Shown one piece after another: positions 1 through 64,000 of a stretch of 64,000 nt of DNA (its first letter is position 1; each line of letters opens with the position of its first letter). Both the position numbers and the translations under genes were made by a program. Below the pieces are notes generated by a model. It searched no databases, had not been told where the DNA came from, and worked only from the letters and a program-made list of their open reading frames with translations. The stretch is from Bacteriovoracaceae bacterium. GTDB lineage: Bacteria; Bdellovibrionota; Bacteriovoracia; Bacteriovoracales; Bacteriovoracaceae. The stretch spans positions 28,942 through 92,941 of the forward strand of contig JBFGZE010000004.1 in the NCBI GenBank assembly GCA_041586955.1. Direction: 5' to 3'.

Positions 1-1
1 T

Positions 2-1675
2 AAAAAGTTTCGTGACATAATAGAAGAGGCAAATTATGAAGGACGCTATATGGGCGTCTATCCGATAAAAGTTAACCAAATGCGTGAAGTGGTCGAAGAG
101 ATTATCGAAGCAGGATCAAAATTTGATTTTGGTATTGAAGCAGGCTCCAAGGCCGAGCTTCTCACTGCACTTGCTTTTAATGACAACACAAACTCACTAA
201 CAATCCTTAATGGATATAAAGACGAAGATTATTTACGACTTGGTCTCATGGGCACAAAGCTCGGTAAAAAAATAGTCATTGTTATAGAGAAATTCTCAGA
301 ACTTCCAAAACTATTAAAATTATCCAAGGAAATGGGCGTCACTCCCTTGATTGGAATTCGCGCAAAACTATCCATTCAAAGCCAGGGAAGATGGGCAAAG
401 TCGTGTGGCGACAAGGCAAAATTTGGCCTCACCATTGCAGAAATACTTAATGCCGTTCAATTACTCGAGGATAGCCACTTAAAAGAAAGTATTAAGTTAT
501 TTCACTTCCATATTGGAAGCCAAATTTCCGATATTAGAACCTTTAAAGATGCTCTTAATGAAGGTGGACGTATTTACGCCAAGCTCATAAAAATGGGCGT
601 TAACCTTCAGTACTTCGATGTAGGTGGCGGCTTAGGTGTCGATTATGACGGCAGTCGCTCAACTAATGACTCTTCAACTAATTATAGTATTTCTGAATAC
701 GCTGCTGACATCGTCTATGGACTTAAACAAATTTGCGATCTAGAAGGTGTCCCCCACCCCTCAATTGTAACGGAAAGTGGTCGAGCAATTACCGCTCACC
801 ATTCCTGTGTCATCACTAATATCATCGATAAAATCTCAGCTGACCAAATGGTTTATGAAACTAAAAAAATGGCCGGCGAACATATCCTTGTTGATAATAT
901 GAGAGACTTGATTAATCTTCTCACATCAGAAAATTATCAAGAAATCTATAATGATGCTCTTCAATACCGAGAAGAGTCCCTTCAGGCCTTTAAGCTAGGA
1001 ATCCTCTCGCTTGTCGAAAGGGCAAAAATCGACACTCTTTTCAATCAAATAATGAATAGTATTGTTCCTATCATTGCAAATAATGATTTTATTCCAGAGG
1101 GCCTTCAGAGCCTAAAAGAAAAACTATCTCCTCAATATCTATGTAATTTCTCCGTATTTCAATCTGCTGCGGATACCTGGGCCATTCAACAATTGCTCCC
1201 AATCATGCCTATTACTCGGCTAAACGAAAAGCCTACTCAAAACTGCTCTATTGCTGATATCACTTGTGATTCCGATGGAAAAATTGACCGCTTTATTTCT
1301 CTTGATGGTATCGCCAACACCGTTCCCCTTCACGAGTTAAAACACGACGAAGAATACCTTATTGGCCTATTTTTAACTGGCGCTTATCAAGATGTCATGG
1401 GAGATATGCATAATCTATTTGGTCGACTCAATGAAGTTCATATCTATTCTGATGCTGCTGATCCGCAAGGATTTTACATTGAAGAGTTTATTCAAGGAAA
1501 TAGTGCCTCTAATGTCTTAGCGACCATGCAATATAATCCTGAATACATGGCCCAGAAAATGAAAAAAATGGTTAACAAGGAAATTAGCCGAGGAAGGATT
1601 CTTCCTCGGGAAGGTGTTAAACTAGTTAACTTTTACGAAGAGTGTTTAAAAAGCTACACTTATTTAAAGCACTAA
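2..1675 (+). CDS. speA: Biosynthetic arginine decarboxylase, 5'-truncated by the window edge
   Basis: Frame is open from base 2 (KKFRDIIEEANYEGRY-MGVYPIKVNQ). Motifs YPIKVNQ (PLP lysine), EAGSKAEL, HFHIGSQ, DVGGGLGVDYDG, TCDSDG, GAYQDVMGDMHNLFG. Confidence 0.95.
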   Translation, partial: KKFRDIIEEANYEGRYMGVYPIKVNQMREVVEEIIEAGSKFDFGIEAGSKAELLTALAFNDNTNSLTILNGYKDEDYLRLGLMGTKLGKKIVIVIEKFSELPKLLKLSKEMGVTPLIGIRAKLSIQSQGRWAKSCGDKAKFGLTIAEILNAVQLLEDSHLKESIKLFHFHIGSQISDIRTFKDALNEGGRIYAKLIKMGVNLQYFDVGGGLGVDYDGSRSTNDSSTNYSISEYAADIVYGLKQICDLEGVPHPSIVTESGRAITAHHSCVITNIIDKISADQMVYETKKMAGEHILVDNMRDLINLLTSENYQEIYNDALQYREESLQAFKLGILSLVERAKIDTLFNQIMNSIVPIIANNDFIPEGLQSLKEKLSPQYLCNFSVFQSAADTWAIQQLLPIMPITRLNEKPTQNCSIADITCDSDGKIDRFISLDGIANTVPLHELKHDEEYLIGLFLTGAYQDVMGDMHNLFGRLNEVHIYSDAADPQGFYIEEFIQGNSASNVLATMQYNPEYMAQKMKKMVNKEISRGRILPREGVKLVNFYEECLKSYTYLKH

Positions 1676-1679
1676 AACT

Positions 1680-2660
1680 TTATTTTACAGTTTTAAAGTA
1701 TCTTAAGAACTCCGACTCTGTGCTAAATAGCATTTTAGTTTTGGCAGTCATCGAGTTTTTATAGGCGTCCATCGTTCTTAAAAACTCAAAAAACGAAGGG
1801 TCTTTAGCGAAAGACTTTGCATAAATCCCTACAGCAATGGCCTCTCCCTTACCTTTTATCTTCTCTGCATCTTTATAGGCCTCTGAATCAATCTTCTGTA
1901 GATCTCGAGTTAGGCGACCTTCAATCTTGGCCTTCTCTCCTTGACCAATCGAGCGAATCTTCTGAGCAATTCTCTGCCTTTCAGAAATCATTCTCTCATA
2001 GACTTTACGCTCTACAGATTCCTCATAGCTAATTCGTCTTAATTGCACATCAATTAATTGAATTCCAAGATTACGCAATTCTTTGTCCGCGACTTCCGCA
2101 ATCATGGTTGAAAGGTTTTCACGACCAACTTGAATTTCATCAATGGAGCCCGTCACTTCCTCTTCCAGTACGGGTTCACCCTTTGCCTTTCTGTCTTTTA
2201 ATTCTCTTTCTCGTTCTGCAATTTTATCAATAATTGCGTTTGAATTTCTCACTGCCTCAACAAGGTTTTGATTAGATATCACATCCCGAGTGGCAGAATC
2301 GAGAATGGCATCAAGTCTTGCCTTCGCACCACTAGTATTGCGAACCGTCTGAATAAACTTTAAAGCATTTATAATTTTAAAACGTGCCGTCGTATCAACC
2401 TTAATATACTTTTTATCCTTTGTAGGGATTTGATTCGGGAACCCATCCCAACTCAAAATTCTCTTATCAACATAACGAGCTTCTTGCAAAAATGGTAATT
2501 TAAAATGGAGTCCTGCCTCTGTTATAGGTGCTCCAATAGGCTTACCAAATTCAGTAATAATGGCCTGCCGACCTTCGTCGACAACAAAGGCGGAAGAAAA
2601 TGTAACTATAATCAAAGCTAAAATAAGGACAGGCAAAATTGCCAATTTATTTACTTGCAT
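1680..2660 (-). CDS. hflC: FtsH protease modulator HflC (SPFH domain)
   Basis: N-terminal TM helix, GLHFKLPF, RMISER, DPSFFEFLRTMDAY; follows hflK. Confidence 0.92.
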   Translation of the reverse strand: MQVNKLAILPVLILALIIVTFSSAFVVDEGRQAIITEFGKPIGAPITEAGLHFKLPFLQEARYVDKRILSWDGFPNQIPTKDKKYIKVDTTARFKIINALKFIQTVRNTSGAKARLDAILDSATRDVISNQNLVEAVRNSNAIIDKIAERERELKDRKAKGEPVLEEEVTGSIDEIQVGRENLSTMIAEVADKELRNLGIQLIDVQLRRISYEESVERKVYERMISERQRIAQKIRSIGQGEKAKIEGRLTRDLQKIDSEAYKDAEKIKGKGEAIAVGIYAKSFAKDPSFFEFLRTMDAYKNSMTAKTKMLFSTESEFLRYFKTVK

Positions 2661-3618
2661 CTGTAACCCCTTTTTCAGAAAACACTGGCAATATACCTTT
2701 AATTTTACTATCGACGATTGTTAAGTCGTCGAAGTTTTTGAAAATGGTTTCCATTGTTTCAATGTAAATTCTTTTTTTAGTAATTGTCGGAGCTCTTTTA
2801 TACTCTTTTAATACTTCGTTAAATTTTGCGGTATCACCCTTGGCCCTGTTCACTAGCGCCTCGGCCAATCCTTCTGCTTCAGAGATTAATTTTTCGGCCT
2901 TACCACGCGCCTCCGGAATTACTTTATTATAAGCTTCTTCGGCCTGATTAATTACCTTTTCTTGCTCTTGCTTGGCCTCATTAACCTCATTGAAGGATGG
3001 TTTAACCACTTCTGGAGGGTTCACATCCTGTAACTTCACAGTAACAATTTTAACACCCATATCGTACTTATTAAGAACATCTTGCATAAGCTTCTGAGCT
3101 TCTGTCGCAATCTCAACCCTTCCTGTCGTTAGAACCTCAGTGACATAACGGTCCCCAACAACCCGTCTCATAATAGATTCTGAAACGTCCCGTATATTAC
3201 GCCTTGGTGCTTCTGTTTGAAATAAAAACTTAAAGGGGTCTGAAATTTGATATTGAACAACCCATTCTACATCGGCGACATTGAGGTCACCTGTTAGCAT
3301 GAGAGACTCTCCATCATGCTCACCACTAGAGTATGTCGTTCTTCTGGTGCTCGTGTTTGTAGTCCGAAAACCAAATTCTTCCTGTAAAACGCGTTTAGAT
3401 TTTACTTTAATGACCTTATCGACACCAAAAGGAATCTTAAAATGAAAACCTGGCGCTGTCGTTTGCATATAGCGCCCTAAGCGAATAATAACGGCTTCCT
3501 CATCGGGCTCAACAGTATAAAAAACAGTCCTGCCGAATATGACTGTAATCATAATCGCAATTACTATCAGGACAGTTTTGGGATTTATGTTCGGTACGTT
3601 AAACTCTGGATTTGACAT
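2647..3618 (-). CDS. hflK: FtsH protease modulator HflK (SPFH domain, short N-terminus)
   Basis: ESLMLTGDLN, LQDVNPPEVVKPSFNEV, VIPEARG, RIYIETME. Confidence 0.92.
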   Translation of the reverse strand: MSNPEFNVPNINPKTVLIVIAIMITVIFGRTVFYTVEPDEEAVIIRLGRYMQTTAPGFHFKIPFGVDKVIKVKSKRVLQEEFGFRTTNTSTRRTTYSSGEHDGESLMLTGDLNVADVEWVVQYQISDPFKFLFQTEAPRRNIRDVSESIMRRVVGDRYVTEVLTTGRVEIATEAQKLMQDVLNKYDMGVKIVTVKLQDVNPPEVVKPSFNEVNEAKQEQEKVINQAEEAYNKVIPEARGKAEKLISEAEGLAEALVNRAKGDTAKFNEVLKEYKRAPTITKKRIYIETMETIFKNFDDLTIVDSKIKGILPVFSEKGVTDASK

Positions 3619-3621
3619 ATT

Positions 3622-4128
3622 TTACTCCACTTCAAGCATTAAAATGCCTGAATCTAATGCATCACCTTCTTTTACGTGAATGCTTTTTACGACCCCATCT
3701 ACTCCACACTTAATTTCATTTTCCATTTTCATTGCTTCCAGGATGACTAGCGTTTGTCCTTTATAGACCTCATCACCTTCCTTGACTAGGATTTTAACAA
3801 TCTTGCCTGGCATTTGAGTTAATAAGGCCCCTTCTCCACCACCAGCGAGACCACTTGGCTTATAACCCCGATACACATCAAAAACACGATCAATACTTAA
3901 AATTTTCTTGGGAAGCTTTTGCTTAGCGATCTTACTCCAAGAAACACCATTTTCAGAATAAAAATAGGAACCCGCCAATTGGCGTATGATCACAGATTTT
4001 TTATTCACTAATTCTGAGTCAACAAATGAAGAGAATTCAAATTCGACCTTATCGCTAGAGTGAATAATCGTTTTAGTAAGATCAACAACAACTTCATTTT
4101 TTTCACTATCAATTAAATAAGTTCTCAT
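3622..4128 (-). CDS. Biotin carboxyl carrier subunit of an acyl-CoA carboxylase, with an extra N-terminal domain
   Basis: C-terminal biotinyl domain MPGKIVKILV...LEAMKMENEI. Confidence 0.9.
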   Translation of the reverse strand: MRTYLIDSEKNEVVVDLTKTIIHSSDKVEFEFSSFVDSELVNKKSVIIRQLAGSYFYSENGVSWSKIAKQKLPKKILSIDRVFDVYRGYKPSGLAGGGEGALLTQMPGKIVKILVKEGDEVYKGQTLVILEAMKMENEIKCGVDGVVKSIHVKEGDALDSGILMLEVE

Positions 4129-4131
4129 CTT

Positions 4132-5562
4132 CTACATCCCCAACCTTTTCGCTTCAATTCCTGCCATTTTTTTGTAAATGGAAGTAAAATCAACTTCAGT
4201 ATTGATTTTATCCTGAGGTGCGATTTCGCTGATATAGCTTGTTGAATATTTACCCGCGATAAAAGTTTCTTCATTCATAATAACTTTATGAAGAGGAATA
4301 TTCGTTTTTAGTCCTTCGATATAAACACCTTCAAGTGCTGCTCTCATTTTACGGATTGCAACACTTCGAACGATACCTTTCGCAACAAGCTTGCCAACCA
4401 TAGGATCAAAGTCGGGCGTCACTTCCAAGTCTTTAAACAAGCAATGATCAAATCTCACCCCTTGGGGAAAATTCGTCTCAAAGCCCGTTACAAGCCCAGG
4501 GGACGGCAACATAGTAATTGGATCTTCGGCACAAATACGACACTCAATAGCGTGACCACTGCGAGTAATCCACTCTTGGGAGGGTATATTTAAATCCTCA
4601 CCAAAAGCAGACTGAATCATGCAAACGATCAAGTCGACGCCCGTAATTTCTTCAGTAATAGGATGTTCAACTTGTATTCTCGTATTCATTTCGAGGAAAT
4701 AAAAAGACTTATCTTCGCCCATAATGAACTCGACAGTACCTGCGGAGTCATAATTGACTGCTTTTGCGAGTCTCACAGCTGTTTCACATAGCTCTCTTCG
4801 AAGCTCTTCATCTTCACCAATAAAAGGCGATGGCGCTTCTTCGATAATTTTTTGGTGACGTCTTTGCACTGAGCACTCTCTTTCAAAAAAGTGAAAAACA
4901 TTACCTTTTTTATCTGCTAGAATCTGAACCTCAATATGACGAGGGTTAAGAATTAGCTTTTCAACTAATAGATCCCCATTGCCAAAAGCAGATAAAGATT
5001 CTCTACCCACCGCCTCGAATTGCTTTTTAATTTCATCTTCATCATAACAAGCTCGCATCCCGCGACCACCGCCACCAGCAACGGCCTTTAACAAGATAGG
5101 GTAACCAATTTCATTCGCGACTTTAATAGCTTCCGCGATGGTCGGGACAGCTTCCGATGTACCAGGAACGACTGGTACACCTGCTTTTTGAGCTAGCGCC
5201 TTAGATGTGGCCTTATCCCCCATTACTTTTATCGCTTCCACGTTTGGACCAATAAAGACAATCCCTGCCTTATTCAACTTTTCCGCGAAAATACCATTTT
5301 CCGATAAAAAACCATATCCGGGGTGAATACCATCAACCTTGTGCTGAACGGCCAATTCAATTATGGCATCCATATTAAGATACGTTTCCGCATTAGTGCT
5401 ACCTTTCAAATGAATCCATTCATCACAATACTGAAGATGCTGGGCATTCAACTCATTATCGGTATAGAACCCAATAGCTGTATGGCCTAGTTCACGACAG
5501 GCCCTTGCCACACGATTGGCAATCTCACCTCGATTGGCAATTAGTACTCGTTTCGTTTTCAT
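4132..5562 (-). CDS. accC: Biotin carboxylase subunit (acetyl/propionyl-CoA carboxylase)
   Basis: LIANRGEIA, HPGYGFLSEN, GGGGRGMR, RECSVQRRHQK, EMNTRIQVEH; no fused biotinyl domain. Confidence 0.9.
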   Translation of the reverse strand: MKTKRVLIANRGEIANRVARACRELGHTAIGFYTDNELNAQHLQYCDEWIHLKGSTNAETYLNMDAIIELAVQHKVDGIHPGYGFLSENGIFAEKLNKAGIVFIGPNVEAIKVMGDKATSKALAQKAGVPVVPGTSEAVPTIAEAIKVANEIGYPILLKAVAGGGGRGMRACYDEDEIKKQFEAVGRESLSAFGNGDLLVEKLILNPRHIEVQILADKKGNVFHFFERECSVQRRHQKIIEEAPSPFIGEDEELRRELCETAVRLAKAVNYDSAGTVEFIMGEDKSFYFLEMNTRIQVEHPITEEITGVDLIVCMIQSAFGEDLNIPSQEWITRSGHAIECRICAEDPITMLPSPGLVTGFETNFPQGVRFDHCLFKDLEVTPDFDPMVGKLVAKGIVRSVAIRKMRAALEGVYIEGLKTNIPLHKVIMNEETFIAGKYSTSYISEIAPQDKINTEVDFTSIYKKMAGIEAKRLGM

Positions 5563-7121
5563 AACTGAATATTCCCATGTTTTCTTCTTGGCAATTCGAC
5601 TTTTTTATCTTTAAGCATACAAAAGTATTCATAAAGTCGAGAACGTGTTTCCTCTGGAAAAATAACCGAATCCACATAGCCAAGTTCAGCAGCACGATAG
5701 GGGTTATTAAATTCTTTTTCATAATTGGTTACAAGTTCAGCCTTTTTCTTATCAAATGCCTCCCCTTCCAATCCTTTTAGTTCATTTCTAAAAACAATAT
5801 TAACAGCTCCCTCTGCCCCCATTACTGCAATCTCTGCTGTCGGGTATGCCAAGTTAACATCTGCCTTAATATGTTTAGATGCCATTACGTCATAGGCACC
5901 ACCATAAGCTTTTCTTGTAATCAATGTAATCATGGGGACTGTCGCTTCAGCGTAAGCGTATAATAATTTAGATCCATGCTTAATAATGCCTCCGTACTCT
6001 TGAACCGTTCCCGGCAAGAATCCTGGGACATCGACCAAAGTTAAAATCGCAATATCAAAAGCATCGCAAAAACGGACGAAGCGCCCTGCTTTACAGGAAG
6101 AGTCAATATCCAATACTCCTGCAAGAACTTGTGGTTGATTGGCAACGATACCTATTTTAATGCCACCAATTGAAGCAAAACCACAGATAATATTTTTAGC
6201 ATAATCTTTATGGACTTCTAAAAATTGACTATCATCCACAATATCCAAAATAATCTCTTTCATATCATAGGGTTTTTTTGGATTAACTGGAACAGTCTCT
6301 TTAATTTTTGTATTATCCCTAAAGACAGAGTCTGCACTAGCTTTGGCCTGAGAATCTCTAAAATTTGAAGCCGGAAGATATGACATTAATTCTCTAACGC
6401 GCTCAAAACAATCATCTTCATCAACACATTTAAATTGGACAACTCCAGATTTTTCATTATGGGTGGAGGCACCACCAAGTTCTTCCTTGGTTACTTCTTC
6501 GTGTGTCACAGTTTTAATAACATCTGGGCCAGTGACAAACATATAAGATGTTTTGTCTACCATAAAAATAAAGTCTGTGATTGCAGGAGAATAAACCGCT
6601 CCACCAGCACAAGGCCCCATGACAAGAGATATTTGTGGAATCACCCCAGAGCACTTCACATTACGATAAAAAATATCTGCATACCCAGCAAGAGATTCTA
6701 CTCCTTCCTGAATTCTTGCTCCACCTGAATCATTCATACCGATGATAGGAATTCTATTCTCAAGAGCAAAATCCATTATTTTACAAATCTTTTTTGCGTG
6801 GGCCGCACCTAAAGCGCCTCCCCAACAAGTGAAGTCTTGGCTAAAAAGAGCTACCTTTTGGCCGTTTATTTTACCGATCCCAGTAATCACGCCATCACCT
6901 AAATAGTGAGTTTTATCGAGACCAAAAGATGCACATTTATGAGTGACAAATTTATCGAATTCAATAAAAGAGCCTGGATCAACCAATCTCTCTATTCTTT
7001 CACGTGCTGTATATTTACCGGTCGCGTGTTGCTTTTCAATTCTTTCAACACCACCACCAAGGTTTGCTTTTTCTCTTAATTCTAATAATTCTTGTCGCTT
7101 CGTTTCGAGCAAATCGGACAT
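5559..7121 (-). CDS. pccB: Acyl-CoA (propionyl-CoA-type) carboxylase carboxyltransferase beta subunit
   Basis: DSGGARIQEG, GPCAGGAVYSPA, DVPGFLPG, RKAYGGAY, RKHGNI. Start moved to ATG 7121 (GGAGG 7 nt upstream). 4-nt overlap with the biotin carboxylase gene. Confidence 0.9.
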   Translation of the reverse strand: MSDLLETKRQELLELREKANLGGGVERIEKQHATGKYTARERIERLVDPGSFIEFDKFVTHKCASFGLDKTHYLGDGVITGIGKINGQKVALFSQDFTCWGGALGAAHAKKICKIMDFALENRIPIIGMNDSGGARIQEGVESLAGYADIFYRNVKCSGVIPQISLVMGPCAGGAVYSPAITDFIFMVDKTSYMFVTGPDVIKTVTHEEVTKEELGGASTHNEKSGVVQFKCVDEDDCFERVRELMSYLPASNFRDSQAKASADSVFRDNTKIKETVPVNPKKPYDMKEIILDIVDDSQFLEVHKDYAKNIICGFASIGGIKIGIVANQPQVLAGVLDIDSSCKAGRFVRFCDAFDIAILTLVDVPGFLPGTVQEYGGIIKHGSKLLYAYAEATVPMITLITRKAYGGAYDVMASKHIKADVNLAYPTAEIAVMGAEGAVNIVFRNELKGLEGEAFDKKKAELVTNYEKEFNNPYRAAELGYVDSVIFPEETRSRLYEYFCMLKDKKVELPRRKHGNIQL

Positions 7122-7172
7122 AAAAAAACCTCCTAAAGACTGGTGTACTATAACCAATTCGTCTTTAGGAGG
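7122..7172 (-). promoter_or_regulatory. 12-bp stem-loop plus U7 tract enclosing the pccB Shine-Dalgarno
   Basis: Perfect inverted repeat CCTCCTAAAGAC (7129-7140) / GTCTTTAGGAGG (7161-7172), then 7 T on the minus strand immediately before the ATG. Confidence 0.7.
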
Positions 7173-7207
7173 CTATTTCTCTGCGTTATGTTCTCAATAA
7201 ATTGACG

Positions 7208-8788
7208 CTATTCTCCAGATGCTTTTTTCCTCTTATCAAGGTCGTATTTATCAACCTTCATAATGAGGCTTGCGCGACTAATTCCCAGCTCTTTTGAGAG
7301 CCTTGATTTATTAAAATTACATCGCTTAAGACCTTCTCGAATCATAAAGGTTTCGAGCTCCTCAAGGGCCTGTCTAAGTGTGCCAGAGGTACTGATATTT
7401 CCGAAACTTGACCCTCCACTGCCAGAGCGCCCCGAATGTTCTATAATACGAGGGCTTAGCAAATCAGGAGTCACCATTTTATCATCGCCGGCCAATACGA
7501 CAAGGCGTTCGATTTCATTTTCAAGCTCACGAACGTTTCCTGGCCATGGGTAGTCCAACATCTTTTCCATGCATTTCTTAGACATTTGCTTCATCGGTAA
7601 CCCCGATTCATCACAACGTTTCTTTAAAAAATGCTCCAAAAGGATATGAATGTCGTCGCTTCTTTCTCTTAACGGAGGTAAGTCCACATTAATTACATTA
7701 ATACGATAATAAAGATCTTCTCTAAACTCGCCATCTTTCATCATTTGCTTAATATTTTTATTCGTAGCGGCGATAATTCTCACATCACAACGTTTAGGAG
7801 CTGTCGCTCCAACTGGTAGATAAGTTCCTTCCTGCAAAACACGAAGCAATTTAACCTGCATACTAAGGGATGTATCCCCAATCTCATCCAAGAATAGAGT
7901 TCCACCATTCGCCTGCTCAAATAAACCTTTCTTATCTTTAATAGCACCAGTAAAGGCACCTTTTACGTGACCAAATAATTCGCTGTCTAATAGGTTGTCA
8001 TTAAAGGCGGAGCAATTTACGGCCAAAAACATATTGTCTTTACGAGGAGAATAAAAATGAATCGCTTTTGCCACCAATTCTTTACCTGTCCCATTTTCAC
8101 CTTGCACAAAAACACTTGATTCCGAAGTCGATATTTTATCGAGCAAATGATAAATTTGCTGCATTTTTTTCGATTTACCAATCATCATATGATAACGATA
8201 TTTATCCCCTAATTCAGAGTTAAGCTCTTTAATCCGCTCGTCCCTTTTCATGATCTCTTCATGGAAGTCGACAATCTCTTCTGACACCAAGTCATTTAAT
8301 TCCTGAAGGTACTCAATATCAACAGCGCTTAAAGGCTTAATGTTCTCAATACAGCTTCTAACGTCGGCTTCATTTCCACCACATTCTATAACCTGCCCAA
8401 TCAAATTTTCCTTTTCACTTTCTGTCATAGAGTCAGAGAGAAATGGGTAGGCCAAAACTGTCCCTTTGTATTCACCGTCTACAGAAATGGAAGAAGCAAC
8501 ACCCTTGATCCCTTTAAAAAAGCTATCGTAAACAACAGGCCCTGGGCCTTGCTCTTTTAAAAGATCAGTCATTTTTTCAATATCCTGTGCAAGAAATTCA
8601 TGACCCATCTGGATATTCAATTGTACTTTTAAAAAGTGGTTATTATTCACAAAGTCTTTTTCTAAATGGTCACTTTGGATTTTAAAATTAGCATCTGCCC
8701 AAATAGATTCAACCCCATACCACTTGCTCAAGATTTCATTCAGTTTGGCAATAACATGGAGAGAACGCATCTCTTTCCAATTAATCAT
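7208..8788 (-). CDS. Sigma54-dependent transcriptional activator (PocR-like N-terminal sensor, AAA+ domain, Fis-type HTH)
   Basis: GENGTGKE Walker A, SELFGHVKGAFTGA, LFLDEIG, FREDLYYRIN, WPGNVRELEN, C-terminal HTH. No receiver domain. The PocR assignment of the N-terminus is by resemblance only. Confidence 0.9.
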   Translation of the reverse strand: MINWKEMRSLHVIAKLNEILSKWYGVESIWADANFKIQSDHLEKDFVNNNHFLKVQLNIQMGHEFLAQDIEKMTDLLKEQGPGPVVYDSFFKGIKGVASSISVDGEYKGTVLAYPFLSDSMTESEKENLIGQVIECGGNEADVRSCIENIKPLSAVDIEYLQELNDLVSEEIVDFHEEIMKRDERIKELNSELGDKYRYHMMIGKSKKMQQIYHLLDKISTSESSVFVQGENGTGKELVAKAIHFYSPRKDNMFLAVNCSAFNDNLLDSELFGHVKGAFTGAIKDKKGLFEQANGGTLFLDEIGDTSLSMQVKLLRVLQEGTYLPVGATAPKRCDVRIIAATNKNIKQMMKDGEFREDLYYRINVINVDLPPLRERSDDIHILLEHFLKKRCDESGLPMKQMSKKCMEKMLDYPWPGNVRELENEIERLVVLAGDDKMVTPDLLSPRIIEHSGRSGSGGSSFGNISTSGTLRQALEELETFMIREGLKRCNFNKSRLSKELGISRASLIMKVDKYDLDKRKKASGE

Positions 8789-8839
8789 AAAGTACCCCTG
8801 GCTAGACCGTAGACGATAGTCTTAATTTTCTTGTCTAAC

Positions 8840-8867
8840 TTTTCGGCAGGAATGATCAAAAACTTGA
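8840..8867 (-). promoter_or_regulatory. Putative sigma28 (FliA) promoter of the sigma54 activator
   Basis: Minus strand TCAAGTTT-N12-GCCGAAAA versus consensus TAAAGTTT-N11/12-GCCGATAA, about 50 nt upstream of the ATG. Confidence 0.55.
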
Positions 8868-8923
8868 CGAGCAATTCTTTAAATTGACTAAAATTTGGAT
8901 ATTAAGCTTATATTTACAGCGGG

Positions 8924-9496
8924 TTACTCGGGAGTACTTGATAAATAAAATTTAATTCTTTCGGTTAAGGACTCATCTAGCCATTTTTGGGGACCTACAA
9001 ACTTGTGCAGATGCTTACCCCCTCTAGCAAAAACATAGGTTTCCGGAACCTTTATTGTTCCAAAAAAAGGCAGATTTTTTCCGTCCGGGTCTAAAACTGT
9101 CAAAAAATTAGATGGTAAAGGTTTAAATCTTTTTAAAAATTTTAACACATCTTTTTTTGTATCATTAGCAGCAACGAGAACAACTAAAACATCTTGATCA
9201 GCAAACTTTTCTCCAAATTCTATAAACTCTGGTAACTCCGTTTCACATGGAACACACCAAGTTCCCCAAAAATGAAAAAGAAAAACTTTTTCCTTTCTTA
9301 CCTTAAGTGTATCCAGGTTAAAAGGTGTGTTCTCGCTATCTATACCCTGAAAAGAGAATTCTGGAAGATTTTGTAGTATTAACGTTTGATTACTAGTCAG
9401 CTTCTCTATCTCTTTTTTACGATAGAATGAATAGCCGAAAGTAATTGCAATGATAAGGGTAATGACGAATATCTTTTGTGAGCCTGACAAAAGCAC
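8924..9496 (-). CDS. Membrane-anchored TlpA/ResA-family thiol:disulfide oxidoreductase
   Basis: N-terminal TM helix, FWGTWCVPC (CxxC), VPETYV cis-Pro motif; GTG start. Confidence 0.85.
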   Translation of the reverse strand: MLLSGSQKIFVITLIIAITFGYSFYRKKEIEKLTSNQTLILQNLPEFSFQGIDSENTPFNLDTLKVRKEKVFLFHFWGTWCVPCETELPEFIEFGEKFADQDVLVVLVAANDTKKDVLKFLKRFKPLPSNFLTVLDPDGKNLPFFGTIKVPETYVFARGGKHLHKFVGPQKWLDESLTERIKFYLSSTPE

Positions 9497-9504
9497 CTCT
9501 CTAT

Positions 9505-9539
9505 AAACAAAAGGACCTTCTTAAAAAAAGAAGGTCCTT
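9505..9539 (-). terminator. Intrinsic terminator after rplQ
   Basis: AAGGACCTTCTT / AAGAAGGTCCTT inverted repeat followed by a T-rich tail on the minus strand. Confidence 0.75.
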
Positions 9540-9564
9540 CCATTTCATTTTTTAATTCGTGTAA

Positions 9565-9921
9565 TTAGTCAACGAGGGAGATAAAACTCATCTTAGCATT
9601 ATCACCCACACGACCGTCAGCTAACTTAAGAACGCGAGTGTAACCACCAGGTCTCTCTGTAAAGCGAGGAGCTACATCACCAAAGAGCTTTTGAACAGCA
9701 TCTTTATTATTAAGTTTTTGAAAAGCTAGTCTTCTATTAGCAACTGTATCAACTTTTGCTAATGTGATTAATTTTTCAACAAAGCCCTTAACGGCCATAC
9801 ATTTAGTATGCGTTGTCTTAATTTTACCATGGTCAATAACCTCAATGGCCAGATTTCTCAAAAGAGAAGTTCTATGCGCGGGATTAGTACCAATTCTATA
9901 TTTTTTTTTCTGATGTCTCAT
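9565..9921 (-). CDS. rplQ: 50S ribosomal protein L17
   Basis: MRH start, RPGGYTRVLK. Confidence 0.97.
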   Translation of the reverse strand: MRHQKKKYRIGTNPAHRTSLLRNLAIEVIDHGKIKTTHTKCMAVKGFVEKLITLAKVDTVANRRLAFQKLNNKDAVQKLFGDVAPRFTERPGGYTRVLKLADGRVGDNAKMSFISLVD

Positions 9922-9944
9922 CGCTGCAACTCCTGTCTTACCTA

Positions 9945-10964
9945 CTATTCAGCGTTTTTCTCTTGAGCTTCCTTGAGAATATTATCTACTTTCATCCCTA
10001 AGCCTAATCCCATCTGGGCTAAAATTTCTTTAATTTCGTTCAATGATTTACGACCAAAGTTTTTGGTGCGCAACATCTCGCCCTCTGTCTTTGAAACCAA
10101 CTCATAGATATACTTGATATTGGCATTCTGTAGACAGTTAGCTGAACGAACAGAAAGCTCTAATTCACTAACTGGTTTTAATAAAGCATTATTAGTTGTG
10201 GATTGTGTCTGCTGCGGCTTGCTTTCCATTCTAGCGACTTCTTCCTCGTCTTCAAAATTTAAGAAAACAGCAAGCTGATCCCTTAAGATCTTGGCAGAAA
10301 AAGCGACAGCATCAGCTGGCTCAATACCAGAGTTCGTCCACACTTCTAAAGTTAACTTATCATAATCAGTTCTTTTTCCAACTCTAGAGTTCGTTACTGT
10401 GTAATTTACTCTATGCACTGGCGAAAAAAGTGTATCGATAAAGATCCAACCTACTGGTAGATCATACTCTTCCTTATTATCCAGCGCCGTAACATAACCT
10501 TTACCACGAGCTATTTTTAATTCTAGGCGGATAGATCCACCAGAACTAATGTTTGCAATAACATGATCTGGGTTAAGTACTTCAACGTTGTTATTTTCCT
10601 CAATGTCAGCACCTGTAACAGGGCCTTCACCAGTTTTTTCCAGCGTTAAGATAACGTCTTCTTTCCCTTTCAGCTTAAACCTAACCTCTTTAAGGTTAAG
10701 AATAATTTCTGAAACTTCTTCTTTAACGTTATTAATGGTACCAAATTCGTGCTCAACGCCATCAATACGAATGGCAACAATCCCAGCACCCTGAAGAGAA
10801 GATAACAAAACCCTTCTCAAAGAGTTACCTAGAGTTTGTCCATATCCTCTCTCTAACGGCTTGGCGACAAATTTGCCATATGAAGAGGACAGTGAATCCG
10901 TGTCAGCTTCAAGAGCCACTGGCCGAATCATACTTGTCCAATTTTTTGCTATGTAGTTGTCCAT
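9945..10964 (-). CDS. rpoA: RNA polymerase alpha subunit
   Basis: [43 protein letters not shown]. Confidence 0.98.
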
Positions 10965-10985
10965 CTGTGGCGACTCCTTAAATAA

Positions 10986-11372
10986 TTAAACTCTTCTTCT
11001 TTTAGGTGCTCGACATCCATTATGCGGGATCGGACTTCTATCTGCAACAGAAGTAATCCTTAAACCAGCACTTAAAAGCGCACGAATAGCGTTTTCACGC
11101 CCCGCGCCAGGACCCTTAACTCGAACATCTACTGATGATAAGCCGTGCTCCATCGCCTTTTTGGCCGCCTCAACAGAAGCTGTCTGAGCGGCAAACGGGG
11201 TCGACTTCTTCGAACCTCTAAAGCCCAACTGACCAGCCGAGGCCCAAGATAATGCATTCCCCTGAGGATCCGTAAAAGTCACAATTGTATTATTAAAAGA
11301 TGCCTGAATATGGCAAATACCATGTGTAACATTCTTTTTAACTTTTTTCTTATTAGATACTTTCTTAACCAT
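10986..11372 (-). CDS. rpsK: 30S ribosomal protein S11
   Basis: [21 protein letters not shown]. Confidence 0.98.
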
Positions 11373-11386
11373 GTCCGCCTCCGAAA

Positions 11387-11770
11387 TTACTTCATCTGTT
11401 TAACAGATTTCTTACCAGCAATTGCAGTCGCTGGACCCTTTCTAGTACGAGCGTTAGTAGAAGTTCTTTGGCCGCGAACAGGAAGTCCTCTTCTGTGCCT
11501 AATCCCTCTATAACAACTCATATCTTTGAGGCGTTTAATGTTTAACCCAACTTCTCTTCTAAGATCACCTTCGACCTTGTATTCATCTTCAAGAATACGA
11601 CGAATCGTCTGAACTTCTTCCTCGTTCAAATCATTAGAAATTTTATTTGGATCGATGTTTGATTTGCCCAATACTTCAAGGGCAACTGTTGGTCCAACTC
11701 CGTAGATAGATCTTAAAGCTATTTTCATAACTTTATTTCTAGGAATATCAACACCAAGAATACGCGCCAT
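11387..11770 (-). CDS. rpsM: 30S ribosomal protein S13
   Basis: [27 protein letters not shown]. Confidence 0.98.
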
Positions 11771-11799
11771 AGCTACACTCCTACTCGATTAATTTTAAA

Positions 11800-11916
11800 T
11801 TAACCTTGTCTTTGTTTATGTTTAGGGTTTGTTTTACAAATTACTCGTAAAACACCTTTTCTCTTAATAACTTCACAATTTTTACACATTCTTTTTACTG
11901 AAGCTCTAACTTTCAT
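11800..11916 (-). CDS. rpmJ: 50S ribosomal protein L36 (38 aa, zinc-ribbon form; not in the ORF track)
   Basis: Manual translation [38 protein letters not shown]. Confidence 0.97.
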
Positions 11917-11930
11917 ACCACACCTTCGCG

Positions 11931-12155
11931 TTATTTACCTTTACTTCTATATATAATGCGACCTTTGCTTAGATCGTACTTACTTATTTCAACTAAAACA
12001 CGGTCGCCGGGTAAAATTTTAATAAAATGCATTCTCATTTTACCGCTTATATGAGCGATAATATGATGACCATTTGGTAATTTTACCTTGAACTTTGTGT
12101 TAGGAAGGAGCTCTTTAACCTCTCCTTCAACTTCAATAACATCTTGATCTGCCAT
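11931..12155 (-). CDS. infA: Translation initiation factor IF-1
   Basis: [26 protein letters not shown]. Confidence 0.98.
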
Positions 12156-12179
12156 AATTAGTCCAAATTAACTCTGGCT

Positions 12180-12208
12180 TATATAACCGAGTCAATACCT
12201 CATTGCAA
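12180..12208 (-). promoter_or_regulatory. Putative sigma70 promoter for infA and the alpha operon
   Basis: TTGCAA-N17-TATATA on the minus strand in the adk-infA gap. Confidence 0.45.
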
Positions 12209-12221
12209 GAAAATATTTAAT

Positions 12222-12860
12222 TTATTTTATTTTTTCAATTAATTCACTAAACACTACGTCAGGCGCCCTTGAGGCGTCAAGACGACACAGCCTCCCTGAT
12301 TCTTCATAATAAGAAAGGATTGGCCCTATAGTATCAGAAAAGACAGATAACCTTGTCCTAACAGTATCTTCATTATCGTCTTTGCGCTGCTTAAGCTCTG
12401 AGGAGCCGCATTTATCGCATACACCCTCATTGACCGGAGGCTTATACAAAAGATTATAAATTTCACCACAGCCACCGCAGGTTCTGCGATTGACAAGGCG
12501 TTGAGTCAATAGCTCCAGGTCGAGATCAAAAAATATGGCGACTGAATCTGTACCTTTGAGAACATGGTCATCTAATAATTTCGCCTGCTCTCTATTACGA
12601 GGAAAACCGTCAAAAATATAACTATTAGAAACAAGATCACAATTAGCATTAAGAAGCTCGAGCACAGTTTGATCATCGACCAACTTACCAGCATTCATAA
12701 CCTCGGTGACCTTCACACCAAGCTCACTCCCAGACTGGATTTCACTTCTCAAAAGGTCCCCTGTTGAAAGATGACCAAAGGAATAACCTGTGACCAGTCT
12801 TTTGGCCTGGGTTCCCTTTCCTGAGCCCGGAGCCCCTAGTAAAATTAGCTGCTTAGCCAT
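12222..12860 (-). CDS. adk: Adenylate kinase (four-Cys zinc LID)
   Basis: GAPGSGKGTQ, STGDLLR, DGFPR, CGGC...CDKC. Confidence 0.97.
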   Translation of the reverse strand: MAKQLILLGAPGSGKGTQAKRLVTGYSFGHLSTGDLLRSEIQSGSELGVKVTEVMNAGKLVDDQTVLELLNANCDLVSNSYIFDGFPRNREQAKLLDDHVLKGTDSVAIFFDLDLELLTQRLVNRRTCGGCGEIYNLLYKPPVNEGVCDKCGSSELKQRKDDNEDTVRTRLSVFSDTIGPILSYYEESGRLCRLDASRAPDVVFSELIEKIK

Positions 12861-14170
12861 TAAAACCTTCTGTTGCTTCCGCTATACTTACCCTTTGACT
12901 TGTGAGAAGTCTCATAACGGTCAGCATATAGGAAAGATTGGATATTCATCATTACTCTCATAGACACACTTACCAAAATTAACAAGGCAGTGCCCCCAAA
13001 GCGAGTGTCAGCGCCAGTAATTATGGTTGGAAATATACAGATAACCACAAGAAACAGGGCGCCAAAAAAGGTCAATCGATTAAGGAGGTAGTCTAAATAT
13101 TCTTTTGTTTTAGTGCCAGGGCGAATCCCTGGTATAAAAGCATTATTTTTCTGAAGCATTTCAGACACTTTCTTTGTTTTAAATTGAATAGGAGCATAAA
13201 AATACGTCATGTAAACAATTAGCATTGCAAAGAAAATATTAAAGAGAATCTGTCCTGGATAAAGGGACTGCTGTATAACTTCTAAATAAGGCTTAAGTGA
13301 GCTGTTTTGACCAACAAAACTGGCCATCGTAGCAGGTGCAGCCAATAGCGATGAGGCAAGGATTGGCGGCATTACTCCACCTGTATCAACACGCATAGGG
13401 AGGTTTTGCGACCCTCCATAAACACGATTATGAACAACCTTTTTGGCGAATTGAACAGGCACGCTCCTAAAGGCCCTCTCGATGAAGGCAACGACATAAA
13501 AGCCGATTATAATAACACCAAAACTTAGGAGTAAATTAAAGCCTGACAATTCTCCATTTTGAAATAAGGTAATTTTTTGGAGAACTTCAGATGGCAACTC
13601 AACAGCAATACCAGCGAAAATAATTAGTGAAACACCATTCTCAAGACCAAACTCTGTAATTCTTTCACCGAGCCAAAGCAAGAACATAGTCCCACCAGCG
13701 AGTGTAATCATCGTTGTAAGCCTAAACAACATTCCTGGATCAGGAATCACGGGCACGCCACCAGGACTCTTAAAAGTTTCAAATACTGCTGCTAATCCAT
13801 AACCCTGAACGCAGCAAAGAAGAACCGTTGCATAGCGCGTCCACTTCTGGATTTTTTTATGACCATCTGAATCATCCTGTAGCTCTGCTAGCTGCGGAAT
13901 GACCTCACCCAGAAGGCTAAAAATAATACTTGTTGTAATATAGGGCATAATCCCTAAAGCAAGTATGGAAAGCCTTTTAAAAGCTCCACCAGAGAAAGTA
14001 TTGATCAAATCAAAAATACCGCCACCGGATTCGGCAAAGTAGGATTGAATCGCAGCGCCATCTACACCAGGAACGGGTATTTGCGCTGCCATTCTATATA
14101 CAAATAATAATAAAAGCGTAAAAAAGATCTTTTTCTTGAGCTCTTCAATTTTTCCTTGAGCAGATGACAT
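12860..14170 (-). CDS. secY: Protein translocase subunit SecY
   Basis: LGIMPYIT, WLGERITE, NGVSLII, FIPGIRPG, FGGT; multi-TM. Confidence 0.97.
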   Translation of the reverse strand: MSSAQGKIEELKKKIFFTLLLLFVYRMAAQIPVPGVDGAAIQSYFAESGGGIFDLINTFSGGAFKRLSILALGIMPYITTSIIFSLLGEVIPQLAELQDDSDGHKKIQKWTRYATVLLCCVQGYGLAAVFETFKSPGGVPVIPDPGMLFRLTTMITLAGGTMFLLWLGERITEFGLENGVSLIIFAGIAVELPSEVLQKITLFQNGELSGFNLLLSFGVIIIGFYVVAFIERAFRSVPVQFAKKVVHNRVYGGSQNLPMRVDTGGVMPPILASSLLAAPATMASFVGQNSSLKPYLEVIQQSLYPGQILFNIFFAMLIVYMTYFYAPIQFKTKKVSEMLQKNNAFIPGIRPGTKTKEYLDYLLNRLTFFGALFLVVICIFPTIITGADTRFGGTALLILVSVSMRVMMNIQSFLYADRYETSHKSKGKYSGSNRRF

Positions 14171-14181
14171 CCCTGACTATC

Positions 14182-14637
14182 CTATTTTAAGGTTTTTATC
14201 TCGCCGCCAGCTTTTTCAATAGCAGCAAGGGCTGTCTTTGAAAATTTATCAATATTAACAAATGTTAATTTCTTAGAAATTTCACCATTTGCCAATATCT
14301 TAATGCGACGCCTTTTATCTTGCCCGTTTAATAATCCTTTTTCAATAAGAGTTTCACGACTCACATCGCCAGACTCAAATTTTGCATCAATATCATTAAG
14401 ACCAACAATTGCATAATCAACTCTAAAGGGAGCATTTTTAAACCCTCTTTTAGGCAAACGCATGTAAAGAGGCATTGCGCCACCTTCAAAGCCAGTTCTT
14501 ACACCACCGCCAGAGCGAGCTTTCTGGCCTTTATGTCCCTTGCCAGCTTGAGTACCTTGTCCAGAACCTTGGCCTCGGCCGATTCTTTTAGTATCTCTAT
14601 GTGCACCAGGGCTTGATAAATTATTTAATGTCAACAT
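14182..14637 (-). CDS. rplO: 50S ribosomal protein L15
   Basis: GRGQGSG, GHKGQKARSG, GFEGG, RLPKRGF. Confidence 0.98.
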   Translation of the reverse strand: MLTLNNLSSPGAHRDTKRIGRGQGSGQGTQAGKGHKGQKARSGGGVRTGFEGGAMPLYMRLPKRGFKNAPFRVDYAIVGLNDIDAKFESGDVSRETLIEKGLLNGQDKRRRIKILANGEISKKLTFVNIDKFSKTALAAIEKAGGEIKTLK

Positions 14638-14656
14638 ATCTTCCTCTCAATCCAGC

Positions 14657-14839
14657 TTATTCATTAATTTCGAGAAGGTGAATAATTTTTTTAATCATTC
14701 CCCTAACCGCGGGTGTGTTTTCCAATGTTTTCTTAGTTCCGACTTTTCTTAAGCCCAAGCCGCGAACATTAGCTTTCTGTCTATCATTAGTACCAATAAG
14801 ACTTTTTTTAAGTGTTACTGTAATAGTTTTACTCGTCAT
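14657..14839 (-). CDS. rpmD: 50S ribosomal protein L30
   Basis: LGLRK, NTPAVRGMI. Start at ATG 14839 after GGAG. Confidence 0.95.
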   Translation of the reverse strand: MTSKTITVTLKKSLIGTNDRQKANVRGLGLRKVGTKKTLENTPAVRGMIKKIIHLLEINE

Positions 14840-14852
14840 GGTTAACTCCAAC

Positions 14853-15467
14853 CTATTTAATTCTTAAACCACCAGCTTCTTTACCACGAGCTTGAGCTAC
14901 TTCATCAACTGAGCGAAGTTGCTTTAAGGCTTGGAAAGTAGCTTTAACAATATTATGAGGGTTATTTCCTCGTAAAGACTTGGTTAGAACATTTCTAACA
15001 CCTGCTAATTCTAAAATAGAGCGACAAGCACCCGCTGCTTTAACACCAGTACCATTAGCAGCTGGTTTAAATAAAATTTTAGCGGCATCAAACTCACCCA
15101 ACACTTCATGAGGAACTGTACCTCTATCGAGAGGGACGTTAATCATTTTCTTTTGAGCAGCTTGAGTTGCTTTTCTAATCGCTTCGGGAACTTCTTTCGC
15201 TTTACCAAGCCCGTAGCCTACACGACCTTTTTTATCACCAACGATCATTAGGGCGCTGAAAGAAAATCTTCTACCACCCTTAACAACTTTAGCAACGCGA
15301 TTAACCGCTACAACTCTTTCTTCAAACTCAGGAGCTTGAGTTGGTTGCTTGCTAGCGCGACGAGGAACTGGTTTTTTACGTCCACCCTTCTTCTCTTTGG
15401 CCTCAGCTTCTACTGGCTGAATATTCTCTTCCACTTTAGTCTCTTCTGTTTTAGTTTCTTCTGTCAT
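14853..15467 (-). CDS. rpsE: 30S ribosomal protein S5 with an acidic N-terminal extension
   Basis: [27 protein letters not shown]. Start at ATG 15467. Confidence 0.97.
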
Positions 15468-15479
15468 GACCAAATCCTC

Positions 15480-15857
15480 TTAGAGTTGAATTCCATTTTC
15501 TCGGATAGCCTCAGCAACTGCGGCCACTACACCATGGTATTTATTTCCAGCACGGTCAAATACTGCATTAGTAAAATTTCCGTCTTTTAATTTATCCGCG
15601 ACTGCAGCTCCGACGAGTTTAGCCCCTTCTTTGTTGCAAGTTGCACCTTTAACACCATTTTTGCCAAAAGTTTGTACAGAAAAAAGAGTTTTTCCCTCTT
15701 GATCATTAACTACCTGAACAAAAATATTTTTATTTGATTTGGTAACACATACTCTTGGTCGTTCACTGCTACCATTTACTTTTTTTCTAATGAAGAGCTT
15801 TCTTCTAATTCGCTTAGCTGATTTTGCACTTCTAATTTTTCCAATTGGCTTTCTCAT
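15480..15857 (-). CDS. rplR: 50S ribosomal protein L18
   Basis: RPRV, VFDRAGNKYHG. Confidence 0.97.
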   Translation of the reverse strand: MRKPIGKIRSAKSAKRIRRKLFIRKKVNGSSERPRVCVTKSNKNIFVQVVNDQEGKTLFSVQTFGKNGVKGATCNKEGAKLVGAAVADKLKDGNFTNAVFDRAGNKYHGVVAAVAEAIRENGIQL

Positions 15858-15879
15858 AACTGCTACCTTATTAAACTAA

Positions 15880-16419
15880 TTATTTTTTAGCACCAGACTT
15901 ACCAGCTTTTCTGATAATTGTTTCGTCTGAGTATTTAACACCTTTACCTTTGTAAGGTTCTGGTGGTCTAAAAGATCTAACTTTTGCAGCAGCAAAACCA
16001 ACAAGTTCTTTACTGCAGCCAGAGATAGCAATTGTGTTTTTATCAACTTTCGCTGTAACACCCTCTGGTAAGTTATAATCGATTGGATGACTGTAACCTA
16101 GGTTTAATACAAGCACATCGCCTTTAACCGCAGCTTTATAACCAACGCCGTTAAATTCAAGTGTTTTAGTAAACCCTTCACTTACACCGACAACCATATT
16201 ATTAATTAGAGTTCTGGCAGTGCCCCACATAGAACGAGCTACTTTCGTTTCATTTATAGGTGCAACAACTACCCTCTTGTCCTCTAATTTTATCGTAACA
16301 GTGTCTGCAAAAGTATAATCTAGTTGTCCCTTGGGACCTTTCACGTTTACTGTCATGCCGTCAACTTTAACATCAACTTTTTCAGGAATTTCTACAGGCA
16401 ATTTTCCAATTCTTGACAT
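15880..16419 (-). CDS. rplF: 50S ribosomal protein L6
   Basis: MSRIGK, LGYSHP, RPPEPYKGKG. Confidence 0.98.
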   Translation of the reverse strand: MSRIGKLPVEIPEKVDVKVDGMTVNVKGPKGQLDYTFADTVTIKLEDKRVVVAPINETKVARSMWGTARTLINNMVVGVSEGFTKTLEFNGVGYKAAVKGDVLVLNLGYSHPIDYNLPEGVTAKVDKNTIAISGCSKELVGFAAAKVRSFRPPEPYKGKGVKYSDETIIRKAGKSGAKK

Positions 16420-16452
16420 AGCCTTAACCTCTTTATCTAGTTGGCAAACTTA

Positions 16453-16836
16453 TTACCAAACATTACACAAAACTTCACCACCAACATTCTTGCTCTTGGC
16501 TTCACGCGAAGACATAACCCCGCAAGATGTTGAAATAATACTTGTACCTAAACCACTTAAGACTCTAGGTAAGTTATTATAGCCTCTATATTGTCTTAAG
16601 CCAGGCTTCGAAAAGCGCTGAATTCCAACAATAGCATCCTCTTTTAAAAGGACTTTAATATTAATATCGCTCTTCGACTTAGCAATAATCTTAAAAGAGC
16701 GAATATAACCTTCGTCTTTTAGAACCTTGCATACGTTAGCTTTTAATTTACTGGCAGGAAACTCAACACGGTCGTGACCAGCACTAATGGCGTTGCGAAT
16801 TCTTGTTATCATATCTGCAATAGGGTCTGTCATCAT
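16453..16836 (-). CDS. rpsH: 30S ribosomal protein S8
   Basis: TDPIADMITRIRNA, SKPGLRQY, GGEVLC. Confidence 0.97.
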   Translation of the reverse strand: MMTDPIADMITRIRNAISAGHDRVEFPASKLKANVCKVLKDEGYIRSFKIIAKSKSDINIKVLLKEDAIVGIQRFSKPGLRQYRGYNNLPRVLSGLGTSIISTSCGVMSSREAKSKNVGGEVLCNVW

Positions 16837-16852
16837 AGCTCAACTCCTCAAC

Positions 16853-17158
16853 TTACCAGCTAGATTTTGTTACACCAGGAATCATTCCTTTTAAAGCCAA
16901 TTCTCTAAAAGCAATTCTGGATAAACGGAAAGTACGGTAAAAACCTCTTGAACGCCCTGTCAGCTCACAACGATTTCTTACGCGAACATCACTTGAGTTC
17001 TTTGGTAACCGCTGAAGTTTCATCTGAGCTTCAAACCTTTCTTCTTCAGAAAGTTTTTCATTTCTTACTTTCTTTCTTAATTCTTGACGAAGAACTCTGT
17101 GCTTTGCCGCCAATTTCTTCTTTTTTTCATTACTAACAATTTTTGCTAATCTAGCCAT
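16853..17158 (-). CDS. rpsN: 30S ribosomal protein S14, long (101 aa) non-zinc form
   Basis: [31 protein letters not shown]; only one Cys. Confidence 0.97.
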
Positions 17159-17180
17159 TGTATCTTCCCTTTCCTTATTA

Positions 17181-17720
17181 TTAACTTTTAAAAGGCATAC
17201 CTAATTGAGTCAGAAGCTCGCGCCCTTCCTCATTAGTATTGGCAGTCGTCACAATAGTGATCCCCATACCACGAACTTTATCAATTTTATCGTAGTTAAT
17301 TTCGGGAAAGATGATTTGCTCTTTCAATCCCATATTATAATTTCCCTTTCCGTCGAATCCCTTAGCTGAAACACCTCTAAAGTCTCTCACTCTTGGAAGA
17401 GAAAAGGATACTAGGCGATCAAGAAATTCATACATTCTCTCACCACGAAGAGTGACCGCTGCGCCTAGCGCCATGCCTTCTCTTACCTTAAATGAGGCAA
17501 CGGATTTCTTTGCTCTTGAAGTAACTGCCTTCTGGCCTGTGATAGCTGCCAAATCATTTTTAATACTTTCAACGACCTTTGAGTTCGTGACAGCATCTTT
17601 AGTGACACAGTTAATTACAATTTTCTCAAGCTTAGGAATCATGTTTACATTTTTATAACCAAACTTTTCACCTAAGGCTTGCTTGATACCATTATTGTAT
17701 TTTTCTTTTAACCTACTCAT
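17181..17720 (-). CDS. rplE: 50S ribosomal protein L5
   Basis: [28 protein letters not shown]. Start at ATG 17720. Confidence 0.98.
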
Positions 17721-17738
17721 AATCAAATCGCCTTTAAA

Positions 17739-18050
17739 TTAGTTAAGAACAGTTCCACAAGCAGCAGCAACTCTAACCGGCTTACCGTCTTTTATTTCAA
17801 TTTTTACTCTCGTAGCTTTTTTTGTTTTAGGGCTTACAACAGCAATATTTGAAGCATGAAGAGGCACTTCCACTTCAGTAATTCCACCAGCAGGATTTTC
17901 CTGTGTTGGTTTTACAGCCTTTTTAACCAAATTAACACCTGAGACCAAGACCTTATTTCTTTTGCTAAAGATTTTGGCAACAGTTCCGGTTTTACCCTTC
18001 TCTTTTCCTGCCAAAACAACCACTTCATCTTTTACTTTTAGCTTTTGCAT
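17739..18050 (-). CDS. rplX: 50S ribosomal protein L24
   Basis: KOW motif DEVVVLAGKEKGKTG, PLHASN. Confidence 0.97.
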   Translation of the reverse strand: MQKLKVKDEVVVLAGKEKGKTGTVAKIFSKRNKVLVSGVNLVKKAVKPTQENPAGGITEVEVPLHASNIAVVSPKTKKATRVKIEIKDGKPVRVAAACGTVLN

Positions 18051-18063
18051 TTCGCCACCTTAT

Positions 18064-18432
18064 TTATAATACTTCTGGAGCAAGAGAACAGATTTTAGTG
18101 AAGTTCCTTCCTCTTAATTCACGGGCAACTGGCCCAAAAATACGAGTACCAGAAGGCTCATTATTATTATTGAGGATAACAACACTATTATTATCAAACC
18201 GAATATAGGATCCATCTTCTCTTCTTATGGGGTAAGCAGTTCGGACAATCACTGCCTTCTTTACTTCACCTTTTTTAATTTTGCCACCAGGCAATGCTTG
18301 TTGAACAGCTACGACGATGATATCGCCCAAGCCAGCTGTCATCCTCTTAGAACCACCCAACACTTTAATACACTTGACCTGTTTAGCCCCTGAGTTATCA
18401 GCAACATCTAACTTTGTCTGCATCTGAATCAT
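18064..18432 (-). CDS. rplN: 50S ribosomal protein L14
   Basis: [27 protein letters not shown]. Confidence 0.98.
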
Positions 18433-18476
18433 AACTTGCCTCGCAAATTAACTTATATTTATTTTAAATAAATTAA

Positions 18477-18731
18477 TTAATTAATATTTAATAATTCCCA
18501 ATTCTTAAGCTTCGAAAAAGGTCTTGATTCAATGATCGTAACCTTGTCACCAACTTGGGCCTTATTAGTAACATCATGTGCATGGTATTTTTTAGACTTG
18601 GAAACGAACTTATTATACGTTCCATGCTTATACCTTCTAATGACATTGACAACAATTGTCTTGTCATTTCCGGCGGTTACCACGACACCCTCTAACTTTC
18701 TTTTAAACTTTTTAACATCAGCGTTGCTCAT
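18477..18731 (-). CDS. rpsQ: 30S ribosomal protein S17
   Basis: KTIVV, KKYHAHD, GDKVTIIESRPFSK. Confidence 0.97.
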   Translation of the reverse strand: MSNADVKKFKRKLEGVVVTAGNDKTIVVNVIRRYKHGTYNKFVSKSKKYHAHDVTNKAQVGDKVTIIESRPFSKLKNWELLNIN

Positions 18732-18748
18732 ATCTAAATCTCGCTATT

Positions 18749-18949
18749 TTAAGAATTCTTATTATTTTTTGCTGTCATAAGTCGAGCAATATTTTTCTTA
18801 ATAGTCTTAAGTGCTTGAGGATTTTCGATACCACTGGTAGTTCTTTGCATCTTCAAGTTAAAATATTCTCTTCTCAATTCAACAACTTTAGCATCAACAG
18901 ACTTCGCATCTAGCTTCTGAACATCCGCATATTTCATAACTTCTGCCAT
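18749..18949 (-). CDS. rpmC: 50S ribosomal protein L29
   Basis: EYFNLKMQ, ENP, KKNIAR; canonical position. Confidence 0.93.
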   Translation of the reverse strand: MAEVMKYADVQKLDAKSVDAKVVELRREYFNLKMQRTTSGIENPQALKTIKKNIARLMTAKNNKNS

Positions 18950-18962
18950 AACAGCCTCACTT

Positions 18963-19382
18963 TTAAGAATTCGCTTCTTCTTTCTTAATAATTCTAGTTT
19001 TTACTGGGAGCTTATACATAGCCAACTTGAGAGCATCTACACTTAATTCTGGATTTTCGTGCTTGATTTCAAATAAAACACGCCCAGGCTTAATTACAGC
19101 AACCCAAGAGTCTGGAGAACCTTTCCCCTTACCCCTCCGAACCTCGGCTGGCTTTCTTGTTAAAACCTTATCAGGGAAGATTTTAATCCAGACATTACCA
19201 CCCCTCTTAATTTTACGGGTCATGGCAATACGCGCAGCTTCGATTTGACGGTTAGTAATATACCCACATGTGGTGGCTTGTATAGCAAATTCGCCGAAAG
19301 TGATAGTATTTCCACGGTAGGCTTTACCTTTCATACGACCTTTCTGCTGTTTACGCCACTTAACCTTTTTTGGACTTAACAT
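18963..19382 (-). CDS. rplP: 50S ribosomal protein L16
   Basis: [30 protein letters not shown]. Confidence 0.98.
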
Positions 19383-19409
19383 TTTTTACCTCTGGTACTT
19401 AAGCATTAT

Positions 19410-20036
19410 TTATTTATAGATCTCACCCTTATAAACCCAAACCTTAACACCGATTACGCCGTAAGTAGTGTGGGCCTCTGCTGTATTGTAATCAATATCA
19501 GCGCGAAGAGTATGGAGAGGTACTTTTCTTTCAGAATATCCTTCAGCTCTTGCCATTTCGGCGCCTCCAAGGCGGCCGGCAGTTCTAACACGAATACCCT
19601 TTACTCCTGCTCTAAAGGCAGATTGAATAACCTTTTTCATTGCTCTTCTGAAAGCAACTCGCTTCTCAAGTTGAGCAGCAATGTTTTCAGCGATCAATTT
19701 TGCGTCAGCATCAGGTCTCTTAACTTCAGCGATATTGAAGATTAGAGTCCCTTTTGTTAACTTTTTAAGGTCACCACGAATTTTATCAATTCCAGTTCCC
19801 TTTTTTCCAATTACTACACCAGGCTTGGCCGTAAAAACGGTTACCTTAACCTGATCTGAAGTTCTAGAGATATCTACATTAGCGACTGACGCGTTTTTCA
19901 TGTTTTTGTCGACGTATTTTCTTATCGCCAAGTCTTCATGAAGAGCATCAGCATAGTTTTCCTTGGAATACCAATTTGAATGCCAACCTTTAATATAGCC
20001 TAATCTAAAACCGTAAGGATGTACTTTTTGTCCCAT
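19410..20036 (-). CDS. rpsC: 30S ribosomal protein S3
   Basis: MGQKVHPYGFRLG, GRLGGAEMAR, VPLHTLRADIDY. Confidence 0.98.
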   Translation of the reverse strand: MGQKVHPYGFRLGYIKGWHSNWYSKENYADALHEDLAIRKYVDKNMKNASVANVDISRTSDQVKVTVFTAKPGVVIGKKGTGIDKIRGDLKKLTKGTLIFNIAEVKRPDADAKLIAENIAAQLEKRVAFRRAMKKVIQSAFRAGVKGIRVRTAGRLGGAEMARAEGYSERKVPLHTLRADIDYNTAEAHTTYGVIGVKVWVYKGEIYK

Positions 20037-20046
20037 TATTTCCTTC

Positions 20047-20382
20047 CTATGCTTCTTTCAATTCAACAGTTACGTGACTTGTGCGTTTTCTAACTCTAAA
20101 TGCACGACCTTGAGCTCTTGGCTGAATACGCTTTAAAGTTGGTCCCTCATCAGCAAAAATAGTACTGATTACCAAATTGTCGATATCGTATTTATCAGAT
20201 TCGGTGGCTATGGCCAATCCACTATTAATTAGCTTTGTTAGCACGATTGCAATTTCTTTCTTTTGACAGAAACGTAAGATTTTTAAAGCTTCTGATGCTT
20301 TTTTATTTCTTACTAAATCGCAAACCTGGCGAACTTTTCTCGGCGCCACACCAACACGACTATTTTTAACTTTGATGGCCAT
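20047..20382 (-). CDS. rplV: 50S ribosomal protein L22
   Basis: PRKVR, DEGPTLKRIQPRAQGRA, RTSHVTV. Confidence 0.97.
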   Translation of the reverse strand: MAIKVKNSRVGVAPRKVRQVCDLVRNKKASEALKILRFCQKKEIAIVLTKLINSGLAIATESDKYDIDNLVISTIFADEGPTLKRIQPRAQGRAFRVRKRTSHVTVELKEA

Positions 20383-20416
20383 GAGACCTCTCCTCTTTCT
20401 TAATCTTAAGTTTTAA

Positions 20417-20695
20417 TTATTTTTTCTTTTTATCTGCACCGTGACCATAGAAGGTTCTTGTTAGTGCAAATTCACCCAATTTATGACCAATCATGTTGTC
20501 CGTAACGTAAACGGGAATAAATTTTTTGCCATTATGGACGGCAAAAGTTAATCCGATAAACTCAGGAATGATCGTTGATCTTCTCGACCATGTTTTAATT
20601 ACCTTGCTTGCTTTAGCAGAATCATCTTGCAAAGAAATTGCTTTCTTTAAAAGTGATTCGTCAACAAATGGTCCTTTTTTTAGTGAACGGGCCAT
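20417..20695 (-). CDS. rpsS: 30S ribosomal protein S19
   Basis: [22 protein letters not shown]. Confidence 0.98.
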
Positions 20696-20712
20696 ATACT
20701 TCTCCCTAACGT

Positions 20713-21537
20713 TTATTTACGTCTCTTTACAATAAATCTATCAGTTCTTTTATTTTTTCTAGTCTTATAGCCCTTGGTCGGAACACCCCAAGGTGTCACC
20801 GGATGACGTCCACCAGAAGTACGACCTTCACCACCACCATGAGGGTGATCAACAGGGTTCATAGCAACGCCACGAACACTAGGTCTGAAGCCGAGCTTTC
20901 TTTTAGCGCCGGCCTTACCAATAACTCTTTTTTCATTATCGATATTACCAACTTGACCAATAGTAGCTCTACACTCTTGCTTAACCTTGCGTAATTCACC
21001 AGAAGGCATTCTTAAAAGAATCTCACGACCTTCTTTTGCCATAACCTGAACATAAGCACCTGCGGAGCGAGCCAATTGACCGCCAGCACCAGGGTACAAT
21101 TCAACATTATGAACGAGAGTACCAACAGGTATGTCGATCAATTTTTTAGAGTTGCCAACTTTGATGTCTGCATCAGCACTAGAAATAACAACATCGCCTT
21201 GCTTAAGACCTTGAGGTGCCAAGATAAGCGTTTTTACACCATCGGCATAGGCCAAAAGTGCCAGGTTGCAAGTTCTATTTGGATCGTAGCAAATGCCTTC
21301 TACTGTCGCAGGTACGTTTTCTTTATTTCTCTTAAAGTCAACGACTCTATAGCGTCTCTTTACTCCACCACCACGGTGACGAACAGTAATACGTCCCCCG
21401 TTATTACGGCCAGCAGTGCTTTTCTTTGGCGCAAATAACCCTTTAGGTACTTTAACACCCTTAGTAAGGTCATCGCTATTTACAACTTTCATTTCTCTTA
21501 AAGAAGGAGTTGTTGGCTTAAACTTTTTAATACCCAT
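20713..21537 (-). CDS. rplB: 50S ribosomal protein L2
   Basis: [34 protein letters not shown]. Confidence 0.98.
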
Positions 21538-21556
21538 TGTCTTGTCCTTATATTAA

Positions 21557-21847
21557 CTAAACACCTTTAAAAAACTCGATCTTTTGTCCTTCCGCCAAAG
21601 CAATATATGCTTTTTTAATCTTGGCAGTTTTCTTGATCAAGCGCCCGGCTTTTTTTAATTTACCTGGTGTAATATTGGTTTTTACATCTAACACTTTTAC
21701 ATCATAAAGTGTCTCAACAGCCTGCTTAATCTGGTTCTTATTTGCCTTTAACTGGACAACAAACCCAAAACGATTAAACGTTTCACTCTGGTAAGACGCT
21801 TTTTCTGTAATAAGGGGTCTAACAATAATTTCTTCTAATTTCGCCAT
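21557..21847 (-). CDS. rplW: 50S ribosomal protein L23
   Basis: PLITEK, ANKNQIKQAVE, KKAY. Confidence 0.97.
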   Translation of the reverse strand: MAKLEEIIVRPLITEKASYQSETFNRFGFVVQLKANKNQIKQAVETLYDVKVLDVKTNITPGKLKKAGRLIKKTAKIKKAYIALAEGQKIEFFKGV

Positions 21848-21852
21848 GATCC

Positions 21853-22470
21853 TTACCCCAACTTCTCTAATAATTTTGTTAAAGCATTTTGCTCAATAAC
21901 AAGGTTTTCAAATTTTACAGCTTCGTAGATACTAAAACCTTCTACAGCCATTCCCTTACCCCATTGAAGATTGCGAACAGCCTTTAATGCTGGAGACTCT
22001 TTACTCTCAGTCACAACCAATGCTGGCAATAAACCTTTACCATTTAAAAGCGTATGCATTTCTTTTGTTTTACCTGTTGACTCGATCTTATCAACAACTG
22101 TCAATTTTCCTGCTTGTAGCTTGTCAGCAAGTACCGTCTGAATAGCCTTCAGCATTAATTTTTTATTTGTCTTTTGAGAAAAGTCTCTAGGACTTGGTCC
22201 AAAAGCTCTCCCCCCGCCGGGCATTAGTGGTGATCGTGTCGAACCCTGACGAGCACGCCCAGTTCCTTTTTGCTTAAATGGCTTAGCGCCACCGCCACGA
22301 ACAGCTGCCCTGTTCTTAGTTGATGCGTTACCTTGTCTTCGATTTGCCAAAGTTGCTTTAACAACCTGGTGAACAACAGGTACATTTATATCGTCAGCAG
22401 TAAGACTAACTTCGGTAGTAATCTTTCCTGCTTCCTCAAATTTTGAATTTAATAAAGTTATTTCCGCCAT
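21853..22470 (-). CDS. rplD: 50S ribosomal protein L4
   Basis: RRQG, KPFKQKGTGRARQGS, FGP. Start moved to ATG 22470 (AAGGA upstream). Confidence 0.97.
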   Translation of the reverse strand: MAEITLLNSKFEEAGKITTEVSLTADDINVPVVHQVVKATLANRRQGNASTKNRAAVRGGGAKPFKQKGTGRARQGSTRSPLMPGGGRAFGPSPRDFSQKTNKKLMLKAIQTVLADKLQAGKLTVVDKIESTGKTKEMHTLLNGKGLLPALVVTESKESPALKAVRNLQWGKGMAVEGFSIYEAVKFENLVIEQNALTKLLEKLG

Positions 22471-22495
22471 CTCGTTGTCCTTATTTAATCGATCG

Positions 22496-23206
22496 CTACT
22501 TTTTAACAGCAGTTGCAATTCTTACAAAACCGTTCTTACTTCCAGGCAATGAGCCTTTAATAAGCATGTATCCGTTTGTCTCATTTACTTCTATAACTTG
22601 TAGGTTTTGAACTGTTTCTCTTTTTGCACCCATATGCCCAGGCATTTTCTTATTTTTAAAGACCTTACCAGGAGTTGCGCGATTACCAATAGAACCTGTC
22701 GTTCTATGGAACTTAGAACCGTGAGCTGCTGGCCCACCGGCAAAGTTGTATCTCTTAATTACACCTTGAAAACCCTTACCTTTGGAAATCCCTGTTACAT
22801 CTACATACGTAGACGGGGTGAAGACTTCATAGGAAAGCTCTTTGCCAAGATTTGCAGGATCAACCCCGTTCACCTTAACCTCAGAAAACCTTGTTACCTT
22901 ATGAGTGCTATTCGCCTTGCTTAAGCGGCCAAGAGTTGGCTTATTAACAAGCTTTTCTCTTTTTTCGCCATAACCTAGCTGATAAGCCTCATATCCATCA
23001 TTTTGAGTAGTTTTAACTTGCGTGATTACATTAGGAATTAACTTAACAACAGTAACTGGCACATGGTTCCCGTCTTTGTCGAAAATCCGAGTCATGCCGG
23101 CTTTAACACCATAGAATGTTGATAGGTTTACAGAAGTGGCCTTGTTGGCCTGAGTAGTTTCATCGGTGGCAGTTTCTGTCTCGACTGCCTTAGTCTCTTC
23201 AGTCAT
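22496..23206 (-). CDS. rplC: 50S ribosomal protein L3 with an acidic N-terminal extension
   Basis: KAGMT, DVTGISKGKGFQG, HGSKFHR, MPGHMG. Confidence 0.98.
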   Translation of the reverse strand: MTEETKAVETETATDETTQANKATSVNLSTFYGVKAGMTRIFDKDGNHVPVTVVKLIPNVITQVKTTQNDGYEAYQLGYGEKREKLVNKPTLGRLSKANSTHKVTRFSEVKVNGVDPANLGKELSYEVFTPSTYVDVTGISKGKGFQGVIKRYNFAGGPAAHGSKFHRTTGSIGNRATPGKVFKNKKMPGHMGAKRETVQNLQVIEVNETNGYMLIKGSLPGSKNGFVRIATAVKK

Positions 23207-23282
23207 CTAATCCTCCACAGCATCACCCTGTTCTCAGGGATGCATGCATGGTTAAAATATTGCAACAAACGTTGAACTTATA

Positions 23283-23591
23283 TTAGTATTTAATCTCTAC
23301 GTCAACACCTGAGGATAAGTCAAGCTTCATCAGGCTATCAACGGTTTGTTGCGTAGGATCCACAATATCAATTAATCTTTTGTGTGTTCTCATTTCAAAC
23401 TGCTCTCTCGATTTTTTATCGATGTGCGGAGACCTGAGTACAGTAAATTTATTTATCTCTGTAGGAAGCGGAATTGGACCAGCAACTCGAGCGCCTGTCT
23501 CTTTAGCGGTTTGAACAATTTCGTTTACCGAGTTATCCAAAAGCTTGTGGTCGTAAGCACGAAGCTTGATTCTTAATCTAGTCGCTTTCAT
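23283..23591 (-). CDS. rpsJ: 30S ribosomal protein S10
   Basis: [21 protein letters not shown]. Confidence 0.98.
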
Positions 23592-23628
23592 TTATTATTA
23601 TTCCTCTTCATTAGTTAATTGAATCAGT

Positions 23629-23657
23629 TTATTAAAAAAAATGCGGCCTAATGTCAA
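23629..23657 (-). promoter_or_regulatory. Putative sigma70 promoter of the S10 operon
   Basis: TTGACA-N17-TAATAA on the minus strand, 37 nt upstream of rpsJ. Confidence 0.6.
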
Positions 23658-23728
23658 ACCTTTTTTTTAAAAACCTTAGAATAATTGCTTTTTTACAATT
23701 AGCCTAACCAGCGACAATCACTGCGACT

Positions 23729-25822
23729 CTATATATTTTCTACAAATATTCCCTTTTTTTCCAAAACTGCCTTTGCCAAAACTGGCTCCATTTGCTCATA
23801 ATTCTGGAAGTTCATTGTAAAACTGGCACGGCCCTGACTCTTGGAGCGAAGATCTGTACTATAACCAAACATTTCCGCCAGCGGAACTTCTGCATCCACC
23901 ACTTCCTTGTTTTGCTTAGTGCCCATGTTTTTGATTTTTCCACGCTTCATATTAATGTCCGAAATAACATCCCCAGTGTAGCCTGAGGGCGTTATAACCT
24001 CCAGTGCCATCAACGGTTCCCATAGAATAGGCCGGGCCTTTCTACAAGCAGCTACAAACGCTTGAGATGCAGCTATCGCATAAGCAACATCATTTGACTC
24101 TAATTCTTTATATTGCGCCTCTTTCAAAGTTATTTTTAGATTAATAAATGGATAGCCAGCAAGCACACCACCCGGGGCAGTATCTCTTATGCTTTTTTCG
24201 ATAGCATCTATTAATAATTGAGGTAATTCTCTCTTAGTCACATCCGATTCAAATACTAAGCCCCCTTCAGCAGGAAATGGCTCTACCTTCAAGCGACAAT
24301 GACCAAATTGTATTTTGCCTGCAAATTCTCTTTGAAAAGTTGCTTCCTCCTCTACCGCATCTCTTATGCTCTCTCTATATGAGACCTGAGGTTTCCCAAC
24401 ACGAATACCAACCTTAAATTCACGCTCCAATCGATCCGTGATAATTTCAAGGTGCAGCTCGCCCATGCCGAATAATAATAATTGTCCTGTTTCCACATTA
24501 TGATCATAAGAGAAAGAAGGGTCCTCAATAGTTAATTGCTTAAGGGTTTCCATCAATTTTTTTTCATCACCCGTTGTTTTTGGTTCAATGGCAATGGAAA
24601 TCACTGTTTCTGGGAATTGCATTAAATCAAAAATAATGGGTTTATGTTCTGCACATAATGTTTCACCTGTAGTTGTTACCTTTAGCCCAGAAACAGCGAC
24701 GATATCGCCTGGCCCGACAGTTTCAACTTCTGATCTTTTATCCGCATGCATTTTTAAAACTTTATTAATTCTTTCTTTTTTCTTTTTAATAGGATTATAA
24801 ACCGTTTGGCCTAATTTTAATTGCCCGGAATAAACTCTTAAATATGTCAATGAGCCAACAAATGGATCAGTCGCAATCTTAAACGCCAAGGCACTAAAGA
24901 GATCATTTGCTTCAGGTTTACGAGACATTTCTTGATCATTATCTTTAGCGCTAACCCCAACAATCTCCCCTCTATCAATAGGAGATGGTAAAAAGTCAAT
25001 AACAGCATCTAATAATGGTTGAACACCTTTATTTTTAAAAGCTGTTCCACAATAAACCGGAATAAAGTTTTCTTTAATAACTGCAGTTCTAATAACTGAC
25101 TTGAGTTCTTCGAGAGAGAGTTCTTCCCCCGATAAATATTTTTCTGCCAAATCATCGCTATAATCTGCGAGAGCTTCAACCAGTTCTTCTCTTTTGGCTT
25201 GCGCTTCAGATAATAAGTCTGCAGGAATTTCTTCCTCTTTAACCTCGGCACCAAGGTTTTCTTCACTAAAATAAATTGCCTTCATTGTTAATAGGTCAAT
25301 CATTCCTTTAAAGTTATCTTCTGCACCAATTGGTATTTGCATGGCCTGGGCATCCTTACCAAGCTTTTCTCGAATATCTATAATACAGTTTTCATAACTA
25401 GCATCAAGACGGTCCATTTTGTTAACGAAGGCCAAGCGCGGAACATTATACTTATCTGCTTGTGCCCATACAGTTTCAGATTGTGGTTCAACACCAGACA
25501 CAGCATCAAAAACCCCTATCGCACCATCGAGGACACGTAGAGCTCTCTCTACTTCAATAGTAAAATCAACATGGCCGGGAGTATCGATAATATTAATATT
25601 GTGCTTTTTCCACATACAGGTTGTTGCAGCGGAGGTAATAGTAATTCCTCGCTCTTGCTCTTGAACCATCCAATCCATGGTGGCGTTTCCGTCATGAACC
25701 TCACCAATTTTATGACTTTTTCCTGTATAAAATAATATTCTTTCTGTTGTTGTCGTTTTTCCAGCATCGATATGGGCCATAATCCCTATATTACGAATAC
25801 TTTGAATTTCCTTGGAGCTCAT
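23729..25822 (-). CDS. fusA: Elongation factor G-family GTPase (str-operon copy, divergent domain IV)
   Basis: [47 protein letters not shown]; domain IV tip loops are non-canonical. Confidence 0.93.
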
Positions 25823-25843
25823 CCGACTTTTCCTTCTCTAACT

Positions 25844-25878
25844 AAAAAAGGCCTCCAAAGTTATACTCTAGAGGCCTT
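25844..25878 (-). terminator. Intrinsic terminator-like hairpin between rpsG and fusA
   Basis: Minus strand AAGGCCTC-tagagtataactttg-GAGGCC followed by TTTTTT. Confidence 0.65.
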
Positions 25879-25917
25879 CTCATTTTTTTAAACTTTGTTT
25901 TTTATTAAGCTAATTAA

Positions 25918-26388
25918 TTACCACTTAAGGTGAGCAAAAGCTTTGTTGGCCTCGGCCATTTTGTAAACGTCTTCTCTTTTCTTAACGGCACCACCTCTAT
26001 TATTGACAGCATCGATAATTTCATCGGCAAGCTTTTCCGTCATAGTTCTACCATTGCGGTTTCTTGCATAATCTCTTAACCAGCGAATGGCCAAAGATTG
26101 ACGTCTATTAATTCTAACCTCGATTGGAATTTGATAAGTTGCGCCACCAATACGACGAGACTTAACCTCAACAGCAGGCTTAACGTTTGAAAGAGCTTTC
26201 TTAAACATTTTAAGTGGCTCTTCTTCAGTTTTCTTTTCAACAATCTCAAGGGCACCGTAGAAGATTTTTTCAGCTGTGGCCTTTTTACCACCCTTCATGA
26301 GACAATTAACAAATTTTGTAACAACTACGTCCTGATATCTTGGATCTGGAAGTACTTGTCGGACTTCAGCTCTATGCTTTCTACTCAT
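25918..26388 (-). CDS. rpsG: 30S ribosomal protein S7
   Basis: [25 protein letters not shown]. Confidence 0.98.
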
Positions 26389-26465
26389 ACAAACTCCTTC
26401 TTCACCCTAGCTTTAGATAGGGTTACTCACCTCCACCCCAGTTACAAATGGAAGTGCTTTTAAAA

Positions 26466-26840
26466 TTACTTTTTAGGTTTCTTACAGCCGTACTTAGAAC
26501 GACGTTGACCACGCTTATCAACACCAGTCGCATCTAAAGCACCACGAATTGTATGGTAACGAACACCTGGAAGATCTTTCACTCTTCCCCCTCTAATAAG
26601 AACAATCGAGTGTTCCTGAAGGTTATGTCCTTCTCCACCAATATATGAGGTTACTTCAAAACCACTAGTTAACTTCACTCTACAAACCTTTCTCATCGCT
26701 GAATTTGGTTTCTTTGGTGTAGTTGTGTAAACTCTTGTACATACGCCACGTCTTTGAGGACAGGCTTTCAAAGCGGGGGACTTTGTCTTAGAAGTCTTAT
26801 CGACTCTCCCCTTTCTAATCAATTGGTTAATAGTTGGCAT
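26466..26840 (-). CDS. rpsL: 30S ribosomal protein S12
   Basis: [28 protein letters not shown]. Confidence 0.99.
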
Positions 26841-26882
26841 TCACAGCTCCTTCTACATTTATCATCTTCTACATCTGGATAA

Positions 26883-26918
26883 ACTAGCTAGTTGATGTAG
26901 CATAAGCAACTAGCTAGT
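26883..26918 (-). terminator. Stem-loop after rpoC (likely terminator)
   Basis: ACTAGCTAGTTG / CAACTAGCTAGT 12-bp inverted repeat; only a short T tail. Confidence 0.55.
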
Positions 26919-26928
26919 ACAAGCCTTT

Positions 26929-29900
26929 TTATATCGTTAAAGTAACAGTTTCATTAACTAAACTAGTACTATCATCCTCAACAACAGCTTCGAAATCTCT
27001 ATATCTAGGAATTCCGGAACCTGCAGGAATTAAACGACCCATAATAACATTCTCTTTCAAGCCGCGAAGAACATCTTTTTTGCCTTCAAGAGCTGCTTGA
27101 GTAAGAACTTTGGTCGTTTCCTGAAAGGAAGCCGCTGAAATGAATGAATCTGTCGTCAATGAAGCTTTAGTAATACCAAGAAGCAATGGTCTGGCCTGTG
27201 CAGGTTGCTCGCCATTAGCAATCAATTCTTCATTGATTTCCTCTAAAAGCCCTTTAGTAATAGAGTCGCCAGTTACAAGAAGAGAATCTCCTGCATCAGT
27301 AACTTCTACTTTTTTCAACATTTGGCTAACGATAACCTCGATATGCTTATCATCGATTTTAACACCCTGGAGGCGGTAAACCTCTTGAATTTCGTCAACA
27401 ATGTATTTAGCAAGTGCTTTAATCCCAAGAACTCTCAAGATATCATGAGGATTGGACGGCCCATCCATGATTGGCTCACCAGCTCTAATATAGTCACCCT
27501 CGTTAACAATTACGTAACGACCCTTTGGTACACTATATGTTACAGGTTCGGAACCATCATCAGGTCTTACAAGAATACGACGGTTTCCTCTTAACTCAGG
27601 TCCAAACTCAATCGTACCTGAAACATCAGCGATTTGAGCTGCGTTAGCAGGTTTACGAGCTTCAAATAGCTCTGCAACTCTTGGAAGACCACCTGTAATA
27701 TCTTTTGTTTTAGTTGTTTCTCTGGCCATTTTGGAAATAGCACTACCAACGTCAATAGTATCTCCATCAGATACCATAATATTGGCCCCAACCTGTAAGC
27801 GATAACTTGCGTGACGCTTAGTACCAGGAACGATAATGGGATTACCATCAACATCAACAATACTAACTCTTGGCTGCAAGGAAGGATCCTTACTTTCAGT
27901 CACAACTCGCGTTGTAAGACCAGTTACCGGGTCAACTTGCTCAACAACCGTTTGGCCGACAATAATATCTTCGTACTTAATAGAACCTGATACTTCAGTA
28001 AGAATTGGAATTGAGAATGGGTCCCATTCTAGAATTTTTTCCCCTACTGAGATTTCATCACCTTCATTAAAGAAGACTTTTGCCCCATAGAAGGCAGGGA
28101 CTCTTTCTTTTTCATTTCCACGATTATCTTTAACAAGAATCTCACCGACCTTGTTCATAACAATCATTTCACCAGCAGTAGTTTTTGCAATGGATACATT
28201 TTCGTAAAATACTTTACCTGCGGTCTTTGCTTCAGTTTTATTTACCTGTGCGCCTGCAGTTGCAGTCCCCCCAACGTGAAAGGTTCTCATTGTTAGCTGT
28301 GTACCCGGCTCACCAATAGACTGAGCAGCAATTACACCTACCGTTTCACCGATACTAACCATTTTACCACGGGCGAGATCGCGTCCAAAACAAGCGGCAC
28401 AAAAGCCATGTCTTTCACGACAAGTTAAAACAGAGCGAACTTTAATCTGGTCAACTTCTTTTGCTCTTAATAACTCAAGATCTTTTTCAGTTAATAAGTA
28501 ATCAGCTGGAAGAATTTCGTTGGCATCCACATCGAGGATAGGAGTTGCCGTAACTCTTCCCATTGCTCTCGTACCAGCATCCTCAACGATCTCACCAGCT
28601 TCAATTCGAGAAGTCAGAATAACGCCATCTTGTGAACCACAATTGTCACGACGAATAATTCCGTCCTGAGCAACAACGACAAGCCTTCTTGTTAGGTAAC
28701 CGGAGTTGGCCGTTTTAAGTGCGGTATCCGCTAGACCCTTACGGGCACCGTGGGTCGAAACAAAGTACTGAAGTACAGAAAGACCTTCACGGAAGTTTGA
28801 TGTAATTGGTGTTTCAATAATTTCACCAGAAGGTTTGGCCATCAAGCCTCGCATCCCAGCTAACTGTCTCATCTGAGTAGTAGAACCCCTGGCACCGGAG
28901 TCTGCCATCATAAAGATCGAGTTAAAAGAAGGAGCTTTTTCCTCATCTCCAGATTCATTTTTGAAAGTATCAGTTGAAATTCTTTCAAGCATTACCTTGG
29001 TTAGACGCTCGTTAGTTTGAGACCAGACATCAACAACTTTGTTGTATCTCTCACCATTAGTAATCGAGCCTTCATTATACTCTTCAGTAATTTTATCAAC
29101 TTCAGCATAGGCTTCATCGAGAATGCCAACCTTTTCCTTAGGAATAGTCATGTCATTAACGTTAATAGAAATACCCGCTTTAGTAGCGTATTCGTAACCG
29201 AGCTTCATTAAAGCGTCAGCAAGTAGAACTGTTTCCTTTTCGGATCCAACTCTATAGGCCTTATCAATAAGTTTCCCAAGAATCTTTTTGTTTAGGCCCT
29301 TATTGATATCTGAATACTCTAGACAATCAGGGATAACATCAAATACGAAGGTACGACCAACTGAAGTTTCAACAATTTCGCTTCCAATCCGTACTTTAAT
29401 CGGAGCCTGCAAATGTAAGTTCCCAGAATGGTATGCAAACTGGGCCTCTTCTTTTGAAGAAAACACTTTGTCATAGCCACGAGCAAAAGGACGAATCCTA
29501 GACATATAATAAAGTCCGAGAACAATATCCTGCGTAGGAACAATAATAGGGCTTCCATCTTTCGGAGAAAGAATGTTGTTTGTCGACATTGCAAGAATAC
29601 GACATTCGACCTGAGCTTCTAATGAAAGAGGGACGTGAACGGCCATCTGGTCACCATCGAAGTCAGCATTAAAAGCTGTACAAACGAGAGGATGGAGACG
29701 AATCGCTTTACCTTCAATTAAAACTGGCTCAAAGGCCTGTAAGCCAAGACGGTGAAGTGTCGGAGCACGGTTAAGAAGTACTGGGTGCTCTTGAACAACT
29801 TCTTCAAGAATATTCCAAACTTCTTCTTTTTGGCTATCAACCATTCTTTTCGCAACTTTAATGGTTGTACAATGCCCTTTTTCAATAAGCTTATTATAAA

Positions 29901-31050
29901 TAAATGGCTTAAATAGCTCGAGGGCCATTAACTTGGGAAGACCACATTGGTGGAGCCTTAAGTTTGGTCCTACAACAATTACAGAACGACCGGAATAATC
30001 AACCCGCTTACCAAGTAGGTTTTGACGGAAACGACCCTGCTTTCCTTTCAACATATCTGAAAGAGATCTTAATGGACGTTTATTCGCGCCTGTAAATACT
30101 TTTCCTCGTCTGCCGTTATCAAATAAGGCATCAACAGCTTCCTGAAGCATTCTTTTTTCGTTACGAATAATAATTTCAGGAGCATTTAGCTCTTTAAGTC
30201 TTTTAAGACGATTATTTCTATTAATAACGCGTCTATAAAGGTCGTTGAGATCTGATGTCGCAAAACGACCAGCTTCCAACGGAACAAGGGGACGTAAGTC
30301 TGGTGGTAAGATAGGAATAACTTCCATCATAAACCACTCAGGCTTATTATCTGATTTCAAAAGTGACTCAACAACTTTTAACCGCTTGATTGTTTTTGCT
30401 CGGGCCATTTCTGTTGTAGCGGCAGCAAGCTCTCTACGTAAAGTTTTATTTTCAAGGTCAACATCAACCTTTCTTAATAATTCTTTAATTGTATCGCCAC
30501 CCATGCCAGCTTCAAACTCAATCCCTTGCTCTTTAAGATCAAAGTATTGCTGTTCAGAAATCACTTGGCCAATCTTAAGACCGCCATCGAGTTCATCTGT
30601 CGCTGAATCAGTTACAATAAAGGCTTCATAATAAAGAACCTTTTCAAGCTCTTTAAGCGTAAGGTCCAATAAAGCACCCAAACGGGAAGGAAGAGATCTT
30701 AAAAACCAGATATGAGCAACAGGTGCGGCCAATTCGATATGACCGCAACGTTCTCTACGAACTTTAGACAGAGTTACTTCAACTCCACACTTCTCGCAGA
30801 CGACGCCCCTGTGCTTCATACGCTTGTATTTACCACAGATACACTCATAGTCTTTAACTGGGCCAAAAATTTTGGCGCAGAATAAACCATCTCTTTCTGG
30901 TTTAAATGTTCTATAGTTAATGGTCTCTGGTTTTTTTACTTCTCCAAAGGACCATTCACGGATCGTATCAGGCGAAGCCATCTTAATCGAAATGGCTTCA
31001 ACACTAATAGGATCTTTAGGTTTGTCAAAAAAGTTTAAAAGATCTTTCAT
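26929..31050 (-). CDS. rpoC: RNA polymerase beta' subunit
   Basis: Zinc finger CICGKYK...[31 protein letters not shown]. Confidence 0.99.
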
Positions 31051-31069
31051 CTCTTAGTTCCTCAATATT

Positions 31070-34000
31070 TTAGTTAAAGGATTCTTCTTCATTATTTTCT
31101 TCTAATTTAACGTCAAGACAAAGTGCTTGAAGCTCTCTTAAAAGAACATTAAACGACTCTGGTAATCCAGGTTCAAGAACTTGTTCACCTTTAACGATGG
31201 ACTCATACATTCTCGTTCTACCGATAACGTCATCAGACTTAACAGTTAAGAATTCCTGAAGGGTATAGGCAGCACCATAAGCTTCAAGTGCCCACACTTC
31301 CATTTCCCCAAGTCTCTGACCACCAAATTGGGCCTTACCACCAAGTGGCTGTTGAGTCACAAGTGAATATGGTCCTGTTGAACGAGCATGAATTTTCTCG
31401 TCAACAAGGTGGTGCAGCTTAAGCATATACATGGTACCGACGGTCACTTCTTCAGCGAAGGCATCACCAGTACGGCCATCAAATAATGTTGTCTTACCTG
31501 ATTCATCCAAATCAGCTAGCTTCAACATTTCTCTAATGTCTTTTTCTGATGCACCATCAAATACAGAAGTTGAAAAACGCACACCTGTTGCCAATTGCTC
31601 AGCAACTTCTCGAACGCGCTTATCGCTAGCCTTTTGTAACCAGGCCTTCGCTTCATCGTTTTTGTAGACACTATAGATAAAATCCTTAAGTGTATGGATC
31701 TCTTTTTGCTCTTCTAGCATCCACTTAATTTTCTCACCCAGGCCGCGACCGGCCCAACCGAGGTGGAGCTCAAGAAGCTGTCCAATATTCATACGCGAAG
31801 GAACACCAAGTGGGTTCAATACGATTTCAACAGGTGTACCATCAGCAAGGAAAGGCATGTCTTCCTGAGGAAGTACATTTGAAATAACCCCTTTGTTACC
31901 GTGACGACCGGCCATTTTATCACCAGGCTGTAATTTTCTCTTAATGGCCACATAGACCATTACTTTCTTAATTACGCCTGGAGGTAGCTCGTCCCCTCTA
32001 TTAAGAAGAGCGATTTCCTCGTTGGCCTTAGTTCTTACTCTATTGATTCTATTTCTAATATCAGCAAAGTATTCACCCAATTTTTCTTCTAGCGCTGGCT
32101 CTAATGGAATATACCCAATTAGTTCAAAAGGAATACCTTTTAAAACGTCATAAGTAAGCTCAGAGCCCTTGGCCAATAACTCAGTTGAACCGTCTTCTGA
32201 GACCAGCTTATCTGTTGTTTTGGCACCCTTAAGCATTTCTGCAATTCTCTTAATTGAAGAATTTTGGATCGCTTTAATTTCAATATGCTCGTCTCTTCTT
32301 ACAAGAGTAGTATCGAGATCAATAATTTCCTTCATACGAGAATCAGGCTCAACACCTTCTCTTGTATAAACTTTTGCATCAATCACTGTACCGCGAACAG
32401 AGGATGGAACTCGTAAAGATGTATCTTTAACATCGCCTGCTTTATCACCAAAGATGGCCTTTAAAAGCTTTTCTTCTGGAGACAATTGAGTTTCACCTTT
32501 AGGTGTAATTTTACCAACAAGAATATCACCAGGCTTAATAATCGCACCGACACGAATAATCCCAGCTTCATCGAGATCTTTCAGCGCCTCTTCAGATACG
32601 TTTGGAATATCACGAGTAATCTCTTCCTTTCCTAATTTTGTATCTCTTGCTTCAACTTCAAAGCTTTCAATATGAACCGATGTAAAGACATCCTGGGCCA
32701 ACATTGACTCTGAAATCAAAATCGAATCTTCGTAGTTATAACCACCCCATGGCATGAATGCGACAAGAACGTTTTGCCCTAATGCCAAATCACCCAATTG
32801 AGTGGCCGGACCATCACCAATAACCTGTCCTTTCTTAACGAAATCACCCTCTTTTACGAGCGCTTTTTGGTTATTACAGGTATTTTGGTTTGTGCGCTGA
32901 TATTTAACGAGCTTGTAAATATCAACACCTGATTCGGTATCAGACACCTTATCTCTTTGGATAACAATTCTATTGGAGTCAACAAAAATAACTTTCCCAT
33001 CAGCTTCGGCTATTAAAATAGCTCCAGAATCACGAGCAATAATATTTTCGATACCAGTACCAACAATCGGGGCATCTGTTTTAACAACAGGAACCGCTTG
33101 CCTCATCATATTCGACCCCATTAAGGCACGGTTGGCATCATCGTGCTCTAAAAATGGGATTAATGATGTTGCAATAGAAATCATTTGACTGGGGGAAACG
33201 TCCATCAACTCAACAGCAGAGGAATCAACAAGAATATATTCACCTGCAGCACGAGAAGGTACATGATCTCCAAATACTTTACCGTCTTTAATATGATCTT
33301 GATCGATCTGAGCAATTACTTTTTTCTCTTCTTCGAAAGCAGTAAAGTACTTAATTTCGCCGATAGAGCGGTCTTCATTTACAACAGAATATGGAGTTTC
33401 AATAAAGCCGTATTCTGAAACTTTCGCAAAAGTTGCAAGAGAAGTAATTAGACCAATATTCGGTCCTTCAGGAGTCTCAACGGGACACATTCTTCCGTAG
33501 TGAGTACCGTGAACGTCACGAACCTCAAACCCTGCTCTTTCTCTAGTTAAACCGCCAGGCCCAAGGGCAGACAAACGACGCTTATGAGTTACCTCAGAAA
33601 GGGGATTTGTCTGATCCATAAACTGAGATAATTGAGATGAGCCAAAAAATTCTTTAACCGCTGCAGAAACAGGCTTTTGATTAACAAGATCGTAAGGCAT
33701 CATTGTTTCAATTTCTTGAATTGCCATTCTCTCTCTTACAGCTCTCTCCATGCGAACTAAACCAACGCGAAATTGATTTTCTAATAGTTCACCAACAGCA
33801 CGAACTCGCCGGTTACCGAGGTGATCGATATCATCGACCTTACCTTTACCATTATTAAGTTCAACAAGATAATCAACAGTTCTCAAAATATCGTCTTTTG
33901 TAAGGACTGTGTTCTCTACTGGAATTTCTAGACCAAACTTATAATTGATCTTCATACGACCAACTTTAGAAAGGTCATACTTATCCGCATTAAAGAATAA

Positions 34001-35197
34001 ACCATCAAAAAGTTTTTCTGCTGCTTCAAGCGCTGGCGGCTCACCAGGCCTTAATCTTTCGAAAATCTTAACAAGGGCTTCTTCACGGGAATCTGTTTTA
34101 TCAAGAAGTAAGGTGTTTCTAATTTGATCACCATAATTGATCATATCAATATAAAGCGTCTTTATTTCAGTGACACCTGCAGTGATTAATTCCTGCATTT
34201 TCGCTTCACTTAGGGCCTCATTTGCCAAGCAAAGAACTTCACCTGTACTTTCGTCGAAAATATCTTCCGCTACAACCTTGCCCACGATTTCTTCTAATTC
34301 AGCTGGAATTTCTTGAATACCAGCTTCATTCATTTTGCGAACAGAGGCATTTGTATATTTTTTACCACGCTTAACAAGCACCTTGCCTGTTTTTGGGTCA
34401 AGAATATCGTTAAAAGCTCTTGTCCCAGTCATAAGGCTAAAGTCTAATTTTCTTGTAAAGGTTCCGTCAGAGTTCATTGTAATAGTCTCATTTTTATAAA
34501 AACGAGATAATAAATCCTGAGTATTGAAACCCATTGCCTTTAAAACAACTGTTGCGTGTAGTTTTCTTTTTCTATCAATGCGAGCAAATAGAACATTTTT
34601 ATGATCAAATTCAAAATCTAACCATGACCCTCTATGAGGGATAATTCTAGAGGAATAAAGTAGTTTTCCACTGGAATGCTTCTTGCCACTATCATGCTCA
34701 AAAATAATACCTGGAGAACGGTGCAACTGAGATACAATTACTCTCTCTGTACCATTATAAACAAATGATCCAGTAGCCGCCATAAGAGGAATATTGCCAA
34801 GATAGACTTCTTGTTCCTTGATGGATGAAACTGTTCTTTGCTCATTTCCGTCCTTGTCAACCGTCACCTCGTAAAACACAAGTCGCACAACGACTTTTAA
34901 AGGTGCTTCGTAAGAAAGTCCTCTTTGACGACATTCCTTAACGGTGTACTTTGGAGTTTCCAATGAATAGCTTACAAACTCTAACGATACTGTTTTGTTA
35001 AAGTCGTAAATTGGAAATACGGATTTAAATACCCCTTGAAGACCTAGGTCCGCTCTTTTTGCAGGCGGAACATCCTTTTGCAAAAACTCTTCATATGAAG
35101 ATACTTGCAGCCTCATTAATGGGGGTGTTTCTAAACTAGCTTTGTTAGTGGAGAAGTTTTTTCGATACCACTGGTTTGGGGAAAAGACCTCAGTCAT
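31070..35197 (-). CDS. rpoB: RNA polymerase beta subunit
   Basis: [50 protein letters not shown]. Confidence 0.99.
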
Positions 35198-35234
35198 TCG
35201 TTTCTCCTAGCGAGAATTTTGGTTATAAAAACAC

Positions 35235-35268
35235 AAAAAGGTGTGAAGATGACAACCACCTTCACACC
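35235..35268 (-). terminator. Terminator/attenuator between rplL and rpoB
   Basis: GGTGTGAAG...CTTCACACC stem followed by TTTTT on the minus strand; same position as the known rplL-rpoB attenuator. Confidence 0.7.
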
Positions 35269-35309
35269 ATTTTAAAACTAAATTTCTTTACCAATTAAGG
35301 TAATTGTCA

Positions 35310-35675
35310 TTACTTAAGCTCAGCTTTAGCGCCGGCAGCTTCAAGCTTTTTCTTAATTTCTTCAGCTTCTGCTTTGTCTACGCCTTCTTTAACTGGCTTT
35401 GGAGCACTTTCAACTAATTCTTTAGCTTCTTTTAGTCCAAGTCCTGTAATTGCGCGAACTTCTTTAATAACATTAATTTTCTTAGCACCACAGTCAGCAA
35501 GAACAACAGTAAATTCTGTTTGCTCTTCTACAGCAGCACCAGCAGCGGCACCAGCAACAGCAACGGGAGCTGCTGAGACACCAAATTTTTCCTCAAGTTC
35601 CTTAACCAAGTTTGCGATGTCAAGAACAGACATTGAAGAAATATGTTCGATCATTTGTTCGTTAGTAATAGCCAT
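35310..35675 (-). CDS. rplL: 50S ribosomal protein L7/L12
   Basis: [34 protein letters not shown]. Confidence 0.98.
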
Positions 35676-35728
35676 TTTAGTCTCCTTATAATCAATCTTA
35701 CAATTTTTAAATCAAAATAATTTTAACA

Positions 35729-36277
35729 CTACGCTTCAGCTTCCGCCTCAGCAGTCTCAACCTTTAAAGCACCTGGAGTTTCAACGCCCTGCTTTTCAAC
35801 TTCATCCTTTACAGAATTCATTAAGCGAGCAAAAGCTGATACTGGAGCAATGAAAGTTGCAAGTAAGGTTCCAAGCATTTCATCCCTAGATGGAAGATCT
35901 GCAAGCTCTTTTACCTGATCAAGACTTAATTCTTCACCATTTAAAAGACCACCCTTAAGTTCAACAACATCATGTTCCTTAGATGCATTTTTAAGGCATT
36001 TTGCAACAGCTGCAGCATCGTCAAAAGCAAAGGCCACGGCATGTGGGCCTTTTAGATCCTTTAACATTTTTTCAGCGACAGTACCTACGGCAGCCTTTTC
36101 AAACAAAGTATTGCGAGTAACAATGATTTTTCCATCATGGTCGCGAACATTCTTACGAATGGCCACACCATCATTTGACGCAACACCGATCAAATTTGTA
36201 AGAAAGATCCCTTTTGCAGACTCAATATCCGTCTTGAGTCCGGAAATTATGACTTCTTTCCTTTCACGGTTCAACAT
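35729..36277 (-). CDS. rplJ: 50S ribosomal protein L10
   Basis: RNTL, LKGG, LADLPSRDEM; position between rplA and rplL. Confidence 0.95.
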   Translation of the reverse strand: MLNRERKEVIISGLKTDIESAKGIFLTNLIGVASNDGVAIRKNVRDHDGKIIVTRNTLFEKAAVGTVAEKMLKDLKGPHAVAFAFDDAAAVAKCLKNASKEHDVVELKGGLLNGEELSLDQVKELADLPSRDEMLGTLLATFIAPVSAFARLMNSVKDEVEKQGVETPGALKVETAEAEAEA

Positions 36278-36282
36278 AAATT

Positions 36283-36350
36283 ACCTCCTTATGTCTTAGG
36301 AGGGAGATTTCGGGCAGGTATTATAGAAAACAACCTTGTCTTCAACCGAC
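36283..36350 (-). promoter_or_regulatory. Probable L10 leader (autogenous translational control of rplJL)
   Basis: Minus strand GAAGAC-AAGGT...ACCTG core resembling L10 leaders, followed by a CCTCCT-N8-AGGAGG hairpin that pairs the rplJ SD. Confidence 0.55.
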
Positions 36351-36365
36351 CTTCTTCAACCCCTA

Positions 36366-37070
36366 TTAATTAGCAACTGCAACAGCTTCCGTAGTATCAA
36401 CTTTAATACCCGGACCCATTGTTGTACTTACAGTTAATGATTTAAGGTACGTACCCTTCGCACTCGCAGGCTTCGCTTTAATGATGGCCGTAATAATGGC
36501 ATCTACGTTCTTTCTTAAATCTTCATTAGAGAAAGACTTTTTACCGGCAGGAACATGGATTACACCATTTTTTTCTGTACGATATTCAACCTTACCGGCT
36601 TTTTGCTCGCCAACGGCCTTTGCAACATCTGGAGTTACAGTGCCAAGCTTTGGATTAGGCATTAGACCACGAGGTCCTAGAACACGACCAATGCGCCCTA
36701 GTTTCCCCATCATATCAGGAGAAGCAATTACGCGATCAAACTCTAGCCAGCCACCGGCTATTTTAGCAACAATATCGTCACCGCCAACAAAGTCGGCACC
36801 TGCAGCCTCTGCCGCCTGAATCTTGTCGCCAGATGTTATAACACAAACACGTACCGTTTTCCCTGTTCCAGCAGGAAGGGCCAAGGCGCCACGAATCATC
36901 TGGTCTGCATGCCTAGGGTCTACACCCAAGCGAAAAGCAAGATCAACTGTTTCGTCAAATTTAGCGTAAGAGGCTTCTTTGGCCAAACTAATCGCTTCTT
37001 CTAAAGTGTGTAATTTTGTATTATCAACTTTTGCCAAAGCTTCTAAATAATTTCTAGATTTCTTTTTCAT
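36366..37070 (-). CDS. rplA: 50S ribosomal protein L1
   Basis: [35 protein letters not shown]. Confidence 0.98.
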
Positions 37071-37114
37071 AACTCATCCCTCTTCGGTTTTTGACAGGTG
37101 TCACCGAATGTTTC

Positions 37115-37543
37115 TTACTTGTAATCCAGCTTCAGACCCATTGAACGGACTGACCCTTCAATTGTCTTGATTCCTGCTTCAGTTGTAGCAGCCGTTAGGT
37201 CAGGTCGTTTTGCTTCAACGATTTCCTTAACAACTTTTTCAGAAACAGATCCGGCCACTTCATGACCAGGCTTGTTGGAACCACTTTTAAGCTTAAGTTT
37301 TGTTTTAAGTAAATAACTCGCGGGTGGAGTTTTTGTGACAAAACTGAATGAGCGATCAGAGTAAACGGTAATAATTGTCGGTAACATTACTCCGGCGTCC
37401 TTTTGGGTCTTCGCATTGAAGGCCTTACAGAATTCCATAATGTTGACACCTTTTTGACCTAGAGCAGGTCCGACTGGTGGTGAAGGGTTAGCCTTTCCGC
37501 CAGCAATCTGTAGCTTAATGAAGCCAGTAACTTTCTTAGCCAT
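37115..37543 (-). CDS. rplK: 50S ribosomal protein L11
   Basis: [26 protein letters not shown]. Confidence 0.98.
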
Positions 37544-37577
37544 AAAATCTCCTCGATTTTTTTAAAAAATCTACCAA

Positions 37578-38204
37578 CTAAACTTTTTCAACTTGGGAAA
37601 AGTCAAGCTCGACTGGTGTTGGTCGACCAAAAATTGAGACATTGACTTTTAACTTACCTTTATCACTAACTGTTTCAACGGTACCGACGAATGAAGCAAA
37701 TGGGCCTTCTGTAACTTTAACCGAGTCACCTTCTGAGAAGTCAACGTTGGTCTTAGGCCTCTTATAGCCCTCCTCTGCTTGATTCGTCATATAAGCCGCC
37801 TCTTCCTCAGAAATAGGCGCAGGTTCTGTGGAGGTACCTCCAACGAAACCCGTAATCTTATCTGTATCTTTTACCAGGTGCCACGTATCCTCAGTCATAA
37901 TCATTTTAATGAGAACGTAACCTGGAAAGAATTTGCGTTTAATCGTTCTTTTTTTGCCACCGGCATTCGTTACAACTGTTTCTTCTGGCACTAAAATGTC
38001 TGCGAAAAACTCAGTACGCTTAAAATTAACGATGCGCTCTTTAAGTGCTTTTGTAACTTTATTTTCCTGACCAGTTAAGGTCTTAGCAATATACCATTTA
38101 AAATCACCTGTTTGCTCGACCTGAGTTCCCTCAGTATCGGCAGGAGCAGTATCTTTCGTATTTTCGATATTTTGCTCTTCTAAATTTTTTGTATTTTCGT
38201 CCAT
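37578..38204 (-). CDS. nusG: Transcription termination/antitermination factor NusG (acidic N-terminal extension)
   Basis: FFPGYVL, GPFASFVG, SIFGRPTPVEL. Confidence 0.97.
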   Translation of the reverse strand: MDENTKNLEEQNIENTKDTAPADTEGTQVEQTGDFKWYIAKTLTGQENKVTKALKERIVNFKRTEFFADILVPEETVVTNAGGKKRTIKRKFFPGYVLIKMIMTEDTWHLVKDTDKITGFVGGTSTEPAPISEEEAAYMTNQAEEGYKRPKTNVDFSEGDSVKVTEGPFASFVGTVETVSDKGKLKVNVSIFGRPTPVELDFSQVEKV

Positions 38205-38216
38205 TTAGAAACGTCC

Positions 38217-38603
38217 TTAATAAAGCAGTTCTAATATTTTTCTAAAAATAAAGTCGACCCCTACAAAAAGGCCACTCAAAAACACTATTCCGATTACGAT
38301 ACCAACTGTCGCTCTTACGACAGAATCTTTTTCAGGCCAGATGACCTTAACCAATTCAGCGTAAACTTCGTTCAATAAAGTAGAAGCTTTACTGTTCTTA
38401 ATCACCACTAAAAATGTGATAAGGCCAGCAACAACCCCTACGCCTTGCGCAAAAAGCTCAAATTGTCCGATTTTAGCTTCAAGGTCAAACCATTCACCCA
38501 TCTGCGTAACAAACCGAATTGTAATAAAGCCAACTAGAAAAGCAGCTAACGCGACTAACGCATTGATCCACTTTTTACTATCTTCAGTCTTAATTAAAGA
38601 CAT
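38217..38603 (-). CDS. secE: Protein translocase subunit SecE (three-TM form)
   Basis: ELVKVIWP motif; position between tRNA-Trp and nusG. Start moved to ATG 38603 (AAGGA upstream). Confidence 0.9.
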   Translation of the reverse strand: MSLIKTEDSKKWINALVALAAFLVGFITIRFVTQMGEWFDLEAKIGQFELFAQGVGVVAGLITFLVVIKNSKASTLLNEVYAELVKVIWPEKDSVVRATVGIVIGIVFLSGLFVGVDFIFRKILELLY

Positions 38604-38729
38604 ACTCATCCTTAAATTTGTAAAAATCCTAATATAGTTTAACCAAGTCTTACCTATATGCGATAAAAGGAATAGAATGTCCAATAAAATCTTTGAAAAA
38701 AGCTAGGAGAATAGAAAGAGTGTAAAAAC

Positions 38730-38805
38730 TGGCGGGCGCAGAGAGACTCGAACTCCCAACCTACTGATTTGGAATCAGCCGCTCTACCATTAGAGCTATA
38801 CGCCC
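38730..38805 (-). tRNA. tRNA-Trp(CCA)
   Basis: 76-nt cloverleaf, anticodon arm GCTGA-TT-CCA-AA-TCAGT, GTTCGAG T-loop, encoded CCA. Confidence 0.97.
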
Positions 38806-38831
38806 GGTTACCAAGAAAGTGAAAGATACTT

Positions 38832-38862
38832 AAAAAACAAGGGCCAGTCAATGACTGGCCCT
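38832..38862 (-). terminator. Intrinsic terminator after tuf
   Basis: AGGGCCAGTC-aat-GACTGGCCCT, then TGTTTTTT on the minus strand. Confidence 0.8.
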
Positions 38863-38895
38863 AATAAAATCCTGTATTATTTACAGGTTTTTGAA

Positions 38896-40086
38896 TTATT
38901 CAACGATTTCAGAAACAGTTCCGGCACCGATTGTACGTCCACCCTCACGGATAGCAAACTTAAGACCTTTTTCCATTGCAATTGGAGTAATAAGTTCAAC
39001 GTCAAACGATGTATTATCACCAGGCATAATCATTTCAACGCCAGCAGGAAGAGTAATTGCACCAGTCACATCTGTTGTTCTGAAGTAGAACTGAGGACGG
39101 TATCCCTTAAAGATTGGAGTGTGACGTCCACCTTCGTCTTTAGAAAGGATATAAACTTCACATTTGAATTTTTTGTGTGGAAGAACTGAACCAGGCTTAC
39201 AAAGAACTTGGCCTCTTTCTACGTCCTCACGCTTAGTACCACGAAGAAGTAGTCCAACGTTATCACCTGCTTGACCTTGATCAAGAAGCTTACGGAACAT
39301 TTCAACACCAGTAACAGTTGTTTTAACAGTGTCACGGATACCTACGATCTCAACTTCTTCGTTCACGTTGACGATCCCTCTTTCAATACGTCCAGTAACA
39401 ACAGTACCGCGACCAGAAATTGAAAATACATCTTCAACAGGCATTAAAAATTGCTTATCAACATCACGAACTGGAGCTGGGATATACTCATCAACTTGGT
39501 TCATCAATTCAACAATTTTCTCTCTACCAATATTGGCATCTCTATTCTCAACGGCAGCAAGAGCTGAACCAGAAATAATTGGAAGATCGTCACCAGGAAA
39601 ATCATAAGAAGAAAGAAGTTCACGAACTTCCATCTCTACAAGCTCAAGTAACTCTTCATCATCAACTTGATCAACTTTGTTCAAGAAGACAACGATAGCT
39701 GGAACACCAACCTGGCGAGCAAGAAGGATATGTTCACGAGTTTGAGGCATAGGGCCGTCAGCAGCAGATACAACAAGAATTGCACCGTCCATTTGAGCAG
39801 CACCAGTAATCATGTTTTTAACGTAGTCAGCGTGACCTGGACAGTCAACATGAGCATAGTGGCGATTAGCTGTTTCGTACTCAACGTGAGCAGAGTTAAT
39901 AGTAATACCACGAGCTTTTTCTTCTGGAGCTGAGTCAATTTCAGCATAATCTCTTGCTTCACCACCATTAACTTCAGCCATTGTCATAGTAATAGCAGCA
40001 GTAAGAGTTGTTTTACCATGGTCAACGTGACCGATAGTGCCAATGTTTACGTGAGGTTTATTACGCTCAAACTTTTCTTTTGCCAT
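38896..40086 (-). CDS. tuf: Elongation factor Tu
   Basis: [32 protein letters not shown]. Confidence 0.99.
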
Positions 40087-40167
40087 TTTAGGCCTCCTTC
40101 TATTTGCGAAAACGAACTATTATTAGTGTTGTTATTCTTTATTAATTTAATGGTAATCAGGCTATCA

Positions 40168-40196
40168 AGTATCCTTCATTTCCCCATCTGTGACAA
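40168..40196 (-). promoter_or_regulatory. Putative internal sigma70 promoter for tuf
   Basis: TTGTCA-N17-GATACT on the minus strand in the tRNA-tuf gap. Confidence 0.45.
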
Positions 40197-40283
40197 GAGA
40201 AAATAAGTGCACCTTTCCTGAAAACTTAAAGCCTTTTATCTGGAAATAAACGAAAGAACAAGATTTTTTTATCGGAATTTTAA

Positions 40284-40358
<75 letters not shown>

Positions 40359-40382
40359 TAATTCAGTACCTGAACTAAAAAA

Positions 40383-40458
40383 TGGAGCGGGCGACGCGAT
40401 TCGAACGCGCGACATCCAGCTTGGAAGGCTGGCACTCTACCAACTGAGCTACACCCGC
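40383..40458 (-). tRNA. tRNA-Gly(TCC)
   Basis: Anticodon arm CCAGC-CT-TCC-AA-GCTGG; CCA end. Confidence 0.97.
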
Positions 40459-40507
40459 AGGGTAAAATCCGTAATTCTGGCCTGGCCTAGAGACCAATAC
40501 TTTAAAG

Positions 40508-40592
40508 TGGTGGCGGGAGATGGATTCGAACCATCGAAGGGAAACCCGACAGATTTACAGTCTGTTGCCTTTGGCCACTCGGCAACCCCGCC
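40508..40592 (-). tRNA. tRNA-Tyr(GTA)
   Basis: Anticodon arm ACAGA-CT-GTA-AA-TCTGT, long variable arm, CCA end. Confidence 0.97.
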
Positions 40593-40604
40593 CTTTTTTG
40601 AAAA

Positions 40605-40680
40605 TGGAGCTGGCTATAGGATTTGAACCTACGACCTGCGGTTTACAAAACCGCTGCTCTACCAACTGAGCTAAGCCAGC
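40605..40680 (-). tRNA. tRNA-Thr(TGT)
   Basis: Anticodon arm GCGGT-TT-TGT-AA-ACCGC; CCA end. Classic Thr-Tyr-Gly-Thr-tuf cluster. Confidence 0.97.
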
Positions 40681-40737
40681 CAAACCAATTTCAGTGACCT
40701 TTTTTAAATGTAATAATCTACAAAATCAAGTAATTTT

Positions 40738-41475
40738 TTAAGAAAAAAATCGATCCATGGCAATTGCGGAAGCGACGGAAACATTCAATGACTTGATTCT
40801 ACCTTGAGACTTGAAGCTTACAAGGGTCTTAAGCCTGTGCATTACAGCGTGACTAAGACCCTTCTCTTCGGAGCCCATGATTAAACAAATTTTACTTGAA
40901 CCCTCCGGACAATCGCCCTCTGCATGTTCAGAAAAACCGACACAATCAACCCCTCTATCGTCCAATTGACCGATAAATCGAGACAAGGATGGAACTGGCA
41001 CTAGTCGTACCACTTCTGCGGCCCCTGAGGCGATTCTGAAGAAGCTCGGACTTAAGGAAAAACTTCCCTTCTGAGAAATGATCACATAGGGGCAATTATA
41101 AAAAGCGGCGGTCCTTAATATTGCGGCAGCATTGTTGACATCGCTCACTTGGTCCAGACAAAAAATTCTTATTTTTTCATCCTTTACACATTGATCTAAT
41201 ACGTTTTTCGCCTGTAGCGGTTCTAACTGAGTTGCTATTAAGTAGGCTTGACCTGGCACTCTCGTGAAGGTGAAACCTCTTTGTGCATACTCCTTCTTTG
41301 CCATTTCTTGAACTGCATGAGAGCTCACAATTTCCATTTTGTCTTGTAACGGTCTTGTATCAAACCCCATTTTTCCAATCGCATCACGAGTGCAAATTAA
41401 CTTCACCACCTCGCGCCTGGTATTTTGAATCGCTTCTCTAATACTGTGATGACCAATTATTAAATCTGTTTCCAT
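40738..41475 (-). CDS. SpoU/TrmH-family rRNA methyltransferase (RlmB-like)
   Basis: GSEEKGL, SLNVSVA, ASGAAE. Start overlaps the proS stop (TAATG). Confidence 0.85.
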   Translation of the reverse strand: METDLIIGHHSIREAIQNTRREVVKLICTRDAIGKMGFDTRPLQDKMEIVSSHAVQEMAKKEYAQRGFTFTRVPGQAYLIATQLEPLQAKNVLDQCVKDEKIRIFCLDQVSDVNNAAAILRTAAFYNCPYVIISQKGSFSLSPSFFRIASGAAEVVRLVPVPSLSRFIGQLDDRGVDCVGFSEHAEGDCPEGSSKICLIMGSEEKGLSHAVMHRLKTLVSFKSQGRIKSLNVSVASAIAMDRFFS

Positions 41476-43208
41476 TATTTTTCCAATTTATCCAAGGCCT
41501 GCTGAATGGTAGTAGCAATGCCCTCAGGTGATACCAATTCCTTTTCGCCTGTAGATCTCATAATAAGTTCTAATTGACCGTTTTCTTTAAAGTTTCTCTC
41601 TCCAAGGACCAAGCGTAAAGGTAACCCTAGGAGGTCAGAATCTTTAAATTTAAAGCCTGCTCCAGCATTACGGTCATCAAAAAGAACCTCAATACCGGCA
41701 TTCAACAACTCTTGATAAATTTTTTCAGCTTCATTTTTTATTTCTTCTGACTTTCCAACCAAGGCAAAATAAACATGGAATGGAGCAATTGACTTCGGCC
41801 AAATAATGCCATTCTCATCATGGCCTTGTTCAATTGCAGCGGCGACGACTCGAGTTACACCAATGCCGTAACAGCCCATTAATGGCGCTTTGGTCTTCCC
41901 GTTTTGATCTAATACCTTAACTCCTAAGGCCTTAGTATAGAGATCCCCTAATTGGAAAATATGACCCACTTCAATTCCACGTTTCACTTGTATTTGATGT
42001 GCGCCACTTAGGGTGTAATCTCCCTCAACCGCCATTCGTAGATCAGCAGTCTCGCCAATCATACCATCACGAGCAGGACAGAAGTTTTCAAAATGCTTAT
42101 CTTCTTGATTTGCCCCCGTAATATAATAGGCATCACGATTTATGGCCTGGTCATAAATGACCCTCATTTTATCCGCGGCTAAACCTTTAGGGCCTATAAA
42201 GCCTTTAACCAGGTTGAGTTTTAAAAGTTCTGAATCCGTTGCTGGACGAAGCTCTTGGCAGGCCAGAATATTCCTAAGTTTAAGCTCATTTAGGGAATCA
42301 TCTCCGAGTAAAAGGCATAGGATAAAATGATCTTCACCTTCAATATCAGCATAATAAACTAATGACTTTAAACTTTGTTGTTGAGGAAGAGACAAAAATG
42401 CACATACCTCTTCAATAGTCGTTTTATTGGGCGTATCAACGATCCCAATCGCGGCTTCCTGAAGGTTAAATTCAACTCCACCCCGAATAGTTTCTGCCTT
42501 CTCAGCATTTGCCGCGTAATTTTCCTCTTCGCAGTAAATAATCTGATCCTCGCCCGAATTAGCAATCACTTGAAATTCATGGGTTTTAGCATCACCTTCG
42601 GCCATCGCACCGGCATCAGCTTCAACTGCTGAAAATTCTAGGCCGATACGATTAAAAATCGCACAATAAGCATCAAACAACTCTTGGTAACCCTTATCAA
42701 GTGAACTTTTATCCATATGGAAGCTATAAGCGTCTTTCATTGTAAATTCACGGCCACGCATCAAACCAAAACGCGGGCGAATTTCATCTCTGAATTTGGT
42801 ATTAATTTGATATAGGGTGAGAGGTAATTGCTTATAAGACTTTACTATCTTTCTAAAAATATCAGTGACTGTTTCCTCATTGGTGGGGCTAATACAAAGA
42901 TCTCTTTCACCTTTGTCTTTAAACTTAAGCATTTCTCCGCCCATTTTTTCCCAACGACCAGACTCCTGCCACAACTCTCCGGGAGTCACAACAGTCATTA
43001 AAATTTCCTGACAATCAATTTTGTCTAATTCTTCACGAATAATTTGCTCGACCTTACGAATTGATCTGTAACCAAAAGGCATATAATTATAGAGTCCAGA
43101 ACCTACTTTATGAATAAGGCCAGCTCTTATCATTAATTGATGGCTGGCAATTTCTGCATCTGCAGGTATTTCTTTATAAGTTTGCCAAATACTTTTGGAC
43201 AGTCTCAT
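41475..43208 (-). CDS. proS: Proline-tRNA ligase (bacterial type with INS editing domain)
   Basis: PTNEE, KFRDEIRPRFGLMRGREF, GIEVGHIFQLG, MGCYGIG. Confidence 0.98.
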   Translation of the reverse strand: MRLSKSIWQTYKEIPADAEIASHQLMIRAGLIHKVGSGLYNYMPFGYRSIRKVEQIIREELDKIDCQEILMTVVTPGELWQESGRWEKMGGEMLKFKDKGERDLCISPTNEETVTDIFRKIVKSYKQLPLTLYQINTKFRDEIRPRFGLMRGREFTMKDAYSFHMDKSSLDKGYQELFDAYCAIFNRIGLEFSAVEADAGAMAEGDAKTHEFQVIANSGEDQIIYCEEENYAANAEKAETIRGGVEFNLQEAAIGIVDTPNKTTIEEVCAFLSLPQQQSLKSLVYYADIEGEDHFILCLLLGDDSLNELKLRNILACQELRPATDSELLKLNLVKGFIGPKGLAADKMRVIYDQAINRDAYYITGANQEDKHFENFCPARDGMIGETADLRMAVEGDYTLSGAHQIQVKRGIEVGHIFQLGDLYTKALGVKVLDQNGKTKAPLMGCYGIGVTRVVAAAIEQGHDENGIIWPKSIAPFHVYFALVGKSEEIKNEAEKIYQELLNAGIEVLFDDRNAGAGFKFKDSDLLGLPLRLVLGERNFKENGQLELIMRSTGEKELVSPEGIATTIQQALDKLEK

Positions 43209-43274
43209 TTCGACCTCACGAGTTAACTGATAATAGTGGATTTCCTATAAATTTTTTAATCGGTCAATCAGATA

Positions 43275-44195
43275 TTAATGGAAAGATGGGCTTAAAGCAC
43301 GGGGCAATTGAAGGGCATCCACTGCTTCTTTTTCTAGAGCAGAAGCCGAGACAATTTCAAAGGCATCCGGAGATTCTAATACCTTACGACATAATAAATT
43401 ATGAAGATTATGACCCGATTTAAAAGTTGTAATCTTACCAGCGATTTCATGCCCTAATAAAGAGAAGTCACCGACAGTATCAAGGATTTTGTGGCGCACA
43501 AATTCATCTTTAAAGCGCAGGCCCTCTGGATTCATGACCTTAAAGTCGTCAAGAACAATAGCATTGTCTAAAGAGCCACCCTTAATAAGGCCCTTGCGCT
43601 TAAGCATATCTACGTCACGTAAAAGACCAAAAGTTCGGGCCTTGCCGACCTCTGAAATATAGTTTTCACATGAAAATTCAAATACTTTCTTTTGAGTTTT
43701 AATCGTAGGGTGAGTAAAAACAATGGTCGAATCGATAACTAAACGGGAATTAGGCTCAATTCTCGCCCACTTATCTTCCAAACGCACTTCTACTGGCTTG
43801 AGAATAACTAAAAACTTCTTGGATTTATTAAGAGTTGTGATCCCTGTTTCCTTGAGAACAAAAATAAAAGAGGCACCCGAACCATCCATAATAGGAACCT
43901 CAGGGCCATCGATTTCACAATAGACATTATCGATACCTAGCCCATAAAATACGGACAGCAAGTGTTCGACGGTATGAACAGCATTCAAACCGGAACCGAT
44001 TGTTGTATTATTTTCTGTAGCGCCAACCGTTTTAGCATCGGCCTTAAGAACGGCTGAATCCTTAATATCTGTGCGCTTAAATTGGATACCAAAATCGGCT
44101 TCAGCAGGATGAAGGCTTAACTTTACGCGTTTTCCAGAGTGGATCCCTATACCAGTAATTTCAACTTTTTTTGCGATCGTTCTTTGATACAACAT
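43275..44195 (-). CDS. lpxC: UDP-3-O-acyl-N-acetylglucosamine deacetylase
   Basis: QRTI, GIGIHSG, TVEHLLS, PIMDGS, RHKILD, KSGH. Confidence 0.97.
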   Translation of the reverse strand: MLYQRTIAKKVEITGIGIHSGKRVKLSLHPAEADFGIQFKRTDIKDSAVLKADAKTVGATENNTTIGSGLNAVHTVEHLLSVFYGLGIDNVYCEIDGPEVPIMDGSGASFIFVLKETGITTLNKSKKFLVILKPVEVRLEDKWARIEPNSRLVIDSTIVFTHPTIKTQKKVFEFSCENYISEVGKARTFGLLRDVDMLKRKGLIKGGSLDNAIVLDDFKVMNPEGLRFKDEFVRHKILDTVGDFSLLGHEIAGKITTFKSGHNLHNLLCRKVLESPDAFEIVSASALEKEAVDALQLPRALSPSFH

Positions 44196-44463
44196 TAAAT
44201 TAACAGTCCTTAATAATAACTAAACGCTAATATTCCTCGAGTTGGCCCTTATATTAGTATAAACGAATAAGGTAAATCGAAAAGCAGAGGAAGAAAGTTT
44301 TTCCACAGATGCCGAAACAGTACACGTAAAATGTTAAATATAGTTATTTCAAACCTTTATGGCTACCTTATTGTCAAAACTACAATAAAACAACTTTTGT
44401 TTATTCCAATTCCCCTACTTAAATTGTTAGAATTGAGTCATAATTCAAGAAAAGTGAGCACTT

Positions 44464-44919
44464 ATGGATAAAAGGCCGTCGGTCTGGTTTAGACCTAACC
44501 TCAATATTAATGAGATCAATCAATTTAATGTAAATACGATGGTTGAAAGCCTGGACATCGTCATTTCAGAGATCGGTAATGACTTTCTCCAAGCAACCAT
44601 GCCAGTGACCCAGAAAAGTATCCAACCATTTAAGTATCTACATGGTGGTGCCAGCTGTGCGCTTTCCGAGTCATTGGCCAGTATTGCGGCCAACCTCACA
44701 ATTGATAATGCGAAAGCCTTCGCAGTGGGTCAACAAATTAACTCCTATCACATCAAGGCGGTCTCACTTGGATCTAGAGTAACTGCCGAAGCACGCCCAA
44801 TCCACTTAGGGAAAAGAACTCAAATCTGGGAGGTCGAAATTATTAACCCAGAAACTGGAAGCTTGATTCACAAATCAAATGTCACGATGGCCATCATTGA
44901 AAAAGGCAGCCAAAAATGA
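44464..44919 (+). CDS. Hotdog-fold acyl-CoA thioesterase (PaaI/MenI/EntH-like)
   Basis: ATMPV...QPFKYLHGGASCALSESLAS, PIHLGKRTQIWEV. Confidence 0.88.
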   Translation: MDKRPSVWFRPNLNINEINQFNVNTMVESLDIVISEIGNDFLQATMPVTQKSIQPFKYLHGGASCALSESLASIAANLTIDNAKAFAVGQQINSYHIKAVSLGSRVTAEARPIHLGKRTQIWEVEIINPETGSLIHKSNVTMAIIEKGSQK

Positions 44920-45557
44920 GGATTTTGACCTTTGTATTTTTAATGATGGTGTCACCCTTATTCGCTAAAGAAAAAGTCGGTAGTATTTTTTATCAAAAGG
45001 GGGAAGTAAGCATTAATAATAAAATTTCAAAAAAAGGGCTTTCCCTATTCAATCTCGATAAAATTAAAACTCACCATAATGCTATTGTAATCATCAAACT
45101 TCATTTTGGGGCCACGATAAAGCTTAATGCCAATTCTGAACTTATAATTGATCAAACAGCTGATCGATTACAACCTATTTTAAATAAGGGCTCATCTTTT
45201 TTAAGAATTTTTAAAGATAAATTAAAAAACAAAAAATTTAATTTAAAAGTTCAAAACGTGGCAATGGGAGTTAGAGGAACTGAGTTTTTCGTAGATGTAG
45301 AAAATAAAAAAGATAATATATGGATGTGTGTTAATGAAGGTGTTGTTGAAGTTATTCTCGACAATGAAAAAAAAGGAACTCTCGTTAGGAAAGGGATGGG
45401 GGTTAAAATCAGTCATAACAAAAGTGTGACGCCACCAAAATTTCTTCCCTGGACTAAAAAATTAAACTGGAACCAAGACCCCGAAAAAGGTCTGCTCAAA
45501 AATTCTATGGATATCAAAAAAGCCTATTATGATCCATTGGAACTAGATTATGATTAA
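44916..45557 (+). CDS. Secreted FecR-domain protein
   Basis: Signal peptide (...SPLFA), FecR-like AMGVRGTEFFV and VNEGVVEV; 4-nt overlap with the upstream gene. Confidence 0.7.
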   Translation: MRILTFVFLMMVSPLFAKEKVGSIFYQKGEVSINNKISKKGLSLFNLDKIKTHHNAIVIIKLHFGATIKLNANSELIIDQTADRLQPILNKGSSFLRIFKDKLKNKKFNLKVQNVAMGVRGTEFFVDVENKKDNIWMCVNEGVVEVILDNEKKGTLVRKGMGVKISHNKSVTPPKFLPWTKKLNWNQDPEKGLLKNSMDIKKAYYDPLELDYD

Positions 45558-46290
45558 GCGATCCTTATTCATTATTTTTTTAAGTTTTCCACTTTTTGGT
45601 CATCACCTTCCTCCAAGCACTGAAAACGATACGGCAAAATCTTTCCATCTTAATGTATTTAAAAAATTAAGCTCTAAGCTAAAGTTAAAATTAAAATCAA
45701 GCTTTAGATTGAGAAAACAAAAAAACGATGAAAAACAAGTATCTCTAGGTGGACAATATCGCCTCTCTCATCATTGGTTTTCATTCATTCATGTCGAGCA
45801 ATTATATGGGCAGAGATCAGATAATGATTGGATTCATATTGACGGTTGGCATTGGCGCGATAATAAAAGTCAATCACAACAAAAAGTCGGAGCAGGATTA
45901 ATCTATAAAACAATTTTAATCGACTGGAAATTACCTCTTCTTTTCGAAGGTAAGACATCTGTCGACCACAACTTAACGACTGGTCACAGAACATTAAAAT
46001 TAAGTCCGATGCTAAGAATGACCTTTTTTAAAGACAGTGACCCTCTTTTATCACCATACTTAAAATATGAAGCCTACCTCCCTCATAATTTTAGTGACGA
46101 GACCATTTATCAGAGTTGGTTTTATATGGGGCTAATTTATCACTTCCAAGAATTTAACCCTTTTATTTTTTATTCAAGTGGTTCACAGAAATGGACAGGT
46201 TCAGATTCTTTCAAAACTCGTTTTAATACGACTTATCTTACAGAGATGAAGATAAAAGAGATCGGCATTGGAATTACTCTTAATTATTAG
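45550..46290 (+). CDS. Hypothetical protein, probable small outer-membrane beta-barrel
   Basis: Signal peptide, alternating aromatic beta-strands, C-terminus IGIGITLNY ending in an aromatic residue. Confidence 0.55.
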   Translation: MIKRSLFIIFLSFPLFGHHLPPSTENDTAKSFHLNVFKKLSSKLKLKLKSSFRLRKQKNDEKQVSLGGQYRLSHHWFSFIHVEQLYGQRSDNDWIHIDGWHWRDNKSQSQQKVGAGLIYKTILIDWKLPLLFEGKTSVDHNLTTGHRTLKLSPMLRMTFFKDSDPLLSPYLKYEAYLPHNFSDETIYQSWFYMGLIYHFQEFNPFIFYSSGSQKWTGSDSFKTRFNTTYLTEMKIKEIGIGITLNY

Positions 46291-47291
46291 GGCAAATCCA
46301 TTTTCTCAAGATGCTCCAAGGCCTTGGGCGAAATTTCGCGACCACGAGGAGTTCTAATCAAAAACCCTTCCTTTAATAAAAAAGGTTCGAAAACATCTTC
46401 GATTGTATTGCGGTCTTCCGATAAAGTCGCACAAAGAGCTTCAATACCAACGGGCCCATTATTATAAAAGTCACGAATAATGGTTAAAATGCGGCGATCC
46501 ATGCGGTCAAGGCCATAATTGTCGATCTCCATTAGCTTAAGAGATTCATTAACAATATCAACATTAATAACCTCAACCTGACCAACAAGCGCAAAGTCGC
46601 GCACTCGCCTTAAAATACGATTTGCAATACGTGGAGTTCCCCGTGAACAAGTGGCCAATAACTCTTGGGCATCATTCTCTAATTTCAATTTCAGCTTCTT
46701 ACTATTTTGTTTAATAATTTTAGTAAGGTCTTTTGTTGCATAAAAATCAAAGTGGAGGTTCGCCAAAAATCGATCGCGTAGTGGATTTGATAAAAGGCCA
46801 GAGCGTGTTGTTGCTCCAATTAAAGTAAAAGGCGCGATATCGATTTGCATAGTTCGAGCACTTGGACCCTGTCCAATAACGATATCTAATCGATAATCTT
46901 CCATTGCTGAATAAAGAATTTCTTCAATCGAAATATGCATACGATGAATTTCATCAATAAATAGAACATCCTTTGGCCTAATATTGGTCAAAATTGCCGC
47001 AATATCACCCTTTTTTTCGATAGCTGGGCCAGAAATAACATGAAGCTCACTCTCCAGCTCGTGCGCGATCAACATAGCAAGTGATGTTTTCCCAAGACCA
47101 GGAGGCCCCGACAAAAGAATATGGTCCATCGCCTGATCACGTATCTTTGCAGACTCTACCATAATGTTGATATTTCTAATCACCTTGTCCTGGCCAATAA
47201 ATTCGCCAAAAGAATCTGGACGGAGGCGACTTTCGTAATTTTGTTCTTTATCATTAGCGTCTGGAGAAAAGAAACGATGATTTACTTCCAT
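46287..47291 (-). CDS. ruvB: Holliday junction branch migration ATPase RuvB
   Basis: LRP, GPPGLGKT, LFIDEIHR, GATTR, RGTPRIA, RTPRGR. Confidence 0.98.
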   Translation of the reverse strand: MEVNHRFFSPDANDKEQNYESRLRPDSFGEFIGQDKVIRNINIMVESAKIRDQAMDHILLSGPPGLGKTSLAMLIAHELESELHVISGPAIEKKGDIAAILTNIRPKDVLFIDEIHRMHISIEEILYSAMEDYRLDIVIGQGPSARTMQIDIAPFTLIGATTRSGLLSNPLRDRFLANLHFDFYATKDLTKIIKQNSKKLKLKLENDAQELLATCSRGTPRIANRILRRVRDFALVGQVEVINVDIVNESLKLMEIDNYGLDRMDRRILTIIRDFYNNGPVGIEALCATLSEDRNTIEDVFEPFLLKEGFLIRTPRGREISPKALEHLEKMDLP

Positions 47292-47292
47292 C

Positions 47293-47913
47293 TTAAATCT
47301 CCTTTAAGACTAAATGGACAAGCTCTTCTGCTTGCTTGATAGGCTTTTTGCTTAAAATTCCTTTTGCAATTTTAATAACCTGATCTTCACTAAAACCAAG
47401 CTCCTTACAGGCCATCAAGGCATCATTTAAAATATGAGATGGAATCTTTTCAACATTTCCGGGGGCAGCATCTGTACCAAGCTCAGTATTACCAATTTTT
47501 AAATTGACATACATTTCCATTTTTCCAATCTTATCCTTTAGATCCAGGATGACTTGGGCCGCTGCCTTGGCACCAATCCCTGGAACTTTTTTTAGAACTT
47601 CTTTAGATTCGAGAAAAATTGCCTGGATGATCTCCTGCTCACCGAGAAGTGATATCATAGCATAAGCGGACTTTGGTCCGACTCCTTTAACTTTTAAAAG
47701 TAACTCAAATAATTTCTTCTCTCTTAAAGTTTCAAATGCATATAATTCTTCGCCGGCCTCTCTAATATAGTGAGAAATAAAAACTTCAAGAGGTTGTCCT
47801 TCACTAATGACTTTTTGAAAATAAAGCTCATAGCCAACGCCCGAGGCGGTGCCCAAAATGGTTTTTTCTCCATCACTAAAAACAACTTGGCCGTTAAGAT
47901 ATCCAATCATCAT
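47293..47913 (-). CDS. ruvA: Holliday junction binding protein RuvA
   Basis: MIGYLNG, GVGY, HhH motifs VKGVGPKSA and VPGIGAKAA. Confidence 0.95.
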   Translation of the reverse strand: MMIGYLNGQVVFSDGEKTILGTASGVGYELYFQKVISEGQPLEVFISHYIREAGEELYAFETLREKKLFELLLKVKGVGPKSAYAMISLLGEQEIIQAIFLESKEVLKKVPGIGAKAAAQVILDLKDKIGKMEMYVNLKIGNTELGTDAAPGNVEKIPSHILNDALMACKELGFSEDQVIKIAKGILSKKPIKQAEELVHLVLKEI

Positions 47914-47915
47914 TA

Positions 47916-48464
47916 TTACTCCAGGTGGCGGAAGGCGGATTTAAGCGACCTTCCCCTGCTATATTTTGCCTTTCCTTTGACCATATTGGTGTCTCCACCT
48001 AGTAATGAATGAGTCAAAGCTATTGCCAGGGCGTCACTTTCATCGTGAGTGGTAAATTCAATTTGATTACCAAAGTACATTTGCATCGACTTTATAACTG
48101 ATTCTTTCGTTGCATGGCCGTGACCGGTTACAGCATTCTTAACTAAATTAGGGGGGTATTCAAAAATTTTCTGATAATGTGTGCTGTGAAAGGCTGCAAT
48201 CATCGCCCCTCTCGCCTGAGATAATTTTGCTAATGAATTTACATTTTTGACAAAAATCAGCGACTCAAGGGCCACTTCATCGGGCCTATAGGTTTTGACT
48301 AGTTCACGGCAAGAATTAAAAATTAAACCAAGGCGGTCTAAAAAAACACCCGCTTTATCAAAATGCAATACGCCTGAATCAATATGACGGATTTTTTTAC
48401 CACAGACTTCAATAACGCCAAAACCTGTTTTCCTAGAACCTGGGTCAATTCCTAAAATAATCAT
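47916..48464 (-). CDS. ruvC: Holliday junction resolvase RuvC
   Basis: ILGIDPG, ALE, TGHGHATKE, DESDALAIA. Confidence 0.96.
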   Translation of the reverse strand: MIILGIDPGSRKTGFGVIEVCGKKIRHIDSGVLHFDKAGVFLDRLGLIFNSCRELVKTYRPDEVALESLIFVKNVNSLAKLSQARGAMIAAFHSTHYQKIFEYPPNLVKNAVTGHGHATKESVIKSMQMYFGNQIEFTTHDESDALAIALTHSLLGGDTNMVKGKAKYSRGRSLKSAFRHLE

Positions 48465-48507
48465 AAGTCATTTAACCATTAACGCTGAAACAACGGCAAG
48501 GAAAGAC

Positions 48508-48684
48508 TTAAGGGCCCGAGCTTTTTCCTTTGAAATACTGGCCGAGATAAAAAATAATAGATCCGCCAACCAATTGAATTAATTCCAATTTTCCATAATC
48601 ACCCTTTGCCATGCCGCTAAACAAACACAGGCCAACTAAAGTAAATCCTATCAATTGAAGACCTAGTCCAACGTAAAAAATCAT
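48508..48684 (-). CDS. Small (58 aa) two-TM membrane protein, not in the ORF track
   Basis: Manual translation MIFYVGLGLQLIGFTLVGLCLFSGMAKGDYGKLELIQLVGGSIIFYLGQYFKGKSSGP; GGGAG SD shortly upstream of the ATG. Confidence 0.7.
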   Translation of the reverse strand: MIFYVGLGLQLIGFTLVGLCLFSGMAKGDYGKLELIQLVGGSIIFYLGQYFKGKSSGP

Positions 48685-48759
48685 ATCTTCTCCCGCATAA
48701 CTAGTAGCAAAAAAAAAGACTCATGAAAAGGGTAGGATTTTAATGTCAATTGGCATAAT

Positions 48760-49671
48760 ATGGAGCGATACTCAACAGTGAGAATACAGGTGACGACTCT
48801 CCTTAAATCAGCGCCTATCGTTGAACAAAGCATTGCGAAATTACAAAAAGATATCGAGCTTTTAAAGCTAAAAGGTCATACCCCAACGATGAAAGTTATA
48901 CTGGTAGGTGATCATCCTCCTAGTTTAATTTACACGCGCAATAAAAAGAAATTTTGTCAAAATATTGGGGCCGTCTGCGAAATTGTTAAGCTTTCTCAAG
49001 ACATTAGTAAAAAGGATTTTATCAAAGAAGTTCAAAATATTGCCGAGGACCCTAGAGTTCACGGCTGTTTTGTACAACTTCCACTTCCCATTCACCTTAA
49101 TGAAGTGAATGTGGGAGATCTGATCCCCGAGGAAAAAGATGTCGACGGATTTAACCAATACAATATTACTGGCCTTTTTCGCAACGTGCCTAGAGATCAA
49201 ATCTTATTGCCGTGCACTCCAAAAGGAATTATAAAGCTTCTCGATTTTTATGACATCGAAATTCAAGGGAAAAATGTGGCCATTATTGGCAGAAGTCTTA
49301 TTGTTGGAAAACCAACGGCCATACTTTTCGATAACCTTAATGCCACTGTCACTCTATGCCATTCTCATACTGCAAATTTAAAGAAAATTACTCACAATTC
49401 AGATATTATTGTTACCGCCATTGGAAAACCTCTTTTCTTAACAAAAGAGTATATTAATCCCGATCGCCATAGCGTTCTCATTGATGTCGGTATCAACCGC
49501 AATGCTCAAGGTAAATTATGTGGCGATATTCACTTTGAAGAAGTCAAGGATCTAGCTCGCGCGATTACACCTGTTCCCGGTGGGGTTGGTCCAATGACTA
49601 TCCTATCCTTGGCAGAAAACTTGGTAGAGGCCACTCAAAAAATTACAGGAAATAATCATGAAAAAAACTGA
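48760..49671 (+). CDS. folD: Bifunctional methylenetetrahydrofolate dehydrogenase/cyclohydrolase
   Basis: VQLPLP, EKDVDGF, PCTPKG, GRSLIVGKP, DVGINR, TPVPGGVGPMT. True start may be GTG 48790. Confidence 0.96.
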   Translation: MERYSTVRIQVTTLLKSAPIVEQSIAKLQKDIELLKLKGHTPTMKVILVGDHPPSLIYTRNKKKFCQNIGAVCEIVKLSQDISKKDFIKEVQNIAEDPRVHGCFVQLPLPIHLNEVNVGDLIPEEKDVDGFNQYNITGLFRNVPRDQILLPCTPKGIIKLLDFYDIEIQGKNVAIIGRSLIVGKPTAILFDNLNATVTLCHSHTANLKKITHNSDIIVTAIGKPLFLTKEYINPDRHSVLIDVGINRNAQGKLCGDIHFEEVKDLARAITPVPGGVGPMTILSLAENLVEATQKITGNNHEKN

Positions 49672-50728
49672 ATTACATTCTATACATGTGGAGTTAAAAG
49701 CGAAGCTCGCTCCTTTTGCAGGTTATGAAATGCCTATCCAATACACTTCTGTTAAAGAGGAAGTGTTAGCAGTAAGAAATAAAAGTGGCATCTTTGACGT
49801 TAGTCATATGGGTGAATTCTTTGTGACAGGTCCAGATGCTGCCGCCTTTGTTGACTACCTCCTTACCAATGATTTTTTAAACTCCCCAGTTGGAAAAGCT
49901 GTTTATTCTCCCCTTTGTAATAATCAAGGGAAAATTATTGATGATTTAATTGCTTATAAACTAGGGGCCGAAAAAGTTCTCATTTGCGTTAATGCGGCAA
50001 ATATTGAAAAGGATTGGAGTTGGATTGTTCAACAAAAAGGTCAATTTAATGTAGAGCTCGTTGATAAAAGTAGTGATTATTCTCTTATTGCTCTGCAAGG
50101 GCCAGAAAGTTGTAAAGTTCTCACTCAACTTAGCTTAAATGACATGGATGAACTTCCCTATTATGGTGCTGTTGAAACGACCTTTCAGGAACACGACATA
50201 ATTGTCGCAAGAACGGGCTATACAGGTGAAGATGGGTTTGAGATCTTTATTCCTAATAAATTAGCGAAAACAATGTGGGCATTAATGGTTGAAGCTGGTG
50301 GCCTTCCGTGCGGACTCGCCGCCAGAGACGTATTAAGATTAGAAGTTTGCTATCCTCTTTATGGCCATGAACTTAATGAAGAAATAACCCCTTTGGATAG
50401 TGGGCTTAAATGGACCGTTAAAATGGACAAGGCCCAATTTATGGGAAAAGACGCCCTAGAAGCGGCGACACCTAAATACCGCCTCGTCAAATTGTCTCTC
50501 GACAAAGGTATACCCCGTGAAGGCTATAGCATCCTCAACAATGAGGGCACGGCAATCGGCAAGGTAACCTCGGGAACAATGTCTGTAAGTACTGGAAAAG
50601 GGATTGCCCTAGCTTTAGTTGAAAGAAAATTATTTCCAGAAAACAAAGAGTTCATTATAAGTATTAGAAATAAAGAATATCATGCAAATTATCATACTAA
50701 ACCTTTTTATAACGGAGGTCATAAGTAA
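49658..50728 (+). CDS. gcvT: Glycine cleavage aminomethyltransferase T protein
   Basis: FAGYEMPIQY, FDVSHMG, RTGYTGEDGFE, GLAARDVLRLE. Confidence 0.96.
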   Translation: MKKTELHSIHVELKAKLAPFAGYEMPIQYTSVKEEVLAVRNKSGIFDVSHMGEFFVTGPDAAAFVDYLLTNDFLNSPVGKAVYSPLCNNQGKIIDDLIAYKLGAEKVLICVNAANIEKDWSWIVQQKGQFNVELVDKSSDYSLIALQGPESCKVLTQLSLNDMDELPYYGAVETTFQEHDIIVARTGYTGEDGFEIFIPNKLAKTMWALMVEAGGLPCGLAARDVLRLEVCYPLYGHELNEEITPLDSGLKWTVKMDKAQFMGKDALEAATPKYRLVKLSLDKGIPREGYSILNNEGTAIGKVTSGTMSVSTGKGIALALVERKLFPENKEFIISIRNKEYHANYHTKPFYNGGHK

Positions 50729-51111
50729 TGGCTTATCAAACCCCTGAAACTTTGAAATATACAAAAGAACACGAATGGGCGAGTTTCGAAAATAATATTA
50801 TAACTATTGGAATTACAGATTATGCTCAATCCCAATTGGGAGATATTGTTTTTGTTGAGCTTCCAGAAATTGGTCAGGAACTAGCTGAGAACTCCTCGTT
50901 TGGTGTTGTTGAGTCAATTAAATCAGTAAGTGATCTTTATTGCCCTGTTTCTGGAACTGTCATAGAGATTAATGAAGAGCTTGAGTCTGGACCTGAACTG
51001 CTTAACGAAGCGCCCTATCAAAATTGGCTCATCCGTCTTAAGGTTGAAAATGACACCGAATATAATTTGCTCCTAGATTCAGGTTCTTATAGTGAACTTT
51101 GCACTGAGTAG
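50728..51111 (+). CDS. gcvH: Glycine cleavage H protein
   Basis: HEW, GITDYAQSQLGDIVFVELP, VESIKSVSD (lipoyl Lys). Confidence 0.96.
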   Translation: MAYQTPETLKYTKEHEWASFENNIITIGITDYAQSQLGDIVFVELPEIGQELAENSSFGVVESIKSVSDLYCPVSGTVIEINEELESGPELLNEAPYQNWLIRLKVENDTEYNLLLDSGSYSELCTE

Positions 51112-51212
51112 ATTTAATTTAAAAATTAGGTCCGAGATTTTTTATAAATAGGCTTTACGGTTGTCAATAAATAGTAAATACTTCCGTGTTATAACAGTTT
51201 TTAGAGGTGGAA

Positions 51213-51524
51213 ATGTCGCAGAACCAGGAACTTGTACAATTATTAAATACGGCGATCGTAAAGAGTAAAGAGAAGCGTATTGATAGTTCCTATGAGGAAA
51301 GGCTTTCACAAGTTTGCCAAAGGCCAGCTATTGAAGCAATTTCTGTTGCCATTGCCCACCTTTCTGAAATCGAAAAAATTTCTCGTGACCAAGCTGCCAT
51401 TGAATTAGTTGAAACGATTAGAGAACTTGATTCTATTTGGAATGATTATGTTCTAATGGAAGGGCTTACAAAGCTTAAAGATCTCTTGAGCAACAACTCA
51501 ACAAACTCTCACCCACCTAGTTAA
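51213..51524 (+). CDS. Hypothetical small helical cytoplasmic protein
   Basis: Clean ORF with GAGGTGG SD before ATG 51213 (alternative GTG 51207); no recognisable family. Confidence 0.7.
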   Translation: MSQNQELVQLLNTAIVKSKEKRIDSSYEERLSQVCQRPAIEAISVAIAHLSEIEKISRDQAAIELVETIRELDSIWNDYVLMEGLTKLKDLLSNNSTNSHPPS

Positions 51525-52417
51525 CCTCTAACAACAAACCCCCACTCAATAGTTGTTTTACCATTTTTTATCATTCCTCTTGGAGGATTAGGAAAGGGCC
51601 CTGCTCTATTAAAGGCCTCTACAGCAGCATCATCTAATTCAGTTATACCACTGGTTCCCTTAATTAATATATCAATAATATTTCCTTTACCATCTAAAGT
51701 AATGATGAGGGATGTAATTTTATTTTCATTAGCAGGCATTCTTCGTCCCTTTCGGAAAAGCCTCTTTGCCTTCTCCTCTAATGAGTTTCCCCAATATTGC
51801 TCTAGCTTCTGCTTAATACGATGATAAAAACCATAATATTTATATTCTGTTGTATTCAAGCGAGTCATATCCCCCAAGGGAATATCTTCAATAAAATCAT
51901 TTGTTTGAGCGATGGATAATTGGCCTTTCTTAGAAGTATTTGTTTCGGTAGCCGTTTCTTCTTTTAACAATTCCTCAACTGGCATTGATAAATCACTAAG
52001 CTTTAAATTTCCTGGCCGCTTTAACTTTGCTTTACTGAGTTTAGAGATCTTTTTATTTTGGCGCTGTACCTTTTTACTAATCTGACGTTTTCTCTGTTGA
52101 GATTTTTGAGTTGCCGAATTTTTATTGGCAAACTTTCCAACTCGAGAGGCCATTGTTTGACGATCAAAAGAGTTATTCTTTTCAGATAAAAAACGGCTTT
52201 CCCTAACGGGTACCTTATTATTTTTTTCCGTTTCAACAATTTGTTTTTTAGTACGATCTTTTAAAATAAGACGAATTCTTTTTTCTTTTTTCTTTGCGAG
52301 TAGCGAGATAGCATCACGCTTATCCTCGCTAATACTAAAAAATAATCCCGCTATATGTGTCAGAAAAGACATTAATAAACATAGTAGGAATAAAGATTTT
52401 AGGTTCATTTTGGGCAT
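51521..52417 (-). CDS. TonB/TolA-family energy transducer (N-terminal TM, basic linker, TonB C-terminal domain)
   Basis: TM with SFLTH (S-x3-H), C-terminal TSGITELDDAAVEAFNRAGPFPNPP. Confidence 0.8.
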   Translation of the reverse strand: MPKMNLKSLFLLCLLMSFLTHIAGLFFSISEDKRDAISLLAKKKEKRIRLILKDRTKKQIVETEKNNKVPVRESRFLSEKNNSFDRQTMASRVGKFANKNSATQKSQQRKRQISKKVQRQNKKISKLSKAKLKRPGNLKLSDLSMPVEELLKEETATETNTSKKGQLSIAQTNDFIEDIPLGDMTRLNTTEYKYYGFYHRIKQKLEQYWGNSLEEKAKRLFRKGRRMPANENKITSLIITLDGKGNIIDILIKGTSGITELDDAAVEAFNRAGPFPNPPRGMIKNGKTTIEWGFVVRG

Positions 52418-52439
52418 AAGTAATGGTCCTCGCCATTAC

Positions 52440-52466
52440 TTATCGGTCGGTTTCATGGGAGTTTTA
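52440..52466 (-). promoter_or_regulatory. Putative sigma28 (FliA) promoter of the TonB-family gene
   Basis: Minus strand TAAA-N15-ACCGATAA, one mismatch to TAAA-N15-GCCGATAA, within the 50-nt intergenic gap. Confidence 0.65.
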
Positions 52467-52467
52467 A

Positions 52468-55191
52468 TTATTGTTGGCTATAATAATCATCTTCCTCAAG
52501 TACCTGACCCATCTCTTCAACCTTTAGGTTTTCAACCTTTTCAATAAAGTCATCCTCTTGTCCAGGCTCAGTATTTTCCACAAAGGCCTCCAAAAAACTA
52601 TCTTTTTGTCCAGATTGCTGTACTTTACCCGTTTGCTTATTAATAAAAACATTCACAATGCCCTCAGGGATTTTAAAATCACTTTCTCCGTATTTTGTGA
52701 TGCCGGCCTTCATAAAAGCTTTCCAAATGGGAAGAGCAGATTTGGCCCCTGTTTCACCCCAGCCTAAAGTTTTATTATCATCAAAACCAGTCCAAACACC
52801 AGTGACAAGGTTATTGCTAAAGCCAATAAACCAAGCATCGACATAATTGTTTGTTGTGCCTGTTTTACCACCAATATAGGGGCTAATTTTGCGCGCTGAC
52901 CTGCCCGTTCCGTGACGTACAATCCCCTTCATTAAATTCGACATGATATATGCAAGCTTTTTATCATAAACCTGCTCTTCATCTAGATTCATGAGAAATG
53001 GGTTTTTAGGTATTTCTATTTTTAGGTCTTCAGCGGCAATAGGCTCTTTAATCTCGTCTAATAATTCGTTTTCATTATTTTCGTTGGTTAATTCACTTTC
53101 ACCAAACTCTACTTTATTCCCATCCCTATCGGTAACACTTTCAATAGCACGAACCATTAATTTTTTTCCACCATTTGGAAAAATGCCATAAGTCGACACA
53201 ATGTCCATCAAAGTCACTCCAAATGAGCCCAACGAGACACTCAGGTCAGGGTCAAGTTTTGCTTTAAAGCCGATTCTATCGGCAAAAGAAAATATTCCCT
53301 TCACACCGATGCTATGGGCGATTTTAATAGTGGGAACATTTCGACTTTGCTCTAAAGCGTTACGAAATGTTATGGGACCTTTAAATTTGCCGTCATAATT
53401 ACGTGGCTTCCAATTCAAAGCATCATCTACTCCACCTAAGGCCTCTGGAGAATCAATAATAATTGTTGCTGGTGTATAATCATGCTCTAGCGCAGCGGCA
53501 AAAAGAATTGGCTTAAAACTACTTCCTGGTTGTCTTTTTGACTGTAGTGCACGGTTAAATTGCGATTTGTTAAAATCCGTACCACCAACCAACGAGACGA
53601 TGCGCCCCGTAGCAGGACTTAACGATACTATTGCCGCCTGAGCTTCTGGCTCTTGATCAAGATCTAAAATTAAATATTTCTGTTTTTTAATCAAGGTTTT
53701 TGTTTTAGCGTTTTTCTTATTGATGTATTTTTGAAATGCTTTAGAAACATTATTATAAAGGCCACCATTTAACTTTTTAATATCAACGAGAACAATATCA
53801 CCAGGTTTGAATACTCTACTTGGCCTTTGTAATAATGTATAATAGGTTCTCTCTTCTGTGATATTCCTTTCATGTGCCCAATTATAGCCATCATAGGGGA
53901 TTATACCTCTTAAACCCATTAAATTGACATATATGACTCTTGCCCAGTCATCGACCTTTTCAACAACAGCTTCGAAATTTTCATTTTCCCTTAAGAGACT
54001 TAAAACTTTGTCCGTGTCCAAATTACCAGAATGAAACCTTTTATCTCTAACGTCCTCTTTAAATTTTAAACTTACTTCTCTAATAACATCCATTTCACTT
54101 TCGTCAAACTCAAGCTCGTAGGCCCTTTTATAATCTGAGTCAACTGTGAAAAATAATGAATTATCCCTATAAAACTTAATCCTTTCCTTCGCATTACGCT
54201 CATCAAGATTTTTTACTTCTATTTTTCCCAAAGGTCCTTTGTAACCCTGCCTTTTATCAATACTTTTGGCGCCCTTTATAATTTCCTGCTCGGCGATTTT
54301 TTGTAATTCATAATCTAACGAGGTGTGAACTTTATAGCCCCCCGTCTTAAATTCCTCTTCACCAATATGCTTAATAACCTCTTGCCTAACCCAATCCGTG
54401 AAGTACCCCGCCAAAAATTCATGGCCCGACTTGAGCTTAAACCTTAACTTATATTGTCTGGCCTCCTCATATTCGTCCTGAGTAATTTTACCATTCGCAA
54501 GCATTCTCTTTAAAACATATTCTTGCCTCATCTTTGCTTTTTCAGGATTGCGATACGGGGAGTACTTACTGGGGGCAACTAATAATCCCGCAATCATCGC
54601 TGCTTCTGCAACAGAAATCTCCTCAAGCGTCTTGCCATAATAACCCTTAAAAGCGGACTTTATTCCATAGTATCCGCCACCTAAATAGACTTGATTAAGA
54701 TAAAGATAAAGTATCTCTTCCTTGGAAAACTTCTGTTCAATTTTTCGTGCTAATAAAAAATCTTTTATTTTTCTAGTAATTGATCTTTCACTTGTAAGCA
54801 GTAATGACTTTGCAACCTGTTGGGTAATAGTACTTCCCCCCTGGACAACTCGACCGGCCTTAATGTTTGCCAAAAAGGCACGTAAAATACCGACGTAATG
54901 AACACCTCCATGCTCATAAAAATCCGAATCTTCAGCGGATAAAAAAGCATTTAAGATACGTTCTGGAACTTCTTCTAGAGGAACAGGGTATCGCCTTTCT
55001 TTTGCAACCTCTGCTAAAACCGTTCCGTCTTGTGCCAATATTTGAGAAGGTATCGCTGGCCTATAATCGGCAAGTGTTGAAATTTTTGGCAGACTTAAGG
55101 AAAAATAAAATATTACAGAAAAAACACAAATCGCTCCCAAAATAGAACAAAAAATACCGGCAAAAAATAGTCTTAATATAATCTTTTTCAT
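52468..55191 (-). CDS. mrcA: Class A penicillin-binding protein 1A (transglycosylase/transpeptidase with a large insertion)
   Basis: TM, AEDSDFYEH, GGSTITQQ, RKIKD, SSFK (SxxK), SRN, GKTGT. Confidence 0.93.
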   Translation of the reverse strand: MKKIILRLFFAGIFCSILGAICVFSVIFYFSLSLPKISTLADYRPAIPSQILAQDGTVLAEVAKERRYPVPLEEVPERILNAFLSAEDSDFYEHGGVHYVGILRAFLANIKAGRVVQGGSTITQQVAKSLLLTSERSITRKIKDFLLARKIEQKFSKEEILYLYLNQVYLGGGYYGIKSAFKGYYGKTLEEISVAEAAMIAGLLVAPSKYSPYRNPEKAKMRQEYVLKRMLANGKITQDEYEEARQYKLRFKLKSGHEFLAGYFTDWVRQEVIKHIGEEEFKTGGYKVHTSLDYELQKIAEQEIIKGAKSIDKRQGYKGPLGKIEVKNLDERNAKERIKFYRDNSLFFTVDSDYKRAYELEFDESEMDVIREVSLKFKEDVRDKRFHSGNLDTDKVLSLLRENENFEAVVEKVDDWARVIYVNLMGLRGIIPYDGYNWAHERNITEERTYYTLLQRPSRVFKPGDIVLVDIKKLNGGLYNNVSKAFQKYINKKNAKTKTLIKKQKYLILDLDQEPEAQAAIVSLSPATGRIVSLVGGTDFNKSQFNRALQSKRQPGSSFKPILFAAALEHDYTPATIIIDSPEALGGVDDALNWKPRNYDGKFKGPITFRNALEQSRNVPTIKIAHSIGVKGIFSFADRIGFKAKLDPDLSVSLGSFGVTLMDIVSTYGIFPNGGKKLMVRAIESVTDRDGNKVEFGESELTNENNENELLDEIKEPIAAEDLKIEIPKNPFLMNLDEEQVYDKKLAYIMSNLMKGIVRHGTGRSARKISPYIGGKTGTTNNYVDAWFIGFSNNLVTGVWTGFDDNKTLGWGETGAKSALPIWKAFMKAGITKYGESDFKIPEGIVNVFINKQTGKVQQSGQKDSFLEAFVENTEPGQEDDFIEKVENLKVEEMGQVLEEDDYYSQQ

Positions 55192-55203
55192 AATTTAAAC
55201 TCT

Positions 55204-56058
55204 TTATAGCTCATTTTTAAGCTTTCTTTTCACAAGGTCTAGTCTACCATCTTTTTTTAATAAAAAGTCTTGCGCTAGGCCTGCCAAAACACTGCTCAGA
55301 TTTTTCTTATACTTAATAGGAAGTGCTAGCTCCAATTTAAAATCGGACTTAATATTTTTTAAATTCTTTTCAGTGCAGGACTGTTTAATCTTAAAGTTAA
55401 ATGTAGAACTTATAACGAAACGATTTTTAAAAATAGGATAATAATCAACTACTTCTTGACAAGAACTAAAGGCCTTCACGCTGTCTAAAATGGCATTGCG
55501 AATAAGGCCAGTACGAATGACTTCTATCTTGTTATCTATTTTAGTAAGAATTTTTAACTGGTCCAGGGTGCTTAAAATTTCCTTATCACCCAACTTTTCC
55601 TTCAAATATATTTCGAGGGCGTTAAACCATGAAGTCGAATATATTTTTTTATTTTTAAGATGAGATTTAAGCTTAAAAAGTTCCCATTGAATTTTTGATT
55701 CAGTATGACCTTGGTTAAAATAATAACCAATCAACGACGAAAGGCCCATGGTATAAAGAGTTTCAATAACGATGCCCTTTTCTTTGAGTCTTTTAATTAA
55801 TGATAAATTAAGAAATGTCTCATAATGTCCTGAGGATAATATAAGTCCAACAGAATCATGTTTAAAATCATCACCGTTTGATTTTTCTAAATCATTATCT
55901 AGTGAAAGAATAATCGGTCTTTTTTTACGACTAGAGTAACTTTCTTCAATACCCGTGATTGCATCGTTACCTGCAGGGGGCCTGGTCGCACAATTACTTA
56001 AAAGAGTAACGATTAGAAGCAAAAGAATGTTAGAGATTTTCCTCTTTGAGATCATCAT
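55204..56058 (-). CDS. Hypothetical lipoprotein with a degenerate patatin-like N-terminal segment
   Basis: Lipobox-like LLSNC. VGLILSSGHYETFLNLSLIKRLKEKGIVIE resembles patatin block I but lacks GGGxR and GxSxG. Confidence 0.5.
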   Translation of the reverse strand: MMISKRKISNILLLLIVTLLSNCATRPPAGNDAITGIEESYSSRKKRPIILSLDNDLEKSNGDDFKHDSVGLILSSGHYETFLNLSLIKRLKEKGIVIETLYTMGLSSLIGYYFNQGHTESKIQWELFKLKSHLKNKKIYSTSWFNALEIYLKEKLGDKEILSTLDQLKILTKIDNKIEVIRTGLIRNAILDSVKAFSSCQEVVDYYPIFKNRFVISSTFNFKIKQSCTEKNLKNIKSDFKLELALPIKYKKNLSSVLAGLAQDFLLKKDGRLDLVKRKLKNEL

Positions 56059-56239
56059 TAAGTTTTGTAACCTTTTTTTCCACTTGTTCTAAAGTTTTTT
56101 TACAATCTTTGTATTTTTTGACACCTTTTTCAAAAAGCTTCAAGCAGTCTTCAAGGTCCAAGCTACCATCTTCCAATTGACCAACTATACCCTCTAACTC
56201 TTCTATTTTATTTTCAAAAGTTTGCTTTTCTCCACTCAT
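56030..56239 (-). CDS. xseB: Exodeoxyribonuclease VII small subunit
   Basis: FENKIEELEGIVGQLEDGSLDLEDCLKLFEKG. Confidence 0.92.
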   Translation of the reverse strand: MSGEKQTFENKIEELEGIVGQLEDGSLDLEDCLKLFEKGVKKYKDCKKTLEQVEKKVTKLNDDLKEENL

Positions 56240-56344
56240 ATGATTAATACCCCTGTCGACCCATTGACGCCTTATGCAAAAAAGACCCCAAAAATTTGTT
56301 CTAATTTACATCTATTAGGCTATTTTTGCCCCTCAAGAATACAT

Positions 56345-56357
56345 TATCAACCACTTA
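56345..56357 (+). promoter_or_regulatory. IHF-binding consensus site upstream of flgF
   Basis: TATCAACCACTTA matches WATCAANNNNTTR exactly. Confidence 0.5.
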
Positions 56358-56391
56358 GTTTCCATGGATAATTTTGCCCTTGTGGAAGAAT

Positions 56392-56407
56392 TGGCATGTC
56401 AGTTGTT
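56392..56407 (+). promoter_or_regulatory. Putative sigma54 (-24/-12) promoter of the flg operon
   Basis: TGGCATG-TCAG-TTGTT versus TGGCACG-N4-TTGCW; correct spacing, with GT instead of GC at -12. Confidence 0.55.
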
Positions 56408-56442
56408 ATCCTATGATTGATAACCGCCAAGGAGGGTAGGTT

Positions 56443-57279
56443 TTGAAAGATCTTTGGGTACCCATCTCAGGTGCAATTGCGCAACAGAAGAAAGTTGATA
56501 ATATCGCTAATAATGTTGCGAATGCGAATACACCTGGCTTTAAAAAAGACAGAATGGTCTTTAAGGAGTATCTCACGGCCCAAGAAAAAGGAGCTGATAT
56601 AGACCTTCCAAGTAAAGAGTGGGCCCCAGAAGATTTTTACCGCACCTACGGCGCAGAACAGGCCCAAGTCCAAGTTGATGGCAGCTTCACGATCCATGAA
56701 CAAGGTCAATTAACTCCCACGGGTAACCCCTTAGACATTGCCCTTAAAGGTCAAGGTCTTATTGAAGTGCTTACGCCAAACGGCATCCGCTATACACGCA
56801 AAGGTCTCCTAGGGCTAAACAAAAATGGTCTTCTCGTTACTCATGATGGAAATCTGGTTTTAAAAAGCTTTGAAGTTGATAAAGATAACCCCAATTTGGA
56901 TGAAGCGATCGAGTCTGTACCCAAAGCAATTGATCGTACAATTCAATTAAATGGCAAGAATGTCGCTATTAATATTCAGGGCGAAATATTCGTTGATAAC
57001 AATAGGGTGGCCGCACTCTCTGTTGTAGATTTTAAAGATATTCATGCTTTAAAAAAGGAAGGTAACTCTTTATTTATCAACGAAGATATCAATAACCTTT
57101 TACCTAAAAACCCAAAGGTAATGGTTCATCAGGGTTTTATAGAAGAGTCAAACGTCAACGCCATCGAAGAGATGTCTTCACTAATTAAAGCACACAGGCA
57201 ATTTGATAGCATTCAAAAAGTAATCAAGGCCTACGACAATATCTCAGGGAGAGGGGTCAATGAAATTTCAAAATTTTAA
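56443..57279 (+). CDS. flgF: Flagellar basal-body rod protein FlgF
   Basis: IANNVANANTPGFKK, TGNPLDIALKG, YTRKG, EESNVN. TTG start after AGGAGG. Confidence 0.9.
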   Translation: MKDLWVPISGAIAQQKKVDNIANNVANANTPGFKKDRMVFKEYLTAQEKGADIDLPSKEWAPEDFYRTYGAEQAQVQVDGSFTIHEQGQLTPTGNPLDIALKGQGLIEVLTPNGIRYTRKGLLGLNKNGLLVTHDGNLVLKSFEVDKDNPNLDEAIESVPKAIDRTIQLNGKNVAINIQGEIFVDNNRVAALSVVDFKDIHALKKEGNSLFINEDINNLLPKNPKVMVHQGFIEESNVNAIEEMSSLIKAHRQFDSIQKVIKAYDNISGRGVNEISKF

Positions 57280-58117
57280 TATATTTAGCCTTTTAGTTGT
57301 AATTACACTTCTACCAAGCTCCACCTTAGCGCAAATGCGTGCGCTGCATACAGCGGCAACAGGTATGGCCGCTCAAGAAACAAACGTCAATACGATATCC
57401 AATAATATCGCCAACCTTGGTACAACCGCCTATAAAAAAAGAAGAGCTGAGTTTGAATCACTTCTGTATGAAACCATTCAAGAAGCAGGGGCCAGGTCAA
57501 GCGGTGACTCCCAATATAGTGTCGGTCTACAAATAGGCTCAGGATCTAAAATCTCATCCGTTCGTAAAAATTTTACCCAAGGCTCACCCCAAGTCACCAA
57601 CAACCCTTTTGACTTGATGATTAATGGTGATGGTTTTTTTGGAGTTATGCATCCTTCAAATCAAATTTATTACACAAGGGATGGTAGCTTTAATGTCGAC
57701 AACCAAGGTCAAATCGTGAACAGTAACGGTAATAAGCTAATGCCTGTTGTAGTCGTACCTCCAAATACCATCAATGTTAGTATTTCAGAGAATGGACAAA
57801 TCGAAGCCTATATTCGCAACCAAACAGAGCCCGTAAATCTAGGGCAAATCCCCGTTTACACATTTGTCAATCCTGTAGGCCTTAAATCTATAGGAAAAAA
57901 CCTTCTCGAACCAAGCCAATCTAGTGGCGCCCCCATTTCAAATATCGCTGGTGAAAGTAATGCAGGAATTATTCAACAAGGTTTTCTCGAAGCTTCCAAT
58001 GTAAGTGTAATGAATGAAATGACGGGACTAATTAAGGCGCAAAGATCCTACGAAATGAATTCAAAAGTAATGAGAATTGCAGATGAAATGTTACAAACGA
58101 TAAACAACATAAGGTAA
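57260..58117 (+). CDS. flgG: Flagellar distal rod protein FlgG, with a predicted N-terminal signal peptide
   Basis: MRALHTAATGMAAQ, NNIANLGTTAYKK, LQIGSG, YTRDGSF, LEASNV, QRSYEMNSK; 25 extra N-terminal residues. Confidence 0.93.
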   Translation: MKFQNFNIFSLLVVITLLPSSTLAQMRALHTAATGMAAQETNVNTISNNIANLGTTAYKKRRAEFESLLYETIQEAGARSSGDSQYSVGLQIGSGSKISSVRKNFTQGSPQVTNNPFDLMINGDGFFGVMHPSNQIYYTRDGSFNVDNQGQIVNSNGNKLMPVVVVPPNTINVSISENGQIEAYIRNQTEPVNLGQIPVYTFVNPVGLKSIGKNLLEPSQSSGAPISNIAGESNAGIIQQGFLEASNVSVMNEMTGLIKAQRSYEMNSKVMRIADEMLQTINNIR

Positions 58118-58118
58118 A

Positions 58119-58985
58119 ATGATAAAAATATTAATCTCTATTTTTATTTGTGTATGCACTCCTATTATTGCGTGTGAGGTGTCTCTATTTCATACTTATA
58201 TTAACTTAAATGTCGAAGGTGATTCATTTATAAAATCACATAAAAATTGTAATTTAGATATAATCGCTAATATCAATGAGGTTCTCGCACAAAAATCAGG
58301 TATTGTTTCTACAGACCCTATCGCCAGCTCTCTGCGTTTTGACCATAAGGGCCTCACCTTAACACCCAAAACAATTAATATCTTGCTCTCGAAAGATCTA
58401 ATTAAGCAGGATAATAAAAACATAAAATTGGAAATTTTGAAAAGTGGTACTCTAAAGCGCCTGTTTGGTTTAGGTCCAAAAGATACTTATCACGCTGATT
58501 GCAAAGATTGTCAAAATCCCGGTGTCCACCATCTCGCCATCACAATCAATGGCCGTGAAGATCGCTCTACAAGAAAATTTTGGTTTAAAACTAAAACCTC
58601 TATCGAAAAAACAATTCTCTATGCGAACCGCTCAATACATTATAATACGCCTCTAAAAAAATCTTATTTCTCTATAAAAAAAATATTTGTTAGTGACCCT
58701 GAAAAATATTTCAGTAGCAACACTCCTATCCATTTTTTTAAAACATCCAGGACAGTTCAGTCAGGATTACCCTTGTTACAAAATGGAATTAGACCACGCA
58801 TGCTTGTTAAAAACAATTCGCCCGTGAAAGTAATCCTAAGGAATGGCGCACTTCAAATGAAATCCATTGGCACTGCCATGGGTTCTGGGAAACTTGATGA
58901 GATTATAACAGTTCAAAATACTAAAACAAAAAAGGCCTATAGTGGCAAAATTATTGATTTTAATAAAGTACTGGTTGAATTATGA
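58119..58985 (+). CDS. flgA: Flagellar P-ring assembly chaperone FlgA
   Basis: C-terminal LVKNNSPVKV...GTAMGSGKLDEIITVQN; signal peptide; position between flgG and flgH. Confidence 0.8.
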   Translation: MIKILISIFICVCTPIIACEVSLFHTYINLNVEGDSFIKSHKNCNLDIIANINEVLAQKSGIVSTDPIASSLRFDHKGLTLTPKTINILLSKDLIKQDNKNIKLEILKSGTLKRLFGLGPKDTYHADCKDCQNPGVHHLAITINGREDRSTRKFWFKTKTSIEKTILYANRSIHYNTPLKKSYFSIKKIFVSDPEKYFSSNTPIHFFKTSRTVQSGLPLLQNGIRPRMLVKNNSPVKVILRNGALQMKSIGTAMGSGKLDEIITVQNTKTKKAYSGKIIDFNKVLVEL

Positions 58986-59743
58986 ATAAAATTTTTCTTC
59001 TTCTATTCTTAATTGTTTCACTAAACTCTTGCGGTGGTTACGTCTCTAGTATGTACAAGGAGCTCGACAACAGTGAAAAAGTAAAACGGCGAAGACGGGG
59101 TAAAATGCCCTCTGAATTATCTATTTTCAGAAGAAAGAATCTATTAAAGTCAAAACAAGGAATTAGCACCAATGGCCATAGGCAATATGCGCCTCCAGTA
59201 AAAAGAAATTACTCAGGTCGAAAAACGAACTCCAGAAGAACAACAACCAGTGACCTCAACGACAATAATAACAGCGCAAGTCTTTGGAGTGGGGAAAGAG
59301 GAAATAATCAATTTTTATTCACACTGAATAAAGAGAAACGTTACGGGGATATTGTTCTCATCAATGTCCTTGAGTCGCTGAAAAAAGAAATACAAGTTGA
59401 ACTCCAAAGGGCATTTCCCAAAAGACGACCTCCTACAAAAGACAAGGCCGGAAAAGACGCTGGCAAAGAAGGCGAAACGACACCAAAAGAAGAAGTCGCT
59501 TCAACAGAGCCTGAGGCAAATGACTCGGAAGGCAATGGTAATTTTCATGATCGTATTTCCAGTATCGTTATAGAAGAAATCAACGCCGATCACCTTCTTG
59601 TTCGCGGTCGAAAACATATTTTATATCAAAAAAGAAAAAGATTAGTAGAAGTTCAAGCGCTGCTTTCAAGGCGGGATATTCAAGATGACGATACTATTAA
59701 TTCTAATAATTTAATCGAAAGCACCGTCACGATTATAAGGTAA
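58982..59743 (+). CDS. flgH: Flagellar L-ring lipoprotein FlgH (divergent)
   Basis: Lipobox LNSC, SLW, GDIVLINVLE, LLVRGRK, DIQDDDTINS. Confidence 0.78.
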   Translation: MNKIFLLLFLIVSLNSCGGYVSSMYKELDNSEKVKRRRRGKMPSELSIFRRKNLLKSKQGISTNGHRQYAPPVKRNYSGRKTNSRRTTTSDLNDNNNSASLWSGERGNNQFLFTLNKEKRYGDIVLINVLESLKKEIQVELQRAFPKRRPPTKDKAGKDAGKEGETTPKEEVASTEPEANDSEGNGNFHDRISSIVIEEINADHLLVRGRKHILYQKRKRLVEVQALLSRRDIQDDDTINSNNLIESTVTIIR

Positions 59744-59746
59744 TAC

Positions 59747-60763
59747 ATGAAGAAATTATTATTATTATTATTATTATTACTACTTAACGATCAATCTTTT
59801 GCAAAAAAGATCCGCCTCAAAGACCTTGTTCATGTAAAAGGAGTCAGGGAAAACCCCCTTATCGGCTATGGTTTAGTTATTGGCCTCAATGGTTCAGGCG
59901 ATGGAGGAGGAGAGATAATCGACACTTCCCTAAGAAGAATGTTTCAAAAACTAGGACTTAATCCGCAAAGAGAAATTGCTTCTAAAAATGTCGCCTCGGT
60001 CATTGTTACCGCCAAGCTTCCATCCTTTGGTCGAGTAGGTCAGAAACTTGATGTCACAGTCTCTTCAATCGGCAATGCAAGCTCTCTTGCGGGAGGAACC
60101 TTGCTTGTGACTCCCCTAAAAGGTGGGGATGGCAATATTTATGGTATTGCCACCGGACCACTATCCATTGGTGGGCTAGTCCAGGGTAGCGAATTCCCAA
60201 CCACAGGGCGAATTCCCAATGGCGGCACGATTGAAAAGGAACTTAATTTAAATTTTGATCAAAAGAAAGCTTTAAGGCTTGCTCTTAAAACACCTGATTT
60301 TACTAATTCTGCCCGTGTGGAGAAAACAATTAATGAGCAACTTGGCGGCAAATATGCCATCTCACGTGACTCCGCCACAATTGATTTAATTATTCCCACG
60401 TTCTACCAGCGAAAAGTCGTTAAGTTAATGGCGATTATCGAAAATATGGCCGTTAACATTGATGACAAAGCTCGTATCATTATTAACGAAAGAACCGGAA
60501 CAATTGTTTCAGGAGGGCAGGTCTCTCTTAGGCCAGTCGCAATCAGCCATGGAGACCTTAGTATCGAGGTAAAGGAAGATGGTGGGGGCAAAAACAAAAA
60601 GGGAGACAAACCCAGTAGGGTAATCTATATCAAAGAACAAACCACCCTTGGAGACCTGGTCAACAGCCTTAATGCTCTCGGCACTTCACCGGAAGACCTC
60701 ATCTCCATATTTCAAACACTTAAGAAGAATGGATCAATCATAGGTGATATAGAGTTTATATAA
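59747..60763 (+). CDS. flgI: Flagellar P-ring protein FlgI
   Basis: RLKDL, GVRENPLIGYGLVIGLNGSGD, SSLAGGTL, INERTGTIV. Confidence 0.96.
   Translation: MKKLLLLLLLLLLNDQSFAKKIRLKDLVHVKGVRENPLIGYGLVIGLNGSGDGGGEIIDTSLRRMFQKLGLNPQREIASKNVASVIVTAKLPSFGRVGQKLDVTVSSIGNASSLAGGTLLVTPLKGGDGNIYGIATGPLSIGGLVQGSEFPTTGRIPNGGTIEKELNLNFDQKKALRLALKTPDFTNSARVEKTINEQLGGKYAISRDSATIDLIIPTFYQRKVVKLMAIIENMAVNIDDKARIIINERTGTIVSGGQVSLRPVAISHGDLSIEVKEDGGGKNKKGDKPSRVIYIKEQTTLGDLVNSLNALGTSPEDLISIFQTLKKNGSIIGDIEFI
59756..59779 (+). repeat. (TTA)8 trinucleotide repeat in the FlgI signal peptide
   Basis: Eight consecutive TTA Leu codons after ATG-AAG-AAA. Confidence 0.9.
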
Positions 60764-60862
60764 TTTGACGTTTAATTCCCAACTAGCGGAATACGTCAAA
60801 TCCCGGTATAATCGAAAGGAAGAGGGTTTAAGGAATAAACCATTTTATGTCAGGAAGACAAT

Positions 60863-61276
60863 GTGAAATTAGATAATAATCTACCAAAATCGATCCCGTT
60901 GCATTCTCAATCTAAAAAGATTGACGATAAAAAGTTTATTCCCACTCCCTATAAAAAAATCGCCGAATCTATGGAGCAACAATTTGCTGAACATATGCTA
61001 GAGGAAATGAAAAAGTCTCTTGATAGTGGAGAGAATTCTACGGCATCCACGTATTATAAGAACCTTCTAAACAAAGAACAGGCCAAAGGTCTCGTCCATA
61101 ATTCTCAATTAGGTATTCAAGATATGATTCTCAATGATATCTATCCCAAGAGATTAAGAAACGAAATTACATATAATCATCAAGTAAAAAAATTAGTTCC
61201 TCAAAAAAATAGTATTTCAATGGGTCCAAAACAACCTATTAAAATGGCCACTCAAAGGGAGATCCATGATGAATAA
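60863..61276 (+). CDS. flgJ: FlgJ-like rod-binding protein (no muramidase domain)
   Basis: KKIAESMEQQFAEHMLEEMKKS...YYKNLL...LGIQDMI; position after flgI. Confidence 0.75.
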   Translation: MKLDNNLPKSIPLHSQSKKIDDKKFIPTPYKKIAESMEQQFAEHMLEEMKKSLDSGENSTASTYYKNLLNKEQAKGLVHNSQLGIQDMILNDIYPKRLRNEITYNHQVKKLVPQKNSISMGPKQPIKMATQREIHDE

Positions 61277-61592
61277 TAATGTTGAAGGAAATAAAACAAG
61301 ATCTAGCTTTTTCCCGAAATCAAAAATTAATCGGACACGGATCAAACAAGCCCTTTTACCACGTAATAATGAAGCCCGTAAGGCCGAGCTTAACAAAATT
61401 AGCGCCAAGGATTCAAAAGTTAATATCCCCGAAGCAGTTAAAGATTTTTCACGTATTAAAAAAGTCGTTGATAACTCTCCTGCTCCCGATAATACTAGCA
61501 AAATAGAGGCCTTAAAAAAACAGATTCAAAATGGAACCTATAATGTAAATTACGATGAACTCGCAGACAAAATACTTAAAGAACAATTCTAA
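61266..61592 (+). CDS. flgM: Anti-sigma28 factor FlgM
   Basis: KIEALKKQIQNGTYNVNYDELADKI. Confidence 0.88.
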   Translation: MMNNNVEGNKTRSSFFPKSKINRTRIKQALLPRNNEARKAELNKISAKDSKVNIPEAVKDFSRIKKVVDNSPAPDNTSKIEALKKQIQNGTYNVNYDELADKILKEQF

Positions 61593-61603
61593 AGGAAAAA
61601 AAG

Positions 61604-62104
61604 ATGCAAGATGAATTGAATGTATTTTATTTTCAAATTACTGATGTTTGGAAAAAATTATGTGAAGAACATAATCTACTTCTAGAGCGTACCTTCGACG
61701 AATATGAACTTCTTTTAAGTAATCGTATCGAAGAACTAGAAGTTAAGATTCAAGAGAAAGTTGCGATTATCGAAAGTATTAAGAACCTTGAAGGTATGCG
61801 ATCTGACCTCATCGAAAAAATAAATACCAAAAAAGAACTCTTCAAAATTAAAGATGACCTTAAAGATATCCATGAACTTGTAAAGCTCATGGAAATAATG
61901 CCACAAGAGAAGGAAAATCATCATCTTAGAAATTTTAATTCTCTACTAATTAGCATTATTGAAAAAATCCAAGATCAAAATAAGAAAAATCAGATTTTTA
62001 TTAATAAGGCAATTGTTTCCATTCAAAACCTAAAAACAGAAACTTTGGGGACACGATATGAAACATATAAAGCGAATGGCAGTAAATCTGCTTCGACTAG
62101 TTAA
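61604..62104 (+). CDS. flgN: Flagellar export chaperone FlgN
   Basis: Helical protein between flgM and flgK; QNKKNQIFI...Y..NG C-terminus. Confidence 0.75.
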   Translation: MQDELNVFYFQITDVWKKLCEEHNLLLERTFDEYELLLSNRIEELEVKIQEKVAIIESIKNLEGMRSDLIEKINTKKELFKIKDDLKDIHELVKLMEIMPQEKENHHLRNFNSLLISIIEKIQDQNKKNQIFINKAIVSIQNLKTETLGTRYETYKANGSKSASTS

Positions 62105-62115
62105 AGGAATATAAT

Positions 62116-63579
62116 TTGGCAAATTTGCTTAATATTGCGTCCACCGGCTTAAATGTCTCCAGGAAGGCCCTGGAAACGGATAGTCATAATATTGCGAATG
62201 TTAATACCGAAGGATATTCACGCCAAAGAGTTAACCAGCAATCAAATGAGCCCCATGCACGTAATGGTCTAATTCAAGGGACAGGGGCAAAAATCACAAG
62301 TATCACTCGCGCACACGATGCCTCGATCGAAAAACGTTTCCGGGCGAGCTTATCAGACCACGGCTACGATTCAAATCGTGCAATGCAGTTAGAACAAGTC
62401 GAAAATATGTTTCATGAAATAGATAAAGATGGCTTAAACAAAATTCTTAATAAGTTCTATAACTCATTTCGCGACTTGGCCAACCAGCCCGAAAACGAAA
62501 CAGTTCGCTCCGTCGTTCGTGATAACGCTCAGATTGTCATTCGTGATTTTAATCGAATACGCGGCTCTCTAGATAAACTGGCACGTAATATTGATTCTAA
62601 GCTTGTAGGTGAAATTGAAGACATAAACTCCACGTTGGAAGACGTTACTATCCTTAATAAAAAAATACGGACTCTGGAAGCTTTGGGTGATGAATCCGGT
62701 GATCTACGAGATCAAAGAGATCTTGCAGTTCAGGAATTAGCAAAGTCATTTAAAGTTCATACATATGAGGATAAACAAGGTAATTACGTTGTTCTAGCTA
62801 AAAACGTCGGCACCTTAGTAACTGGTGCTCATTATCAAGAGCTCGCAGTTGGAGGCACTACCAAATCAAAATCTAGCAATAATATGGATGGATCTACAGA
62901 AATTTACATTAAAGATCGTCCTAATCATCCGATTACAGACAAATTTCTAAAAGGCAGAATCAAGGCGCTTGGAGAAGCAAGAAACGAAGATATTCGCAAC
63001 TTGCAAGACCATATTGATCTTATCGCCTTTAATTTTTCAAAGTCAGTTAATGCTGTTCATAGGAATGGATATGTATCCCGTGAAATTCAAGTTGATGAAC
63101 AGGGTAACCCTGTGTCTCAAGATGAGAAGGGACAAACGACAGGAATCAATTTCTTCACAGAAATTGATTCTGTTCATGGTGCTGCCGAAAAATTAGATCT
63201 AAGTAAAGAGGTCAAAGAATCACTGACTAATATTACAACAGGAATTTCCCCTAATAGTCCAGGTGATAACCGTGTCGCTTTGGCCATTTCTAAATTACAA
63301 CATGAAAAAATAATGGACGAAGGACGGGCCACGCTCGAAGAGTTTTATTTGGAGTCTATTGGCAAAATCGGGCTCCAAGCTGGAAAAGCGAACCTTAATT
63401 TAGAGCAATCTGAGGGTTTATTAGCACAAGTTAAAAATATTAAAGAAAGGCTAAGTGGAGTGTCCCTAGATGAAGAAACGGCGAACCTAATTCGTCACCA
63501 ACACGCCTATGAAGCATCCGCAAAGGTTATGCAAACGGCTAATGAAATGTTTTCCACTGTTTTAAACATTAAGAGATAA
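62116..63579 (+). CDS. flgK: Hook-associated protein FlgK
   Basis: HNIANVNTEGYSRQ, DLRDQRD, SGVSLDEETANL; TTG start. Confidence 0.96.
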   Translation: MANLLNIASTGLNVSRKALETDSHNIANVNTEGYSRQRVNQQSNEPHARNGLIQGTGAKITSITRAHDASIEKRFRASLSDHGYDSNRAMQLEQVENMFHEIDKDGLNKILNKFYNSFRDLANQPENETVRSVVRDNAQIVIRDFNRIRGSLDKLARNIDSKLVGEIEDINSTLEDVTILNKKIRTLEALGDESGDLRDQRDLAVQELAKSFKVHTYEDKQGNYVVLAKNVGTLVTGAHYQELAVGGTTKSKSSNNMDGSTEIYIKDRPNHPITDKFLKGRIKALGEARNEDIRNLQDHIDLIAFNFSKSVNAVHRNGYVSREIQVDEQGNPVSQDEKGQTTGINFFTEIDSVHGAAEKLDLSKEVKESLTNITTGISPNSPGDNRVALAISKLQHEKIMDEGRATLEEFYLESIGKIGLQAGKANLNLEQSEGLLAQVKNIKERLSGVSLDEETANLIRHQHAYEASAKVMQTANEMFSTVLNIKR

Positions 63580-63581
63580 TA

Positions 63582-64000
63582 ATGACAAGGGTATCTGAAG
63601 GAAGCAATAAAGCATCTCTTAACTTTTCACTTAATAAAGTGAAAAAGAGACTTGAGGATTTACAACTCAAAGGCACCACCTTGAATAAAATTTCTCGTCC
63701 ATCAGATAATGCAATTAGCAATATTGAGGCCTTGGCCATTACATCTTTAAATGAAGATAATAAGCAATTCCAAAGAAATGCCGACTATGCCCTTCTTACT
63801 CTCGGAATTACCGAAAAGGCCATTTCGGGGTTGACTGATATCCTTAGTAAGGCCAAAGAGTTGGCCATCTCTCAATCTTCTGATTTTTACGATCACGAAA
63901 TTCGTAAAAATGTCGCTGCAGAAGTTCGCCAATTACACAAAGAGGCCATTTCTATAGCCAATAAAAGAGTGGGAACAAAATATGTCTTTTCAGGCTTTAA
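63582..64000 (+). CDS. flgL: Hook-associated protein FlgL, 3'-truncated by the window edge (not in the ORF track)
   Basis: Manual translation MTRVSEGS...ISRPSDN...KAKELAISQSS...ANKRVGTKYVFSGF; open to the window end. Confidence 0.92.
   Translation, partial: MTRVSEGSNKASLNFSLNKVKKRLEDLQLKGTTLNKISRPSDNAISNIEALAITSLNEDNKQFQRNADYALLTLGITEKAISGLTDILSKAKELAISQSSDFYDHEIRKNVAAEVRQLHKEAISIANKRVGTKYVFSGF

Follow-up and report, generated by a model that had tools for sequence, protein, structure and literature searches.

The distal rod protein FlgG encoded in the window (the whole 64,000-nucleotide stretch of Bacteriovoracaceae contig JBFGZE010000004.1 that was analyzed) begins with 24 residues that read as a cleavable secretion signal, and leaders of the same kind precede FlgG in most species genomes of the Halobacteriovoraceae, a family of predatory marine bacteria. 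We consider it probable that this subunit is exported by Sec, cleaved by signal peptidase I, and delivered to the distal rod from the periplasm. Parts of the rod, hook, junction, and filament all pass through the flagellum's own type III channel and add at its tip, and canonical FlgG is an early flagellar type III substrate without a cleaved signal. To our knowledge, only the rings and chaperones of the flagellum use Sec. A conserved predicted Sec leader on the sole FlgG implies that a tube-forming rod subunit could be supplied from outside the channel which, if the Sec route is true, breaks the textbook rule of axial-protein export and bears on rod nucleation, capping, and length limitation. 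The comparisons presented here support the reading of FlgG as a putatively Sec-delivered distal rod subunit. Features of the window that bear on this reading are as follows.

56443-57279 (stop included), + strand: flgF, proximal rod protein, 278 aa, TTG start; Pfam Flg_bb_rod, LlgE_F_G_D1, and Flg_bbr_C
57247-57256, + strand: Shine-Dalgarno-like purine run GGGAGAGGGG serving ATG 57260, from sequence and duplex energy
57260-57331, + strand: predicted Sec/signal peptidase I signal peptide of FlgG, 24 codons, architecture kept across the family
57332-58117, + strand: predicted mature FlgG, the distal rod protein, 261 aa beginning at Gln25 and followed by the stop, from Pfam and alignment to solved FlgG
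57335-57337, + strand: canonical-position ATG within mature FlgG, without a Shine-Dalgarno site
57452-57466, + strand: FESLL, aligning with Salmonella FlgG F41-L45; putative FlhB gate-recognition motif
58119-60763, + strand: flgA, flgH, and flgI, flagellar genes classically dependent on Sec, directly downstream of flgG; Pfam ChapFlgA, FlgH, and FlgI

Assignment of the gene to flgG draws on domain content, structural alignment, copy number, and gene order. The product contains an N-terminal Flg_bb_rod domain (PF00460, 3.6e-07), whose match begins at ORF residue 29, a central FlgE/F/G D1 domain (LlgE_F_G_D1; PF22692, 1.9e-23), and a C-terminal Flg_bbr_C domain (PF06429, 5.9e-21), all above their own cut-offs. 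Residues 28-282 align to residues 4-258 of solved FlgG (5wrh, 7cgo, and others) with E-values of 8.6e-66 to 2.7e-63, while the same query matches FlgF chains at 5.7e-17 and FlgE chains at 1e-27 or weaker, placing it closest to FlgG. The gene is single copy in the genome, where the remaining matches are only FlgF and FlgE, and it lies between flgF and flgA in the order flgF-flgG-flgA-flgH-flgI. In full-length fold family, operon place, and copy number it resembles canonical FlgG (Salmonella; 5wrh, 7bin, 7cbm, 7cgo, 7e80, 8wki). The canonical protein, however, starts at the Met preceding the D0 helix, whereas here 24 extra N-terminal residues form a predicted Sec-type signal.

An upstream stop and the stop at 58117 bound the open flgG frame, which encodes 285 aa when read from ATG 57260. 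A sequence-only reading of this DNA had favored the upstream ATG as the start, and the features it cited hold up at the junction. ATG 57260 overlaps the end of flgF by 20 nt (57260-57279) and is preceded at 3 nt by the purine run listed above, with a duplex energy of -9.0 kcal/mol predicted against a generic anti-Shine-Dalgarno sequence, our measure of Shine-Dalgarno strength throughout. ATG 57335 lacks a Shine-Dalgarno-like sequence, with a predicted duplex of +0.1 kcal/mol. Promoter-like or terminator-like sites were looked for on the + strand of the flgF/flgG junction and none was seen, and RNA structure there is nothing unusual (fold z = -0.2); a regulatory RNA reading of the junction was dropped on these grounds. 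The sequencing runs listed as containing the locus are four DNA runs of a single study, with no RNA run among them.

Residues 1-24 of the precursor (MKFQNFNIFSLLVVITLLPSSTLA) are followed by QMRALH. They divide into an n-region (MKFQNFN), an h-region (IFSLLVVITLL, best 8-residue Kyte-Doolittle mean 3.42), and a c-region (PSSTLA), with a predicted cut after Ala24. The proposal that these 24 residues constitute a signal peptidase I signal is supported by Lys2, the hydrophobic core, and the residues at -6 (Pro), -3 (Thr), and -1 (Ala). Since ORF residue 28 corresponds to Salmonella FlgG residue 4, a cut after Ala24 would put the N-terminus in register with canonical residue 1, and the predicted cut site does fall at residue 1 of solved FlgG, as anticipated for a cleavage product beginning QMRALH.

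The same architecture recurs among the 67 distinct leader peptides of the family, which are 15-31 aa long (median 20). Lys or Arg occurs within the first eight residues in 63 of the 67, with a mean net charge of +1.4, and the uncharged run has a median of 11 residues and a minimum of six. An Asp or Glu falls within the hydrophobic core in three of 68 leaders. Signal peptidase I follows the von Heijne rule of small neutral residues at -3 and -1. Position -1 of the 67 distinct leaders is Ala in 45, Gly in 13, and Ser in 5, position -3 is Ser in 29, Ala in 18, and Thr in 5, and S-F-A is the commonest c-region. At the junction with the canonical N-terminus the rule is satisfied in 61 of 67 leaders, compared with 194 of 792 other leader positions (24%). 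The six that break it carry Pro, Tyr, or Thr at -1, or other residues at -3. This classification of signal peptides is rule-based. By the same approach a Tat signal was rejected (RR within the first 12 residues in 0 of 68 leaders), as was a lipoprotein signal (no leader with Cys at +1).

An in-frame flgG extension of 15-31 aa was found in 71 of 104 Halobacteriovoraceae species genomes and is absent from 33. The expectation that relatives would keep such an extension despite sequence divergence was thus correct, with the n-, h-, and c-region architecture retained in those 71 genomes. Stops or frameshifts in the extension, named beforehand as evidence against a leader, were not found in these leader-bearing relatives. 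The upstream frame has both a start codon and a Shine-Dalgarno site in 70 of the 104 species, and one more has CTG at the homologous site. Among 51 genera, 32 are all-leader, 19 are all-short, and none is mixed. A leader is also present in 89 of the 120 best database homologues. Among the best 150 representatives from a library of 1.84 billion, the only N-terminal offset of this kind is in P0151, the representative of this family (283 aa, match beginning at residue 24); 140 of the 150 are matched from within the first seven residues. The 52 non-family Bdellovibrionota matches listed leave no room for a leader. At least three changes of leader state are forced by well-supported branches, with five on the careful tree and eight on the quick tree. 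The leader has therefore been gained or lost several times, suggesting that both the leader-bearing and the short states are viable.

Initiation signals differ between the two kinds of locus. At the upstream starts of leader-bearing loci the median predicted duplex is -6.8 (n = 70), while the canonical codon of such loci has a median of -0.7 (range -4.7 to +1.9, n = 65) and the canonical start of short loci a median of -8.8 (n = 33). Random in-frame sites, which control for choosing the best of several candidate starts, have a median of -3.5; a duplex of -5 or below is found at 94% of the observed upstream starts vs 32% of the random sites. The predicted Shine-Dalgarno site has thus moved from the canonical to the upstream start in leader-bearing loci. 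Six leader-bearing species (L021, L070, L082, L093, L101, and L124) have no ATG, GTG, or TTG at either canonical codon and only one flgG gene, so in these species translation of the leader is obligatory. Taken across the family, the predicted leader is in frame, furnished with a Shine-Dalgarno site, and conserved in kind rather than in sequence.

Elsewhere the canonical codon is frequently kept. Of the 67 distinct leader-bearing genes, 53 still have Met as ATG at mature position +1, and 65 of the 71 leader-bearing genomes have a start-capable codon at +1 or +2, which suggests that low-level internal initiation is possible. In the other 14 distinct genes Met at +1 is replaced by Ile, Leu, Val, Gln, Ser, or Thr; these substitutes are mostly hydrophobic, more in keeping with a constraint on structure than with one on initiation.

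A second line of evidence comes from the motif by which FlgG would dock at the type III export gate. We take F-x-x-x-hydrophobic to be the gate-recognition consensus and apply it to FlgG residues 41-45. The position F41-L45 was assigned by alignment and by analogy with the FlgD gate-recognition motif, which passages of PMC8983047 give as 36-FLTLL-40, docking at FlhB-C. Window FlgG retains an intact FESLL. The corresponding motif of Halobacteriovorax marinus FlgG (WP_157765842.1) reads IQDLS. Position 41 is Phe in all 38 short FlgGs and is another residue in 40 of 72 leader-bearing rows (Ile 16, Ser 12, Thr 7, Met 5), and position 45 is non-hydrophobic in 24 of 72 leader rows vs none of the 38 short rows. 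In the database set, residues other than Phe occupy position 41 in 42 of 89 leader proteins and in none of 31 short ones. A tree from which the motif columns had been left out places at least eight motif changes within leader rows and none within short rows, where 5.9 would be expected at an equal rate (P = 0.003, a rough Poisson figure from a moderately supported quick tree). An underpowered, phylogenetically paired test of leader against motif gave p = 1, with three supported pairs only. As aligned here, the putative docking motif decays only in leader-bearing lineages.

Among the axial proteins of this genome, FlgG is the only one with a predicted leader. FlgF, FlgK, and FlgL, described earlier as starting normally, indeed have ordinary N-termini in the ORF list, as do FlgB, FlgC, FliE, FlgD, and FlgE of the genome. 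A leader on FlgF was looked for in 30 loci and found in none, some of the longest-ORF starts being over-extended. FlgA, FlgH, and FlgI carry signal or lipoprotein leaders, that of FlgI in the window being MKKLLLLLLLLLLNDQSFA, with a predicted cut before KK; its S-F-A end matches the commonest c-region among the FlgG leaders. A crude rule-based screen, which reports the first admissible site and whose cleavage position is unreliable, flagged 11 of 67 window ORFs, including all three of these proteins and FlgG; FlgF, FlgK, FlgM, and FlgN were unflagged. FlgI (P ring), FlgH (L ring), and FlgA (P-ring chaperone) thus have leaders of the same kind and length as that of FlgG, encoded by adjacent genes in the same operon. 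They are, however, non-axial and assemble around the rod from the periplasm, whereas FlgG is an axial, helically polymerizing tube subunit. The genome also encodes SecY, two signal peptidase I genes, FlhA, and FlhB.

Three other explanations of the extension were weighed. It is very improbable that the extension is untranslated, with the true start at ATG 57335 and the open frame an accident of AT-rich, T-rich intergenic sequence and of a bias of gene callers toward long ORFs. Databases do disagree on the start, to the point that public records of one Halobacteriovorax species give the same gene product lengths of 261, 279, and 283 aa, and the canonical Pfam domain is matched only from residue 29 onward. 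The comparative data nonetheless appear already to contradict this explanation: the open frame with its start and Shine-Dalgarno site recurs across the family (including the one species with CTG), the canonical start codon is lost in six species, the Shine-Dalgarno site has shifted upstream, and signal-peptide features at the junction are far above background (61 of 67 vs 24%). The junction also has no + strand promoter-like or terminator-like site and an ordinary fold z. A translated leader that does not engage Sec, and that either stays on the protein or serves the flagellar gate as an enlarged version of the hydrophobic N-terminal export signal known from rod and hook subunits, is somewhat easier to entertain, yet we consider it improbable. 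The leader, which is hydrophobic, sits upstream of the docking motif; the precursor's extreme N-terminal sequence is MKFQNFN, with the canonical hydrophobic start 24 residues inside. A basic n-region, an uncharged core (median about 11 residues), and a small residue both at -3 and at -1, placed right at the canonical N-terminus (61 of 67), nevertheless form the signature of a signal peptidase I substrate, and a type III signal needs none of those features. The gate-recognition motif, moreover, decays in those same lineages, and to judge from solved rods about two dozen uncleaved, hydrophobic 20-residue tails on the D0 N-termini would point into the narrow central channel.

The strongest competitor, though still unlikely in our judgment, is that flgG makes two products, with initiation at the internal ATG 57335 yielding a leaderless, type III-exported rod FlgG and the leader-bearing form acting as a Sec-exported periplasmic accessory or regulator. 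Retention of a start-capable codon at +1 or +2 in 65 of 71 genomes, and of Met at +1 in 53 of 67 distinct genes, is consistent with this arrangement, as is repeated switching between leader and no leader, which suggests that the mature part works either way. The intact FESLL of the window points in the same direction: with that motif and a hydrophobic N-terminus, window FlgG would resemble a type III substrate if it were made leaderless, and together with ATG 57335 it makes a minor internally initiated form possible. Against two products, the internal codon lacks a Shine-Dalgarno site both across the family (median -0.7) and in the window (+0.1), start codons are missing there in six species with a single flgG, and 40 of 72 leader-bearing FlgGs have lost the docking motif. 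The mostly hydrophobic replacements of Met at +1 in 14 of 67 genes also fit a structural constraint better than a second start.

A full-text literature search found no description of a FlgG signal peptide except one table entry for Candidatus Liberibacter asiaticus, and the B. marinus genome paper contains no occurrence of 'flgG' or 'rod'. The Liberibacter FlgG (CLIBASIA_01315) has a predicted signal peptide and was PhoA-positive in E. coli (PMC5167687, Table 3). In contrast to the proteins described here, it is presented in that table and the related portions of PMC5167687 with no N-terminal extension, conserved cleavage site, or comparative evidence, and the same list of proteins with predicted signal peptides includes cytoplasmic ones such as CTP synthetase and ribosomal protein L35.

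Delivery through Sec remains the preferred explanation. An ordinary, cleavable type of secretion signal on FlgG suggests that the protein probably uses the general export route, and not the flagellar channel, to enter the periplasm. We hypothesize that translation of flgG starts at the upstream ATG, here and in roughly two thirds of Halobacteriovoraceae species, and yields a precursor whose classical type I Sec signal peptide would target it to SecYEG. Signal peptidase I would cut after Ala24, between T-L-A and Q-M-R, releasing mature FlgG with the canonical N-terminal register into the periplasm, where it would approach the FlgF-tipped proximal rod from the periplasm and polymerize on it. FlgB, FlgC, FliE, FlgF, FlgD, FlgE, FlgK, and FlgL would continue to use the type III channel of the flagellum. 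What we infer from the comparisons above is that FlgG is targeted to Sec, is cleaved, no longer depends on type III export, and assembles from outside. We know of no mechanism for insertion of a rod subunit from outside. A FlgJ-like rod-binding protein of 137 aa was matched in 92 of the 101 family genomes examined for it, which span both leader-bearing and short genera, and no co-variation with the leader was seen; incomplete genomes (56-99% complete) are among the nine that lack a match.

We are evenly divided on a broader proposition, that a Sec-built distal rod would be the first natural bypass of type III export by an axial protein, arising from one basal gain followed by reversions and a motif ratchet. 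The signal peptide may have been gained once near the base of the family and then repeatedly given up in favor of the type III route. Reversion would have occurred only where the FlhB-docking motif persisted, while irreversible decay of the motif in other lineages would create a ratchet between export routes. Leader-bearing and leaderless genera, existing side by side and with motif decay only in the former, amount to a natural experiment on this question. The filing of the same flgG gene at differing lengths in public records is an annotation problem in its own right. The leader-bearing form, at 283 aa, is the RefSeq FlgG of the cultured Halobacteriovorax marinus, which makes the proposed route testable.

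In the window's flagellar operon, open reading frames and Pfam matches give the gene order flgF, flgG, flgA, flgH, flgI, a short flgJ-like gene, flgM, flgN, flgK and flgL. The open frame of flgG extends upstream of its usual start at ATG 57335; the relevant features here are:

56443-57279, flgF (open reading frame and Pfam match)
57247-57256, SD-like run GGGAGAGGGG preceding the upstream ATG
57260, ATG of the flgG precursor, a 285-aa product

Residues 1-24 of this precursor are MKFQNFNIFSLLVVITLLPSSTLA, followed by QMRALHTAATGM. An earlier sequence-only reading had proposed a cleavable Sec signal peptide on the distal rod protein FlgG, and all of its sequence statements were correct. From the upstream ATG on, the precursor gene shares 20 nt with the end of flgF, and the SD that the reading saw there and missed at ATG 57335 is reflected in duplex energies with a generic anti-SD of -9.0 and +0.1 kcal/mol, respectively. 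The Pfam rod domain begins at residue 29, and in the alignment to solved Salmonella FlgG residue 28 falls on residue 4 of the latter, so a predicted cut after Ala24 would leave FlgG in exact canonical register, as the reading had held. No promoter-like or terminator-like sites were found on the + strand of the flgF-flgG junction, and RNA folding there revealed nothing unusual. The precursor ATG falls within the conserved final codons of flgF (…N-E-I-S-K-F-stop; 57252-57279), one base out of frame, which probably explains why an MKFQNF(K/N)-like n-region is common to several distant genera (e.g., loci L020, L027 and L124 and database protein P0002). In other genera the leader is placed 3' of the flgF stop.

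The product is a genuine FlgG, with three FlgE/F/G domains (Pfam) and matches to solved FlgG chains at E about 1e-65, those to FlgF and FlgE chains being far weaker. Searching the genome (3.46 Mb, 194 contigs, 88% complete) with FlgG matched only FlgF and FlgE besides. FlgB, FlgC, FliE, FlgD, FlgE, FlgF, FlgK and FlgL of this genome have ordinary N-termini with no hydrophobic leader, consistent with the normal starts noted earlier for FlgF, FlgK and FlgL. Two neighbors of flgG in the operon have features of their own:

58982-59743, flgH, with a lipoprotein-type leader (…SLNSC)
60863-61276, gene at the flgJ position, 137 aa, whose match to the Rod-binding domain falls below threshold (20.9 bits, cut-off 25.1; E 5e-4)

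In FlgH the lipobox Cys is residue 17 and the Pfam domain starts at residue 96; the ~75 residues that separate them are rich in Arg, Lys, Ser and Asn. The 137-aa product lacks a muramidase domain; FlgJ-like relatives occur in 92 of 101 family genomes, three of which (G017, G235 and G421) have in-frame stops.

The database name of a close homologue assigns the organism to Halobacteriovoraceae. We sampled flgG in one genome per species, in a first set of 24 Halobacteriovoraceae, including the window's own genome, and six genomes from other families of the phylum, and then in 80 more family genomes. Comparison of related loci, suggested earlier as a check, found an in-frame N-terminal hydrophobic extension in 71 of 104 family genomes, kept despite free sequence divergence, and none in 33. 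Genera were uniform (32 all extended, 19 all short, none mixed). An ATG, GTG or TTG starts 70 of the 71 extended loci; the other, L095 (genome G374), has CTG where its congeners have TTG, with an intact leader and a GAGG SD at the right distance, and represents either a rare start codon or a decaying leader. Among the best 120 homologues in a collection of 5.8 billion proteins, 89 are extended and 31 are not, one of the latter being a stub from a 989-bp contig.

The 67 distinct leader peptides vary freely in sequence while their architecture stays constant. They are 15-31 aa long (median 20), with K/R among residues 1-8 in 63 of 67 and an uncharged core of median 11 residues. Position -1 is Ala in 45, Gly in 13 and Ser in 5; position -3 is Ser in 29, Ala in 18 and Thr in 5. 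Substrates of signal peptidase I obey a (-3,-1) rule. In 61 of 67 leaders it is satisfied precisely where the canonical N-terminus begins, compared to 194 of 792 other positions inside leaders (24%). Neither a twin arginine nor a Cys at +1 was found in the leaders. Judged by sequence, such features characterize Sec/signal peptidase I leaders.

Translation start signals have moved with the leader. In leader-bearing loci the median duplex energy is -6.8 kcal/mol at the upstream start (range -10.8 to -4.0, n=70) and -0.7 at the canonical codon (-4.7 to +1.9, n=65); in short loci the canonical start has a median of -8.8 (-13.6 to -2.9, n=33). Because each upstream start was chosen as the best of a median two candidates, we ran a control with equal numbers of random in-frame sites; their median was -3.5, and 32% of them reached -5 or below, versus 94% of observed upstream starts. 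Six species (L021, L070, L082, L093, L101 and L124) lack ATG, GTG and TTG at both canonical codons, so the leader must belong to the primary product there. Start annotation is inconsistent across pipelines: public records of the same Halobacteriovorax flgG gene (P0121-P0129) use three starts, giving 261, 279 and 283 aa, with the RefSeq FlgG of Halobacteriovorax marinus being the 283-aa form and other records of the genus 261 or 279 aa.

Gate-recognition motifs of type III export follow the consensus F-x-x-x-hydrophobic. In early substrates this short hydrophobic motif docks at FlhB, and in FlgD it is 36-FLTLL-40 (PMC8983047). By analogy, we took F41-E-D-L-L45 of Salmonella FlgG as the probable counterpart and set its position from alignment to the solved structure. 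Position 41 departs from Phe in 0 of 38 leaderless FlgGs (33 family, 5 outgroup) and 40 of 72 leader-bearing ones (Ile 16, Ser 12, Thr 7, Met 5), and position 45 is non-hydrophobic in 0 of 38 and 24 of 72, respectively. In the database set of the best 120 homologues, position 41 is not Phe in 0 of 31 leaderless and 42 of 89 leader-bearing proteins. Positions 44, 46 and 48 beside the motif are invariant in both groups, so misalignment does not account for the difference. Leader-bearing FlgGs have a mean entropy of 1.01 across positions 39-46 and short ones 0.31, while across positions 13-38 the two groups are similar (0.73 vs 0.63). When columns 1-48 were left out of tree building, at least eight changes at position 41 fell among leader-bearing rows and none among short rows, where ~5.9 changes are expected from summed branch lengths of 17.6 and 12.9 (rough Poisson P(0) 0.003). 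An independent-pairs test of leader against motif had only three supported pairs and was uninformative. The motif reads FESLL in the window's FlgG and IQDLS in that of H. marinus.

The FlgG leader is thus real, non-random and conserved: it is encoded in frame with a ribosome-binding site, conserved in kind and unavoidable in six species. Its interpretation as a signal peptide is strongly supported, at the level of sequence, by three independent lines, namely leader architecture, relocated start signals and a decaying type III docking motif. We propose that the precursor would be taken by Sec and cut by signal peptidase I at the canonical N-terminus, and that mature FlgG would accumulate in the periplasm and add to the proximal rod from outside; hook and filament proteins would then travel through the finished tube as usual. 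Leader removal seems necessary, the N-terminus of FlgG forming part of the inner D0 layer along the narrow channel. Both export routes exist in this genome, which encodes SecY, two signal peptidase I enzymes, FlhA and FlhB.

Dual initiation, with the internal start also used, would fit the retained internal ATG and the intact docking motif of the window's FlgG. As a main route it conflicts with the missing SD at the internal codon, the six species without a start codon there and the decay of the motif, and we consider dual initiation unlikely. An enlarged type III signal or an uncleaved leader is more doubtful still, as neither accounts for the motif decay, the basic n-region or the fixed position of the -3/-1 pattern. 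That the extension is an untranslated chance ORF is contradicted by the comparative data and barely credible. Full-text searches found no paper describing a Sec-type leader of this kind on FlgG. The closest known item to the proposed signal peptide is Liberibacter FlgG, tabulated among predicted signal-peptide proteins and PhoA-positive in E. coli, although the entry mentions no extension and the same list includes cytoplasmic proteins (PMC5167687). FlgG and the rod did not appear in a term search of the Bacteriovorax marinus genome paper (PMC3526173).

The leader requires five changes on a careful 30-row tree, at least three of these forced by well-supported branches (leaderless L024, for example, is nested within leader-bearing L015 and L027); a quick 110-row tree requires eight. 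With outgroup rooting, the first family branches are leader-bearing and short forms are nested, every short form sitting in a region of the tree that retains Phe at position 41. Because support in the family tree is moderate and its root is imposed by the outgroup, not inferred, we only hypothesize one gain near the family base, followed by reversions limited to lineages in which the docking motif had survived. Outside the family, a plausible FlgG leader occurs in one genome, G033 from a different family of the phylum (locus L032): MKSYLVIGVFITLMAFDALA before VGRAL, ending A-L-A with GTG at the canonical codon. This leader could be an independent gain or point to an older origin. The open frames of the 52 non-family matches listed, beyond which there are 197 further matches, do not exceed 275 aa, leaving no room for a leader. 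In a library of 1.84 billion proteins, P0151, standing for Halobacteriovoraceae, is the only one of the best 150 representatives with a full-length match from residue 24; in 140 the match begins within the first 7 residues, and the other 9 are truncated or contain multiple repeats. Some of the strongest matches in this library (best E 2e-147) are giant proteins, P0150 (3219 aa), P0152 (2471 aa) and P0154 (1246 aa), with 12, 6 and 3 stretches matching the central D1 of FlgG (query residues about 80-220), apparently the result of reusing a flagellar rod domain in tandem copies.
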